NCBI GenBank assembly: GCA_963737905.1
Contig: CAVTUQ010000019.1
Span: 160,001 to 224,000, forward strand
DNA from: an uncultured delta proteobacterium
Lineage (GTDB): Bacteria; Desulfobacterota; Binatia; UBA9968
Length of the DNA stretch: 64,000 nucleotides
Reading direction: 5' to 3'
Part shown: in pieces, positions 1-64,000 of the stretch
How positions within the stretch are numbered: the first letter of the stretch is position 1
How the letters are laid out: each line of letters begins with the position of its first letter
The notes under the pieces: model-generated
Told to the model about the DNA's origin: nothing
The model's database searches: none
Seen by the model: only the letters and a program-made list of their open reading frames with translations
Translations under genes and position numbers: made by a program

Positions 1-1081
1 CATCGAAACCCGTCCGCACGGCAAATTTTTCGGGAAAGCGGGCGGCGGCGGTGGTAAAAAAATCTTCATACCGCAATTCGCCGCTCCCCAATAGGACCAG
101 TTGAAGCTCACGCTCCATTATCTGATCAAAAATGTTCTGAACGAGGTCAAACCCTTTCTGGGACGTTAAACGAGAAATCATGCCGAACACCGGCACTGCG
201 GACTTGACGGGGAGACCCAAGCTCCCCTGCAGTTTATCCTTGCAGACGCGTTTTCCTGTAAGATCGTTCTCGCTATACCGTCTGGCGATAAAGGGGTCGA
301 TTTCCGGGTTCCATTCGCTGTAGTCTACGCCATTGAGAATTCCCGTCACATCGGCCGCTCGCTGCTGCAGTACCCCCTGCAAGCCGAAGCCCTGTTCCGC
401 ACTCATGATCTCCTGCGCGTAAGTCGGGCTCACGGTAGTGATTTTATCGGCACAGAGGAGGGCACCCTTGAGAAAATTGATGTTCCCGTAAAACTCCAAG
501 TACTGCGGGCTGAAATAGCTGAGATCAAGGTTTAGAAATGGCCAGTTCGACTCGCGAAAAATTCCCTGGAAGCCAAGATTGTGCGCGGTGAGAACGGTGC
601 GGGCCGATGCGACTTCAGGGTAGCGAGAGCCCTGGGTTTTCAAAAAGACAATACCCAGCGCTGCCTGCCAGTCGTGGCAATGGACGATCTCGGCAGGATG
701 CCTGCGGAGGATTTCTAACGCGGCCCGGCAAAAAAAGGCGAACCGTTCCGCGTTATCGGGATAATCGCCATAGGGTGTCCCGTATAGAAAGTCGCGGTCA
801 AAGTAACGGTCAGCGCGCACCAGGTATACGGACACGTTCTGGCCCAGCCGGGCCTCGAAAACCGACGTTTTTTCTGTGGATGCCCCCAAGGGAACAGCCA
901 ATTGCATCCCCGTCTCTTCCAGTGCAAAGGGCCCGTTGAGAACGCAGCGATAGGCCGGCATGATTAAAGAGATCTCATGGCCGCGTTTCTCCAGCGCGAT
1001 GGAAAGCGTTCCGAGGACATCAGCCAAGCCGCCTGTTTTGGCGAAGGGGGCAATCTCGGAAGACAGCATCGCGATTTTCAT
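1..1081 (-). CDS. glgA: Glycogen synthase (partial, runs off the left edge of the window)
   Basis: Not in the ORF track. The reverse strand from ATG at 1081 reads MKIAMLSSEIAPFAKTGGLADV (KTGGL ADP-glucose motif), and later HCHDWQ and GILNGVDY. Lies directly downstream of glgB. Confidence 0.95.
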   Translation of the reverse strand, partial: MKIAMLSSEIAPFAKTGGLADVLGTLSIALEKRGHEISLIMPAYRCVLNGPFALEETGMQLAVPLGASTEKTSVFEARLGQNVSVYLVRADRYFDRDFLYGTPYGDYPDNAERFAFFCRAALEILRRHPAEIVHCHDWQAALGIVFLKTQGSRYPEVASARTVLTAHNLGFQGIFRESNWPFLNLDLSYFSPQYLEFYGNINFLKGALLCADKITTVSPTYAQEIMSAEQGFGLQGVLQQRAADVTGILNGVDYSEWNPEIDPFIARRYSENDLTGKRVCKDKLQGSLGLPVKSAVPVFGMISRLTSQKGFDLVQNIFDQIMERELQLVLLGSGELRYEDFFTTAAARFPEKFAVRTGFD

Positions 1082-1124
1082 GACGGCTCAGCGGCAAGTG
1101 CTCAGACTACCGAAATCCTCATCT

Positions 1125-3035
1125 TTATCCTTGGTTCTTAAAGAAACAAACCGACAGCGGCGGCAATGTAATCGTGAGGGAACAGGAACGACCATGGAGC
1201 GGTACAGGAACCGTCTCTACGCCGCCGAGATTTCCCATGTTGCTGCCACCGTATTCGCTTGCGTCGCTGTTCAGGATCTCCTGCCAGAACCCACTGCGCG
1301 GGGAGCCGAGCCGGTAGCTGTAACGCGGTACGGGCGTAAAGTTGCAGACCACCAGAATAATGGCGGAGGTCGATTTGCCTTTGCGGATCAGGCTAACCGT
1401 ACTGGCATCCTTATCGTCGCAGTCGATCCATTCGAAGCCTGCCGGCTCGCAATCCATTTCGTGTAACGCCGGTTCGCTGCGATAGAGTCGATTTAGATCT
1501 TGCACCCATTTTTGCAGTCCGGCGTGGGGCGCATCGTTCAAAAGATACCAGTCCAAGCTCGAATCGTGAACCCATTCGCGCCACTGCCCGAACTCGCCTC
1601 CCATGAAAAGCATTTTTTTACCGGGTTGCGCGTACATGTAGCCAAACAATGCTCGCAGATTGGCAAACTTCTGCCAATCGTCACCTGGCATTTTCCTTAT
1701 CAGAGAGCCTTTACCGTAAACAACCTCGTCGTGGGAAAGCGGCAGAACGAAGTTTTCGTGAAACGCATAAAGCATACGAAACGTCAGCTTGTCGTGGTGG
1801 TAGCGCCGAAAGACCGGATCTTTGCTCATGTATTGGAGCGTGTCATGCATCCAGCCCATGTCCCATTTGAAACCGAAACCCAGGCCGCCTACGTAGTTAG
1901 GCCTTGACACCATCGGCCACGAGGTGGATTCCTCAGCGATGGTTTGAGCATCCGGATGGTTTTTATACACCTCTTCGTTCAACCGTCGCAGGAAATTAAT
2001 TGCTTCGATGTTTTCCCGCCCGCCATATTGGTTTGGAATCCACTCACCCTCTTTGCGGGCATAGTCCAGATAAAGCATTGAGGCAACCGCGTCGACGCGG
2101 AACCCGTCTACATGGTAACAGTCGAGCCAGAAGAGCGCGTTGCTGATGAGAAAACTTTGAACCTCCTTACGGCCGTAATTGAAGATGTAACTCTTCCATT
2201 CGGGATGATAGCCCTGGCGCGGATCGGCATGTTCGTAAAGATGGGTTCCGTCGAAGAATGCCAAACCGTGCTCATCAGCGGGAAAATGTGACGGCACCCA
2301 GTCGAGGATCACGCCAATGCCGTGTTGATGCAAAGTATCGACGAGATACATAAGATCCTGCGGCGTGCCATAATTTCCGGAGGGAGCGAAATAGCCGGTT
2401 GTCTGATAGCCCCAGGAGCCGAAGAATGGATGATCCATAACAGGTAGAAACTCCACGTGGGTGTATTCCATCCTTTGGAGATATTCCGCCAGCTGCGGCG
2501 CTAACTCGCGATAGGACAACGAGCGATTACCCTCTTCAGCCACACGTCGCCAGGAACCGATATGCATTTCGTAAATCGCCATCGGCTTACCCAGGCCGCT
2601 CCGTTGCCGGCGGCTTGTCATCCAATTCTGATCGCCCCACGGATAATCGAGATTCCACACAATGGACGCCGTCTTTGGCGGTATCTCATTGAAGATCGAA
2701 AACGGGTCCGTTTTGTCTACTCGATAGTCGTTGAAGCGAGAAAGGATGTGATACTTGTAGAGTGTCCCGTTACCGATCCCGGGGAAAAACCCTTCCCAGA
2801 TACCCGACTGGCCCTTGGGGTGGAGAGGATCGCTGCTCTTATTCCAGCCGTTGAAATCACCCATGACAAATACCTGCGCGGCATTGGGCGCCCAGACGGC
2901 GAATTGGGTGCCGCTGGCGCCTTGGTGGTTGACGACGTGCGCGCCGAGTTTGTCGTGGAGTCGAAAATGGCTGCCCTCGTTAAACAAGTAGAGATCCTGA
3001 TCGGTCAGGAGACTGACGATTTCATGGCTCCCCAT
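1125..3035 (-). CDS. glgB: 1,4-alpha-glucan branching enzyme
   Basis: FAVWAPNA, WGYQ, DWVPSHF, DGFRVDAVASM, AEEST and LSHDEVV GH13 motifs. Confidence 0.97.
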   Translation of the reverse strand: MGSHEIVSLLTDQDLYLFNEGSHFRLHDKLGAHVVNHQGASGTQFAVWAPNAAQVFVMGDFNGWNKSSDPLHPKGQSGIWEGFFPGIGNGTLYKYHILSRFNDYRVDKTDPFSIFNEIPPKTASIVWNLDYPWGDQNWMTSRRQRSGLGKPMAIYEMHIGSWRRVAEEGNRSLSYRELAPQLAEYLQRMEYTHVEFLPVMDHPFFGSWGYQTTGYFAPSGNYGTPQDLMYLVDTLHQHGIGVILDWVPSHFPADEHGLAFFDGTHLYEHADPRQGYHPEWKSYIFNYGRKEVQSFLISNALFWLDCYHVDGFRVDAVASMLYLDYARKEGEWIPNQYGGRENIEAINFLRRLNEEVYKNHPDAQTIAEESTSWPMVSRPNYVGGLGFGFKWDMGWMHDTLQYMSKDPVFRRYHHDKLTFRMLYAFHENFVLPLSHDEVVYGKGSLIRKMPGDDWQKFANLRALFGYMYAQPGKKMLFMGGEFGQWREWVHDSSLDWYLLNDAPHAGLQKWVQDLNRLYRSEPALHEMDCEPAGFEWIDCDDKDASTVSLIRKGKSTSAIILVVCNFTPVPRYSYRLGSPRSGFWQEILNSDASEYGGSNMGNLGGVETVPVPLHGRSCSLTITLPPLSVCFFKNQG

Positions 3036-3297
3036 AGATCTAAATTACCTTCTTTCTTTAGTTTTCCAGGTATGGCGGAGCGACTTTTGGATATCCGCCG
3101 CAAAAGTTTGTGATAAATTCTTAAAACGAAAATGCCGCGTTGCGATTGCTGCTTAATCCGAGCTCTACAAAAATTCTGACATGTGGAGGCGAGTTTGTCT
3201 ATCGGGGGACTCTCGGCAGAGAACCCAAATTCTTGGCCGGAAGCGATCCGGTTTTTAAGATAATAACGTTCTTCCGGTGAACATTTGTGACGAGCCC

Positions 3298-4981
3298 TCA
3301 GTGTTGATCGGGGTCTCTGTTATCGGCATCCTCTTGCTCGGAAGGCAAATAAATGTTGAAGAGGGTCCCTTTGCCCGGCTCACTTTCGACTTCGATCCGT
3401 CCGTTGTGATTCTTAACGATCCTTTGACAGATGGGAAGACCGAGGCCCATACCGCGTCTTTTCTTTGCCGTAAAAAAGGGCTGAAAGATTTTCGGCAGGT
3501 CTGTCTTTTCGATGCCAAACCCCGTATCCGCCACCGTTATCACCGCTATGGGCCCCCTGCTATCAGATCGCGTTGTTTTTGCTTCCACTACGAGCTTGCC
3601 GCCTTCCGGCATTGCGTCGATGGCGTTCAGGTAGAGGTTGACCAAAACCTGCTCCAGCTGCTGGGAATCGGCTTGAATTCGAGGCAGATCCGGATCCAGT
3701 CTTTTTTCCACGGTGATTTTCTGTTTGTAGAGACGGTTTTCCACCAACTGAAGGGTTTTCTCAATTGCATCTGTTATCGAGGTCGAGCAAAACTCTGTAC
3801 TTCTGGGGCGGGCGTATTCCATAAGGTCTTTTACGATCTGCCTGCACCGCTTCGATTCCTCGTCGATGATTTGCAAAGCGCGATAGTTGGGATCGGCGGG
3901 GTTTATGCCGCTCAACATGTCTTCCACGAACCCCATGATGATTCCGAGGGGATTATTGAACTCGTGGGCCATGGAAGCCGTCACCTCGCCGAGGGAAACC
4001 AATCGCCCCGACATGATCAGTTGTTGCTCCAGTTCCTGAGCCTGCTGGCGCAGCTTCTGTTCACTCTGGCGCAATGCATCCTCTATCTGCTTGCGCCGGC
4101 TGATATCCCGGGCGATCTTGGACGCGCCGACGATATTCCCTTTGGCGTCTCGAATGGGCGACACGGTGAGAGAGATATCAAACCGACGGCCGTCCTTACG
4201 CCGGCGAATCGTCTCATAGTGTTCGATGCGCTCGCCCCGCCTAATGCGCTCAAGAATTCCTGGCTCTTCATCGTGGCGCTCCGGAGGAATTAAAAGGGTG
4301 ATGGGCTTTCCAATCACCTCTTCAGCCACGTACCCAAAGAGCCGCTCCGCGGCTTGGTTCCAACTGGTAATGATTCCGTTGAGGTCTTTGCTAATGATCG
4401 CGTCTTCTGAAGACTCGACGATGGCGGCCAGCCGCCGGCTGGCTTGTTCCGCCTGCCTTAGATCCGTGATGTCTGCAAAGATGTTGATCGCGCCCACAAT
4501 TTCGCCGGCGGCGTTGGTGATCGGGTCGATGTTGACCAGCGCGGTAATACGGGAGCCGTCCGGGCGCTCGATAACGACCTCTTGATTTCGAATAGGAGCA
4601 GCTCCGCTTAGGACTTGAGCCATCGGAGTTTCTGCGTGGGGCAGGCGCTTCCCATCAGTCCGAAAAAGCCGAAAGGCGCCACAGAAACGCTCATCGTGTT
4701 TCCCCGATGACAGGCGCACGTCCCCAAAGCTCCGAGGCTCGGCGGTTGTAATAGTTGATGATTCCGGAAGGGGTCTCGCAGATATATACTCCCGCCGGAA
4801 GCAATTCCATAAGACGGAGCGCGAGAGATGAGTTGGGTGACTCAAACAGACGACAAAACTCGGACGCAAAGACGCCGCTCTGTTGGTCAACGGTCTGCTC
4901 ATGGTTTTCTCGAACCATGGTAGAGTGCTGCGCCCGCAAGCGGTCCATGGTGGGTCGATTTGGCGGCGGCTTATCACTCAT
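3298..4981 (-). CDS. PAS-PAS sensor histidine kinase with an apparent 1-nt frameshift near 4697
   Basis: H-box AHEFNNPL, N-box NLYLNAIDA, DTGFG and GMGLGL. The first PAS domain starts in ORF 4691..4981 (LLPAGVYICE..YNRRASELWGRAP) and continues in the other frame (DERFCGAFRL). Confidence 0.85.
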
Positions 4982-5148
4982 CTGGGCACTCGCCTAACCC
5001 TATTATGGACCGGACGTAAGTCCCCGGGAAAGCTAAAAAGCTCGGCATTTTTAGTTTGCCTCTCGACCCAACGGAAAATAGAGCTCGAAGGTCATACCCT
5101 AACGGACGACTGCTGAACACAAGAAATTTTTTGATACGCTCGGATTTT

Positions 5149-5511
5149 TCAATGGGACAGTAAGCCATCGACGGTGGTCTTAAGTTCTTGGATATCCACG
5201 GGCTTGGTTAGGTAGGTGGAAGCCCCTTTTTTTATGCATTCGTTGCGAGTGTCAATGGTCGGATAGGCCGTGATCATTATCACTTCGATTGCAGGACGGC
5301 GGCTTTTAATCTCGCCTAGAAGCACGACGCCATCTATGGGAAACATCTTGATATCGAGAATAGCTAGCTGGAAAACCCGGGTCTCCAGTAAGGCGAGTGC
5401 GTCGTAGCTGTTTTTAGCGGTTATTACTTGATAACCCTGTTTGCTAAGAATTCTTTCGAGGAGCAATAAGAGATTCTCTTCGTCGTCAACGATCAATATG
5501 TTTTTCTGCAA
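5149..5511 (-). CDS. Single-domain response regulator (receiver only)
   Basis: ILIVDDE, phospho-acceptor LDIKM, MITA, YLTKP. Confidence 0.92.
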   Translation of the reverse strand: MQKNILIVDDEENLLLLLERILSKQGYQVITAKNSYDALALLETRVFQLAILDIKMFPIDGVVLLGEIKSRRPAIEVIMITAYPTIDTRNECIKKGASTYLTKPVDIQELKTTVDGLLSH

Positions 5512-5803
5512 AAACCCTCTCCCCTCCGAGCCTCGTAGTAAACGCCTTTCGGTGGCTCAGGCTCACTTTCCGCAACATCATTTCAATCTAGTGATGAGAA
5601 CAGCAATCTAAATGCCAGGTAAAAAAGGGATTTCGCAGTATGAGATCGCCCCTTGGTGGGCCCAAATTGGGTCTGTGGACCGGTAAAATGGGAGAAATCG
5701 ATGTGGTTCTATGGTTAATTTAGCAAGCCAGCTCAGAACGAGACAAGCCGTGTGAGTAAAAGGCACACTCACTCTATGAAAAAAACCTACAATCACGAAG
5801 ATA

Positions 5804-6490
5804 TCATTTTACTTGGCGCAAGGCTGCGATTCTATCTTGGGTTGCCGGATGAGTTGACAGGAATCCGCCGCCGTTTGCTTGAGAGGATTGCATAACCCAG
5901 GAAAGCGCGTCGATCATGACGTCTTTAGAGTAGCCGGCCCGCTGCAAAATTTCCACGCCATGCCGATCTGCTTCCAACTCTTCTGATCGGCTGTAAGCGC
6001 GTGCGACCAGTGTGCCCGCAATAGGGGTGATGGCGCTACTGCCGGGAATGATTTGCTCGAGCAATATAACGCCTAGACTCAATCCGGTTCCTAGCACTTG
6101 GGCGCGGGCCACATGCCCAAGATCGTCATGGGCTATTTCGTGGGCCAATATTCCTCTCAGTTGCTCATCGTTTGCCTTCTGAAGAAGACCCGTTGTGACG
6201 TAAAACTCGCCGCCGCCCGCGTTGGCGGCGTTTATATCAGGCTCTTCCACGACACCAACGCGGACCTCTTTTAGCGACCGAGTTTTATCGCCCGCACGTA
6301 GCAAAGGCACCATGATCCGCTGAAGTCGTGCCGCTTGACTGGGATCGAGCGGTTTGACGTTCGGCGTGCGAGCTTCCTGTGGCGACGGACGCGGCGGCCC
6401 GGACGTAGTTTCCACTGTACAACCGACCGCAAACGCGAGAAACAAGACCCACACCGAAGCGGCAGATAGAATCTTTTTATCTCGTGTCAT
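5804..6490 (-). CDS. M48 family zinc metallopeptidase, probable lipoprotein
   Basis: AHEIAH zinc motif, ELEAD, FLSTHP. Start moved to ATG 6490 (MTRDKK..AVGC lipobox) to avoid overlapping the SOD gene. Confidence 0.88.
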   Translation of the reverse strand: MTRDKKILSAASVWVLFLAFAVGCTVETTSGPPRPSPQEARTPNVKPLDPSQAARLQRIMVPLLRAGDKTRSLKEVRVGVVEEPDINAANAGGGEFYVTTGLLQKANDEQLRGILAHEIAHDDLGHVARAQVLGTGLSLGVILLEQIIPGSSAITPIAGTLVARAYSRSEELEADRHGVEILQRAGYSKDVMIDALSWVMQSSQANGGGFLSTHPATQDRIAALRQVK

Positions 6491-6498
6491 CTTTTCGG

Positions 6499-7134
6499 TC
6501 AGACGGCCCGAGCCTGTTGAGATTTCTGCGCTGCGGGTCCTGCCATGCGCTGTTCCACTGCGTTCCAATCGATATTGGAGAAAAACGCCTCTATATATTT
6601 TGGCCTTTCAGCCGGCTTATAGTCCAAAATAAACGCGTGTTCCCATACGTCCATGACTAGCACCGGCGTGTAGCCTGCAACATTGCCGATCTCGTGCAAC
6701 GTGATCCAATGATTGGATAGACGGCCGGTCGTGGGATCCTGATAGCAGATCGCCCACCCGACGCCGCGCATTTTGCCGATGCCGACGAAGTCTGTTTTCC
6801 AAATGTCGTATGTGCTGAAACTCTCCTCGGTCGCTTTGACGAAAACAGAGCCTTTCTTGGGATCGCCGCCGCCCTCTTTTTTGAGGTTGCCAAAATAGTA
6901 TTCATGCAACACCATGCCGTTATACTCAAAACCGAGGCGTCGTTTTAATTCCGAATAGGCCGGCATCTCCTCTTGATCGACCTTGCCATCTTTTAGGATG
7001 GCAGAGATTTTTTCCTGAAGGAGGTTGGTCTCTTTGACGTAGCCTTCATAAAGCTTGAAATGCATCTCCAGAGTTTGGTCCGAAATGCCATTTAGCCCGC
7101 TCAACTTAAATTTTTTGGCTTGATAAGAGTTCAT
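6499..7134 (-). CDS. Fe/Mn superoxide dismutase family protein
   Basis: HFKLYEGY, LHEYYF and DVWEHAF metal-ligand motifs. Confidence 0.9.
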   Translation of the reverse strand: MNSYQAKKFKLSGLNGISDQTLEMHFKLYEGYVKETNLLQEKISAILKDGKVDQEEMPAYSELKRRLGFEYNGMVLHEYYFGNLKKEGGGDPKKGSVFVKATEESFSTYDIWKTDFVGIGKMRGVGWAICYQDPTTGRLSNHWITLHEIGNVAGYTPVLVMDVWEHAFILDYKPAERPKYIEAFFSNIDWNAVEQRMAGPAAQKSQQARAV

Positions 7135-7194
7135 GCTGAAAGTCCTTCCCTTTTTTTTAAACTTCCCTTCTTGTTAATAGCGCGAAATGACTCG

Positions 7195-7347
7195 TCATAC
7201 GCGACCCATAACGAGCAGTAGGATCAATACGAGTAAAATAAGCCCCAGACCACCGCTCGGGTAATAACCCCAGCCCGAGCTATAGGGCCATGTCGGCAAT
7301 GCTCCGACCAGAAGCAAAACGAGGATGATCAACAAGATTGTTCCCAT
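7195..7347 (-). CDS. DUF3309 family small membrane protein
   Basis: MGTILLIILVLLLVGALPTWPYSSGWGYYPSGGLG; GGAGG RBS before ATG 7347. Confidence 0.88.
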   Translation of the reverse strand: MGTILLIILVLLLVGALPTWPYSSGWGYYPSGGLGLILLVLILLLVMGRV

Positions 7348-7471
7348 AAGACCTCCTTTCCATATCTCGTCCCCATGATTTTTATTTTGGACTCGCGATA
7401 ACGTGAGCACACCTCGGGCCTTCTCCACGAACTCTCCGCCTCCGCTCCCCCGGGCGGGAGAAGTCCGATGA

Positions 7472-7708
7472 TTAAATGGCTCTTGTTTTCCGGGCGGCTT
7501 CCGCATCCGTCTCCTGGCGTTCGAACCATTGGTCCGCCCAGCGGCTTACCTCTTGTTTTTTGTCGCCGTAACGGGCTTGCAAAGTTCCCTGGAACTTTTG
7601 ATAGTCGCCTTCGATCTGCAGCAAATCGTCATCGGTAAATTGTCCCCATTGCTTTTTTAGCTCGCCTTTAAATTGAGTCCACCTACCCTTAAATTGATCT
7701 TTGTTCAT
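7472..7708 (-). CDS. CsbD/YjbJ family general stress protein
   Basis: MNKDQFKGRWTQFKGELKKQWGQFTDDDL signature; AAGGAG RBS. Confidence 0.92.
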   Translation of the reverse strand: MNKDQFKGRWTQFKGELKKQWGQFTDDDLLQIEGDYQKFQGTLQARYGDKKQEVSRWADQWFERQETDAEAARKTRAI

Positions 7709-7774
7709 AACGGCTCCTTTCTGGTTTTGTCGTCGTGTTTTTGTTTTTTTCTACGTCTTGTGATCTCAGATTAC

Positions 7775-7790
7775 CCAAAGCATGTGCCAA
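7775..7790 (-). promoter_or_regulatory. Candidate sigma54 (-24/-12) promoter for csbD
   Basis: Reverse strand TTGGCACATGCTTTGG matches TGGCAC-N5-TTGC except at the -12 C; a sigma54 activator gene is transcribed divergently. Confidence 0.4.
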
Positions 7791-8505
7791 CCGAGCGAAG
7801 GAGGGGATCGCTGTTGTTTTGTAAAGATTTATTTCGTGCTGGATCGTGAGCGATCCATCTTTGTCCGAGCTTCGCGCACAAGGTGGAAGAAAAAAACAGA
7901 CGCTAGCGTTGGATGCTCTAAACACAACTATCGCGATGCGAGCGATGTCTATTGAGTAAGTGGATTGTCAGAAACCGGACGGAAGTTTTTCTGTGTGCTC
8001 CAGAAAGATGTTGAATAAACGGAATCCATGAAAAGTTCGTTGAGAGGAAGTTTTCGTTGTTGATGATTTCGCCTTGTGCATGATTTTTGCTGTTGTCACA
8101 GATTGCCTCCTTTTTGAATTCCTGTGCGATGAGGCGATGGTGGTTTTTGTCGCCGAAAATTCAGCTGTAGATTAGAACTTTAGGGCCGCTTCTCTCTTTT
8201 TACGGGCCGCGAAGAAATAAAAGGCCGGTATTTGGCGACCTTAGAGAATAGGTTCATCAGCGGCTTAGGTTTTAAGACAAACCCATGGTATGAGAGTGGT
8301 CCGGTTTATTGTGCGCATTTTAGATACAAAATAAGTATGATATCTAGGACAGCCACGTTGGGGAGCATTACGGTAGTGGCTAAAAATTGGGAATATTGAA
8401 AGAGGAGACCGATTTCGTTAGAGCGTATTGAAGTAGGCTCATTAGAGGTGAATAGATAGTCTATCCGACGAGCGGCTAACCCATGGCCGCAAGAGAGAAA
8501 AGCCA

Positions 8506-9963
8506 ATGAGTAAAGAAAACGGACAGCCCCTGAGAGCGGGAAAACTGTTAGTGGTCGATGACGACAGCAATCTCGTGGAGCTTGTTTCTATGAAGCTTCA
8601 GGCGGCGAACTATGAGGTGGCCACCGCCCTTAAGGAGGAAGAGGCCCTCAAAGCCGCCACCAGCGATGTCTTTGACCTTTGTATTGTCGATCTTAAGCTT
8701 TCCGGGCGAAACGGGATCTCTCTAATGACGGAACTGCACTCGGTCAACCCCGAGATGCCGGTCATTATACTGACCGGTCATGCCAGCGTGGAAAGCGCTG
8801 TGGAGGCGATGAAGAAGGGGGCCTACAGCTACCTGACCAAACCCTTTAACACCCCCGAACTATTGTTACAGATCGAGCGGGCGTTGGAGAACCGCCGGCT
8901 GAACTCTGAGATCCAAAGACTGAAGGAGCTTTTGGAGGAGCGATACGATTTTACGAACATCATTGCGAGAAGTGAAGGGATGCGAAAGGTCCTCGACGTG
9001 GTCTCGCGCATCGCCTGTACCGAATCGACGGTATTTCTGCAGGGGGAGAGCGGCACGGGCAAGGAAATCGTGGCCAAGGCCATCCATCTCGCGAGTTCAC
9101 GGAAAAATAAACCCTTTGTGGCCATCAATTGTGCGGCCCTGCCCGCAACCTTGCTCGAAAGCGAGCTTTTCGGTCATGAAAAAGGGTCGTTCACGGGCGC
9201 CAACCGAAGCACGAAGGGCCTGCTCAGCCAGGCCGATGGAGGCACGATCTTCTTGGATGAAATCGGCGATATGCCGGCTTCCCTTCAGGCTAAACTCTTG
9301 CGCGTGTTGCAGGAGCGTGAATTTTATCCCGTGGGCAGCGAGAAGCCGGTTCAAGTCGATGTCCGCATCATCACCGCCACCAATAAGGATCTGCAGGCTG
9401 AGGTCAAAGAAGGCCATTTCCGCGAGGATTTGTTTTACCGGCTTCACGTGATTCCGATTCATCTGCCGCCGCTTCGCGAGCGAAAGGAAGATATCCCGCA
9501 TTTGGCCAACCATTTTCTAAAAATCATTTCCCAGCAGATGAAAAAAGAGGTCAAGGGTATTACCCCCCAAGCGATGCAGAAGCTCATGCTTCACGATTGG
9601 CCGGGCAACGTCCGGGAACTGGAAAATTGCTTGGAATATGCCGTGGCGATGACCCCCCTGGATACGATTACCGAAGAGTTTGTCCTCCAGACCCGGCCCT
9701 CTACCCCGGCGCTATCCCCGCAACAAGAAACCGGCCCCCAGATGCACATCGCGCTCAACGGGCCGGTCAAATCTTACAGGGATGCCCGCTATCTATTTGA
9801 AAGGGATTATCTGGTTAGGCTCCTGGAGCTTTGCGGCGGCAAAGCCAGCGAGGCGGCAAAACTTGCCGGCAAGTGCCGCACCGACTTCTATGAGCTACTT
9901 CGAAAACACGAGATCAAGATCGAAAATTTCAAGGCCGCCCCCAACGTAGCCCATACGGAGTGA
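8506..9963 (+). CDS. NtrC/GlrR-family sigma54-dependent response regulator
   Basis: Receiver domain, GESGTGKE, GSFTGA (GAFTGA variant), FLDEIG, WPGNVREL, C-terminal HTH. Confidence 0.95.
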   Translation: MSKENGQPLRAGKLLVVDDDSNLVELVSMKLQAANYEVATALKEEEALKAATSDVFDLCIVDLKLSGRNGISLMTELHSVNPEMPVIILTGHASVESAVEAMKKGAYSYLTKPFNTPELLLQIERALENRRLNSEIQRLKELLEERYDFTNIIARSEGMRKVLDVVSRIACTESTVFLQGESGTGKEIVAKAIHLASSRKNKPFVAINCAALPATLLESELFGHEKGSFTGANRSTKGLLSQADGGTIFLDEIGDMPASLQAKLLRVLQEREFYPVGSEKPVQVDVRIITATNKDLQAEVKEGHFREDLFYRLHVIPIHLPPLRERKEDIPHLANHFLKIISQQMKKEVKGITPQAMQKLMLHDWPGNVRELENCLEYAVAMTPLDTITEEFVLQTRPSTPALSPQQETGPQMHIALNGPVKSYRDARYLFERDYLVRLLELCGGKASEAAKLAGKCRTDFYELLRKHEIKIENFKAAPNVAHTE

Positions 9964-9982
9964 CGCTCACGGAACCTCGGCG

Positions 9983-12151
9983 TTAAACGGAATTGGTTTC
10001 CAGGTCTTTCGCTTCGCCGGCCTCTTGGTGAGGCAATCCTAACAGCGCCAGTGAGCGGGCTTCCAGCGGATATTCGGTGCCGCCGTGAATAAGCCGCTGT
10101 CGACGCTTGTTTTTCTCTTCTTTGGTGTCGAAGACGACCTGCCAGCGCATCTTACGACGGTGCGCCGGGAGAACAAAGTTAACCGGCTCATGGTGCGCGT
10201 TCAGTAAGATCAGCAGAGTGTCATCTAAAATCCGGTTGCCGCGGGCGTCAACTTCTTCGATGGCGTCGCCGGCAAGCCGCAATCCGAGGCAGCGGGCGAA
10301 TCCGTTGTTCCAATCATCGTCCGTCATTTCTTTCCCATCCGGCTTAAACCAGGCCAGATCTTTAACCTCGGAGCCGCGGATCCTGCGTCCTTGAAAAAAT
10401 ACCCGGCGCCGGAGAACCGGATGTTGGTGAAACAGCCGGATCAACAACCGGGTGAATTCCAACAGGTCCCGTTTCCAGCGATCGAGCTTCCAGTCCATCC
10501 AGGAGATCTCATTGTCCTGGCAGTAAGCGTTGTTGTTGCCTTGTTGCGTGCGTCCGATCTCGTCACCCGCCAGCAGCATGGGAACCCCTTGAGAGAGAAT
10601 CAAGGTCGCCAGGAAATTGCGCTGTTGGCGGGCCCGCAGAGCGATTATTTCTCTGTCGTCCGTGGGGCCTTCTGCGCCGCAATTCCAGCTTAAATTCTCA
10701 TTGTGCCCGTCACGGTTCTCTTCCCCGTTGGCTTCATTGTGTTTTTCGTTGTAGCTGACGAGATCAGCCAGGGTGAACCCGTCATGGGCAGTCACGAAGT
10801 TAATGCTCGCGTAAGGACGACGTCCGCCTCTGCCATAGAGGTCGCTGCTCCCGGTCAGACGCATGGCCAGACCTCCGACCAACCCACCCTCGCCCTTCCA
10901 AAAACGTCGCACGGTGTCGCGATATTCCGCGTTCCATTCGGCCCACAGAATGGGAAAGTTTCCAACTTGATACCCGCCTTCGCCTAAGTCCCAGGGTTCC
11001 GCGATCAACTTCACCTGTGATAGCACGGGATCTTGATGAATAATGTCAAAGAACGCGCCCAGGCGATCCACGGAATGAAGCTCTCGCGCCAGGGTAGATG
11101 CCAGATCGAAGCGAAATCCATCGACGTGCATATCGAGCGCCCAGTAACGCAAGCTGTCCATAATCAGCTGCAGGGTATGCGGGTGAGTCATGTTCAACGT
11201 ATTGCCGCAACCGGTGTAATCCATGTAGTAGCGACGATCCTCAACCAGACGGTAGTAAGAGGCGTTGTCGATTCCCCGAAAGCACAGAGTGGGTCCCAGG
11301 TGGTTTCCCTCGCCGGTATGGTTGTAAACAACATCGATGATGACCTCGATACCTTCACGATGAAGGGTCTTCACCATAGTTTTGAACTCCGCCACTTGCT
11401 CGCTGAGCACTCCCGTCGACGCATAGCGGGCGTCCGGCGCAAAAAATCCGATGGAGTTGTAGCCCCAGTAATTGGTCAGGCCTCGATCCACGAGCGATTT
11501 GTCGGCGACAAATTGATGCACCGGTATCAGTTCAACAGCCGTGATGCCCAACGATTTGAGGTAATCGACGACGGCCGGATGGGTCAAACCGGCATAAGTG
11601 CCTCTCAGCTCTTTCGGCACTTTGGGATGCCGCGCCGTGAATCCCTTTACATGCATCTCGTAGATCAGTGTCTTGTGCCAGGGGATCCGCAGGGGGGCAT
11701 CTTGTCCCCAACTGAAGGCTGCATCTACGACCACGCACTTCGGCAACCCATCGGCACTGTCGCGCTCGTCTAAAGACAAGTCGGCTTCGGGATGTCCTAT
11801 CGTATAGCCGAAGAGTGCATCGCTCCAGCGTATGGGTCCGGCAATGGACTTGGCGTAGGGATCTAAAAGAAGTTTGGCGGGGTTAAACCGGTGCCCTTCG
11901 GCGGGGCTGTACGGTCCATGCACACGATAGCCGTAGAGCTGTCCTGGCCGCGCTTCCGGCAAATAAACGTGCCATACCTGGTCGGTCTGTTCGGTCATCC
12001 GGATTCGCTGCGTCTCGCGGGTTCGGTTTTCGCCGTCGAACAGGCAAAGCTCTACACCCGTCGCATTTTCAGAGAACAGCGCAAAGTTCACGCCGGATCC
12101 GTCCCAGGTAGCTCCCAGTGGATAGGGATTGCCAGGCCATACTTTCATCAA
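9983..12151 (-). CDS. glgX: Glycogen debranching enzyme
   Basis: [41 protein letters not shown]. Confidence 0.97.
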
Positions 12152-12339
12152 AAACCCCCATTATTAGTTTGCGCTGTGCATCATCTTTCGGCGCGCTGAA
12201 CGATCATTGTCGTGATTTCGAGACATCCGAAGGATGTTGTTCGTAGCTGTGCAAATCAAAGACCACGAACGATACTATCAAACTATCGTAGAAGACCTTC
12301 GCAACATGGGGACTCGCGGGAAAGGCGGAGTCGAAGGCG

Positions 12340-14447
12340 TTAGGGGGCGCGGCTGCGGATTTCATTGATCGCTTTTAAAATCTCCGTAACCGAATCCATT
12401 TTGCGGATCTCATCTAGCGAAAAGCGCGCTTTGCGTTTCCAGTTGGGCCGTTCCTCCCAGGTCCCGGGCACATTTTGTGGAAACGGTTCAAGCCAGAGAT
12501 CTTCCAGATTCACCAGCAGCAGATAGGCATCCCCGCTCGCCAACTGAGAGAGCCAAGCGCGCAGAATCGCCAGAGGATCCGGCGATTCTCCTTCAAGCCA
12601 GCCGCGCGATTGTAAGTAGGTGGTGAGTGCTTCACGGATGGATGCGCGGTCCTGCTGCGCAATTTGCGCCTCCGGCGGGGATAGAAGTCCAAGCGCAAGC
12701 CGATCCTCAATGTCTTTGCCTTGCCAAAAGCCGGCGAAGGTCGGCGTATCATGAGTGTTCAAGCTCGCCACCGCGTCACGAGCAGCCTCTTGAAGCGCGC
12801 TCTGCGAATCGGCTGTGACGCAGAATTGGCTAACGTACATGCCGTGGACTCGATGTTTGGCCAGGGCTGTATTGACGTACGGCGGCACGGTGCCGAGGTT
12901 CTCACCGACTATTTGGACCCGATTCCGGTGCGATTCCAGACTCAAGATCGCGTAGAATTCTTCAGCCGGATAGTGGACGTACATTCCTTCGCTGGGCCCA
13001 AAGCCGTCAGGGATCCAAAATAGACGGTGGAGTCCCATAACATGATCCATGCGCAGCATTCCCGCATGCTGGAGATGATGCCGCAGACACGCGATATAGT
13101 AGCGATAGCCTTGCTGCCGAAGCCCATCGGGCTGCAGTGGCGGGAAACCCCAGTTCTGACCCTTGGTAAAAAAACTGTCCGGCGGCGCGCCTCCGCTTGC
13201 GTCTAAAGCAAACGCCTGGCGCTCGCGCCAGACATCGTAGCCGTCGCGGTTTACTCCCAGCGGAAAGTCGAGGTAAAGTGCCGGCCCGCCCGCTTTCATC
13301 TTTTCTGCCAGGGCCTGCATCTGTTCTTCGGCCTGCCATTGCACGTAGAGATGATACTGTTTGGCTTTTTCATCGTAGTCGCCCGCTCCCAGCGTGCCAT
13401 CGCGATGGACCCCGGGCCAAAGCTCCCATGGCTTACGCTCGCGCTCCACTTTGGCGCGAAACGCGGCGTAGTCCTGGGCTTGCGGATGAGTCTCAACGAA
13501 ACGTTGGAAAGCTACTCTCCGTTTGGAAGCCCGGTGCAACAGCGTGTGAAGCAGTTCCTCAAGGATCCGGCGCTTAAGCGCCATCATTGGCCGGTATCCA
13601 ATCAAAGAGCCGGCGCGTAAACGCTCGAGATCAGTTTGGAAGCCAGAGGAATGGAGCATTAAACGGGCTGCCGTATTGCGTTGGAGCTCCGTTATGCGCG
13701 TGACATCGAGATAGAATTCGTTCCAAAAAAGACGGCTTACAGGAGCATAGGGGCTCGGATTGAAAGGCTCATCGAGAAATGTCGAAAGTAAGGGCAACGT
13801 TCCCACGAAGTCTCCGCCCATTTGACCTGTAAAATCGACTAATCTTTCGAGGTCGGAAAAATTGCCGGCACCCCAGTTTTTCTCAGAGGCGAGGGCGTAC
13901 AACGGACAGAAAAGACCCCAGAGTTGGGGGTTGACGGTCGATCCGCCATAGGTTTGAAAGATCGAGGACAAAACATAGGAGTCAAAGTTAAGCGCGCCAA
14001 CCTGCAAATGCAGGCGATGGTAACCGAGGGGCAAGGGCCCGGGAAAAACGATCCGGCGCGCCACATAGCACACACCTTCGATGCGGCTTTCTACGGGCTT
14101 TGTTCTAAAGTCGCTCTGGCATTTGCCTTCAACGACCTCGCCGCTTTCCAGCTCGATTCGATACCGAGGCTCCGCCGCCGCGAGCGGGCTCGGCAGTCTA
14201 AGTTTGAGCCGCAGGGGAGCGCCGTCCCAGGCGATGACTACTGGATCAATGGCTCGCTGGATCAGAAATTGCCGGCGCTGGCGGAGCGCGCCGGCAAGAT
14301 CATCCATGCGCTCTACCGGCGCGCCTAAAATGTTGAGCACGCGAAGAATGGCTTCGGGAGGCGGTCGCATCAAATGTCCGATGCCGTCGTGGAGATTAAT
14401 TTGAATGTTGAAGAGGCGAGCGACGTTGTGCAGCAGTTTGCTTTCAG

Positions 14448-14451
<4 letters not shown>
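12340..14451 (-). CDS. malQ: 4-alpha-glucanotransferase (amylomaltase)
   Basis: [33 protein letters not shown] and THD GH77 motifs. Confidence 0.93.
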
Positions 14452-17825
<3,374 letters not shown>

Positions 17826-17835
17826 AGTGGTCGGC

Positions 17836-19866
17836 TCACATGAAATAATCGAAATCTTGCTCGCGCCGGACATGCGGGCGGACGCGGAAGATCTGGGCTG
17901 GCACGCTGTTGGGATCCAATTCAATGTAGTTGCGCGGGCCGTGCCAGAGATAGCGAGCGTTGGTCAAAAGATCGTGCACCTGAAAGGCCTGTTGGGGATC
18001 AAGCCCAAGTTCTTCCGATGGAAGGTCCAGCCATCCGGACTGAATGTGATGGGGATCCAAATTGACCACGACCACGATGACATTGCTCAGGTCCTCCGTG
18101 GTTTTGCTGAAGGCGATGATCTCCGGGTTGTCGATCGGGTGAAAGCGCAAGTTCCGGTCGCTCTGCAAGGCGCGGTTCTCCTTCCGTATGCGGTTCACGC
18201 GCGCGATCAATTCTCTCAAACTGCCCGATTTCTCCAAGTCCCAGCGCTTGATCTCGTACTTCTCCGAATTGAGGTATTCTTCGCTGCCGGGTTCCCGTGG
18301 AATATTTTCCCCGAGTTCAAAAGCCGCGCCGTAAATACCGTAGCTGGCTCCCAGGGTTGCCGCCAGCACCAGCCGGGTCATGAAAGCCGGCCGGCCGCCG
18401 AACTGAAGATATTCGGTTAAGATATCGGGTGTATTCGGCCACAGATTGGGGCGGAAAAAATCGCTGACCTCCGTCTGAGTAAGTTCGGTAAAATACTGCG
18501 TGAGCTCCGATTTCGTGTTGCGCCAGGAAAAATAAGTATAGGATTGGCTAAATCCCAGTTTGGCTAACCGGTACATCACTTTTGGGCGGGTGAAGGCCTC
18601 CGCTAAGAACAGCGCATCCGGATAGTGTTTTTTCACTTCGCCGATGATCCACTCCCAAAAGGGAAAAGGCTTGGTGTGAGGGTTATCTACGCGGAAAATA
18701 TGCACGCCCTGCTCGCACCAAAATAGCATGACGTTCTTCAGTTCGTTCCAAAGCTCCTGCCAACCTTCTGATTCGAAATCCAGTGGGTAGATATCCTGAT
18801 ATTTTTTGGGCGGATTTTCCGCGTATTGAATCGACCCGTCGGGACGTTTGCGAAACCACTCCGGATGCTCGGTGACATAGGGATGATCCGGCGTGCATTG
18901 AAAGGCGATGTCCAGGGCAATCTCAATGTCAAATTTTTTGGCTTCGGCGAGGAGATACTTGAAGTCCGCCAATGTCCCGAGCTGCGGGTGAATGGCGGTG
19001 TGGCCCCCTTCTTTTGCGCCGATGGCCCAGGGGCTCCCGACGTCGTCGGCGCTGGCCGCAAGCGTATTATTTTTCCCCTTACGGTAGGAGTAACCGATCG
19101 GGTGAATAGGTGGGAGATAGAGAACGTCGAAACCCATTTCTGCGACATAGGGCAGACGCTCCGCACAGTCGCGCAAGGTACCGTGTTGGCCCGGTGTACC
19201 ACTGCAGGAGCGGGGAAACAGCTCGTACCAGGTGCTAAAACGAGCTTTGCTGCGCTCGACGTTGAGCCAAAGTTCTTTGTCATAGGTGGTCGCCCAGCGC
19301 CGGTCGGGATGTTTTTTCATCAACGCCGCAAGCGCATCATCCAGGGCGGCGGCAATCGCTTCAGATGAATTCCCGCTCAAGGCCGCCGCGAAGTTTGTTA
19401 ATAACTGGCGATCTTCCCCTGCGGCGCGCTTTCCTGCCAGCTCGACGAGCGCCGCACCCGCCAACAAATCCTGTGCCACCTCTTGTCCGGCTTTCACTTT
19501 TTTGGCGAATCCCTGTCGCCACGAGTCGAACCCGTCTATCCATGCTTGCACGGTATAGCAGTAATGGCCGATATCGTTGACTTCGAACGTGCCGGTCCAG
19601 CGGTCGTTGACCAGCGGCTGCATGGGAGTCTCGGTCCAGGACGACGCTCCTTCTTTACGGTATAGGAGCAACGCCGAAAGAGTGTCATGACCATCAGCAA
19701 AGATGTCCGCCTCCACGGTGACGCGCTCCCCAACGGTCCTTTTCGCGGGAAACCGCCCGCAATCAATCTCGGGTTTGACGTTTTCAATGACGGCGCGCGA
19801 GCGGCCCTGGCCTAACCTGATCGCCGGCTGTTCGCTCGTGGATTGCAACTTCGAATCTCTTTTCAT
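17836..19866 (-). CDS. glgE: Alpha-1,4-glucan:maltose-1-phosphate maltosyltransferase
   Basis: [43 protein letters not shown]. Confidence 0.96.
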
Positions 19867-20072
19867 GGAAGCGTTGTTTTAGGTTAACATCCTCTTTTCT
19901 TAAGGCAACCAGGGCGCGTGATTCACTTGGGAAAATTTTATCGGCGGGGGAAGTTATAGAGTTCAATATTTTCAAGATGCAAAGTCCTAGGATCCGAAAC
20001 GAATTGAAACGTTGAACCCGGAACCGATTCGATAATCTCAGGGCAGGCATTGAACGTTGAACCGCCCGTGGG

Positions 20073-21272
20073 TCAACCCCGGTTGGTGTCGGCGGCTGCA
20101 GGAATTTTCTTGACGAAAAGTCTAAGGGTAGAGGGATTGAGTTCCTGCAACGTCAATTCTTTGGGGTAGCGGATGTTCTGTTCTGAGATGTTGAAGGTTC
20201 GCCGGCCCATCTCCGCCATCGAAACGTCGATAGCAACTCTTATTTTTCTTGCGTCAAAAAGATAGAAAGCTCGGCGCGGGCCGCTAAAAGTCGCATTGAC
20301 GACAGGCGGCTCGATTTCTTCAACCCGTAGATCCGCAGGGAGATTCTCCACGCTCACCGGAATCCGGTAGCTGACTTGGACCGTTTTTGAACCCGGTACG
20401 AAGATGTACCAAAAGCCGATGGCTAAGGAGAGAGAGATGGCCTTGGCGATCCAGTTCTCTCTGAAAAACTGCAGTGAGAGATTGCTATGCTGGGCGGAAG
20501 GGAATTTCGTCCGCAAAAAGCTATCGATCACGGCGCCCAGCTGCTGCAGATTCTCGACCTCTCGAAGCTGGCCGTCTCTGGCGACGGAGATGGTGCCTCG
20601 CTCCTCGGAAACCACGATGCACAAAGCATCCGTCAACTCGGCCAGACCCAGGGCTGCGGAGTGTCGCGTGCCGACATTGGCGAGCTGTGTGAGATTCTTC
20701 GAAAGCGGCAGATGGGCAGCGAAACGGGTGATGCAGTCTTGCTCCACTAGAACGGCCCCGTCGTGACCCGGAGAATGAGGATCGAAGATGCTCCTCAGTA
20801 ACGGTCCGCTGAGTTTTCCATCGAGAGGAATGCCCCCGGTGATGTGTCGCTCGAGCGGGTCGTTGCCACGGATCACAATCAGAGCGCCGACGTGTTCCTT
20901 GGCCAGATCCGACAACGTGCGCACCAGGGTATCTGAAGTGTGGGAGCCGAGGGCCGGGACTCGTTTTCGGGCCAGACTCCAAACGGCGATTCGTTCGAAG
21001 AACTGGCGCAGCTCCTCCTGAAAGATCACGACGATCATGATTAGGAAAATAGCGAAGAAGCCCTGAAAAACCCACGCCGTCATTTGCAGGTCGAGGTAGC
21101 GAGCGATAATGTAAATGCCTCCCAGAATAAGGATGCCGCGAACGACGAAAGCGGCCCGCGTGCGGCGCGCCCAAACGATGGCCGTGTAGAACAGCACCGC
21201 CACGAAGATGATGTCAACGATCTCCGCAAAGGTGATGGTCGGAAACGGATTGATGATAGCGCTGTCACCCAT
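20073..21272 (-). CDS. Membrane diadenylate cyclase (CdaA-type) with a C-terminal YbbR/CdaR-like domain
   Basis: Three N-terminal TM helices, IFQEELR, HDGA, GTRHSAALG, VVSEERG; a further TM helix followed by a beta-rich YbbR-like domain. Confidence 0.85.
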   Translation of the reverse strand: MGDSAIINPFPTITFAEIVDIIFVAVLFYTAIVWARRTRAAFVVRGILILGGIYIIARYLDLQMTAWVFQGFFAIFLIMIVVIFQEELRQFFERIAVWSLARKRVPALGSHTSDTLVRTLSDLAKEHVGALIVIRGNDPLERHITGGIPLDGKLSGPLLRSIFDPHSPGHDGAVLVEQDCITRFAAHLPLSKNLTQLANVGTRHSAALGLAELTDALCIVVSEERGTISVARDGQLREVENLQQLGAVIDSFLRTKFPSAQHSNLSLQFFRENWIAKAISLSLAIGFWYIFVPGSKTVQVSYRIPVSVENLPADLRVEEIEPPVVNATFSGPRRAFYLFDARKIRVAIDVSMAEMGRRTFNISEQNIRYPKELTLQELNPSTLRLFVKKIPAAADTNRG

Positions 21273-21479
21273 AGCTCAAGAGTAAGGTACCACGTTTTAC
21301 GGCTTGAAGAAATTACCCCCTCAGATTTCTGTCGCGTTGACTGTCGCGTCTCTTCCGTTTGCGGCTTATGCTACCTAATTTCCTAGATCGGCGGGCTTAG
21401 GATTACGATTGCGGTTAGGGTTGAGTAGCACGCCAAGGAGATGAAATAGTGGAATCGGGAATATTGGAATAGTAAAATC

Positions 21480-22850
21480 GTGAACGGACTGCTTCAACAA
21501 TTAAGGTTCCATTCCTTCCTTCGTCTCGTTTTTCTGCTCCGGCTCGCATTATTTTTGGGTGTGGGGATTTCCGCAGCGGCGCACGGACAGACAAATCCTC
21601 CATCTTCGATGCGTTGTCCATCTCCCGCCGACCCACGGCAATTGTATTTCGAATGCAGGGGCCGGCCGTTTGATTTCATCGAAGAAACGCTGACCAAAGA
21701 CTGGGCGGGACTTCGAACCGAATTGAACCGGCTTGGGATCATGCCAACCGCCTCATATACGGCCCAGGTCATGGGAAACCCCGGTGGCGGACAGTCGCGC
21801 GGATTCACCTACAGCGGGACATTGCAGGCCTCGATCAATTGGGACCTCCACAGGCTCCTCGGCATTCCCGGACTTTCGCTCAACATTGGAGGCGCCTGGT
21901 CCACGGGCAAAGACCTTTCCGCCGATTATATCGGGAATATCTTTACGGTTCAGAGCGCGTACACCGCTCCGGATAGCGGCACGAATAATCTCACCTTAGG
22001 CGAGCTCTATTTACAGCAGCGGTTGTTTAACGATTCACTCGTGATCGCGGCTGGACGCCTGGCGCCTGGGACCACCTTTGTTCTCATGCCGGTGCTCAAT
22101 AATTATGTTAACGCGGCCATCAATCCTGGCTTGTTCGCTCTCGGCATCAACGACGCGTCGTTTACGTTCTATGCCCCTGGCGTGGAATGGGGCGCTCAAG
22201 CGATCTACAACATTACCCCAGCGCTGCAGTTGGCGGCAGGAGCGTTCAACACCAACCAGAGTTCCGCTCTGGGTGGTAAGGGTGGGGTTAACTTCGCGTT
22301 CCAGCAAGGCAACCGGGGCGCGCTATCGGTGGTGCAGTTGAATTACCTCCTAAACGACGCGCCGGGGGATACGGGTTTGCCGGGGCAGTATAGTTTCGGC
22401 GGCTTCTACGATAGCAACAGATTTACCAGTCTCAGCAACCCTAACGTCGCCAAGAGCGGCACCTACAGCATCTACGGCATGTTTCAGCAGATGGTTTACC
22501 GCGATGGAGGGACCGGCAGCCAGAAAGGCCTAACGGTTTGGGCGGAAACCGCCCTCGCGCCTAAATCAAGAGTCAACACCATGCCCTATTTCATGGGTGG
22601 TGGTGTCAGCTATCGGGGCCCGCTTCCCGGGCGCGAGAACGATATTGCCGCGGCAGGAGTGATTTACGGGACCTTCAGCCGTTACATTCCCCGCACAACG
22701 GCCGAGACGTTGATTGAAATGAATTACCAGGTCACCTTCAATCGCTGGCTCTCGATAACGCCCGATGTGCAGTATGTAATCCGGCCGAGCGGCACCAGTG
22801 CAATCAAAAACGCATTTGTATTGGGCACGCAAATGGCGATTGTTTTTTAG
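21480..22850 (+). CDS. Carbohydrate-selective porin, OprB family
   Basis: LTKDWAGLRTEL..GI, ELYLQQ, ITPDVQYVIRP, terminal Phe. Confidence 0.88.
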   Translation: MNGLLQQLRFHSFLRLVFLLRLALFLGVGISAAAHGQTNPPSSMRCPSPADPRQLYFECRGRPFDFIEETLTKDWAGLRTELNRLGIMPTASYTAQVMGNPGGGQSRGFTYSGTLQASINWDLHRLLGIPGLSLNIGGAWSTGKDLSADYIGNIFTVQSAYTAPDSGTNNLTLGELYLQQRLFNDSLVIAAGRLAPGTTFVLMPVLNNYVNAAINPGLFALGINDASFTFYAPGVEWGAQAIYNITPALQLAAGAFNTNQSSALGGKGGVNFAFQQGNRGALSVVQLNYLLNDAPGDTGLPGQYSFGGFYDSNRFTSLSNPNVAKSGTYSIYGMFQQMVYRDGGTGSQKGLTVWAETALAPKSRVNTMPYFMGGGVSYRGPLPGRENDIAAAGVIYGTFSRYIPRTTAETLIEMNYQVTFNRWLSITPDVQYVIRPSGTSAIKNAFVLGTQMAIVF

Positions 22851-23175
22851 AAAATCAAAATGTCTCCCGCAAAGGCGCAAAGCATATCCTGAGTGAAATC
22901 GAAGGGAGCGCCAAGGGTGATAAGAGGTTTCTTTTGGGGGCTTGGCGCGACAATCTGGGTTTCAGATCTTGCTTCGTGTCCCGGCAGCAAGATCTGCCCG
23001 CAAATCGAGATCAGGTTGACATGAAAGCTCGATAACGGATAGGCTCCGAAAAAAATCGAGTACGGGACCAGATCGCTTTCTCCTGATAGCTGCTGGAGCT
23101 TTTCGAACCATGCGTACATCGGATCATCGCAGCAATGGGTTGTTGGTGACTGACACTTCAAAAGGAGCTTACATA

Positions 23176-23730
23176 ATGAGAATGAAACATGTGCTTCGCC
23201 TGATACTGGTCGTTGCCCTCGCTGGCTGCGCTCCCTATGCGCTTGCGGTCAGGGAAACCTATGACGTCGCCACCGACCCCCGCTCGGTGCTGACCCAGGC
23301 CACGGACACGCAGGCAGAAGTGCAGATCAAGGCTGCCCTCCTGGCCTCGCCGGTGAAGGGCACCAGCGGGATCGACGTATACTGCCGCCAGGGAGTCGTG
23401 GTGCTCGTAGGCGTCGTGCCACCGGGCTCACAAGCGGGTCAGGCGGCGGTGGCGATCGCGCGCCAGACGCCGGGCGTGAGACGGGTCGAGACGTATTTCG
23501 TGCCCTCTCGGCCCTCCTGGGAGAGCGACATCGCCATTAAGGAACAAATCAGAGCGTCTCTCATTGCGGACCCTGCCCTGATATCCGGCCGGGTCGACAT
23601 CGCCGTCTACGCGGGTCACGTCGTGCTCGTCGGAGTCGTCGACTCCCGTGCAAATGTCCAGAGGTTTATTTCAGACGCAAGCTCGGTTTCTGGTGTCGTG
23701 TCCGTGACGTCATACATCCAGACGGTCTAG
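23176..23730 (+). CDS. Dual BON-domain lipoprotein (OsmY/DolP-like)
   Basis: LAGC lipobox; two repeats of IKAAL..GxVVLVGVV..GVxxV; AAGGAG RBS. Confidence 0.85.
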   Translation: MRMKHVLRLILVVALAGCAPYALAVRETYDVATDPRSVLTQATDTQAEVQIKAALLASPVKGTSGIDVYCRQGVVVLVGVVPPGSQAGQAAVAIARQTPGVRRVETYFVPSRPSWESDIAIKEQIRASLIADPALISGRVDIAVYAGHVVLVGVVDSRANVQRFISDASSVSGVVSVTSYIQTV

Positions 23731-23908
23731 GTGATTGTGTCCATTTTTACGGTTTCCGATTTCGACAATCGGAGTTTCGGACTTCGTCTTCCTCTTCCCT
23801 CGTATTGGACTAAAGTCCAATAGACAGGGTTTCAATTGTTTACTAGAAAGAACTCTAACGATTCCTCAATCGTGACGAGAAAATAAGCGAAGGGAGTTCA
23901 GAAATATT

Positions 23909-24691
23909 ATGGTTATGATTTCGAATATCGTTTTAAGAAAAGAGTTTGTGGCCCTGGTTGTAGCTTTGCCGGTGCTACTCCTCCAAGGATGTCTTGCCAC
24001 GCAGGATTGGGTGAGGGAACAACTAACACCGACTGAAAGTCGGGTCGGTACACTGGAAGGGCAGTTGAAACAGATGTCAACTCAGCTATCCGCCACCGAG
24101 AATCGGCTCACCAGCGCGGAGGGTCGCATCAGTCAGGTGGATGCCAAAGTCGATGAGGTCAGCATGAAGGCCGACAAGGCTTTAAATAGCGTGGCTAATC
24201 TTCGTTTGGAGCGGAAGCTCTTGCTGGATCTCAAAGATGGCGCGTTTTATCCCTCGAACTCAACGGTGCTAACGGCGGCGGGAAAGCACAACATCGACGT
24301 ATTTCTGAGCGATATCAAGACTGACTTTGCTGAGAATAGTAATGTCGTGCTTGTGGTTGCCGGTTATACCGACAACACCGGAACTGCGGAATATAATTAC
24401 GAGTTGGGGCTTTTGCGAGCCAGGGGGATCATGAAGTATCTGACCCTTGAGAAAAATGTCAATCCGGCGCGGGTAAGCTCGGTATCTTATGGCGCCACTG
24501 CGCCGGTGGGGGACAATAGCACCGCCAAAGGGCGTGAACAGAACCGGCGCGTGGAGATTCGCGTCTACACCGAATCGATCACCACCGCTTCTGCCACAAC
24601 CGCGGCACAACCTGCCGCAGCTCCTACCGCTGCACAAGCTCCAAGAGCTGTGACAGTTCCAAAAACTGCAGCAGCTCCAAAAGCTCCATAG
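23909..24691 (+). CDS. OmpA-domain lipoprotein with an N-terminal coiled coil and an Ala/Pro-rich tail
   Basis: LQGC lipobox, GYTDNTG..YN..LG..RA, NRRVEI. Confidence 0.88.
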   Translation: MVMISNIVLRKEFVALVVALPVLLLQGCLATQDWVREQLTPTESRVGTLEGQLKQMSTQLSATENRLTSAEGRISQVDAKVDEVSMKADKALNSVANLRLERKLLLDLKDGAFYPSNSTVLTAAGKHNIDVFLSDIKTDFAENSNVVLVVAGYTDNTGTAEYNYELGLLRARGIMKYLTLEKNVNPARVSSVSYGATAPVGDNSTAKGREQNRRVEIRVYTESITTASATTAAQPAAAPTAAQAPRAVTVPKTAAAPKAP

Positions 24692-24877
24692 CGCTGAGCT
24701 GCCAGAGTCTTCCCGGTTTGATGAGGTTACAATGAGAGGCTGAAAGTATTCGAAGCTCGAAATCCCAACTGCGAAAGTGTTTGGAAGGAGCAAACGGGCT
24801 TAACCGAGAGCTTTCCTAAAATTTCTGTTTCCTCTGCTGCCTGCTGTGAAGAAGCGGCGAATTTCCCCCCTCGCATC

Positions 24878-25516
24878 TCAACATTTTTCGCCGCAGGCTT
24901 GCGAGCTATTGCGACCGGAAACCGCTTTTTCCTTCATGTTGCGGAGGAGCTCTTCGTAGGATGACTTGCTGATCACCCGGTTGAATTGGGAACGGTAGTT
25001 GTTCACGACGCTGATGTTCTCGATGACGACGTCGTAGACTTTCCAATCTTTACCTACAAGACGGAGCCGGTAGTTGATCGAGTAGCTGTCTTCGCCTCTG
25101 GTCGTTAGCGTGGTTTGCACTTCGGCGCTGTCTTGTTCTAGGAGCTCGCGGTTATAGGCGACCTTATCACCGCTATAGGATTCGATGGTCCCAATGTAAT
25201 TGTCCTGCAACAAGTCGGTAAAGATATTAATAAACTCCTGCTGTTCTGCGGTGGTCCGACGGCGCCACTCGGGACCCAGGGAGCGCCGTGCCATCTCGGC
25301 AAAATCAAAGCGCGCAAAGATGACTCGCCGTAGTTGGTCGCGGCGTTCTTTCTGTTTGCCCTCCGTCTTGAGGGACGAGTCCTGCAAAATGGCGATAACC
25401 TGATCGACCGTGCTGCGAACCTGTTCCGTTGGAACGCCGGCGTTAGCGGCGGTCGCGCGAAAAATCGCCGCAAGACCAATAATTATTAAACCCCTCTTGA
25501 TCACATACTGAACCAA
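24878..25516 (-). CDS. MlaC/Ttg2D phospholipid-binding periplasmic protein
   Basis: FDFAEMARRSLG..W and WKVYDVVIENISVVNNYRSQF. Confidence 0.9.
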   Translation of the reverse strand: MVQYVIKRGLIIIGLAAIFRATAANAGVPTEQVRSTVDQVIAILQDSSLKTEGKQKERRDQLRRVIFARFDFAEMARRSLGPEWRRRTTAEQQEFINIFTDLLQDNYIGTIESYSGDKVAYNRELLEQDSAEVQTTLTTRGEDSYSINYRLRLVGKDWKVYDVVIENISVVNNYRSQFNRVISKSSYEELLRNMKEKAVSGRNSSQACGEKC

Positions 25517-25836
25517 TGCTCTTCTCCCCTTACCGCGAGTTTCGTTGTGACGAATCGTAGCACACGAGTCAGAGTTCCGCCATCATTCCGCCACCTCTGA
25601 GATTAAAAAAATTTAACCCAATGTCTCGAACATTCTTCGTGTCTGCAGGAAGAGTCGGTAACCCAACTACGGTTAACGGTTTAGTCCGAATGTCTGATGA
25701 ACAGCCGGGCAAGCTCAGAGATCTCGCCCGGTACATGATTGAATCTCACCCGGATCGATCTTGGCGCGATCGGACCGGTTTCCGGCACTGCCGTCCTCGG
25801 TGAAGTTGCGGGCGGCCTCGTTATGCCGCTTGGCAA

Positions 25837-26259
25837 TTAAACTTTAGGAGCCAGACCAGCGGCTTTGATTCCTTCAATGGCGCAAACCTCATCCTCATCG
25901 GCAGTGCCGCCGCTGACTCCCACCGCACCGATAATTTCGTTTCCATCCATGATTAACACGCCGCCCGCAACCGGAACCACTTTACCGCCGGACATGTCCG
26001 ACAAGGATCCCAAAAAAGCCGGCCGCTCTTTCAAACGCTCGCTCAATTGCCGGCTGGATTCGCCCATCCCAACGGCTCCCCAGGCTTTGCCGATGGCGAT
26101 GTTTGGTCGCAAAATGCTGGCGCCGTCTTCGCGCTTCAACGCCTTCACGTGCCCGCCGTCATCCAACACAGCGACGCACATCGGCCTGAACTTGGCTGCT
26201 CGCGCCTTGGCGAGGGCTTTATCGATAATCAACGATGCGCTTTCAAGTGTCAGCTTCAT
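25837..26259 (-). CDS. GlcG/HbpS family heme-binding protein
   Basis: VAVLDDGGH, GKAWGA, GGVLI..IGAVGVSGG..DE. Confidence 0.9.
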   Translation of the reverse strand: MKLTLESASLIIDKALAKARAAKFRPMCVAVLDDGGHVKALKREDGASILRPNIAIGKAWGAVGMGESSRQLSERLKERPAFLGSLSDMSGGKVVPVAGGVLIMDGNEIIGAVGVSGGTADEDEVCAIEGIKAAGLAPKV

Positions 26260-26580
26260 TTTCTATTCCTCCGATGTTTTTTTACTTGAGTCGAAACTTT
26301 GAACCTGGAAATCGCCGACGTTAAGCGACTGGGTCATGGATGTCGTGCTTTTCAAAGGCGCATTTCTTTTCCTCGGCTCATCGTATCGCAGGACCTCGGC
26401 CTGTCTGTCAAGCGCGACATGGATTTACCCTGAGGAGTTTGGCGACAATGGCTATCAGTTCTTCCCGTCTCCGCAATCGGCAGCTACAAAAAGCGGCTGA
26501 AGCGCGAGTCATTAATTGTAGTACTGTCTCGCCGGTCCGTTCCTGAACCGTGCGAAAGTGTTGCGCGTGAAGTTATTGGA

Positions 26581-27816
26581 CTACCTCTCCAAGGTTTCGT
26601 GACCCACGGCTGCGAGAAGAAGGGCGGATAACACAAGGAGCGGCGCGTAGGCAAGAAACGGCACACCCGGGCCGAAACTATCGGCGAGAAAGCCGCCGAG
26701 CAGCGGCGCGCTGACACCTCCCATTTCAGCCATCGTGCGCCGTGCGGCTTGCAGCCGCCCACGGGCGCTTGGCGGCACAACATCATAGGTCGACGTGGCC
26801 AACGATCCCAGCGAAAGGCCGTTGGCAATGCCGAGAAAAGCAAGCAGCACGGCCAACTGGAGGAAAGTCCCAGAAAAAGGAATGAGCAGAAAAGCCAGAG
26901 CAGGAATTCCGGTACTGGGAACGGTTGCCCATTTTCTTCCAACCTTGTCGATGACAAAGCCGGCGGGCAGGATCATGGCGAAAACAGTGAAGCCGAAAAT
27001 CGAAAACAAGAAGCCCACTTCTTTAGGCGTCAGGTTGAGCTGCGAACTGGCATAGAGCGGTACGATGCTCTGGGTTGTGACCCGGTGAACGAAACTGGTG
27101 AACGTGGCAAACACCAACACGACATAGGTTGCCCGCAGTTCCGGTTGAATCTGATGAAAAAGATCTCTCAGGCTGCGCAGCCGGTCGAGTACCGCCGAAA
27201 GCCCCCAGCCCTTTATGGAGTCCAGTGTAGAATGAGTTTCATAAGAGGATCGCGAGTTTTGAACCGAAAGTCCAATGAGCACGGATAGCGCCGCGCATAC
27301 CGCGTAGGCAACGAATATCGCTCTGAAGCCCAGGTTTTCAGTGAGCACGCCTCCCAACAAGGGACCCAAAGCGAAACCCAAGTAATTAACGCCATGAAAA
27401 CCGCTGAGAACTCTGCCGCGCTGGTCCGGCCGGGCGAGATCGATGCCGGCTACCTCGCGGGCGATAACCCAGACACTCTCTGCGACGCCGATCAAGAAGA
27501 CCAACACCAGGATCAAGCCGAACCAGGGCATGCCGGCGGCCAATAGCCCCGCAATGCAACCTAATGCCGGCCCCGCTATCAGCGCGGAGCGCGTGCCCAG
27601 GCGATCGAGGACCATGCCGCTCACGGGCAAGCCGGCAAATCGACCGAACGCCAATGCCGTAATGATTTGCGCTGCGGTGCCGGCGGAAATGCCGAACGAT
27701 TTTGCCACGACCGGAAGGGCGGGAACAATCATCGACCACATTCCTGCCAGCAGTGTGCTGGTGTAGAGCGTGACGAGCCCACGGACCGTGGGACTGGACT
27801 TTAGTGAAAAGATCAT
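26581..27816 (-). CDS. MFS transporter
   Basis: About 12 hydrophobic segments; GMVLDRLGTR and GFVIDKVGRK motif A. Confidence 0.88.
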   Translation of the reverse strand: MIFSLKSSPTVRGLVTLYTSTLLAGMWSMIVPALPVVAKSFGISAGTAAQIITALAFGRFAGLPVSGMVLDRLGTRSALIAGPALGCIAGLLAAGMPWFGLILVLVFLIGVAESVWVIAREVAGIDLARPDQRGRVLSGFHGVNYLGFALGPLLGGVLTENLGFRAIFVAYAVCAALSVLIGLSVQNSRSSYETHSTLDSIKGWGLSAVLDRLRSLRDLFHQIQPELRATYVVLVFATFTSFVHRVTTQSIVPLYASSQLNLTPKEVGFLFSIFGFTVFAMILPAGFVIDKVGRKWATVPSTGIPALAFLLIPFSGTFLQLAVLLAFLGIANGLSLGSLATSTYDVVPPSARGRLQAARRTMAEMGGVSAPLLGGFLADSFGPGVPFLAYAPLLVLSALLLAAVGHETLER

Positions 27817-27908
27817 GCGTGGTTGTGTGTTTGAGAGCGGTCGCGCGTGGTCGGCTCTATATTCGAGGGCGGCTAGGGTAATATTTCCCTGAATGCAATC
27901 GTGTTGTT

Positions 27909-29300
<1,392 letters not shown>

Positions 29301-29440
29301 GATTTGAAGTATCGAATAAAGCGTGAAGATGTCAACTCTTGTGGCCGACCGAGTCATGTAGATAAAATGCCTCCAGAAGTCAGGTCCAGGGTCCGCGATT
29401 ACTGGCAATCCGAAAAGAACGGCATGCACACATCGTTAAA

Positions 29441-29764
29441 ATGACGATTCGGGTTGGAAATTTATTTGCGAATTTGCCGGAGCTTTCCAGGTCGGAGCAG
29501 TTGCTGAGCCTGTTTGAAAACCCCCTCGTCGAGATCCAGCGCATCATTTCGCAATCTCATAGCAGCCCGCCCGGCTTTTGGTATGATCAAAACGAAGACG
29601 AGTGGGTCATGGTGGTACGCGGGGAAGCGACTCTGGAATTTGAAGGCGGAGAGCTCGTGCCCATGGCAGAGGGAGATTATGTGACGATTCCGCGCCATGT
29701 AAAGCATCGAATTCAGCAGACTGGTCCTAAAACGATCTGGCTTGCTGTACATGTTCGCGGCTAG
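29441..29764 (+). CDS. Cupin-domain protein
   Basis: WYDQNEDEWV..GEA and IPRHVKHR. Confidence 0.85.
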   Translation: MTIRVGNLFANLPELSRSEQLLSLFENPLVEIQRIISQSHSSPPGFWYDQNEDEWVMVVRGEATLEFEGGELVPMAEGDYVTIPRHVKHRIQQTGPKTIWLAVHVRG

Positions 29765-29787
29765 AGAAAGGCTGGAGGAACCTGTGG

Positions 29788-30264
29788 ATGACGCGCATTT
29801 ACAATAGCATCCAAATCCGGCGATCCATCGAGCAGGTTTTCGATTTCATCACGACGCCGGCAAGCTGGCCGCAGTGGCATCCGGCTTCGGTGAGTGTTGG
29901 CGGCAACGCTGACCATTCTTTGCTGCCGGGCGAAGAGGTTATGGAAAACATTTCCGTGGCGGGTCGTGGTGGGAAGGTCACCTGGTTGGTGCGGGAACGG
30001 AGCGCACCTCATCGCTGGATCATCGACGGCACCGGGAAAGACGGCGGCCGCGCAACGATTACCTATACCTTGACTGAACAGTCGGGTGGGACAAACTTCG
30101 AGCGAGAGCTCGTCTACACGATGCCGAACCCGCTGCTGGCGGTCTTGGATTGGTTGATTATCCGTTCGCGCATGAAGGCGGACTCCATGGAAGCATTAAA
30201 ACGTTTGAAGCGTCGACTTGAATCCAGCGTCGTGAATCCAGTCTTTGTACGGCTCGAACCGTGA
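29788..30264 (+). CDS. SRPBCC/polyketide cyclase-like protein
   Basis: IEQVFDFIT.PASWPQWHP; C-terminal helix ALKRLK. Confidence 0.82.
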   Translation: MTRIYNSIQIRRSIEQVFDFITTPASWPQWHPASVSVGGNADHSLLPGEEVMENISVAGRGGKVTWLVRERSAPHRWIIDGTGKDGGRATITYTLTEQSGGTNFERELVYTMPNPLLAVLDWLIIRSRMKADSMEALKRLKRRLESSVVNPVFVRLEP

Positions 30265-30290
30265 CCTGTGATTTGATACCAACGGTCATT

Positions 30291-30821
30291 TCACTTTCTT
30301 CTTTTTATATACTCCTTAACTTGAAACTCGTAGAGCGCGGAAATCGGGTATTCTTCCAAATTACGAACAGCCTCCTTTGTCTCGGACAAAATGACGACTT
30401 CTTGACCACGATTGGAAGCAAAGAGAAGTTTGATACCGGGCTTGCGGTCTAAAAACTCCCCAACGGCGCGAAGGGTATTGGAGAGACTATATGGATCAGG
30501 CATCGCATTGGGATCATCGCTCGGCTCCTTGCGTTCTTCATCCTGGCGGTCTAACTCTTCCAGGGAATATAAGAACTCCACATTCATTGAAATGCCCTCG
30601 TTCGGCTTCTCGGCAACGCTCGGATTTTCTGGCTCCCTCCATAGCCGCAGAAACGCTGCGAATCCTCTAACCTTTTTTTCTTCCTCTTTCTTGCTCTGGC
30701 TGTCTTCCTTGACTCGGCACCGGACGAGGTAACAGTTGCCGTAACACACCACTTCGTATGTTTCAGGCCGTAACGGCTCTAGCTTCTGCCCAACAACCCT
30801 AAGGATTCTTGAATAACTCAT
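30291..30821 (-). CDS. Hypothetical protein with an internal two-fold repeat
   Basis: GAGG RBS; YSRILRVVGQKL repeated as LSNTLRAVGEFL. Confidence 0.6.
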   Translation of the reverse strand: MSYSRILRVVGQKLEPLRPETYEVVCYGNCYLVRCRVKEDSQSKKEEEKKVRGFAAFLRLWREPENPSVAEKPNEGISMNVEFLYSLEELDRQDEERKEPSDDPNAMPDPYSLSNTLRAVGEFLDRKPGIKLLFASNRGQEVVILSETKEAVRNLEEYPISALYEFQVKEYIKRRK

Positions 30822-31250
30822 TGCCTCTGATCAGATAGCTCGTTTACAATGAAGATGCGATTTTCCCTAGACCCGCGTCCGTGCCACCTCTTCTTTGATT
30901 CCGGTTTTTTCAAGAGACTGGCCGCTTCCCGGCCAATAGCGTTATTGTCCCCCCATGGGGTTAGAGCTGTCAACCCGAGATTCGGGTATCGAGATTCCAG
31001 TCGGCACAAATCAGTTGAGGAAGGTGATCTAAGGGCTTTCTTGTTGCGCATCCGTGTGGGAAAATCTAATTATCAAGGAAAACAAGCCTAAACATCTGCA
31101 CCGCCGGGCGACCTTAGCAATTCGAGCCACCTCGAACACAGCGGTGTCCAGACCGGCCCGGCGACGATAGGCAATCGCGTTCCTCGTTTCGAGCAATGTA
31201 AAGCTCGCGTAAAGTTCTCAATTCGAGTCGATCAGAAAAGAGGATCCATC

Positions 31251-32150
31251 ATGCCTTTTTCAGAAATTGTCAAGGCAATCCAATACGGAATGCATTTCAG
31301 GCTTTTTGAGATCAACAGAACCGCGATCACGTTGTCTTCGCTCATCATGTTTTTCGCGGTGATCTTTGTATTTGCTTTGATCTCGAAATTGTTGCGCCGG
31401 ATCGCGGCATCACGGATATTTGCCCATCTGATTGTTGATGAAGCTACGCAGTACACGCTAAACCGCATTAGCCACTATGTCATCATGATCATCGGCGCTC
31501 TCGTTGCCTTTCAGTTCATCGGCATCGACTTGACCGGGCTCGCGGTGATTCTGGGCTTTCTCTCCGTCGGCATCGGTTTCGGTCTGCAAAATATCACATC
31601 CAATTTCGTGGCCGGCTTGATTCTGCTTTTCGAACGACCCATCAAGGTAGGAGACCGCGTCACCGTCGGCGATCAAGAGGGTGATGTGATAGAAATCAAG
31701 ATGCGGTCGACGACCATCCGAACCTTGAATAACATCGCGGTCATTGTTCCAAACTCCAATTTCATTTCGTCTACGGTTGTTAATTGGTCCTATGGCGACC
31801 GCCGGGTCCGGCTCGAAATCGAAGTCGGAGTATCTTACGGTTCCGACCTGGAGAAGGTTCTGCGGGTCTTGAAGGAGGTTGGCGATGAGCACCCCGAGGT
31901 TCTTAAGAATCCACTATCCGAAGTCCTTCACGCCGGATTCGGGAATTCTGCGTGGAATATGAAACTGCGCGCTTGGATTGCTGAACCGCAACGACATCCG
32001 CAAATCAGCTCGGAACTCCACTGTGCGATTGTAAGAAAGTTTCGCGAGAACGGCATTGAAATCCCCTTTCCACAGAGAGACTTGAACTTGCGTTCCCCTT
32101 TGCCTGTACCCTTTATGTCAACTATGTCAACGGCTTCGGCCGAGTCATGA
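31251..32150 (+). CDS. Small-conductance mechanosensitive channel (MscS family)
   Basis: GIGFGLQN..SNFVAG, ERPIKVGD, IVPNS, IPFPQR. Confidence 0.93.
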   Translation: MPFSEIVKAIQYGMHFRLFEINRTAITLSSLIMFFAVIFVFALISKLLRRIAASRIFAHLIVDEATQYTLNRISHYVIMIIGALVAFQFIGIDLTGLAVILGFLSVGIGFGLQNITSNFVAGLILLFERPIKVGDRVTVGDQEGDVIEIKMRSTTIRTLNNIAVIVPNSNFISSTVVNWSYGDRRVRLEIEVGVSYGSDLEKVLRVLKEVGDEHPEVLKNPLSEVLHAGFGNSAWNMKLRAWIAEPQRHPQISSELHCAIVRKFRENGIEIPFPQRDLNLRSPLPVPFMSTMSTASAES

Positions 32151-32297
32151 GCGCTCAACCGTCTCTGATCTGCGAGAAAGAGGACTGAAAAAAGCACCAA
32201 CTATATAGTATAGTAATTGCGAGTCTTTATCGGCGGCAAAGATTATTATGAATAGAACCAGTCCGCGTTTAAAGCGAATGAGCGAGGGAGGCTCACG

Positions 32298-32861
32298 ATG
32301 ACGAGACGTGCCCTGTTGCAGAGTGTGTTTGCATCCGCGATTTGGACCTTATTCAAGGATCTCGCTTTTGCGGCCCAGCCGCCATCAATGAAGGACATCG
32401 AGAATTTGCAGAAAAACTGGAAGGCGCTATTGGCTGACGGGACCAAGTTGCCGTCGCCTTCCGATCCGCTCAAGCTGTCGAAAGAAGAATGGCGCAAGCG
32501 TCTGAACCCAACGCAATTCAATATCCTGCGCGAGGAAGGTACCGAGCCCCCCGGCACGAGCCCTCTGAACAACGAAAAGCGGCCCGGCGTATTCGTTTGC
32601 GTCGGCTGCAACCTGGCCCTTTTTACCTCCGATATGAAATACGAGAGCGGCACCGGCTGGCCGAGCTTCTTCACCACGATTCCGGGCGCCTTCGCCAACA
32701 AAACGGATTACAAACTGATTCTGCCGCGGAGCGAATACCACTGCATCCGTTGCGGCGGCCACCACGGCCATGTCTTCGACGACGGCCCGCCGCCGACGGG
32801 GAAGCGCTGGTGCAACAACGGCGTGGCTTTAAAATTTATCCCCAAAAGCGGCAGCGCATAA
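32298..32861 (+). CDS. msrB: Peptide-methionine (R)-S-oxide reductase with a Tat signal
   Basis: MTRRALL signal, GTE, SGTGWPSF, HGHVFDDGP..RWCNNG. Confidence 0.95.
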   Translation: MTRRALLQSVFASAIWTLFKDLAFAAQPPSMKDIENLQKNWKALLADGTKLPSPSDPLKLSKEEWRKRLNPTQFNILREEGTEPPGTSPLNNEKRPGVFVCVGCNLALFTSDMKYESGTGWPSFFTTIPGAFANKTDYKLILPRSEYHCIRCGGHHGHVFDDGPPPTGKRWCNNGVALKFIPKSGSA

Positions 32862-32910
32862 CCAGTAAGGATTGAGACGACTTCCGAGTCGTTTCAATCC
32901 GATGTTCAAG
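32856..32910 (+). other. Degenerate attC-like site (attC0)
   Basis: GCATAAC (contains the msrB stop) + hairpin GGATTGAGACGACT/AGTCGTTTCAATCC + GTTCAAG. Left arm resembles attC1 and attC2, but the spacers are off the canonical register. Confidence 0.55.
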
Positions 32911-33197
32911 AAGCCCGTGGTTGAGGCAGGCGGGATCAATATAAGGGAAATGGTTGTGGTGGGCGGTTTGCGCCGAAGGAAGAGAAGGTTAAATTACACG
33001 GTGGACTTCGGCTCGCGGTAGAAATGGGCGCGGTAGAGTTTGCTCGGGTTTAGTTTTTTCTCCTTGAATTCCCACAACAAGAGAGACTCGGAACGATACC
33101 ATCGGTAACGTGAGCGCACTTCGGCGCCTGCGCTCTGATTTCAAAGCAATACAGCAGAGACAAACCGCGAGACGATTATCAGGTTGAGCGAACTTTT

Positions 33198-34289
33198 TTA
33201 TCCCGAGCGGCGCAGAATTTTGAACGGCGGCAGCACCGAGCGTAGCTTCAGCAACCCGCCACAACTTGGGCAGGCAGTGCGTTTTGGAGGGTCGATCTCG
33301 GGGACCGGCAAATCGACAGCGAAACCGTAACTTAATTCGATCAGGCCACGAATCCGATCGAGCGGGATCTTGCAGTTGGGATTCATAAAGCCGTAGTAGC
33401 GGATTTTCATGAAGCCAGTGGGCAGCACATGCTGCAAGAAGCGGCGGATGAACTCCATAACATCAAGAGCCAAGATTCTGGAGCGCTGGCTGTGAGGCTT
33501 GCGATAGCGAATCAGCACGGTGCGGTCCTGGACGCCAAGGATGCGCGAGTTGGAGATGGCGACTTTGAAGACGTAGGGAGCGAGGTATTTGAGGCAGGCC
33601 TCACTGGAGGAGACCGCTTGGCAGTTGACGTTCCAGGCGATTTGCCAGACATCGTTGGGAATTTGATCGAACAATTTTGCTTGTTTCATCAGATCGCGGA
33701 ACTTGGCCCTAAAGATGATCGAGAGCGCTTTGACCGGCAGAAAGAAATCGATTCGGGAAGGATGCCAAGAGCCATCCAATGAACGCATAGCGCCACCCGA
33801 AACGATGTAGTGGATGTGGGGATGGTACTGAAGAGTTCGTCCCCAGGTGTGCAGCACACCGAAGAAGCCTGGGAGATCGGCACCGATGTGTTTGGGATCA
33901 GTGGCGAGCTTTTTGATCGCCGCAGAAGAGGACTTGAACAGAGCCGAGTAACCGAGGCGCTGGTGTTGGCGGATGAAGGAACGCAATTTTTCTGGAACGG
34001 TAAACGTGATCAGGAAGTGATGGCCTGGGAGTTGGCGCTGGATCTGGGTTTGGAGCCACTGTTGGGATTTGTTGTACTGGCAGGTGGGACAGTGGCGATT
34101 GCCACAGGAAACGAAGAACTGTTGCGGCTCAGCACAGCCCTCGCACTGATAGAAAGCGATCCCGCAAGCCTCGGTGCGACAAGCGATGATGGCATCGATG
34201 ACTTTACGATGGCTGCTGGGCATGGTCGTAGCATAGCGTTGGAGATACTCGGGGCCGAAGGTGGAAAAGATTTCACGAATGGAGGTCAT
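33198..34289 (-). CDS. IS91-family rolling-circle (HUH, Y2) transposase
   Basis: Zn-binding CEGC..SCGNRHCPTC, HTWG..HPHIH (HUH), YLAPY (Y2), FLQHVLPTGFMKIRYYG. Confidence 0.95.
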   Translation of the reverse strand: MTSIREIFSTFGPEYLQRYATTMPSSHRKVIDAIIACRTEACGIAFYQCEGCAEPQQFFVSCGNRHCPTCQYNKSQQWLQTQIQRQLPGHHFLITFTVPEKLRSFIRQHQRLGYSALFKSSSAAIKKLATDPKHIGADLPGFFGVLHTWGRTLQYHPHIHYIVSGGAMRSLDGSWHPSRIDFFLPVKALSIIFRAKFRDLMKQAKLFDQIPNDVWQIAWNVNCQAVSSSEACLKYLAPYVFKVAISNSRILGVQDRTVLIRYRKPHSQRSRILALDVMEFIRRFLQHVLPTGFMKIRYYGFMNPNCKIPLDRIRGLIELSYGFAVDLPVPEIDPPKRTACPSCGGLLKLRSVLPPFKILRRSG

Positions 34290-35160
34290 GATCGAGTCCC
34301 TCCATCACGTGATTGATCAACTGACAGGCATCTTCCTGACCCTTCTGGGTCAGGTGGAGATAGAGCATGGTGGTTTCGAGACGGGAGTGGCCCAGGTAGC
34401 GTTGGATGACGCGCAGGTTGACGCCGGCTTCGAGGAGATGGGTGGCGTAGGAGTGGCGCAGGGTGTGGACCGCAACGCCCTTTTTGTTCACGCCGGCGTC
34501 CCGCTTGGCTTGGCGAAAGGCGCTCTGGAGGGTGCTCTTGGCCATGGGTTGGGTAGCCTGATGGGCATCGGTTTTTTTGTGGCCGCGAGCGGGGAAAACA
34601 AGCCGAGGATGGCGATGAGTGAGCCAGTATTGGCGCAGCAGATGGAGTGTGGGCTGGGGCAGAGCGACGTAGCGGTCCTTGGCGCCCTTGCCGCGGTGGA
34701 CATGGATCATCATGCGCTTACTGTCGATATCGGAGACTTCGAGGTGGCGGGCTTCGTCAAGGCGCAGGCCGCAGGAGTAGACGGTGGAGAGAAAGACGTG
34801 GTGGGGAGAGTTTTTAACCTGGGCCAGAAGGCTTCGGACTTCTTCGACGCTTAAGACAGCGGGCAGGCGGTGTTCGTTCTGGGCGCGCAGAATCGACAGG
34901 ATGTGCCAGTCGCGCGCTAGCACATGGACGTAGAAAAAACGAATACCGCAGTAGCAGATGCGCATCGTCTTGGGCGCCCAGCGGTTGACGTTTTTGCGAT
35001 GCAGAAAGTATTCTTGGAGCTCGGGTTCGGAGACGAGATCGGGCGTTTTCTCGTAAAACTCAGAGAGCATCCGTACCGCGCGGGTATAGGCTTTCTGGGT
35101 GGGTTCTCCTTTCCCATTGAGTTGCAGGATGGCGATCATCCGTGGATACCAATCGTTCAT
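34273..35160 (-). CDS. Tyrosine recombinase associated with the IS91-like transposase
   Basis: GLRLDE, GKGAKDR, HTLRHSYATH, LGH, TTMLY: the R-K-H-R-H-Y catalytic set is complete. Confidence 0.95.
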   Translation of the reverse strand: MNDWYPRMIAILQLNGKGEPTQKAYTRAVRMLSEFYEKTPDLVSEPELQEYFLHRKNVNRWAPKTMRICYCGIRFFYVHVLARDWHILSILRAQNEHRLPAVLSVEEVRSLLAQVKNSPHHVFLSTVYSCGLRLDEARHLEVSDIDSKRMMIHVHRGKGAKDRYVALPQPTLHLLRQYWLTHRHPRLVFPARGHKKTDAHQATQPMAKSTLQSAFRQAKRDAGVNKKGVAVHTLRHSYATHLLEAGVNLRVIQRYLGHSRLETTMLYLHLTQKGQEDACQLINHVMEGLDHDLHS

Positions 35161-35261
35161 AAAGTTCTCCTTCCGAAATAAGATAGGAGAGCTTATCGAA
35201 CAACGATGGTGGTGGGACAGGAACGAATGTCAGGGCGAATTAACTGCCGCGGAGCGGCTTA

Positions 35262-35321
35262 CTTGAACCATTGGGTTGAGACGGTCGCGGCAGACCGCGC
35301 CTCTCACCCACAACGTTAGAC
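35262..35321 (+). other. Integron attC site (attC1, 60 bp)
   Basis: R'' CTTGAAC, 5 nt, L'' GGTTGAGA, central stem CGCGG/CCGCG, L' TCTCACC, 6 nt, R' GTTAGAC; one extrahelical base in L''. Confidence 0.85.
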
Positions 35322-35344
35322 AGCCGAAAGTCAGGAGAGCGCCG

Positions 35345-36208
35345 ATGATGGATCCGATCAGACGCAAAATCCTTCAAACAGGCGGCGCGGCAACGGTGAT
35401 AATCGCAGCGCGGCGAGTGTTTGGTCAGCAAACTGCACAAGGAGGAGCTGCAATGTCGTTCTACAAAAAAGGCCCCGTTTGCATTCAATATGAGGAGGCC
35501 GGTTCTGGCTTCCCGTTGTTGCTCGTTCCTGGCGGGGGATTGAACTCGACGATCGCCGGCTTGAAACGCGGCGGGCCTTTCAATGCGATCGAAGAGTTCA
35601 AGGGAGAATACAGCTGCATCTTCTCGGACATGCGCAACGCCAATGGCGGTCAGTCCTACGGCCCACTTGAGATCGATCGGCCGTGGGATGCCTATACCGA
35701 TGACCATATCGGTGTGATGGATCATTTAGGAATAGACAAGTTCATGGTCATGGGCTTCTGTATCGGCGGTCCGTTGATTTGGAACCTTCTGAAGCGGGCA
35801 CCCGATCGCATCGTCGCAGCCGTGCTGGCACAGCCCAGCGGATTCCGCCCGGAGCTGCCCAACCACTCGTACGACAACAACATCAAGGGTTGGGGCCCCG
35901 AGCTGGTCAAGCGCCGGCCCGACATCACGATGGAGATGGTCGACAAATTTCTAACCAAGATGTACCGCACCAACCCCGACTTCGTCTGGACTGTGACACG
36001 CGATTTCGTGCGCAATTGCCGGACGCCGGTGCTGATCCTGCCGGATGATACCCCGCCGCATCCGTACGTCGTCGCCATGGAGGCCGCCATGCTTGCGCCG
36101 AAGGCAGAAGTGAGCATGTTCCCGTGGAAGGAGCCGAAGGAACGGATTCCCCTGGCGGTGCGCCAGATACGTTCCTTCCTCCGGGCGCACCGGCTCGCTT
36201 CTGTTTAG
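35345..36208 (+). CDS. Alpha/beta hydrolase with a Tat-like signal (cassette gene)
   Basis: IRRKILQ signal, LLVPGGG, GFCIGG nucleophile elbow; lies between attC1 and attC2. Confidence 0.85.
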   Translation: MMDPIRRKILQTGGAATVIIAARRVFGQQTAQGGAAMSFYKKGPVCIQYEEAGSGFPLLLVPGGGLNSTIAGLKRGGPFNAIEEFKGEYSCIFSDMRNANGGQSYGPLEIDRPWDAYTDDHIGVMDHLGIDKFMVMGFCIGGPLIWNLLKRAPDRIVAAVLAQPSGFRPELPNHSYDNNIKGWGPELVKRRPDITMEMVDKFLTKMYRTNPDFVWTVTRDFVRNCRTPVLILPDDTPPHPYVVAMEAAMLAPKAEVSMFPWKEPKERIPLAVRQIRSFLRAHRLASV

Positions 36209-36271
36209 ACGGAGGCGTCAGTACCAGAAGGCCGTCGACGCCAGGTGACCGCATGAAACCTTTCTTACGCC

Positions 36272-36331
36272 GTCTAACCATTGGGTTGAGAATGACGCGG
36301 CAGAGCGCCCCTCTCATCCATGGCGTCAGAC
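36272..36331 (+). other. Integron attC site (attC2, 60 bp)
   Basis: GTCTAAC-CATTG-GGTTGAGA...TCTCATC-CATGGC-GTCAGAC; close relative of attC1; R' has GTC in place of GTT. Confidence 0.8.
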
Positions 36332-36364
36332 GTCAGTCTCAGTCAACAGGTTACGGAGGTGGCT

Positions 36365-36832
36365 ATGGAACCCAACTGCACACCGATGCTGATAAGTACC
36401 AGGCCGGAATGGGAGGCGCGTCACAAAAAAGCGAGGACCTGTTGCAACTTGTGTATGGGATAACAGTGGAGGCTTGGAGTTAGCGGAAAGATTCTGGGAC
36501 GCGGCTATTGCGGTTGATCCAGAAGCTAAACGAACTGGGGATAGCGTTATGGATCACCAAGTGCGCTTTCAGATTTGTGGACCGCCACTGGTTTTGCGAA
36601 TGTTGAAACAAAGGCCCTGATTATTCCTATGGAGTTTACTTCCTTCGAGGATTTGTGGCGCATTGAGTCGAATGCCCAGGGACCGCCTAAACTTTATATC
36701 AGTACTCTCTCTGAGCATCGCCAACAGGCATTGAAGGAGCGACTACGCACGGATATTCTTGGTAATCGCCCTGATGGATCGATTATGCTTAGTGCCAAGG
36801 CTTGGGCAGTGCGCGGGGTGGTACCGGCATAG
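36365..36832 (+). pseudogene. Degraded class I SAM methyltransferase cassette gene
   Basis: GGAGG RBS and ATG, then fragments DADKY..MG, WDAAIAVDP and F.SFEDLW..AWAVRG spread over different frames; the SAM-binding core is missing. Confidence 0.6.
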
Positions 36833-36868
36833 AATTTTTCCGCGGACTGGTTTTTCGCAAAACGGAGC

Positions 36869-36925
36869 GTCTAACTTGGCCTCAGACCGATCGCTTACAG
36901 CGCCGGCTGAGCGTGAACGTTGGCC
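36869..36925 (+). other. Integron attC site (attC3, 57 bp)
   Basis: GTCTAAC ... CTCAG(A)CCG..CGCT/AGCG.CGGCTGAG ... GTTGGCC. Confidence 0.78.
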
Positions 36926-36947
36926 TTCAAATTACCGAAGTTTGCTT

Positions 36948-37664
36948 ATGAAAATATTTCTGTCGCATCGCAGCCGAGATAAGGCGTTGGTCCGTGAGTT
37001 TAGGGACCTACTGCCAAGGTTCTTAGACGCTTGGCTCGACGAGGAAAGGCTTTCGTGGGGCGATTCCTTCCCAGGAGAGCTGAAGTCGAGCATTCAGTCG
37101 GGGGTCGATTTCTTAATCATATTCCTGGACAGGGAGGCGCTTAGTTCGGCATGGGTGAAACAGGAACTCCAATGGGCAATCGAACGCGAAAAGGAATTGA
37201 AGAGGACGTTTATCCTGCCCATCCTGCTCGAAGAAGTTTCTCCTGAAAATCTGCCCACTGAGTTTTCCACGCGATTATACCTTCGACTGGACGATTTCAG
37301 CCGTGCGTCGGTTGAGGCATTGGCGACCAGAGCGACACTACAACTGTTTCGTTTGGTTGTCGAAAGTTTCTCAGCTGTCCAGCTCGAAATACCGCGTCGC
37401 GAATCGCTCAACGCAATCCGTGACGGGCTTAGTGCAGGGCAGGCTCGTCTGCTAGGGTATATAGTCCGACAATGCAGTGATGGCTCAGAGCTGACGCAAC
37501 GCGAGATCGAGACTGCAATGGGACACGCCCATGGCTCAGCAGAACTCTTTTACCGACTGGAATCGCTGATCGCACAAGGTTTCCTATTGAAGCGGCGCAT
37601 AGCGGCAGATGGACAGTTTTCATATCGACTAAGCAAGGACTTTGGGGAGTTACGAGAAGGCTAA
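36948..37664 (+). CDS. TIR-domain protein with a C-terminal winged-helix-like region (cassette gene)
   Basis: MKIFLSHRSRDK, WLDE, SAWVKQELQWA, ILPILL; stop codon inside the R'' box of attC4. Confidence 0.85.
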   Translation: MKIFLSHRSRDKALVREFRDLLPRFLDAWLDEERLSWGDSFPGELKSSIQSGVDFLIIFLDREALSSAWVKQELQWAIEREKELKRTFILPILLEEVSPENLPTEFSTRLYLRLDDFSRASVEALATRATLQLFRLVVESFSAVQLEIPRRESLNAIRDGLSAGQARLLGYIVRQCSDGSELTQREIETAMGHAHGSAELFYRLESLIAQGFLLKRRIAADGQFSYRLSKDFGELREG

Positions 37665-37746
37665 CCAAGCGTTGGACCGAACGGTGAATAGCGGCGATCG
37701 TGATGGCAGCGATTTTTCGCGCCGCCGGTCAACTCGGCTGTTAAGC
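37659..37746 (+). other. Integron attC site (attC4, 88 bp)
   Basis: GGCTAAC-CAAGC-GTTGGACCG ... CGGTCAAC-TCGGCT-GTTAAGC. Confidence 0.85.
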
Positions 37747-37806
37747 TGCCTGCACTATGCCACCTTGACACTTGTCAATTTCGTTCAGATACGCCAGATA
37801 TGATCC

Positions 37807-38648
37807 ATGACAACCATCAACCAAAATCGCACGCGAATGAACGACGCTCTTGATCCCTCATCTATCCTCCAAACCGCTTTCGGTTTTTGGCATTCCAAAG
37901 TCCTGCTCACGGCCGTCGAGTTCGGTGTGTTCACGAAACTCGCCGGTCGCCGTCTCACCGGCGCCACCCAGCGGCGCATCGGACGATTCGAGTTGGCGAA
38001 CGGCGGTACGATCTTTCTCGACGAGGTTACCGAGTTGCCCATCGATACGCAGGTCAAGCTGTGCGCGTGCTGCAAGAAGGAGAGTTCGAACGAGTCGGAA
38101 GCAGCAGACGATCAAAGTCGATGTGCGCGCCATCGCCGCCACCAATCGAGCTCAATGAGGTTGTGAAGAACGGAACCTTTCGGTCGGATCTTTTTTACCG
38201 GCTCAACGTGTTTCCTCTGAGGGTGTCGGCGCTGCGCGAACGGAAAGATGATATTTCGCTCCTGGTCAATTTCTTTCTGAGCAAATTTGGCAAGAAATTG
38301 GGTAAAGAGGTGCGGGGTGTCTCTCAGAGATCGATGGATAGTTTGGTCAACTACGACTGGCCGGGAAACGTGCGTGAATTACAAAACATCATTGAGCGCG
38401 CGGTGGTGCTCGCCGCGGGTCCGATCGTCCAGATCGACGACTCGATGATGCGCTCCGGTGAAGCGGCGCAGGAGTCGGCCCTCGATACGCTTGAGAATGC
38501 TGAACGCAATCACGTCCTGCGGGCGTTGTACGAAACCCATTGGATTGTTCACGGCAAGAAGGGCGCGGCGGAGATCCTTGGGATCAACCCCAGTACCTTG
38601 CGATCGCGGATGGAGAAGCTTGGAATAAGGCGGCCAGCGCAATCGTAA
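37807..38648 (+). pseudogene. Chimeric pseudogene: O-methyltransferase N-terminus joined to the frameshifted C-terminal half of a sigma54 activator
   Basis: [20 protein letters not shown] switches at LTGA to [17 protein letters not shown]. Several frameshifts follow, then FRSDLFYRLNVFP, WPGNVREL and a Fis-type HTH. Confidence 0.8.
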
Positions 38649-38649
38649 A

Positions 38650-38761
38650 AGTTCCAGTCGTTTCAATTGTTCCAGAAGTTCCAGCGGTTGAGGTCAACGG
38701 TCCGTTGGACGGTTCAACGACGACGACTTGAACGAATGGAACAACTGGAGCTTTTGGAACC
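38650..38761. repeat. Palindromic array of ~9-nt units (GTTCCAnnn ... nnnTGGAAC)
   Basis: GTTCCAGTC GTTTCAATT GTTCCAGAA GTTCCAGCG ... TTGAAC GAATGGAAC AACTGGAGC TTTTGGAAC. Confidence 0.7.
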
Positions 38762-39359
38762 TCGGCCATCGCGGCGCCCATATGATGACCAACCGGTACC
38801 CGAGCAGCAGCGCCAATATCGCACCGTATTGAAACGGCCGGCGAATATCGGCTTTCACCAACCAGTAGAAATGAATGACGCCGGCGATTGCCGCGATATA
38901 AACCAAGCGGTGCAACCGCTGCCAGCGCTTGCCCAGCCTGCGAATCATAGCTGCCGTCGAGGTGATCGCCAGCGGGATCATAAGCACGAAGCCGGTAAAT
39001 CCCGCGGTCACATAGGGGCGCTTGATGATGTCTTTGACGATCGCTTGAAAATCAAAGAAATGATCGAGCACCAGGTAAGTCGAGAAGTGCAGGCCCGCGT
39101 AGAAGAAGGCGAACAGTCCTAGCATCCGCCGGAACTTGATTATCTCGTTCCATCCAAAGATTTTGCGTAGCGGTGTCACGCTGAGTGTTGCCAGCAAGAA
39201 GATCAAAGTCCAATCGCCGGTAAAGTGCGTGATAAACTCGATCGGGTTTGCTGTCAGATCACCAGCCCATGCGTTGTACAGTAGCTGCCCCAACGGGATG
39301 AGACAGGCGATAAAGACAGCGAGTTTTAAGCGGGACAACATAGTCGGCATATAGCTCAT
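38694..39359 (-). CDS. msrQ: Methionine sulfoxide reductase heme-binding membrane subunit
   Basis: RRMLGLFAFFYAGLH, KRPY, LAITS, WQRLHRLVY. Confidence 0.93.
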   Translation of the reverse strand: MSYMPTMLSRLKLAVFIACLIPLGQLLYNAWAGDLTANPIEFITHFTGDWTLIFLLATLSVTPLRKIFGWNEIIKFRRMLGLFAFFYAGLHFSTYLVLDHFFDFQAIVKDIIKRPYVTAGFTGFVLMIPLAITSTAAMIRRLGKRWQRLHRLVYIAAIAGVIHFYWLVKADIRRPFQYGAILALLLGYRLVIIWAPRWPRFQKLQLFHSFKSSSLNRPTDR

Positions 39360-39452
39360 GGTTTATAGCATATGGCGCGGCCTATGACTTATCGCAGCGT
39401 CTGCTCTCGATTGGTGCATAGCCGAGCCATACGCTATAGGCCATACGCCATT
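39346..39452. repeat. TATGGC/GCCATA heptamer-periodic palindromic repeat (copy 1)
   Basis: CCATACGCTATAGGCCATACGCCAT, shared with the copies at 44.5, 45.6 and 61.7 kb. Confidence 0.7.
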
Positions 39453-39459
39453 TACTCTC

Positions 39460-40422
39460 CTAATAATACTTCTTCAAATCCATCCCACGGTAAAGGTCCG
39501 CGACCTGTTCACCGTAGCCGTTGAACATCAAGGTCTTTCGCCTGAGGAATTCACCGATGCGCCGTTCCGTCGCCTGGCTCCAGCGCGGGTGGTCGACTTC
39601 GGGGTTTACGTTGGAATAAAAGCCGTATTCCTGCGGCTGCATCAGGTTCCAGGCGGTGGGTGGTTGTTTTTCGACGAAGCGGATCTTGACGATGGATTTG
39701 ATGCTCTTGAAGCCGTATTTCCACGGCACGACAAGCCGGATTGGCGCTCCGTTTTGCGAGGGTAGTGTTTCCCCATACAGGCCCACAGACAGTATCGTCA
39801 ACGGGTGCATCGCTTCGTCCATCCGCAGTCCTTCGACATAGGGCCATTCCAGCACGGGGAATTTTTGCCCGGGCATGCGCTTTGGATCTTGTAGTGTGAC
39901 AAACTGGATGTACTTTGCTTTGCCGGTGGGCTCCGCGAGCTTGACGAGCGAATTCAAAGGAAAGCCGACCCAGGGAATCACCATCGACCAGGCCTCGACG
40001 CAACGCAAGCGATAGATTCTTTCTTCCAGCGGGGCGATCTTTATGAGCGTGTCAATGTCGTAGGTTTTTGGTTTATTAATTTCACCCTCGACGGCGATCG
40101 TCCAGGGACGGGTCGTGAGATATTTGGCGTTTTCTGCCGGATCGCCTTTGTCGGTACCGAGTTCATAGAAGTTGTTGTAGGTTGTGATGTCTTTAAGTGA
40201 ATTCAATTTTTCGCTGGTACTGAACGAGCTTTTGCGAAGGTCGCTCAATTTTTCTCCCGCGATGACTTGACGAGGCGAGAGAGACGCACCGAACCCGCTG
40301 AGGACTGCGCCGGCGGATAGCGCCGTGGCGGACGCAGCGAGAATAAACTGACGCCGGTTCAAGTAAAGATCTTTGGGGGTGATCTCAGATGACTTTATGT
40401 CGTTCGATTTCGTGATCAGCAT
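39460..40422 (-). CDS. msrP: Molybdopterin methionine sulfoxide reductase catalytic subunit
   Basis: SEITP..NRRQF Tat signal, [31 protein letters not shown]. Confidence 0.96.
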
Positions 40423-40472
40423 TCGGTTTCCTCCTCACTGCTATTTACGCGCGACCCTTCGCGAAAGATTGG

Positions 40473-41045
40473 CTAGAGGTCCTTCTCTGCCAGGAGCTGC
40501 TTGATAAGCGCTTCAGTTTTCTCATAGGCGCCCTCGCCGACATGGCCGTACCGGATAATACCTTTTTTGTCGATCAAAATCGTTGTCGGCCACGCCCAGA
40601 TCCCGTAACGCTTCCAAATATCGAAGCCGTTGTCCTGTACGACCGGGTAGCGGATCCCCAGTTGCTCTGTTGCCGTTTTCACCTTGTTCAGGGGTTTCTC
40701 CCAGAAAAATTCAGGCGAGTGGACTCCTACAATTGTAAAACCTTGCTTTTCGTACTTGTCGTACCAGCCCCGCAACTGCGGGACAACGTTTTTGCAGTTA
40801 ATTCAGCCGTAAGTCCAGAATTCGACCAGAACAACACGACCTTTCAAATCATTAATCGCAAGCGGCTCGCTATTAAGCCAAGGTCCGCCCGAAATGTCCG
40901 GAGCAGGCTTGCCGCTTGAAAAGGGTTGCGCCCGGCCCGGCCATAATAACCATGCGATCAGCGTAATGGCTAAAGCAAACGAGGAAACGGCTTGGCAACG
41001 AAAGATTTTACTCGCCCCTATAGTCGAACTGGTTTGTCTCCGCAT
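40473..41045 (-). CDS. Thioredoxin-fold redoxin (DipZ/TlpA-like), probable selenoprotein with a UxxC motif
   Basis: Two track ORFs lie in one frame, separated only by TGA (40803-40805): VLVEFWTYG-U-INC-KNVVPQLRGWY..GVHSPEF..WPT. Confidence 0.85.
40758..40787 (-). promoter_or_regulatory. Candidate bacterial SECIS stem-loop
   Basis: GUUGU-CCCGC-AGUU-GCGGG-GCUGGU-ACGAC begins 15 nt after the UGA; the G-containing apical loop is 25 nt from the UGA. Confidence 0.65.
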
Positions 41046-41170
41046 TAGCAGCCCCTTGTTTATAGATGATAACTCGACGGGTATCGGTGCAAGGAATCCC
41101 CCGTGCATTTAGAACGCGCCGAAGCCGCTGAAAGTTCCAGGACAAGTATGCCAGGGGTGGAATGAGAGGG

Positions 41171-41198
41171 AAATAGGGGAGCCAATCTCCCCTATTTT
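41171..41198. terminator. Probable intrinsic terminator hairpin
   Basis: AAATAGGGGAG-CCAAT-CTCCCCTATTT, a perfect 11-bp stem just downstream of the 41210 gene. Confidence 0.6.
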
Positions 41199-41209
41199 GT
41201 TTGTGGAGG

Positions 41210-41422
41210 TTAGTGAAGGTGGTGGCTTCTTATCGTTGGACTGTCAAATTCTTGATCGAGATCGATAGGATGTGAAGCTTTCTTGAGCATTTCGATCAGG
41301 GCCAGCCGTGCCAGCCGGTAGGCGTCTTTATCATTATCAGAGTATTCAAAGGCTACTTCGCTGGCTGCAGCGATCAGTTCGCCCAGGGTGGTGTCAATCT
41401 TTTTCGTGCTGCGGTTTTCCAT
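41210..41422 (-). CDS. Small hypothetical protein
   Basis: AAGGAG RBS; helical sequence TTLGELIAAASEVAF; followed by a terminator. Confidence 0.6.
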   Translation of the reverse strand: MENRSTKKIDTTLGELIAAASEVAFEYSDNDKDAYRLARLALIEMLKKASHPIDLDQEFDSPTIRSHHLH

Positions 41423-41627
41423 CGCTTGAATTGCTCCTTTCATCCGGTGTCCTTGGATAAAACTGTTTTATTCAATCGCAACCTTCGGATTTTCAGGGTT
41501 CTCGACCTCGCGCACAGTTTATGGCCTCGTTATTTAGACGATCAGGAGGCGAAAAAGGTGCACACCGATCTGATGAAAATCTTGAAAAATGGAAAATACG
41601 CTGAGGAATGGCTGCCTTGGGGAAGGA

Positions 41628-42383
41628 CTACTCTGCGGACTGAAGAGGAACGTCGACCATTTTTTTGAAAATCGGGTCCTGTTTGACGCGGTTGAACTCC
41701 TCTGTGCTTACGTAACCGACCGCGGCCATTCGGCTCAAGATGAGATTTCTTCTGTTGGTGAGATTTCTTTCTCTGGCAGCGCGCGGGCTGGGGAGGAGGG
41801 CAGCGAGTGTGGCCGCTTCGACTATGTTGAGGTCGGCCGCGGGCTTGGCGAAATAATGGCGCGCCGCCGCCTCAGCGCCATAAACGTTTGGTCCCCATTC
41901 CACGACGTTTAGGTAAATTTCGAAAATACGCTTTTTTGACAGAACTTGTTCGAGCTGCCAAGCGATGACAATTTCCTTAGCCTTTCGCAAGGGGTTCTTC
42001 GAGGGATTAAGATACAGATTCTTGGCGAGTTGCATAGTGATCGTGCTGCCGCCTCGCGCGAAGCTACCCGTTTCCCAGTCCTTCTTCAGGGCTTCCTGGA
42101 GCTCTTTGGCGTCCACTCCCGCGTGGCTAAAAAATGATGCATCTTCACTGATCAAAACGGCCTTTTTTAAGTGTTCGGATATCGCGCCGTAAGCGACCCA
42201 GATTTGCTGACGCGCGTTTGTCGTGCCCTTTTGTTTGTATTCATGATCCCGCAACTCTATGAGCGCAGTGGTTTTTGGATTTTTCGTTTGGAGAACCTTG
42301 ACGTCGGGAAGGGTCCGGTAAAAATAAGCGATAGAAGCTACGACGGCGGTCAGAAAAAGGCTTTTAAGAAGAATTCTTTTCAT
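41628..42383 (-). CDS. mtgA: Monofunctional peptidoglycan transglycosylase
   Basis: SEDASFFSHAG, RGGSTITMQLAKNL, RKAKE, YLNVVEWG. Confidence 0.9.
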   Translation of the reverse strand: MKRILLKSLFLTAVVASIAYFYRTLPDVKVLQTKNPKTTALIELRDHEYKQKGTTNARQQIWVAYGAISEHLKKAVLISEDASFFSHAGVDAKELQEALKKDWETGSFARGGSTITMQLAKNLYLNPSKNPLRKAKEIVIAWQLEQVLSKKRIFEIYLNVVEWGPNVYGAEAAARHYFAKPAADLNIVEAATLAALLPSPRAARERNLTNRRNLILSRMAAVGYVSTEEFNRVKQDPIFKKMVDVPLQSAE

Positions 42384-43431
42384 GGTTCGCGAGAATCTCT
42401 GCGGCTTTGAAAGTCATGGATGACACGGGAAAATCCGAAAGGGAGGCAGGTGATAACCAGCGCCATCGCCGGTCAGGTAAACGGAGCTTCGTCCCTTTAG
42501 GCAAATCCATGAGATAGACAGGCGAACGAATTTTTCGATGGGTGATGCTGTGGCGGAACTCGCCGATGCGGCGCTTCCGGCGCGAGATTCTCGCCAATGC
42601 CGCCGGTTGGCCCGGCAGTGATTCTCGCGGCCCCTTGCGCGGGGTTTTCTCACCGCCGGGAAACTCCCACAAGCCGGCCAGAATTCCTTTGTTCAGCCGT
42701 TGTCGCAGCAGAACTTTCCCGTCCCTTCGAAAGATTGCCAAGGGCCATTCAATCTCTTGGATCGGCGCGGATTTCTTAGTCGCAAGGCTCTCGGGTCGTT
42801 GATCCGTGGCGCGCGCCGCACAGTGGGCGGCAACAGGACAACGCGGGCAACGTGGATCTTTGGGAATACAAATCATCGCGCCAAGCTCCATCAAACCCTG
42901 GTTAAAATAACCGGGATGTGACTTCGATACGAGCCGCGTTGCGGCTTGCCGCAGCTCTCTAGCGTTCTTTGGAGTGAAGAGGCGATGCAAGACACGATGC
43001 GCGTTGCCGTCTATTGCCGGATAGGGTTTCTGAAAGGCGATGCTCATTAAAGCCCCGGCGGTGTAGTCACCGACGCCAGGCAGCGAAAGGAGGGCATCAT
43101 AATCGACGGGAAGATGACCGCTGTATTTACGCACGATCTCACGGGCGCTTTTCTTAAGATTCTCCGCGCGGCGATAGTAGCCGAGCCCGGACCAGAGCGC
43201 TAAGACTTTTCCCAGCGGCGCTCGGTGCAGGTCGTGCACGGTCGGCAGCTCGCGCAGAAAGCGTTCATAATACGGCGTGACGGTGGCGACCTGGGTCTGC
43301 TGGAGCATCGTCTCGGCAATCCAGAGTGCATAAGGATCGCGGGTTCTGCGCCACGGAAGGTCTCGCCGATGCTTGTCATACCAGCGGAGCAGCTTGTGGC
43401 GAATCGCCGAAAGATTCTTAAGCGGCATCAA
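42364..43431 (-). CDS. mutY: A/G-specific adenine glycosylase
   Basis: MLQQTQV, WSGLGYY, LPGVGDYTA HhH motif, C-x6-C-x2-C-x5-C cluster, NUDIX-like tail. Confidence 0.95.
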   Translation of the reverse strand: MMPLKNLSAIRHKLLRWYDKHRRDLPWRRTRDPYALWIAETMLQQTQVATVTPYYERFLRELPTVHDLHRAPLGKVLALWSGLGYYRRAENLKKSAREIVRKYSGHLPVDYDALLSLPGVGDYTAGALMSIAFQKPYPAIDGNAHRVLHRLFTPKNARELRQAATRLVSKSHPGYFNQGLMELGAMICIPKDPRCPRCPVAAHCAARATDQRPESLATKKSAPIQEIEWPLAIFRRDGKVLLRQRLNKGILAGLWEFPGGEKTPRKGPRESLPGQPAALARISRRKRRIGEFRHSITHRKIRSPVYLMDLPKGTKLRLPDRRWRWLSPASLSDFPVSSMTFKAAEILANHEKNSS

Positions 43432-43504
43432 TGCAATCGTGGAGGAATTTTAGTATTGAATTAGATTAAACGAAAAATCTCCGGAAAGAAAACCACCGGC
43501 CCCT

Positions 43505-44368
43505 ATGCTCGCCGTCGCGTTCGGCATCTTAGCTTCGCTTTGTTTCGCAGCTGCGAGTCTGCTCGCTCAGCGCGGCCTGTCCATCGTGGCCACTCCGTGG
43601 GGCGCTTGGGTTACACTTGTTGCCAACACTATTTTTTTGTTGGCGTTTCATTTTGTCCTCTATCCAAAGGCACCGATTTTCGTATTTGAGAATCTCACGT
43701 TTGTGGCGGTGGGACTTTTCGTTCCTGGAATGACTCGTGTCTTGACGTTCCGCGGAATTCGAACCATGGGCAGCGCGGTTACGTCGACCGTGGTCAACAC
43801 GACTCCGATGTTTTCGACGGCGCTGGCGATGCTCGTACTGGAGGAGCGTCCCGGCCCTTGGGTGCTTGCCGGAGTGGCTTTCATCGTCGGCGGGTTGGTT
43901 GTCCTCTCCTGGGAGGGATCCTCGCGATCGTGGAGAAGGACGGAGCTGATTTTTCCCTTTCTTGCCGCCTTACTGTTCTCCATGAAGGATGTCACGGTGC
44001 GGTGGGGGCTAGGAGGAAGTGATTCGCCGGTCTTGGCCGCCGCCATTGCCGCGGTTACGTCAACCGTCGAGATCTTCTTGATCAACCACTACATCTACAA
44101 AGAAGAATTTACTCTCCCGCCGCAGCATGTGCTCCATTGGTTTGTGAGTTCCGGCTTGTTCACGGGAGGTTCGTTCCTCTTCATGTTTCTCGCTTTCAGT
44201 ATGGAGCGCGTCTCGATTATCGCTCCACTGATCAACAGCTATGCGGTATTCGTCCTGGTTTTGGCGCCGCTCATAGCAAAGCAGATCGAAAGAGTGACAT
44301 TGCCCAAAGCGGCAGGAGCGGTGCTCGTCGTTGCGGGAATTTTCTTGATTTCAGTGGGAAGAAATTAG
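43505..44368 (+). CDS. DMT/EamA family transporter
   Basis: About 10 TM segments in two repeats; LEERP and IERVT loop motifs. Confidence 0.85.
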   Translation: MLAVAFGILASLCFAAASLLAQRGLSIVATPWGAWVTLVANTIFLLAFHFVLYPKAPIFVFENLTFVAVGLFVPGMTRVLTFRGIRTMGSAVTSTVVNTTPMFSTALAMLVLEERPGPWVLAGVAFIVGGLVVLSWEGSSRSWRRTELIFPFLAALLFSMKDVTVRWGLGGSDSPVLAAAIAAVTSTVEIFLINHYIYKEEFTLPPQHVLHWFVSSGLFTGGSFLFMFLAFSMERVSIIAPLINSYAVFVLVLAPLIAKQIERVTLPKAAGAVLVVAGIFLISVGRN

Positions 44369-44408
44369 CACGCAGCTTCGGGTGTGGTGTGCCTGAAAAA
44401 TACTGATT

Positions 44409-44582
44409 GCAGGCTGCTCAAAAAGATCTCAGAGGCGAGGCGCGCGTATTTCGCATATGGCTGATAGCCTATGGCATATAGCTGGAACATACGAACCATA
44501 CGCTATAGGCCATACGCCATAAGCGAAGTGAAGCGAGGCGATCGAGCGCAACGAAGCATATGAGTCTTTTTCAGCAGCCTGC
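44409..44582. mobile_element. MITE-like element with 18-bp terminal inverted repeats, containing the TATGGC/GCCATA repeat
   Basis: GCAGGCTGCTCAAAAAGA ... TCTTTTTCAGCAGCCTGC (17/18 match); partial copies at about 45.55 and 61.7 kb. Confidence 0.7.
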
Positions 44583-45058
44583 TAGTCTTTCTTGATGATT
44601 TGTTGCGCCAGGTAGTTTTGATATCCGACTTCATTGATCTGATGAAGCTGCGCTTCGATCCAATCGATGTGTTTCTCCTCATCCACTACAATGTGTTCCA
44701 AGAGTTCTCTTGATGAATCGTCGCCGGTTTCAACGCAAGTTTTTATCCCCGGATGAAGAACCGTGAGCGCCGCGCTCTCCAGGGAAAGGTCGTTTTCTAG
44801 CTGTTGCTTCGCGTTCGAACCGACTAAAATCTTGTCATAGGCCGAGATATTGGGGACTCCCTCGAGGAAGAGGATCCGTTCGATGATCTCGTCCGCATGT
44901 TTCATTTCACCTATGGATTCGTCCCAGAGGGCTTTGTAAAGTCTATCGTAGCCCCAATTTTTGCACATTTTGGCATGGATAAAGTACTGGTTGATGCCGG
45001 TCAACTCCTTGCGCAACACTTGGTTCAAGACGGCGATCACCTGTTCGTTCCCCTTCAT
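44582..45058 (-). CDS. bfr: Bacterioferritin
   Basis: ELTGINQYFIH, EMKHAD, ERILFLEG, EEKH ferroxidase motifs. Confidence 0.96.
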   Translation of the reverse strand: MKGNEQVIAVLNQVLRKELTGINQYFIHAKMCKNWGYDRLYKALWDESIGEMKHADEIIERILFLEGVPNISAYDKILVGSNAKQQLENDLSLESAALTVLHPGIKTCVETGDDSSRELLEHIVVDEEKHIDWIEAQLHQINEVGYQNYLAQQIIKKD

Positions 45059-45113
45059 AATAAGTTCCCTTTCTTTCTGTCAAATCCACAGAGTCGTAGG
45101 CGGCGATCAAGGA

Positions 45114-45383
45114 TCAGCGCTGGGTCCCACCGGCGATGATCGACATGCTCGTGCCGCTGTCGGTTTTTCCTACAATGACGATCACTGTCGTACTCTCATT
45201 TACGTAACTTAGCATACCTCCCTTAGACAGCAATCCTAGACTGGGCTTCCATCCATGCGACGGCATTTCTTTCTTGTAGAACTCGATGACCTTCTCCGGA
45301 TCTACTTTGCCTTCATACGTGGCTTGAGCGCCGCCGAAGCCCGGCAAGGACAACTCCACGCCCTTGCCTTCGGATTTCGTCAT
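45114..45383 (-). CDS. Hypothetical protein, possibly N-terminally truncated
   Basis: Protein-like composition (VIEFYKKEMPSHGW); no family recognised. Confidence 0.5.
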   Translation of the reverse strand: MTKSEGKGVELSLPGFGGAQATYEGKVDPEKVIEFYKKEMPSHGWKPSLGLLSKGGMLSYVNESTTVIVIVGKTDSGTSMSIIAGGTQR

Positions 45384-45537
45384 TCCACCTTCTCATTTCG
45401 GGTTCTTATTATATGTCTTTTTATTGGTTCGTACATCAGCGTTCTGGTCCGTTCAGTCCAAATTCAGTGAATATGGAGCGGAGATTGAAGCTTACCCAAA
45501 AACTTCCCTTGAGCCCGGTTCAAAGGTCGCAGTACAG

Positions 45538-45665
45538 GGCGCGCGTATTGCGCATATGGCTGATAGCTTATGGCATATAGTAGAAGATACGAACCATACG
45601 CTATGAGCCATAGGCTATAAACCAGCTTGCTTCGCTCCATTACTCCATCACTCCACTACTCCAGT
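45538..45665. repeat. Partial MITE/TATGGC repeat followed by CTCCAnnA octamers
   Basis: GGCGCGCGTATTGCGCATATGGCTGATAGC..GAACCATACGCTAT matches 44439-44510; followed by CTCCATTACTCCATCACTCCACTACTCCA. Confidence 0.7.
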
Positions 45666-45675
45666 CCCCTATAAA

Positions 45676-46896
45676 CTAGGAGATGGAATCGGGTCGACTG
45701 GGCAGGCCGAGGAAATACCAGATCACCAAGAACACGACACCGACGAACTCCGGAAGAGACGGGGAGATATGAAGGAGCCCGCCTCCTAACATGCCGCCGA
45801 GCGAAGATCCGATAAACCCAAAAAAGGTGTAGACACCGGTGGCGGTACCGCGACCGCCGGGTGGTATTCGCTGTGTCAGAAACGCCGGCAAAATGGGTTG
45901 GTAAAGGCTATAGCCAAAGAAGAAGGCGGCGCCGCTCACATAGAGTAAGAAGTCATGCTGGGCGCCGACCAGATAGAGCGCATAACCAAAAGTCGCGGTC
46001 AACCAGCCGATAAAAATCGGCAGGCGGAAACGTCCTCGTTTCTCCGCGCGGCGCATGTAAGGAAAAACCAGGAGGACGCTGGGGAGAAAAATGATCAGAT
46101 AAACTTTCCAAAGCTCGGCTTTTTCGAGACCGAGATCCGTCCAGCTGAGCGGATAAGTGAAGAAAAAGAGATTCAACGCGAATGACAGAACAAACGTGGC
46201 GATGAATATAGGCCGTAAGTCGCCGTGTAAGAGAATTGGTTTAAAGGCCATCGGCGGCCGTTGTTCGAGCCGACGTTCTTGGGGAAACGAAGTGGCGGCG
46301 AAAATCATCGCTAAAAAACCAAGCGCGGCCAAAACATAAAAAAGCCCGCTCAAGCCGATGCTTGCCGCCAATAGCGGCCCCCCTAGGACGCCGATCATAA
46401 ACGCCGATCCGATGGCGATTCCAGTGATCGTGAAGGCTTGCGCGCGAACCGTTGGCCGAGTGAGGTCGGCTAAAGCGGCTAAGGCGACGGAACCCACCGC
46501 ACCGGTTCCTTGAATCATACGGGCGAGGATTAACTGAAAAATGTTCTGGGCAAGTCCGCAACCGACGCTGCCCAAGCCGAAGAGTGCCAGTCCGATAATT
46601 AATACCGGTTTGCGTCCCCAGCGATCACTGGCCCAGCCTAAAGGAATCTGGAAGATGCTCTGCGTAAGCGCATAAATTCCAAAGGCAATGCCTGTGAGGC
46701 CAAGGCTCGCTCCCGGGTAGCGAAGAGCATAGACGCTAAAAATGGGCAGCATAAAAAAAATGCCCAACAACCGAAGCGCCGAGATGAGGCTGACGATTAT
46801 GACAGGACCGATTTCAGCCCGAGTAAAAGAATAATGGCTGTCAACCAAAGGGAAGTGTGCTTTCCATCGATGTTTAGGTTGCCAAAAGGAATTCAT
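45676..46896 (-). CDS. MFS transporter (YajR-like)
   Basis: ALRLLGIFFMLP, GIYALTQ, GWASDRWGRK. Confidence 0.88.
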   Translation of the reverse strand: MNSFWQPKHRWKAHFPLVDSHYSFTRAEIGPVIIVSLISALRLLGIFFMLPIFSVYALRYPGASLGLTGIAFGIYALTQSIFQIPLGWASDRWGRKPVLIIGLALFGLGSVGCGLAQNIFQLILARMIQGTGAVGSVALAALADLTRPTVRAQAFTITGIAIGSAFMIGVLGGPLLAASIGLSGLFYVLAALGFLAMIFAATSFPQERRLEQRPPMAFKPILLHGDLRPIFIATFVLSFALNLFFFTYPLSWTDLGLEKAELWKVYLIIFLPSVLLVFPYMRRAEKRGRFRLPIFIGWLTATFGYALYLVGAQHDFLLYVSGAAFFFGYSLYQPILPAFLTQRIPPGGRGTATGVYTFFGFIGSSLGGMLGGGLLHISPSLPEFVGVVFLVIWYFLGLPSRPDSIS

Positions 46897-46957
46897 GCTA
46901 ATTTACACGCTTCACCCAAAATGGGAAGAGCCGCAGGATCTTCCAACCCAGATCCAT

Positions 46958-47890
46958 TTAGTTGCTTCTCGGCGAACGCCCTTCCATCGATTCCATGACG
47001 ACTTTGAACGCCGCGCTGGCTTCTCCCATGTAAAGTGTTCTGTGTGGGAAGGGAATCTCGATTCGCTCTGCATCGAAGGCTTTTTTCAATCGGCGCCGGT
47101 ATTCCCGACCGATGCTGAATTGTTGCAGGGGCAAGGTCTTTAACCTGGCCTTGATGTTTACCGCCGAATCGGCGAAGGCATCAACGCCGAGGATCTCAAT
47201 GGGGTTCAGCATCACTGCTTTATGATTGGGTTCCGCGTACATTTCTTCGGCCACCCGACGCATCACGTCGACAACACGATCGGTTTCTTCTTTATAGGCG
47301 ACGCCTATGTTGAGAACATAGGCGGACCAGTCTTTGGTCATGTTCGATAACGTTGTGATGGCGCCATTGGGAAAGACGTGGACGACTGCGGCTTCGTCAC
47401 GCAAAACGATAGTGCGAAACGAGATGGCTTCCACCAACCCTCCGGTGCCATTGATAACGGCGACATCGCCGACACGGACTTGATTTTCCAGGATTAAAAA
47501 AAAACCGCTAACGAGATCACGCACAAGATTCTGAGCTCCAAAGCCAACGGCCAGACCGACCACGCCGGCGCCGGCAAGAACAGGAGCGACGTTAACTCCG
47601 ATCTGTCCAAGCGTGGTGAGAACAACGACAAACCAGATCAGCCCGACCACGATGGTCCATAGAACGCTCATCAGCGTGCGGACTCTCTTTTGGGTCGCGT
47701 CCGGAACGATTTCCGTGGCCTCCCCGGCACGGACCAGGATTGTCTCCAGCCGGTTGAACCCAAGACGCAGAAACCTCACGCCTACGTAGGCTGCGGCAAT
47801 GATCAAAACAATGCGCAGCGATGTTTTGGTAAAGTCCAGTCCGACATCGATAAGTTTGGGCAAAAACCTCTCTATCGAGTTACTCAACAT
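46958..47890 (-). CDS. MscS-family mechanosensitive channel (YbiO-like)
   Basis: GVVGLAVGFGAQNLVRD..SGFF, VGD, FPNG, IEIPFP; AGGAGG RBS before ATG 47890. Confidence 0.92.
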   Translation of the reverse strand: MLSNSIERFLPKLIDVGLDFTKTSLRIVLIIAAAYVGVRFLRLGFNRLETILVRAGEATEIVPDATQKRVRTLMSVLWTIVVGLIWFVVVLTTLGQIGVNVAPVLAGAGVVGLAVGFGAQNLVRDLVSGFFLILENQVRVGDVAVINGTGGLVEAISFRTIVLRDEAAVVHVFPNGAITTLSNMTKDWSAYVLNIGVAYKEETDRVVDVMRRVAEEMYAEPNHKAVMLNPIEILGVDAFADSAVNIKARLKTLPLQQFSIGREYRRRLKKAFDAERIEIPFPHRTLYMGEASAAFKVVMESMEGRSPRSN

Positions 47891-48101
47891 AGCTGACTCC
47901 TCCTTTACTGGGCCTTGGAATATTGCCGATAACTGCATGTAAACGGCTACCTGCATGCAGGCCGATTCCGGATGGTTTCCTCATACACGTCAAAACCTAA
48001 AGTGTGAAGCCATTGTAGATCTTTTCGTCGGTGAATTTTACCCTTGACAACGCCGTCGAACGCGCTAAGTTCCGGCCAGTCATGGAACCGGAGGTCACCT
48101 C

Positions 48102-49109
48102 ATGAAGCATTACGGAAAAGCTCTTTCTATATTCTTTTTGGCGTCGACACTACTTGGGCTCAGCAAAGGCGAGGCGGCGACCTTGGAAAAAATCAGGTTT
48201 CCGTATTCGCCCATCGCATGGAATAGTTTGCCCTGGTGGATGGCCAAGGAGGCCGGGCTTTTTGAAAAATACGGTCTCGACGTTGAGCTGAGTTACGAAG
48301 GAGCGTCTTCAGTCATAGTTCAGGCGATGCTGGCCGGGGAAGCTAATTTCGCCGGCTTGGCGGGGCCCGCCGTGGTGTCAAATGTTTTAAACGGCGGCGA
48401 TGTTATTCAGGTGGCCGCCGTGGTGAAGACCTTTACGATTCCGATGTATTCCCAGGCTTCCATCAAGGAAATTGCCCAGTTAAAGGGACAGAAAGTCGGT
48501 GTGAGCCGATTTAACTCGATTTCCCATATTGCCGCGCTCAATATCTTTCAAAAGGCAGGCGTTACGGGCGCAACCATCATCCAGACAGGTGGTATTCCCG
48601 AGTCTGCCGCGGCGCTGATGTCGGGCAACGTTGCGGCTGCCATGGTCCCACCGCCGCAAAGCGTCATGCTGAGAGATAAGGGATTTCGTGAACTGGTCAG
48701 CGTGAAGCAGTTTCGGGAATGGAATATTCCGGTCGTTGAGAACGGAGTCGCGGCATGCCGCTCCTACGCGGAGAAAAACCCGAATGTGGTCAAGCGATTT
48801 ATCCGAGCGGCGTTTGAAGGCATTCGGCAAATTTACGACAACAAAGAGTTGGCCAGGAAGACCCTGGCCAAGTACACCAAGCTTACGGATGACAAGCTGT
48901 TGGACGAGAGTTACCGATTTTCCGTGGAAGCCCTTTCAAAAGACGCGTCCATGCCTTCTGAGGCCTTTTCGGCCCTGGTGGAGCAGATGATAAGCCAGAA
49001 ATCCATCGATGCCGCGGCCGCGAAAAAACTTCCAGTGTCGGCCTACTACGACAACCGTTACGTGGATGAACTCGAAAAGGAAGGGTTCTTTAAGAAGCTT
49101 TGGCAGTGA
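48102..49109 (+). CDS. NitT/TauT (SsuA/NMT1-like) ABC substrate-binding protein
   Basis: Signal peptide, AKEAGLFEKYGLDVE, LKGQKVGVSR. Confidence 0.85.
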   Translation: MKHYGKALSIFFLASTLLGLSKGEAATLEKIRFPYSPIAWNSLPWWMAKEAGLFEKYGLDVELSYEGASSVIVQAMLAGEANFAGLAGPAVVSNVLNGGDVIQVAAVVKTFTIPMYSQASIKEIAQLKGQKVGVSRFNSISHIAALNIFQKAGVTGATIIQTGGIPESAAALMSGNVAAAMVPPPQSVMLRDKGFRELVSVKQFREWNIPVVENGVAACRSYAEKNPNVVKRFIRAAFEGIRQIYDNKELARKTLAKYTKLTDDKLLDESYRFSVEALSKDASMPSEAFSALVEQMISQKSIDAAAAKKLPVSAYYDNRYVDELEKEGFFKKLWQ

Positions 49110-49180
49110 TTAATAAATGCCGGGTTTCGAGTTTCGAGTTCCGAATCACGGGTGGACACCCAATTCAATGCAGGCCGAAG

Positions 49181-49966
49181 TCAAGTCTCCGATGGCGATA
49201 GAACGGTGCGCAAATCTTTAAGCCAGGGGTCGGCGTCGATCAGGCGCAGGAAGTTCTGATGGATGGTTTGAGCCAGCAACTCAGGGGACAAATTTCGCAC
49301 CCGGGCAGTCACGTCGATAACGTTCTGTACCTCCTTGGGCATGCCGGCGACGCCTTTTAGCCATTTAAGCCCGCCAGGGTTGTCGGTCTCCGTGAGCAGT
49401 AGGTGATTCGGAATCTCGCTGGCGATTGCTTGTATCGTGTCGGAATAGGACACTTCCACACCGACGGTGAAGTAGGCGCCGAATTGAATCAGAGCGCGAA
49501 GGATATCCAACGGTCCTGAATACCAGTGAACAATCGCGCGCTGAATATCGTAGCGCTCCAGCAGGTTGAGGATTTGTTTCTCGGCGCCTTTCGTATGCAG
49601 ATTGACCATCTTTTTCTGCTCGCGCGCCGACGCGAGAAAATACTCCAGCACTTTCAGTTGCGCCGGGTACTGGGAACTATCTTTTACCCAGTGAAAATCC
49701 AGGCCGATCTCGCCGATGGCGGGACTCTGGTCGATGAGCGAGCTCAACTCGCTCAGACGATCCGCGTATTCCGGCGCTCGTCTGGGGTGGATACCGAACG
49801 TTGCCAACACTAGGTCACACTCGTCGCCGATTTCGAGACTGCGCTGATACGACGGCACGTCCATCGCCACCGCGATGGTAAAAACATCGTGGGTTCGAAT
49901 CTCTTGTAACGCCTGTTTTAGGTCTGCCCCATATTTGTCAATATGCACGTGAGCGTCAATGAGCAT
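49181..49966 (-). CDS. TatD family deoxyribonuclease
   Basis: IDAHVH, GIHP, IGEIGLD, LHT, VHW, LTETD. Confidence 0.92.
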   Translation of the reverse strand: MLIDAHVHIDKYGADLKQALQEIRTHDVFTIAVAMDVPSYQRSLEIGDECDLVLATFGIHPRRAPEYADRLSELSSLIDQSPAIGEIGLDFHWVKDSSQYPAQLKVLEYFLASAREQKKMVNLHTKGAEKQILNLLERYDIQRAIVHWYSGPLDILRALIQFGAYFTVGVEVSYSDTIQAIASEIPNHLLLTETDNPGGLKWLKGVAGMPKEVQNVIDVTARVRNLSPELLAQTIHQNFLRLIDADPWLKDLRTVLSPSET

Positions 49967-50190
49967 AATTAGCCCATACCAACCGAGAGTTATGCATGTC
50001 AATGTGAGTGCCTAGATGGTGCATAGATCGGTACAAGCAAGGCGTATCACAGTCGTCGTGTTTTTCAGGAAGGACATCGTTGACATATTCCTCTCAAGCT
50101 ATAGCGTGTAGTTGGAGAGATCAGCTTGTTCCTTTTTGGTCAATGCACCGGTAGGGCAGGTTAAAGATAGTTTTTGTGCAGGAGGGTCTC

Positions 50191-51114
50191 ATGCGTTTCG
50201 GATTTGCACTTCCACAGGTAGGCTCGGCAGTCGGACCGGAAGGGTTGGTTACAGTGGCGAAACGAGCCGAAGATTTAGGTTTCCACAGCCTTTGGGTGCT
50301 TGACCGGATACTCTGGCCGGTCAATCCCCGGACGCCTTATCCCATCGGTGACGGCTCTCTGCCGGTCAAATACAAAAGCGTGCTGGACCCGTTGGAGACA
50401 TTGACGTTTGCCGCCGCGCACACACGCCGTATCGCGCTGGGGACAAGCGTCCTCAACCTTCCTTGGTACACCCCCGTATTGCTTGCGCGACGGCTGACGA
50501 CACTCGACATTCTGTCTGCCGGACGACTCAAAGTCGGGTTTGGTATCGGATGGTCGCCGGACGAATACGAGGCCGCCGGCGCGTCGTGGCAAGAGCGCGG
50601 CAAACGCGCCGACGAATTGATCCAAGCCCTAAAGAAAATCTGGACTACCGATCCGGTAGAATTTCAGGGGAAGTATTATCGCATCCCCAAATCCGTCATC
50701 GGTCCAAAGCCCGTGCAGAAACCTCATCCGCCGGTTTACATGGCGGCCTATACGCCTTCAGCCATGAAGCGCGTTGCAACCGAGGCGAATGGCTGGTTTC
50801 CCGTTGGCATCCCGCTCAGCGGCGTTGGGCCGATGTTCGAGGAGATCAAGGGCATGGTGAAAGAAGCCGGCCGCGATCCCACCGCGCTAGAGCTCATCGT
50901 CCGTGCCAACGTCGAAATTCATAACACTCCCGTCCAGAAAGACCGCGTCGACTTTACCGGCACCCTCGAGCAGATTGCCGAAGACGTGAAAACAACGCAA
51001 AAGCTGAGCGCAGCGGAAATCGTTCTAGACGCGCAGTTCTCTCATGGCGTCGAAACGGCCGGAGATCTCGTTGGACGAATGGAAGAGCTCTGGCGGGTAG
51101 TGAAGCAGTCCTGA
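50191..51114 (+). CDS. LLM-class (probably F420-dependent) oxidoreductase
   Basis: AEDLGFHSLWV.D, LGTSVL, SAGRLKVGFGIGW, PKPVQKPHPP. Confidence 0.88.
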   Translation: MRFGFALPQVGSAVGPEGLVTVAKRAEDLGFHSLWVLDRILWPVNPRTPYPIGDGSLPVKYKSVLDPLETLTFAAAHTRRIALGTSVLNLPWYTPVLLARRLTTLDILSAGRLKVGFGIGWSPDEYEAAGASWQERGKRADELIQALKKIWTTDPVEFQGKYYRIPKSVIGPKPVQKPHPPVYMAAYTPSAMKRVATEANGWFPVGIPLSGVGPMFEEIKGMVKEAGRDPTALELIVRANVEIHNTPVQKDRVDFTGTLEQIAEDVKTTQKLSAAEIVLDAQFSHGVETAGDLVGRMEELWRVVKQS

Positions 51115-51288
51115 TAGTTTGGCGATGGGGATGAAAAAAACCAAACCTCCCACAGTTTGTGTTATCTTTTTGCGTGGTAGAACCACAGTTTTCGAAAACA
51201 GAAGTTTTCGAAAACTCTTGACGTCCTCGATGCAAGCCGCTAGCTTTGGGCCAAAATTTGAAGCGGTTCTGATTGCAGGGGGTGCGAC

Positions 51289-52254
51289 ATGGGTATCACG
51301 CGGCGCAATTTCGTCACTCAATTAATAACCGTCGGCCTTGCCGGCTTGCCAATCGTGCGCGGGTACAGTTGGGCTCAAGCGAAGGGCAAGCTCGGCTACA
51401 TGAAAATCGTGGATAACGCAGCCATGTTCGTGGCGATGGAGAAAGGGTTTTTCAAGGCGGAAGGCTTAGAACTGGAAACCGTCCCGATGGCCGGCGGCGC
51501 ATTGATCGCGCAAGGGGTGACATCCGGCGATCTGCAGATCGGTTGGGCCAACGTGATTTCGCTTTATCAGGCGCACGTCGAGGGATTCGATTTCAAACTA
51601 ATCGCCGGCGGTGCGACGAACGTCAAAGGCAAGAACGAGAGCCACGCGATCCAAGTGTTAAAAACTTCCCCGATCAAGGGCGCGAAGGATCTTGAAGGGA
51701 AGACCGTCGCAGTCAACACGTTGAACAACATTGTTCACTTAATGGCGATGGCATGGATCGACAAGAATGGCGCAAGCTCCGGCAAAGTGAAATTCGTCGA
51801 GGTGCCGTTTCCTCAGATGGAGGCGGCGTTAGTCGGTGGAAAGATCGACGCCATCAGCGTCCATGAACCGTTTGCGACGGCGGCGCTGGCGAAGGGCCAG
51901 ACGCGTGTGCTAGCACATCCATGGGGAGACGTGCTTCCGAAGTTTTTGATCGCCAGTTGGTTCGCTTCGGACAAGTGGATTCAGAAGAACAAACCGATGG
52001 CCGAGGCGTTCGTGCGGGCCATCAATCGGGGCGTTGACGCGATTCACGCGGATCCGGAAGGGAGTCGAGTTGCGATGATAAAGTGGGCCGGCTTAAATCC
52101 AGATTTGGCCGGAAAGATCGGGTTGCCGGTCTTTGAAAAGGGGATTTCGGACAAAGATCTCCAGGCGACTATCGACTTGACGCAAAAATACAAGCTCATC
52201 TCGCGGTCATTCAAAGCTCGGGATGTTATCAGCGACTTGGTGCCGAAGGGCTGA
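51289..52254 (+). CDS. NitT/TauT ABC substrate-binding protein with a Tat signal
   Basis: ITRRNFV, AMEKGFFKAEGL, DLEGKTVAV. Confidence 0.9.
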   Translation: MGITRRNFVTQLITVGLAGLPIVRGYSWAQAKGKLGYMKIVDNAAMFVAMEKGFFKAEGLELETVPMAGGALIAQGVTSGDLQIGWANVISLYQAHVEGFDFKLIAGGATNVKGKNESHAIQVLKTSPIKGAKDLEGKTVAVNTLNNIVHLMAMAWIDKNGASSGKVKFVEVPFPQMEAALVGGKIDAISVHEPFATAALAKGQTRVLAHPWGDVLPKFLIASWFASDKWIQKNKPMAEAFVRAINRGVDAIHADPEGSRVAMIKWAGLNPDLAGKIGLPVFEKGISDKDLQATIDLTQKYKLISRSFKARDVISDLVPKG

Positions 52255-52303
52255 TGGAGGAATGGAGTGCCAAAATTCCGTCTAGCCTGTTGCTTAGCCA
52301 TTC

Positions 52304-53077
52304 ATGCCCATTCTCGAAGTCCAAGGTCTTTCCAAGAGCTATCGCCAGATGGGCGGCGAAGCGACGGTGGCGATCGGTAATATCTCTTGCCGGGTCGAGG
52401 CGGGGGAGTTTGTTTCTTTTGTCGGGCCCTCGGGTTGCGGCAAGACTACCTTGCTCATGTCCATCGCCGGACTCATCGCGCCCACCGAGGGGAAAATTCT
52501 GGTGAAGGGGCGTGAGGTCAACGGCCCGCCCCCCAATCTCGTCCTGGTTTTCCAAGAATTCAACAAATCCCTCTTTGCCTGGCGCTCCGTGCTCGGCAAT
52601 GTCCTTTTTGGTTTGGATGCCCGAGGAAAAATTCGCGAATCCGAAGGAAAAGCCAAATCCCTTATTGAGCTTGTCGGTCTCAAAGGATTTGAAAACCATT
52701 ATCCGTGGGAACTCTCCGGCGGCATGCAGCAGCGCGTCGCGATTGCGCGGGCGCTGGCCTACGAACCGGAGGTCCTTTTGATGGATGAGCCGTTTGGCTC
52801 GTTGGATGCTTTAACCCGCCTGGAGCTCGAAGACACGCTACTAAGGCTCTGGGAAGAACTCGGAACGACCATTCTTTTCATCACCCATGACATCGAGGAA
52901 GCCATCTATCTTTCGGATCGGATCTGGGTCTTAAGCCGCCGGCCTTCGCAAATCATTGAAGAGCTCAGGATCGAATTTCCCAGACCGCGCGATCAAGTGA
53001 CGACGCGCGCCGAAGGACGCTTCATGGAAATCAGAAACCAGATTTATAAACAGATTAGCAATGAGAGCGCGGCGTGA
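52304..53077 (+). CDS. NitT/TauT ABC ATP-binding protein
   Basis: [26 protein letters not shown]. Confidence 0.95.
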
Positions 53078-53853
53078 ACCCGTCAGGCAAATTCAACAGG
53101 GCCGGCTGGCTGGTGTTCCTCCTGCTCCTGTTACTTTGGGAATGCGGCTCTCGCTCGAGCCCGAAGCTGCAACTCTATATACCTCCGGTTAGCCGGGTTG
53201 TCTTATCCCTCGGCCAATTGATTGTTTCCGGGCAAGTGACCGCGCATCTTTTAACGACTTTGCGCCGCTTCATGGAGGGCTATCTTCTCGCGTCGACAAT
53301 CGCCGTAACTCTTGGAGTTGTTCTTGGTTACTTTCGTCTTGTTCATAGCCTGCTGGAAACCTTGATTGAGTTCTTGCGGCCTATGCCCTCCGTGGCGATT
53401 GTTCCCGTGGCGATCCTGCTGCTCGGCATCGGCGATTCGATGATCGTGGCGGTAACGGTCTACGCGAGCACCTGGCCCATTCTGATCAATACCATCGACG
53501 GCGTGAGGCATATCGAACGTACTCTGATCGATACCGCCCGGACCTTCGGCTTGGCCCGCCGGCGCATTCTTTGGCAGATCGTCTTGCCTGCCGCCTCGCC
53601 CTATATCGTCACGGGTCTGCGGGTGAGTTTGTCAATCGCTTTAATCCTTGTCACGACGGCGGAAATGATCGCGGGCAGCAAGGGTCTTGGTTTTTTCATT
53701 CTCGACCAAGAGCGCTCGTTACAGAGCAGCAACATGTACGCCGGGATCATTCTGGTGGCGGTGCTGGGCTACCTGCTCAATCGCCTGTTCGTGGTTTTAG
53801 AGGGAAAGGCGATGAAATGGCGTCGCGGCATGGTGGCGCGCGAAGCAATTTAA
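53074..53853 (+). CDS. NitT/TauT ABC permease
   Basis: [11 protein letters not shown]-like ARTFG..LPAA, AEMI. Confidence 0.92.
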
Positions 53854-53855
53854 AT

Positions 53856-54623
53856 ATGCGTGAGTCCAAGCTGAACGGGGTTTTGTTTCTGCTTGCTTTG
53901 CTGCTGGTTTGGGAGCTGGCGGCGCAAGCGGAATGGGTCAACCCACTGATCATACCGGCCGTCAGCAAGATCCTGCGAACGTTTTTGGAGCTGGTTGGGT
54001 CGGGGCAGATACCTTTGCAGATTGTTGCGAGTCTGAAGAGAGCGGCCGTAGGTTACGCTTTGGCGGCGGCGGTATTCATCCCGCTGGGAATCTTCATGGG
54101 GCTGTTTGACACGATCCGTCGCGCGCTGGAAGTCACCGTCGAAATGCTGCGGCCGATTCCCCCGCCCGTGGTCATCCCCGCCGCGATGTTATTTTTCGGA
54201 CTGGAAGACGAGATGAAGATCTTTGTCATTTTCTTTTCCTGTGCCTGGCCGATCCTGCTCAACACCCTCGATGGGGTTAGAAACATCGACCGGGTTCTCT
54301 TGCATACGGCCAGGACGTTTGGCTTGCCTCAACGAAAGATCATCTGGCAGGTGATCTTGCCCGCCACCTCGCCGCAAATCATGACCGGTTTAAGAGTCAG
54401 TCTGCCGATCATGCTCATTCTTGTAGTGATTTCAGAGATGGTGGGAAGCACCGACGGGATCGGCTACTTCATTTTGGATGCACAGAGAAGATTTCGAGTT
54501 TCGCAGATGTATGCCGGGATGCTGGCTCTGGCGATTTTAGGCTACGTTTTAAACCAACTCTTCAACCTGGTGCACCGCTCGCTGCTCGCCTGGCATTGGG
54601 GGATGACGAAAAGGATGGAGTAG
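53856..54623 (+). CDS. NitT/TauT ABC permease (second)
   Basis: Paralogue of the previous gene; start ATG 53856 (MRESKL). Confidence 0.92.
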   Translation: MRESKLNGVLFLLALLLVWELAAQAEWVNPLIIPAVSKILRTFLELVGSGQIPLQIVASLKRAAVGYALAAAVFIPLGIFMGLFDTIRRALEVTVEMLRPIPPPVVIPAAMLFFGLEDEMKIFVIFFSCAWPILLNTLDGVRNIDRVLLHTARTFGLPQRKIIWQVILPATSPQIMTGLRVSLPIMLILVVISEMVGSTDGIGYFILDAQRRFRVSQMYAGMLALAILGYVLNQLFNLVHRSLLAWHWGMTKRME

Positions 54624-54698
54624 TGGAGTGATGGAGTACCGGAGTGTTGGATTCCGGGAAACCCATTATTCCACTACTCCAATATTCCATTACTCCAT
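54615..54698. repeat. Palindromic octamer array (TGGAGTRn / nYACTCCA) between convergent genes
   Basis: TGGAGTAG TGGAGTGA TGGAGTAC CGGAGTGT TGGA ... CCATTATT CCACTACT CCAATATT CCATTACT CCA. Confidence 0.75.
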
Positions 54699-54703
54699 TC
54701 GGT

Positions 54704-55615
54704 TTAGACCCGGTGCATTCCACCGCCTTCAGGAGGTTTAGGCTGATCTCGTCCGGGCAGCCAATCAGCGTCTTTGCGCGGGCTGTTACCTGCCACCAGG
54801 AATTTCGCTCTCCCCATATTCTCGAACTCAATCTCAATGGTGTCTCCGGGATTCATGGGTCGAAGCCCCTCATGAAAAGTGCCGGTGGCGATGATGTCTC
54901 CAGGATTGAGACGTAGGACTTTCGTTAACCAGGCGATCTGCTCAGGAATTTTGTGGGCCATGTATTTGGTGTTGTAGTTTTGCCTTGGCTCTCCGCTGGT
55001 CCACGACTTCACAACGACGTTGTGCGGATCCGGAATCTCGTCTCTAGTAATGATCCACGGACCGCAGGCGCCATGGCTATCCTGACCCTTCCCAATGAAC
55101 TGGGTGCGCCGCGCCATCCCGCGCGTTGAAACGTCAAAAAACGGGACATAACCGAAGACGTAATCCAAGGCTTTGGATTCTGGAACATTTTTGGCCGTCT
55201 TGCCCATGACGAAAGCAAACTCCGCTTCCGGCTGGTAGACCACCGCTGCCGGGATATCTCTCAGTTCGATGGTTCCGCCGGGTCCCACGAGATCGGGGGA
55301 CTTGTAGAAGTATTCATTGGGCAGACTGTCAGGACTGCGATCGGGCCGATCGACATAATTCACAAAAGCGGCAAGACACTTGCTCGGTCTGGGAAGCGGA
55401 CAGAGAAGCTGGACGCTGCTCAACGACACGCCCTCTTGTTCGGCCAAGATCTTTTCAAACCGGCGCCGGTATTTGCGCCAACCCTCGATGATTTCTTCCA
55501 TCACTCTCTGCGGGCCTTTGGCTTTGCGCGAGCTGATGGTGTCACTCACATCCACCACCATATTGTCGTTTTTAATGACGCCGACTCGGTCGTCGTTGAA
55601 GCGAAGAATCTTCAA
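54704..55615 (-). CDS. Fumarylacetoacetate hydrolase family protein
   Basis: VNY, FYKS, EAE, FDVS.R, GKG.D, GDIIATGT; TTG start at 55615 behind GGAGGA. Confidence 0.9.
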   Translation of the reverse strand: MKILRFNDDRVGVIKNDNMVVDVSDTISSRKAKGPQRVMEEIIEGWRKYRRRFEKILAEQEGVSLSSVQLLCPLPRPSKCLAAFVNYVDRPDRSPDSLPNEYFYKSPDLVGPGGTIELRDIPAAVVYQPEAEFAFVMGKTAKNVPESKALDYVFGYVPFFDVSTRGMARRTQFIGKGQDSHGACGPWIITRDEIPDPHNVVVKSWTSGEPRQNYNTKYMAHKIPEQIAWLTKVLRLNPGDIIATGTFHEGLRPMNPGDTIEIEFENMGRAKFLVAGNSPRKDADWLPGRDQPKPPEGGGMHRV

Positions 55616-56046
55616 TGTTATGTCCTCCCGTCGTCGAAATTTGCGCCTATCTTTGCGACAATAAAGGGGTAATGTCAAATCACAGGCGTTAGCATTTTTG
55701 AGCCCTACCACATTTATGGTCCACAACTCACGACGATTTCTGTTGGACAGAGTTCATTGGAATGTGGAGGTCATAGTGGAAGTGTCGAGGCCATCTATGT
55801 CCGTTTCTGGAATCAAACAACAAGCAGAGATTATGTTGAACTCTTCCAGCTGGAACTACTCTTAAAATCTGGAAGGTGATAAAATTTTTACATGTAAGTC
55901 GCAGGAAGCCGCAAAGAATAGGTTGACCGCAAGACAACAAGCTTTACGTGAAGACCCATTTTGTTAGCGATGGTTTAGGCATTCTAAGAGGGAAAAAGCT
56001 GGGTATCAATTCACAAACTAAAAAAGGAGAAGCAGGGAAAAGAAAA

Positions 56047-56678
56047 ATGAAAAAGACGATTTTGGTGTTTTTTGTCCTTTGCTTTACAGCAGAGCACTTG
56101 CCTGGAATGAGCCGGATGATTTTCGCGGCTTAAAATTTGGAGAGGGGTTAACCAAAATGATCCCTGAATGCCCTATCGACGATCTGTCTAGAAGAGGATT
56201 GGACGAGTGGGTGCGGCTGTTACCTGAGAGGATCAGTGGTCCCTGTTGGCTAAGGAAAGAACCATTGACGAGCCGTCTTCTTTTTCCCGACATAGAAGGC
56301 TGGCTTAATGTATATCGGATCTTTAATATCGGTCCAATCGGAAACGTTCCCGTTAGAACTTATGCTCGCCTTTTAGATGAAAAACTGGCCTATATTAGCG
56401 TCGTTTTCAACAGTGCATCCGCCGGAAATTTGTTAAGCATACTGAAAGAAAGATACGGTCTACCGACAGAGCAAAAAACTGAACATTGGAAATCACGGGC
56501 TGGGGCGACATTCACGAATCTCACTGCTGATTGGGTTGGGAAGCGTGTTTCGATACGCTTCCAAGAGCGTGGAAGAGAGATTGATCGCGGTACTATCTCC
56601 TATATGACTGAACTCTGGCTAGCCCATCAATCAGAAGAAAGGGAGAAAGCGATCAAAAAAGGAGCGAAGGACCTCTAA
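56047..56678 (+). pseudogene. Secreted hypothetical protein with a 1-nt frameshift in its signal peptide
   Basis: MKKTILVFFVL (ATG 56047) joins LLYSRALAWNEPDDFRGLKFG if one T is added in the T-runs near 56068-56080. Confidence 0.6.
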
Positions 56679-56736
56679 ATTGTACCGCAATGGCTCACTC
56701 CGGGAGGAACTAGTTCCGGAATAGTGGGAGGAAACA

Positions 56737-56993
56737 ATGCTACCGAGTGCACAAACTTTTGAGGATCAGTTAGTTGCTATTTTTGATGCTGCGCAACAAA
56801 AGAGCAAGTCTCACGTGGACGTCAAATCAGGCGAACTGCACAAAAAAATTGCGGTTACCCTAGTCAAAATCACAGGATGCCGCTTTGCTGTGAGGTAATG
56901 AGGAGAAAAATGCGGTCAGGAGACCGGATTCTTGAGAAGCCACCAAGCGGACAGGGAGCAACATTGATCATTCGGTACATGCTGCCCAGGTAG
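56737..56993 (+). pseudogene. Small conserved hypothetical domain (GxLH..GGYP..HRMPxCC..RY) with a 1-nt frameshift
   Basis: GGAGG RBS; MLPSA..SGELHKKI continues as GYPSQNHRMPLCCEVM..IRYMLPR* if one G is restored near 56851. Confidence 0.65.
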
Positions 56994-57057
56994 TTCACTT
57001 TTTTGCCATTCGGTTTGTGGCAGTGATACCGTTTCGGAGTACTAAAGAAGTCTGCTA

Positions 57058-57696
57058 CTAAGGCCTGTGTTTTTGAAGAACCTGCACGGCCTTTGAACTG
57101 AAAAATGTTTTCATCTCTTTCGGATCAATTGGGGTTAGAAGGTTAACCTTTAGCCGGGAGGGGTCGTCCAGGATTTTGTCCGACTGCTCAAACGCGATGG
57201 CCAAATAGTACTCGTCAAGCCCTGGGTCTTTCGTCTTGGCGAGTTCAATCATCCTTTCGAGAGAGATTTTGCCGTCTCTCACGATGCAATAGATGTCTAC
57301 AAAATCTCTTTCCTCTGCGCGACCGTATAGAGCGAGGAGTTTACCCGCCGCTATATCTTCGAAACTGTGGATCCTCAACCCCTCCTTCTCGGTGAGCGCA
57401 GAAAGCATAAAGGGACTATCGTAGGCGAGCTGTATCTTGATGCTCTCAGCTCCCTGTCCAGCCACCGCCTCCCAGAAACTCGAGAAATTCCTGATCTCGT
57501 CAACATGGATCAATGAATTTTCCAGCGCCAGTTTGAGCTTTTGCGCCATGATAGGGATCAGGGGTTCTTCGGGCGTGAAGAGGTCAAAGTCCTCAGAAAG
57601 ACGGTGAGCAAGGTAAAAGGCCTTGCTTTCTTCGATTTTCGTGAAGGCTTTAAGGACTTTCTTCTGGAAGGGGGTTAGAAGTTCTCCGCTTAACAA
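57058..57696 (-). CDS. AbiEii/AbiGii-type nucleotidyltransferase toxin, apparently with an internal deletion
   Basis: HRLSEDFDLF, KLLAL..R, RDFVD; the usual GGTAL segment is absent. Confidence 0.8.
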   Translation of the reverse strand: MLSGELLTPFQKKVLKAFTKIEESKAFYLAHRLSEDFDLFTPEEPLIPIMAQKLKLALENSLIHVDEIRNFSSFWEAVAGQGAESIKIQLAYDSPFMLSALTEKEGLRIHSFEDIAAGKLLALYGRAEERDFVDIYCIVRDGKISLERMIELAKTKDPGLDEYYLAIAFEQSDKILDDPSRLKVNLLTPIDPKEMKTFFSSKAVQVLQKHRP

Positions 57697-57904
57697 AGTA
57701 ATCGCTCCAAAGCTTTTTTATCGGTTTTGGGAGATAAAGTTCGGGCAGGGTTCTTTCCACTTCGTCCAGATCGAGCGAAAGGATATCCTCCATTCGGCCA
57801 TTCATTAACACTTGTTTGATCCACCACCGTCTGTTTTCGGGATCATCGAGATTGAGGTCCTCTGCCTTATCGCTTGACCAGACAATATGCCGGGGGATTT
57901 TCAT
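57650..57904 (-). CDS. Putative antitoxin partner (DUF6922-like)
   Basis: Small gene overlapping the toxin start; VWS..L..WIKQVLMNG..EDI pattern. Confidence 0.65.
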   Translation of the reverse strand: MKIPRHIVWSSDKAEDLNLDDPENRRWWIKQVLMNGRMEDILSLDLDEVERTLPELYLPKPIKKLWSDYFVKRRTSNPLPEESP

Positions 57905-58025
57905 GTTGCTAAGGGTATCCAATTCCGGATGCTATATCAATTGCGCGATTCAATTACACGAATCGCCTGTCCCTTATCTTTCAAAATCCTTCGTATTGGT
58001 GTAAGCGAATCATAGGAGGACAACC

Positions 58026-59114
58026 ATGCTGCTCATCAACAACCAGGAAGTGGAAAAGCTTTTCGATATGAAATCTTGTCTGGAGGCGTTGGAAGACGCT
58101 TATGACGACCTGCTCAAAGGCGACGCGGTTTATCGCCCCCGGCTCGATCTTTGGATGCCTTGCGATCAGCCCGACGGTTACTACCGCTGGGGCACGATGG
58201 AAGGGGCGAGCCGGAAGATCGGCGTGTTTGCGATTCGGATGAAGTCCGACATTGTTCACTGGCCCAACGGCGACACCGAGGAGAAGTATTGCATGCAGCC
58301 GGGAACCTGGTGCGGCTTGGTGATGGTTTTCAGTGTGCGTAATGGTGAGCCGCTCGCGATCATCAACGATGGGCTTATCCAGCACATGCGCGTGGGCGCC
58401 TGCGCCGGATTGGGCGCCAAATACCTCGCGCGGCAAGATGCTGCCATCGTCGGTGTGTTCGGGTCGGGGGGGATGGCGCGGACTTATTTGGAAGCCTTTA
58501 CTGAAGTGCGTAGTATCAAGAAGGTCAAAGTGTATAGCCCTACGAAAGCTAACCGAGAAGCGTACGCCAGGGAAATGACCGGTAAATTAGATTTGGAAGT
58601 CGTCCCCGTGGATAAGCCCGAGTTGGTCGTGCATGAGGCGGATATTGTCGCGACCTGCACGGATTCCACCCGGACGGTTTTTGATGAACCGAATTGGCTG
58701 AAGGAGGGGGCGCATATTACCTGCGTGCGCGCGTGCGAGGTAGGCCCGAGAGTGCTGAAGCGTTGCGATCTTTCCTTGAAGCTCGGCAAAAATACGATTG
58801 AAGCGATGGACGAGGGAATGGTGCGGCTGCACGGCAACGTCGGTTATATTGCCGGCCAGCCGGAGGAAAGGAGCCGGATTCCCAACCCCGTGGTGGACAA
58901 CTACAGAGGCGACCACTTTAAATACTTTATGGACTTCAGAGCCGGCAAGGTTCCGGGACGAACCAGTGACAAGCAAATTACTTTTTTTATCAATGCCGGC
59001 ACGCAGGGACTTCAGTTCGCCGCATGCGCCGGAAAAGTTTACCAGTTGGCCAAAGAGAAAGGCGTGGGTCGGAAGCTGCCGACAGAGTGGTTTTTACAGG
59101 ACATCAGGGATTGA
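58026..59114 (+). CDS. Ornithine cyclodeaminase/mu-crystallin family protein
   Basis: RVGACAGLGAKYLAR, GVFGSGGMAR, ADIVATCT, GLQFAA. Confidence 0.9.
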   Translation: MLLINNQEVEKLFDMKSCLEALEDAYDDLLKGDAVYRPRLDLWMPCDQPDGYYRWGTMEGASRKIGVFAIRMKSDIVHWPNGDTEEKYCMQPGTWCGLVMVFSVRNGEPLAIINDGLIQHMRVGACAGLGAKYLARQDAAIVGVFGSGGMARTYLEAFTEVRSIKKVKVYSPTKANREAYAREMTGKLDLEVVPVDKPELVVHEADIVATCTDSTRTVFDEPNWLKEGAHITCVRACEVGPRVLKRCDLSLKLGKNTIEAMDEGMVRLHGNVGYIAGQPEERSRIPNPVVDNYRGDHFKYFMDFRAGKVPGRTSDKQITFFINAGTQGLQFAACAGKVYQLAKEKGVGRKLPTEWFLQDIRD

Positions 59115-59116
59115 AT

Positions 59117-59191
59117 GAGTCTCGGGTTTCGAGTCTCAGGTCTCGAGTTTGGGCGAAAAACGCGAGACTCTAGACGCAAGACCCGAGACTG
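59117..59191. repeat. Palindromic heptamer array (GTCTCGn / nCGAGAC) between convergent genes
   Basis: GAGTCTCGGGTTTCGAGTCTCAGGTCTCGAG ... CGCGAGACTCTAGACGCAAGACCCGAGAC; a related stretch lies at 49121-49143. Confidence 0.7.
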
Positions 59192-59192
59192 G

Positions 59193-59561
59193 TCAGTACC
59201 CCAGCTTGTCGATTTCGTCATCGTCAAACCCGAAGTAGTGGGCGATTTCATGCAACACGGTGGTCCGAATTTGTTCGCGCAACTCGTCCGGATCGGGAAA
59301 GTCGCGCAGCAGGGGTTCCGAGAAAATTGTAATTTTGTCTGGTAAAATAGGCGGGTAGAGGCTGGAGCGATTGGGCAGTGGGATGCCTTGGTAAAGTCCG
59401 TAAAGTGTGTCTTGTTCAGGGTCGAGTCCGGCCTCGAGAAAAAGCTCTTCTCCGGGCCTTTCCTCGATCACGACTTCGACGTTGTGCAGCCGCTTACGAA
59501 ACTGCCTGGGGAGCTTGTCGAGAACGCGGGCCACTTCTTTCTTGAGTTCGTTCTTGTCCAC
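59193..59561 (-). CDS. Zincin-like (Zincin_1) metallopeptidase family protein
   Basis: GLYQGIPL..R, PDKITIF, TVLHEIAHYFG. Confidence 0.9.
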   Translation of the reverse strand: MDKNELKKEVARVLDKLPRQFRKRLHNVEVVIEERPGEELFLEAGLDPEQDTLYGLYQGIPLPNRSSLYPPILPDKITIFSEPLLRDFPDPDELREQIRTTVLHEIAHYFGFDDDEIDKLGY

Positions 59562-59563
59562 CG

Positions 59564-60727
59564 GTGAAGAGTTTGTATCAAGTAGAGAATCGGTGCAAGC
59601 GATGCAGGGCGTCGCTTCAAAAGTTGGCCGTGGTCCTCTACTTTGCGCTTACCTTCACTGCATGCACCTCCGCGCGGACAGTAGCTCCGCCCATGCCGGC
59701 GTTGACCGACGACCTTGACCGGGAATCACTTCACGCGGCGCTACGCCGCAGCGTCTCTTATCTGGAGAAATTGCCGCCGGATCGGATTGTCGGGGAGCAA
59801 CCCCGGCGCTTTACGGCTGGCGAAGTTTTGGACTCGCTTCTGGCTTTTGAGAAATCACTTGATAACTGGGATTGCCGAGAGTGTTGGATGCGAGACTTCA
59901 ACACTCGATTTGACCTCATTCCGTCGTCCGGCGATGTTGAATTGGAGACGGTCTTGTTCACCGGCTATTACCAACCGGTGATAGAAGGAAGCTTGGCGCC
60001 AACGCCGGAGTACGCCTATCCGATTTACGGCATGCCGGCAGATTTGATCGGCAATCTCGTACCTTATTATTCCCGGCGTGAGATCGATGAATTGGGCTCT
60101 TTGCGGGGTCGCGGTTACGAGATTGCCTGGGTGAAAAATCCCATCGATCTTTTTTTCCTGCACATTCAAGGATCCGGCATCCTGCAGTTAGAAGATGGCC
60201 GCCGCCTTCTGGTCGGCTATGCCGGCGCCAACGGCAGACCCTATCGAAGCATCGGACGACTGCTGATCGACCAAGGCAAGATCCCGCAAGAAGAGATGTC
60301 GATGCAACGTTTGCGGCGATATCTAATAGATTATCCGGACGAGCGAAACGAAATTTTTTCGTATAACGAAAGCTACGTCTTTTTCCGCTTCTTAGAAGAA
60401 GGTCCCCTGGGGAATATCGAGGTACCGCTTACCCCCGGTAGATCCATCGCCTCCGATGCGCGGCTCTTTCCCAAAGGCGCGCTGGCTTTCATCGTTACGG
60501 AAAGGCCCGTTCTCGATGCCGCAGGTCAGCTTGTTGGTTGGCAACCCTTTTCTCGTTTTGTTTTGAATCAGGATACCGGTGGCGCGATCCGCGGTCCGCA
60601 GCGCGCGGATCTCTATTTTGGCACCGGCTTCGAGGCCGAAGCCGGTGCCGGTTATATGAATAGACCGGGGAAGCTTTATTTCCTGGCGTTAAAAAATCCG
60701 TCCGCGGCGCCTTCTATAGAGAGATAG
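59564..60727 (+). CDS. mltA: MltA-family lytic transglycosylase lipoprotein
   Basis: FTGYYQP, FLHIQGSG, NESYVFF, SIASD, QDTGGAI, ADLYFG. Confidence 0.9.
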   Translation: MKSLYQVENRCKRCRASLQKLAVVLYFALTFTACTSARTVAPPMPALTDDLDRESLHAALRRSVSYLEKLPPDRIVGEQPRRFTAGEVLDSLLAFEKSLDNWDCRECWMRDFNTRFDLIPSSGDVELETVLFTGYYQPVIEGSLAPTPEYAYPIYGMPADLIGNLVPYYSRREIDELGSLRGRGYEIAWVKNPIDLFFLHIQGSGILQLEDGRRLLVGYAGANGRPYRSIGRLLIDQGKIPQEEMSMQRLRRYLIDYPDERNEIFSYNESYVFFRFLEEGPLGNIEVPLTPGRSIASDARLFPKGALAFIVTERPVLDAAGQLVGWQPFSRFVLNQDTGGAIRGPQRADLYFGTGFEAEAGAGYMNRPGKLYFLALKNPSAAPSIER

Positions 60728-60791
60728 CCCTCAAATATCGGCGACCCTGACCTCTTGAGCGAATCCCTCGGGGAGAGTAACCTTTGCAATC

Positions 60792-61664
60792 GTGGAGCGG
60801 CATACCGAAACCCGAGGACTAAAACTCGCGCTGGCCATCAGCTGCATTTATTTTTTTGCCGAGCTGATTGGCGGATTTTTAACCAATAGCCTGGCGCTGT
60901 TATCGGATGCCGGGCACATGCTATCCGACATCGCGGCTTTGGCATTGAGCCTGTGTGCGTTCCGGATAGCCAAACGGCCGGCAACCGTGAGCAGCACCTA
61001 TGGCTATCATCGCGTCGAAATATTGGCGGCGCTCTTTAACGGACTGACCTTATGGTTGATTGTCGGAGTCATTTTCGCCGCCGCCTATAACCGCTTCCTG
61101 AATCCACCCGCAGTTGAAAGCTATGGCATGATGATCGTCGCGTCGCTGGGCTTGCTCGTGAATATCGTTGCGGGGGCCGTGCTGTACGGGTCACACCACC
61201 ATAATCTCAATCTCCGCGGGGCTTTCCTGCACGTCGTGAGTGACGCCTTGGGTTCCGTGGGAGCCATCGCTGCGAGTTTGGTCATGCTCTACACGGGTTG
61301 GTACGTTGCCGATCCCGTGATCAGCATTCTGATCGGGCTTTTGATTCTCCATTCTTCCTGGAGTCTGATCAAAGAATCCTTTAGCGTGCTCATGCAGGCC
61401 GTTCCGAAAGGTATCCGGCTTGAAGACGTTCAACACGCGCTCGAAGAGGTGGAAGGAGTCAGTAAGGTCCATGATCTCCATGTCTGGGCGGTAACCTCCG
61501 ACATCTTTACTCTAAGCGCTCACGCGGTGGTAGAAAACGGCGGCGATTTTCACCAGGTACTCAACGGCATCGAGGACACACTCAAGGATCGCTTCAACAT
61601 CGAGCACACCACGATTCAATTGGAAATCGAAAGCCGCGAGGACAAAGAATTCAAAGCGTTCTAA
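60792..61664 (+). CDS. Cation diffusion facilitator (CzcD/ZitB-like Zn/Co/Cd exporter)
   Basis: SLALLSDAGHMLSD, YGYHRVE, LHVVSDALGS, HDLHVW, HTTIQ. Confidence 0.93.
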   Translation: MERHTETRGLKLALAISCIYFFAELIGGFLTNSLALLSDAGHMLSDIAALALSLCAFRIAKRPATVSSTYGYHRVEILAALFNGLTLWLIVGVIFAAAYNRFLNPPAVESYGMMIVASLGLLVNIVAGAVLYGSHHHNLNLRGAFLHVVSDALGSVGAIAASLVMLYTGWYVADPVISILIGLLILHSSWSLIKESFSVLMQAVPKGIRLEDVQHALEEVEGVSKVHDLHVWAVTSDIFTLSAHAVVENGGDFHQVLNGIEDTLKDRFNIEHTTIQLEIESREDKEFKAF

Positions 61665-61695
61665 ACGATGGATCCGAAATGGTACAAGGTCGATC

Positions 61696-61808
61696 GCTTA
61701 TGGCATGTAGTTGGAACATACGAACCATACGCTATAAGCCATAGGCCATAAGCCAACGGAAGCGAGGCGATGGAGCGGAAGAAAGCGGTGAGGCTTTTTC
61801 AGCAGCGC
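61696..61808. repeat. Partial copy (right part) of the 44.4-kb MITE-like element
   Basis: TATGGCATGTAGTTGGAACATACGAACCATACGCTATAAGCCATA..GAAGCGAGGCGAT..CTTTTTCAGCAGC. Confidence 0.75.
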
Positions 61809-61809
61809 G

Positions 61810-63021
61810 TTAGGATACAGTTGGGCTGGAGACGACTGGCTTGGGTTTGGGTTTTGGCAATAGACAAGCCATTAAACCGACACTGATAAACGAAAGAATT
61901 CCCAGAAACCAAAAAATCGTGGACAGATTGGCTGATACGAGCAGTAAACCCACGATGGAGGTCGACGTTGTTTTAGAGACCTGCTGAATCAGTCGATCAA
62001 AAGAAATGATGCCGCCCCGCATCTCTGCCGGCGCGTTTTGGGTCAACAGACTTTTCTGCATCGGTGAAATCACGCCGTTCGCCAGCCCGTAAAAGAACAG
62101 CGCGCCACCCACCAACCAAAGGCCGGGCACGGTCGGAACGAGCGCTACGGCTGCGCCGCTGACAACGAAGGCAATGAAGAGAATATTTGCTTTATCCCGC
62201 CCGGCGGCGATGCGGCCCGCCTGGCTGGCGGTGATCATCGCGCCGATAGAGAAGAAGACGTAAAGGATCCCCGCCCTCGCAGTCGAGATGCCATGGGTCC
62301 GTACCAGAAAAAGCGGAAAGTAAGTTAAAAAACCGTAATCGAGAAAGAAGCGCAGAAATCCGGCCGAAAAAGCGATGACGAGACGGGGATGGCGGGTTAA
62401 CCGTAACATGTCGCCGAGATACGCCAATGTGCCATCGCTGTTCTCTTTGCCCTTGGTTTCCGGCATCCAAAGTAGCGCGGCAAACCCCACCGGGATTGTT
62501 AGAATGTAGAAAACAAACGGCCAGAACCAAGCGATGGTGGCAAGCAACCCGCCGAGCGGTGGAAAAACCATATAGCCAATGCGATCGAGAAAAACCTTCA
62601 GCCCTTGACCGCCGATCTCTTGCTCTCCTTCAAGAAGGTCGCCGATGAGCACAATGGTGAGGGGAATGACAGCGCTGAAGCCGACTCCTTGCAGCGTTCG
62701 AAAGGCGAGGAGCCAACCGAAGCTCGGCGCGAAAGCCATGGCTGTTCCAAAAATCCCGAAGATGATGAGACCGCCTGCGAGAAGCAAGCGCCGGCCATAA
62801 AGATCGGCAATGACGCCAAAGATCGGTGACAGCACAATCGCCGGGGCAGTGAACAGGGTCATGATCAAAGATAATGCCGAATCGCTGACGCCGAAGGGTC
62901 CGGTGAGTGCCGGCAGCGCGGGTTGAATGAAATTCACCCCCATCATGAGGGAGATGCTTGTCGCATAAACGATGCTGAGCGCGCGACTACGCTCACGCGA
63001 CATCTCCCCGAGGCCGAACAT
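61810..63021 (-). CDS. MFS transporter
   Basis: IQPALP, GVIADLYGRR, RTLQGVG; about 12 TM segments; start uncertain. Confidence 0.88.
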   Translation of the reverse strand: MFGLGEMSRERSRALSIVYATSISLMMGVNFIQPALPALTGPFGVSDSALSLIMTLFTAPAIVLSPIFGVIADLYGRRLLLAGGLIIFGIFGTAMAFAPSFGWLLAFRTLQGVGFSAVIPLTIVLIGDLLEGEQEIGGQGLKVFLDRIGYMVFPPLGGLLATIAWFWPFVFYILTIPVGFAALLWMPETKGKENSDGTLAYLGDMLRLTRHPRLVIAFSAGFLRFFLDYGFLTYFPLFLVRTHGISTARAGILYVFFSIGAMITASQAGRIAAGRDKANILFIAFVVSGAAVALVPTVPGLWLVGGALFFYGLANGVISPMQKSLLTQNAPAEMRGGIISFDRLIQQVSKTTSTSIVGLLLVSANLSTIFWFLGILSFISVGLMACLLPKPKPKPVVSSPTVS

Positions 63022-63178
63022 AGAGGATATGTTGAGCGTGCGCATGTGCGAGAGGTTAAGGGAAAGGCTGCTTTGAGTCAACGGTTTAGCGGGAAGCGTG
63101 TGTAGCCCAGTGGTGGGAACAAGCGCTCCATGATATGGGGAGACATGAGTAACTACGCCAACTTTGGAGGGAACGGAA

Positions 63179-64000
63179 ATGGCTCAAGATATGCGCTCGT
63201 GGATCAACCAGTTGGAGGAAGCCGGAGCGTTGGCGCGAATAAAGAAGCCGGTGGATCCACGCACGCAGATGGGAGCTTTGCTCTGGCAGGCGAGGGATCG
63301 GGCGCTGCTCTTTGAGAATCTTCCAGGGTTTTCAAATTGGCGTTGTTTGGGTCAAGCGCCCGGTGATGTGTCTTTGGCTCCGGTGGCCTTCGGCACGCAT
63401 CGCGACGAGATGGTACCGGAGTTTGTGCGCCGAACCGAGCGGCTCGGCACTACCCGCTTGGTGAATTCGGGTCCGGTCAAAGAGAAGATCATCATTGGCG
63501 ATAGAGTTGACGTGACAAAAATGCCGATCCATCAAGCCGGCATCCGCGATGGCGGCCCTTACATCGGTTCCGGGCTGATGATCACCAAAAATCCGGAGAC
63601 GGGCCGGCGCAACTTGAGCTTTCATCGCTTGCAGATGAAGGATTCCAAGAAATTTGGGATTCTGCTCTACCCGCGTCACGCCTGGGCCAACTACCAGATG
63701 TACGAGGCCCAGGATAAAGCGATGCCTGTGGCTATCATGATCGGCCACCATCCCATGTATTACTTTGCTGCGGCGACGACGACCCAATACGGTGTGGACG
63801 AGCTTGAGATCGCTTCCGCGCTGCTGCGGGAAGAGGTCGAATTGGTGAAGTGTGAGACCGTCGATCTCGAAGTTCCCGCCCACGCGGAAATCATTCTCGA
63901 AGGAGAGATCCCGCCCAAGGTGCGCGAACCGGAAGGTCCATTTAGTGAGTTTCAGGATTATTACCTCACCGGCGCTGGGATGAACCCAATCGTAAATATC
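63179..64000 (+). CDS. UbiD-family prenylated-FMN decarboxylase (partial, runs off the right edge)
   Basis: Not in the ORF track. GGAGG RBS, MAQDMRSWINQLEEAG, ALLFENL, DGGPYI, NLSFHR, IGHHP, EGPFSEF. Confidence 0.92.
   Translation, partial: MAQDMRSWINQLEEAGALARIKKPVDPRTQMGALLWQARDRALLFENLPGFSNWRCLGQAPGDVSLAPVAFGTHRDEMVPEFVRRTERLGTTRLVNSGPVKEKIIIGDRVDVTKMPIHQAGIRDGGPYIGSGLMITKNPETGRRNLSFHRLQMKDSKKFGILLYPRHAWANYQMYEAQDKAMPVAIMIGHHPMYYFAAATTTQYGVDELEIASALLREEVELVKCETVDLEVPAHAEIILEGEIPPKVREPEGPFSEFQDYYLTGAGMNPIVNI

What the first reader, a model, noticed from the sequence alone, without database searches (positions are those of the whole stretch)
32904..35321. IS91-like transposase + tyrosine recombinase module packaged as an integron cassette
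Seen: the module starts at G|TTCAAG, the crossover position of the upstream attC-like site. It ends in CTTGAAC, which serves as the R'' box of a well-formed attC. These two 7-mers are exact reverse complements, extending to GTTCAAG-AAGCC/GGCTT-A-CTTGAAC, and the neighbouring cassettes follow the same start/R'' rule. The genes point opposite to the other cassette genes, as intI normally does. Known: IS91 transposases use CTTG/GTTC tetranucleotides and single-stranded circular intermediates; attC recombines as a folded single strand; some IS91 members carry a tyrosine recombinase of unclear role. CTTGAAC contains both CTTG and GAAC. Inference: this may be a self-mobilising cassette in which the HUH enzyme makes a single-stranded circle and the recombinase integrates it at attC sites. 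It might also move neighbouring cassettes in an array that lacks intI.
Basis: partly seen in the sequence, partly recalled or inferred. Interest (0 to 1): 0.85.

Follow-up and report, generated by a model that had tools for sequence, protein, structure and literature searches.

The report
IS91-recombinase insertion sequence targeting attC
This is a 2.4-kb mobile insertion sequence carrying an IS91-type transposase and a recombinase related to integron integrases; it has landed, in inverted orientation, in the recombination site (attC) of a small integron-like gene-cassette array, and its relatives in many other bacteria favour the same kind of site.

Summary
The mobile unit is window 32862-35267 (2,406 bp). 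Nine near-identical copies in another genome, partial copies in this genome and metagenome contigs all carry that hairpin into different flanks.

It belongs to the IS91-family subgroup that carries a tyrosine recombinase. Its two ends are complementary: TTCAAGTAAGCC at one end, GGGCTTCTTGAAC plus hairpin at the other. Joined in a circle they would form an attC-like fold. The heptamer pair co-varies in a distant subfamily.

Across 51 unique insertions the junction is G|TTA. Of these, 19 abut an AAC...GTT hairpin, against 3-4% of control sites. 33 carry an attC L-box signature, against 8.7% of controls. Polarity places the junction in the R'' box, with the element antiparallel to the cassettes, as in the window.

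The recombinase groups as sister to integron integrases but lacks their 21-residue insertion.

So this is not a cassette as delimited. It is an attC-targeting insertion sequence, and its insertion creates a cassette-like look. Which enzyme performs integration is not shown. I found no description of this targeting in the literature searched, apart from one passing remark.

The parts
32298..32861 (+). msrB (SelR domain), the left flank. Its TAA stop (32859-32861) lies at the junction. It is a conserved chromosomal gene, not preceded by an attC.
   Evidence: Pfam SelR 1.8e-41. DNA matches in 61 of 90 family genomes at 74-81% identity, with the stop at the same codon position in the 9 relatives inspected. 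No GTTATGC on the + strand nearer than 25820.
32862..35267 (-). Complete IS91-family element of the recombinase-bearing subgroup, 2,406 bp. Each end is ambiguous by up to 3 nt because the element and the target share GTT/AAC.
   Evidence: Ends placed by homology to multi-copy relatives. Contig break points at 32859 and 35270.
32862..32916 (-). oriIS-type end. On the element strand it reads: box GGGCTTCTTGAAC (32904-32916), 3-nt spacer, hairpin (32869-32900), spacer TTACTG, then G.
   Evidence: Alignment A2 of 34 ends: 12 pairs, 90.4% of cells paired, 5 pairs with changes on both sides, 0 of 500 shuffles reach the covariation score, slid controls 25-51% paired.
33198..34289 (-). IS91-family HUH/Y2 transposase, 363 aa. 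HPHIH and YLAPY motifs were read in the translation.
   Evidence: NF033538 361.6 bits. Y2_Tnp 7.9e-55, Zn_Tnp_IS91 1.6e-26.
34273..35160 (-). Tyrosine recombinase, 295 aa. Catalytic residues R133 K158 H232 R235 H258 Y267 are present. It lacks the IntI-specific 21-aa insertion.
35244..35267 (-). terIS-type end: TTCAAGTAAGCC followed by the small palindrome GCCGC-TCC-GCGGC.
   Evidence: Motif found in 65 of 80 sequences searched. Layout matches the terIS described for IS801/IS1294 (passages read).
35262..35321 (+). Invaded attC (attC1). Its R'' position is now occupied by the element's CTTGAA plus the target's C. R' is GTTAGAC at 35315-35321.
   Evidence: nhmmer and covariance-model hits, 76.2 bits, + strand only. 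In run X9, nine contigs share it only from 35266 onward.
36272..36331 (+). attC2. It closes the alpha/beta-hydrolase cassette (ORF 35276-36208).
   Evidence: 71.8 bits. Abhydrolase_1 3.1e-09.
36869..36925 (+). Candidate attC3 (GTCTAAC ... GTTGGCC). Read by eye; not scored by the narrow model.
   Evidence: Not detected.
37659..37746 (+). Candidate attC4 (GGCTAAC ... GTTAAGC), just after the TIR-domain ORF (36759-37664).
   Evidence: Heuristic hairpin of -15.6 kcal/mol found on the - strand. TIR_2 8.2e-17.

Best explanation
Window 32862-35267 is an intact 2,406-bp insertion sequence of the IS91 family. It belongs to the subgroup that carries a tyrosine recombinase gene just upstream of, and overlapping, the HUH/Y2 transposase gene.

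Shown:
- The element moves as a discrete unit with fixed ends. One end is a terIS-like end, TTCAAGTAAGCC plus a small palindrome. The other is an oriIS-like end, made of the box GGGCTTCTTGAAC, a conserved hairpin and TTAnnGG.
- It lies between a G and TTA of the target.
- In the window the target is the R'' box (GCATAA|C) of the first attC of an array without intI. This R'' box overlaps the msrB stop codon, and the element is antiparallel to the cassettes.
- Family-wide, the target resembles the L''-spacer-R'' half of an attC read on its bottom strand: GCTkNAAC-N5-G|TTAkGC.

Inferred mechanism:
- The HUH transposase produces a single-stranded circle, as described for IS91. The two ends then fold into an attC-like structure: a 12-bp R-type stem, an asymmetric internal loop and the hairpin.
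- This junction recombines at G|TT (AA|C on the other strand) with the top strand of an attC. According to published integron work, that is the reaction that gives an inverted insert.
- The recombinase is sister to IntI but lacks the insertion that reads extrahelical bases. I propose that it recognises both sites and either catalyses the exchange or guides it.

My odds:
- Discrete insertion sequence with these ends: 0.9.
- Real preference for attC: 0.8.
- Recombinase responsible for target choice or strand exchange: about 0.55.
For: Identity of the genes.

Ends:
- 9 full copies at 97-100% identity in one MAG, each with different flanks.
- Three copies in this genome share sequence from TAACCA onward.
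- X1 and X4 contigs break at 32859, and an X1 contig breaks at 35270, with 0 mismatches to the window at the two X1 ends.
- The recombinase lies directly upstream of the transposase in 77 of 79 loci.

Structure of the ends:
- The hairpin shows compensatory changes.
- Subfamily A pairs GTTCAAG with CTTGAAC. Subfamily B (35-40% identity) pairs GTTGRAC with GTCCAAC.

Targets, 51 unique insertions:
- GTT in 44. Next bases: A in 41, G/T in 45, G/A in 40, C/T in 34.
- An anchored AAC...GTT hairpin of -10 kcal/mol or better in 19 of 51. Controls: 44 of 1063 GTT sites in the same loci and 17 of 600 GTTA sites in this genome.
- T at -12 together with A at -9 in 33 of 51, against 8.7% of 1125 control GTTA sites.

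Polarity:
- More unpaired bases in the 3' arm on the element strand in 13 of the 19 hairpin targets, in the 5' arm in 3, equal in 3.
- A reverse-strand ORF stop lies within 40 nt of the oriIS junction in 21 of 42 insertions.
- All 3 copies in this genome are antiparallel to their arrays.

Published rules (passages read): extrahelical bases lie near L''; AAC lies in R'' on the top strand; top-strand recombination inverts the insert.

Recombinase:
- The IS-borne recombinases form a clade (support 0.81) that is sister to 24 IntI (support 1.0), with XerC/D outside.
- The IntI 21-aa block has 0 occupancy in them, and the RKHRHY residues are kept.

IS91 layout, and the statement that only single-stranded circles insert: passages read.
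Against: - 32 of 51 insertions fail my hairpin test, and 18 of 51 lack the L-box signature. attC is therefore preferred, not required.
- A G|TTA site beside oriIS fits the ordinary IS91 rule of a flanking target tetranucleotide. The transposase alone could therefore explain insertion.
- attC-likeness was judged with my own heuristic, which gives about 0.1 false hits per kb, and with a narrow model built from this genome. It was not judged with the IntegronFinder model.
- The narrow model gives the element's own hairpin site only 8.2 bits, E 4.9.
- The tree holds only IntI, XerC, XerD and the IS-borne recombinases. The sister relation is relative to that sample, and 0.81 is moderate support.
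- Within subfamily A the box tolerates single mismatches without compensation.
- No circle junction and no empty site was seen. Only contigs were available.
- msrB is not a cassette gene, so how an attC came to abut it is unexplained.
Confidence: 0.6

Rival explanations
1. Ordinary IS91-type transposition carried out by the transposase alone. The transposase recognises a flanking tetranucleotide (here GTTA rather than GTTC/CTTG) in single-stranded DNA. attC sites are hit often only because their R boxes contain GTTA(G/T)GC and because they fold when single-stranded. The complementary heptamers would then be guide and cleavage-site sequences for the transposase. The recombinase would be an accessory, for example resolving multimers or converting intermediates.
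For: - The end layout matches the published terIS (GTTC plus palindrome) and oriIS (palindrome plus flanking tetranucleotide).
- 32 of 51 targets have no detectable AAC...GTT hairpin.
- Tandem duplications of the oriIS module (L051, L053, L055, L087) and a GGGTTAT x4 run (L059) look like slips in rolling-circle termination.
Against: - The target consensus extends at least 14 nt upstream of GTT. The L-box signature is present in 33 of 51 insertions against 8.7% of control GTTA sites.
- Even among non-hairpin targets, 16 of 32 carry that signature.
- Polarity relative to attC is strict.
- The recombinase is conserved in 77 of 79 loci with an intact catalytic set, and it is IntI-like.
Confidence: 0.3
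2. The segment from G|TTCAAG (32904) to the attC at 35262-35321 is a true integron cassette. It is excised and inserted by an integron integrase (or by its own recombinase) together with that attC.
For: - The start TTCAAG is complementary to R'' CTTGAA, as in real cassettes.
- The genome encodes an IntI.
- After the insertion, an IntI could in principle use the two attC-like sites.
Against: - In every comparison the hairpin upstream of 32904 moves with the genes, while the downstream attC does not.
- X1 shows the identical terIS end joined to a different attC-like flank.
- The left-end motif is joined to unrelated flanks in 51 unique contexts.
Confidence: 0.05
3. One-ended transposition brought the array here. 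The element sat in the R'' box of attC1 in a donor array. Replication ran past terIS and carried attC1 plus the following cassettes. The whole segment then inserted beside the msrB stop codon.
For: - msrB is conserved in 61 of 90 family genomes with the same stop position. It has no attC or cassette start upstream, yet an attC abuts it once the element is removed.
- The array is short and ends at chimeric ORFs near 37800-38000.
- One-ended transposition is frequent in IS91 (passages read).
Against: - No distal junction was identified.
- No related genome has an empty msrB locus for comparison. The two same-genus genomes had no msrB match, and the 9 relatives share no synteny.
Confidence: 0.12

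Closest known systems
IS91 / IS801 / IS1294 (IS91 family, HUH Y2 rolling-circle insertion sequences)
   Same: - Transposase family.
- Two unlike ends: a terIS beginning GTTC with one subterminal palindrome, and an oriIS with a palindrome.
- A specific short target next to oriIS.
- No target duplication.
   Different: - Carries a tyrosine recombinase.
- The flanking target is GTTA within a roughly 20-nt attC-like consensus, not only CTTG/GTTC.
- The ends are complementary over 12 nt and co-vary between subfamilies.
IS91-family members with an upstream tyrosine recombinase (for example ISShvi3)
   Same: Same gene pair. [quoted passage not shown]
   Different: - I found no description of systematic attC targeting, polarity, attC-like ends or an IntI-sister recombinase.
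- That ISShvi3 carries a recombinase, and that ISfinder lists such a subgroup with its role unknown, are recalled and come from no call.
IS1111-attC elements (IS110 family) and group IIC-attC introns
   Same: Mobile elements that home to attC sites in a fixed orientation. The attC homing comes from titles and abstracts listed; the fixed orientation is recalled.
   Different: Unrelated enzymes: a DEDD transposase with a guide RNA, and a retro-element ribozyme. Here the enzymes are an HUH transposase plus a tyrosine recombinase, and the insertion point lies in the R'' triplet.
Integron gene cassette and IntI
   Same: - GTT at both junctions.
- A folded site reconstituted on circularisation, with an R stem, an internal loop and a hairpin.
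- The recombinase is sister to IntI in my sample.
   Different: - The recombinase falls below the IntI cut-off and lacks the 21-aa insertion.
- The junction lies in R'' (top-strand AAC), not R'.
- The element is inverted relative to the array.
- It carries two genes and a transposase.

Membership tests
IS91 family insertion sequence | HUH/Y2 transposase with an N-terminal zinc-binding domain | tested here: met
   NF033538 361.6 bits against a cut-off of 125. Y2_Tnp and Zn_Tnp_IS91. HPHIH and YLAPY read in the translation.
IS91 family insertion sequence | Unlike ends: terIS (GTTC-type terminus plus one palindrome) upstream and oriIS (palindrome) downstream of tnpA | tested here: met
   The published layout comes from passages read.
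IS91 family insertion sequence | Specific tetranucleotide flanking oriIS, and no target duplication | tested here: met
   GTTA in 37 of 51 and GTT in 44 of 51 insertions. No duplicated flank was seen. The tetranucleotide differs from CTTG/GTTC.
IS91 family insertion sequence | Rolling-circle or single-stranded circle transposition | not testable with these tools
   Only contigs were available. No circle junction was seen.
Integron gene cassette | The unit that moves is bounded by the G|TT crossovers of two attC sites and carries its own attC at its 3' end | tested here: not met
The real unit does carry an attC-like site 3' of its genes, but that site is split over its two ends.
Integron gene cassette | Its recombination site is recognised by an attC covariance model | tested here: inconclusive
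   Only a narrow model from 11 attC sites of this genome was available. The element's own site scores 8.2 bits, E 4.9. The IntegronFinder model was not on hand.
Integron integrase (IntI) | Scores over the TIGR02249 cut-off | tested here: not met
   168.8 bits against a cut-off of 265. The match is in two stretches that skip model positions 177-231.
Integron integrase (IntI) | IntI-specific insertion in the catalytic domain | tested here: not met
   The 21-column IntI block has 0 occupancy in 17 subfamily-A and 8 subfamily-B recombinases.
Tyrosine recombinase superfamily | Catalytic R-K-H-R-H-Y residues | tested here: met
   R133 K158 H232 R235 H258 Y267 align with near-invariant columns.
XerC / XerD | Scores over the TIGR02224 / TIGR02225 cut-offs | tested here: not met
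   137.4 against 335.15 and 145.3 against 329.6. It lies outside the Xer clades in the tree.

The most novel reading that the evidence does not exclude
These elements are a 'mirror-image integron'. A sister lineage of IntI, lacking the insertion that enforces bottom-strand choice, recombines an attC-like site carried on the element's circle with the top strand of attC sites. The element sits inside R'' and IS91-type elements often run past terIS. It can therefore carry the rest of an attC (L'' to R') to a new G|TTA, which is often the TAA|C stop of an ordinary gene. Later precise loss of the element would fuse that gene to a complete attC and so create a new cassette. The window's arrangement msrB-TAA | element | C-attC1 would be a snapshot of this process.
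Probability: 0.12. Interest if true: 0.9.

Novelty: new variant of a known kind. Interest (0 to 1): 0.68.

Why it matters
Two kinds of element were already known to home to attC sites: IS1111-attC elements and group IIC-attC introns. This would be a third kind, and a mechanistically different one. It combines a single-strand HUH transposase with a recombinase that groups next to integron integrases.

It offers three things:
- A natural comparison for how IntI acquired its strand selectivity, since this relative lacks the extra domain and gives the opposite polarity.
- A possible explanation for the unexplained recombinase in some IS91 members.
- A testable route by which attC sites could be moved next to ordinary genes. 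That bears on the open question of how cassettes arise and how arrays without intI are seeded.

Practically, annotators should expect such elements to split one attC into two attC-like sites, producing a false 'cassette' that contains a transposase.

Tried and rejected
- **Covariance model R1** (11 attC sites of this genome). It is too narrow: it added only 5 weak hits genome-wide. I did not use it on foreign loci.
- **Heuristic attC scanner**. It missed attC2, whose R' is GTCAGAC, and gave hits inside coding regions. I used it only with controls.
- **Density of attC-like sites in the 3-kb flanks of 29 insertions**. 0.23 per kb on the terIS side, 0.19 per kb on the oriIS side, 0.10 per kb background. 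Inconclusive; it does not show whether targets lie in arrays or at array edges.
- **Search for an empty msrB locus.** The two same-genus genomes gave no match. Nine relatives share only msrB with the window.
- **Reads**. All 4 runs laid were Logan contigs. No contig joined across 32862-35267 and no circle junction was seen. This says nothing either way.
- **Plasmid collection**. Only relatives below 41% identity (309 records), so no well-annotated resistance integron could serve as an orientation standard.
- **The idea that the hairpin is msrB's own attC.** Rejected.
- **The idea that the left-flank consensus is part of the element.** Rejected because nine near-identical copies have different flanks.
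- **Supplementary files** of papers were not consulted. Those of the Shewanella paper (Figure S2) may show the ISShvi3 context.
- **Unpublished genomes.** The msrB tally of 61 of 90 includes matches in G066, G083, G012 and G006.
Full report
**What is at the coordinates**

The - strand carries two overlapping genes.
- A 295-aa tyrosine recombinase at 34273-35160, with Pfam Phage_integrase 2.5e-35 and Phage_int_SAM_4 9.6e-19.
- A 363-aa IS91-family transposase at 33198-34289, with Y2_Tnp 7.9e-55, Zn_Tnp_IS91 1.6e-26, and NCBIfam NF033538 at 361.6 bits against a cut-off of 125.

GTTCAAG (32904-32910) and CTTGAAC (35262-35268) are exact reverse complements, and the complementarity extends to AAGCC/GGCTT with one extra A.

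CTTGAAC sits where the R'' box of an attC should be. The site at 35262-35321 belongs to a sequence family with 11 members in this genome. Their consensus reads xCTAAC-cattGGGTTGAGA...CTCTCACCC-acaac-GTTAGAC. A model built from these members scores the site at 76.2 bits on the + strand only.

A second member lies at 36272-36331 (71.8 bits). Two further candidates, at 36869-36925 and 37659-37746, were seen only by eye or by my heuristic.

The ORFs between these sites are on the + strand: an alpha/beta hydrolase and a TIR-domain protein. The contig has no integron integrase. The genome's one intI over cut-off is on another contig, C7:226498-227442, at 456 bits.

**Where the mobile unit really ends**

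Three lines of evidence move the left boundary from 32904 to about 32862.

1. This genome holds two partial copies, at C25:349339 and C7:230931. Their similarity to the window begins at TAACCA(G/A)TAAGGATTGAG, which is window 32859. The sequence upstream is unrelated in all three.
2. The search for related loci returned 79 loci with transposases 52-90% identical to the window's, out of 171 confirmed relatives. One Desulfobacterium MAG holds 9 full copies at 97-100% identity, plus 2 disrupted copies. They start at GTTCAAGTAAGCC and end after a hairpin at ...CCTAAAGGTTA. The nine left flanks and nine right flanks are all different.
3. Contigs of public runs carry the window's ends with other neighbours. 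Similarity starts at 32859 in X1 (0 mismatches) and in X4. In X1 it stops at 35270 (0 mismatches), followed by a different attC-like sequence.

The element is therefore window 32862-35267, 2,406 bp. Each end has a 1-3-nt ambiguity because the element and the target share GTT.

**Anatomy of the family**

- The recombinase gene lies directly upstream of the transposase gene in 77 of 79 loci. One exception keeps a recombinase remnant, and the other starts at a contig end.
- The upstream end is nearly invariant: (G)TTCAAGTAAGCCGCTnCGCGGCAG. The 14-mer was found with 2 or fewer mismatches in 65 of 80 sequences.
- The downstream end reads GGGCTTCTTGAAC, 3 nt, a hairpin, then TTAnnGG.
- In an alignment of 34 distinct downstream ends, the hairpin's 12 pairs are 90.4% paired and 5 pairs show changes on both sides. 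None of 500 shuffles reached the covariation score, and slid controls are 25-51% paired.
- This layout matches the terIS and oriIS described for IS801 and IS1294 in a 2025 preprint. I read passages of that preprint, not the whole text.

The terminal heptamer and the subterminal box are complementary. In subfamily A both are conserved, so they cannot co-vary there, and single mismatches occur in a few members.

A second subfamily is informative. Its proteins are 35-40% identical to the window's. It includes three more copies in this genome (C25, C1, C22) and copies in related genomes. It has GTTGRACTAAACCGC at the upstream end and GCGGTTTAGTCCAAC before its own, different hairpin. The pairing is thus kept through several simultaneous changes.

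If the two ends are joined in a circle, they give a 12-bp stem with one bulge, an asymmetric internal loop (3 nt against 6) and the hairpin. That is the general architecture of a folded attC.

**Where the family inserts**

I placed both ends in 51 insertions with distinct flanks and rebuilt the presumed empty sites in scripts.

The junction heptamer:
- It starts GTT in 44 of 51 insertions.
- The next bases are A in 41, G or T in 45, G or A in 40, and C or T in 34.
- The three bases after the last G vary among otherwise near-identical copies (TTG, ATA). I therefore take them as coming from the target.

Hairpin test:
- An AAC...GTT hairpin of -10 kcal/mol or better, closed on the junction GTT, is present in 19 of 51 insertions.
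- The same test passes at 44 of 1063 random GTT sites in the flanks of the same loci, and at 17 of 600 random GTTA sites in this genome.
- At -15 kcal/mol the counts are 10 of 51, 22 of 1063 and 5 of 600.

Upstream consensus:
- The left flank reads G-C-T-k-n-A-A-C-G-n-n-T-T/G-G.
- T at -12 together with A at -9 occurs in 33 of 51 insertions: 17 of 19 hairpin targets and 16 of 32 others. Among 1125 control GTTA sites it occurs in 8.7%.
- The target therefore looks like the L-box, spacer and R-box half of an attC. It is preferred, not obligatory.

**Polarity**

- On the element's coding strand, the target hairpin has more unpaired bases in its 3' arm in 13 of 19 cases, in the 5' arm in 3, and equal numbers in 3.
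- Passages of Nivina et al. 2016 state three rules. Extrahelical bases lie near L''. On the bottom strand they are on the arm opposite the AAC. On the top strand the AAC lies in R'', and top-strand recombination inverts the insert.
- By these rules the element's coding strand is continuous with the attC bottom strand. The junction lies in R'' (AA|C on the top strand), and the element is inverted relative to the cassettes.

Three further observations are consistent with this.
- A reverse-strand ORF of 70 aa or more ends within 40 nt of the oriIS junction in 21 of 42 insertions that have at least 400 nt of flank.
- All three copies in this genome are antiparallel to their arrays.
- In the window, the msrB stop TAA plus the following C forms the split R'' box.

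**The recombinase**

It scores below every curated cut-off:
- XerA-type model: 172.2 bits against 220.
- IntI model: 168.8 against 265. The match comes in two stretches that skip model positions 177-231.
- XerD: 145.3 against 329.6.
- XerC: 137.4 against 335.15.

I built a FastTree tree (LG+gamma, 79 sequences, 299 columns, midpoint root). It contained 17 subfamily-A and 8 subfamily-B recombinases, one related protein, 24 IntI from this phylum, and 14 XerD plus 15 XerC.
- The IS-borne proteins form one clade (support 0.81).
- That clade is sister to the IntI clade (support 1.0).
- XerC and XerD lie outside.
- Only these groups were sampled, so the sister relation holds within this sample only.

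The 21-column block specific to IntI is empty in all IS-borne proteins. The catalytic residues R133, K158, H232, R235, H258 and Y267 are present. That this IntI block is the part that contacts extrahelical bases is recalled, not taken from a call.

**How it most likely works**

Shown: the ends, the unit of movement, the target consensus, the polarity, and the relationship of the recombinase.

Inferred: the transposase makes a single-stranded circle. The IS91 preprint's passages say that only single-stranded circles insert. The joined ends fold like an attC, and exchange occurs at GTT/AAC with the top strand of an attC.

I give about 0.55 to the recombinase choosing the target or catalysing the exchange. 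The reasons are the roughly 20-nt bipartite target, the strict polarity, the conservation of the gene and its kinship with IntI.

I give about 0.3 to the transposase doing everything, with GTTA serving as its flanking tetranucleotide. No evidence in hand decides between the two.

Insertion into R'' splits one attC into two attC-like sites on the array's top strand.
- The element's hairpin site now carries the target's xxTAAC on one side and GTTCAAG on the other.
- The old attC now has the element's CTTGAAC as its R''.

The stretch between them starts TTCAAG and "ends" in a site whose R'' is complementary to that start. This is a consequence of the element's own terminal complementarity.

**An open point**

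msrB is not a cassette gene.
- It matches 61 of 90 genomes of the family at 74-81% DNA identity. This tally includes four unpublished genomes: G066, G083, G012 and G006.
- Its stop codon is at the same position in the 9 relatives inspected.
- No attC or matching cassette start lies upstream.

Yet removing the element leaves an attC abutting its stop codon. One-ended transposition carrying the attC remainder and the following cassettes would explain this, but I could not test it.

**Prior knowledge**

Eight full-text searches found no description of attC targeting by IS91-type elements. [quoted passage not shown] The IntegronFinder paper and Escudero et al. 2016 were checked by term search only. 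ISfinder and TnPedia could not be consulted.

**Verdict**

The object is an attC-targeting variant of a known insertion-sequence family with an IntI-like recombinase. It is of real interest to specialists in integrons and transposition. The mechanism is still inferred.

Noticed in passing
window 35539-35602: A 64-nt palindrome, ATTGAAC...GTTCAAG, lies inside the hydrolase ORF. It folds at -17 to -18 kcal/mol on both strands and carries the same heptamers as the element's ends.
   Followed up: no
window 37807-38648: Just past the last candidate attC the ORFs look chimeric. A methyltransferase-like N-terminus runs into a fragment of a sigma-54 activator AAA+ domain. This suggests a rearrangement at the array's far edge. 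msrQ/msrP-like genes follow at 38694-40422 (named by eye from the translations, no family search).
   Followed up: no
window 36759-37664: A TIR-domain protein (TIR_2, 8.2e-17) is encoded as a cassette in the array that lacks intI.
   Followed up: no
L051, L053, L055, L087; L059: Four elements carry a tandem duplication of the whole oriIS module, with the junction GGTT|GAAC. One element (L059) has GGGTTAT repeated four times at the junction.
   Followed up: partly
L153 (G158:C34), locus 1522-3943: A recombinase-transposase pair of this kind (43% and 38% identity) starts about 400 nt downstream of an integron integrase gene.
   Followed up: no
L079 and L093 (same contig, about 6 kb apart); L044: Two related but non-identical elements have identical flanks over the 60 nt (left) and 30 nt (right) shown. 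The left flank also resembles that of L044, which comes from another MAG. This suggests a widespread attC type that is hit repeatedly.
   Followed up: no
G000 C26:159115-159405: A fragment of an integron integrase (136.6 bits, one in-frame TAG) lies near attC-family hits at C26:156834.
   Followed up: no
window 32918-33356, run X4: One contig skips 437 nt of the non-coding stretch between the oriIS end and the 3' end of the transposase gene. This looks like a deletion variant of the element.
   Followed up: no
G000 C7:226498-229613: The genome's intact intI is on the same strand as the attC-family hit 2 kb downstream of it, rather than divergent from it.
   Followed up: no
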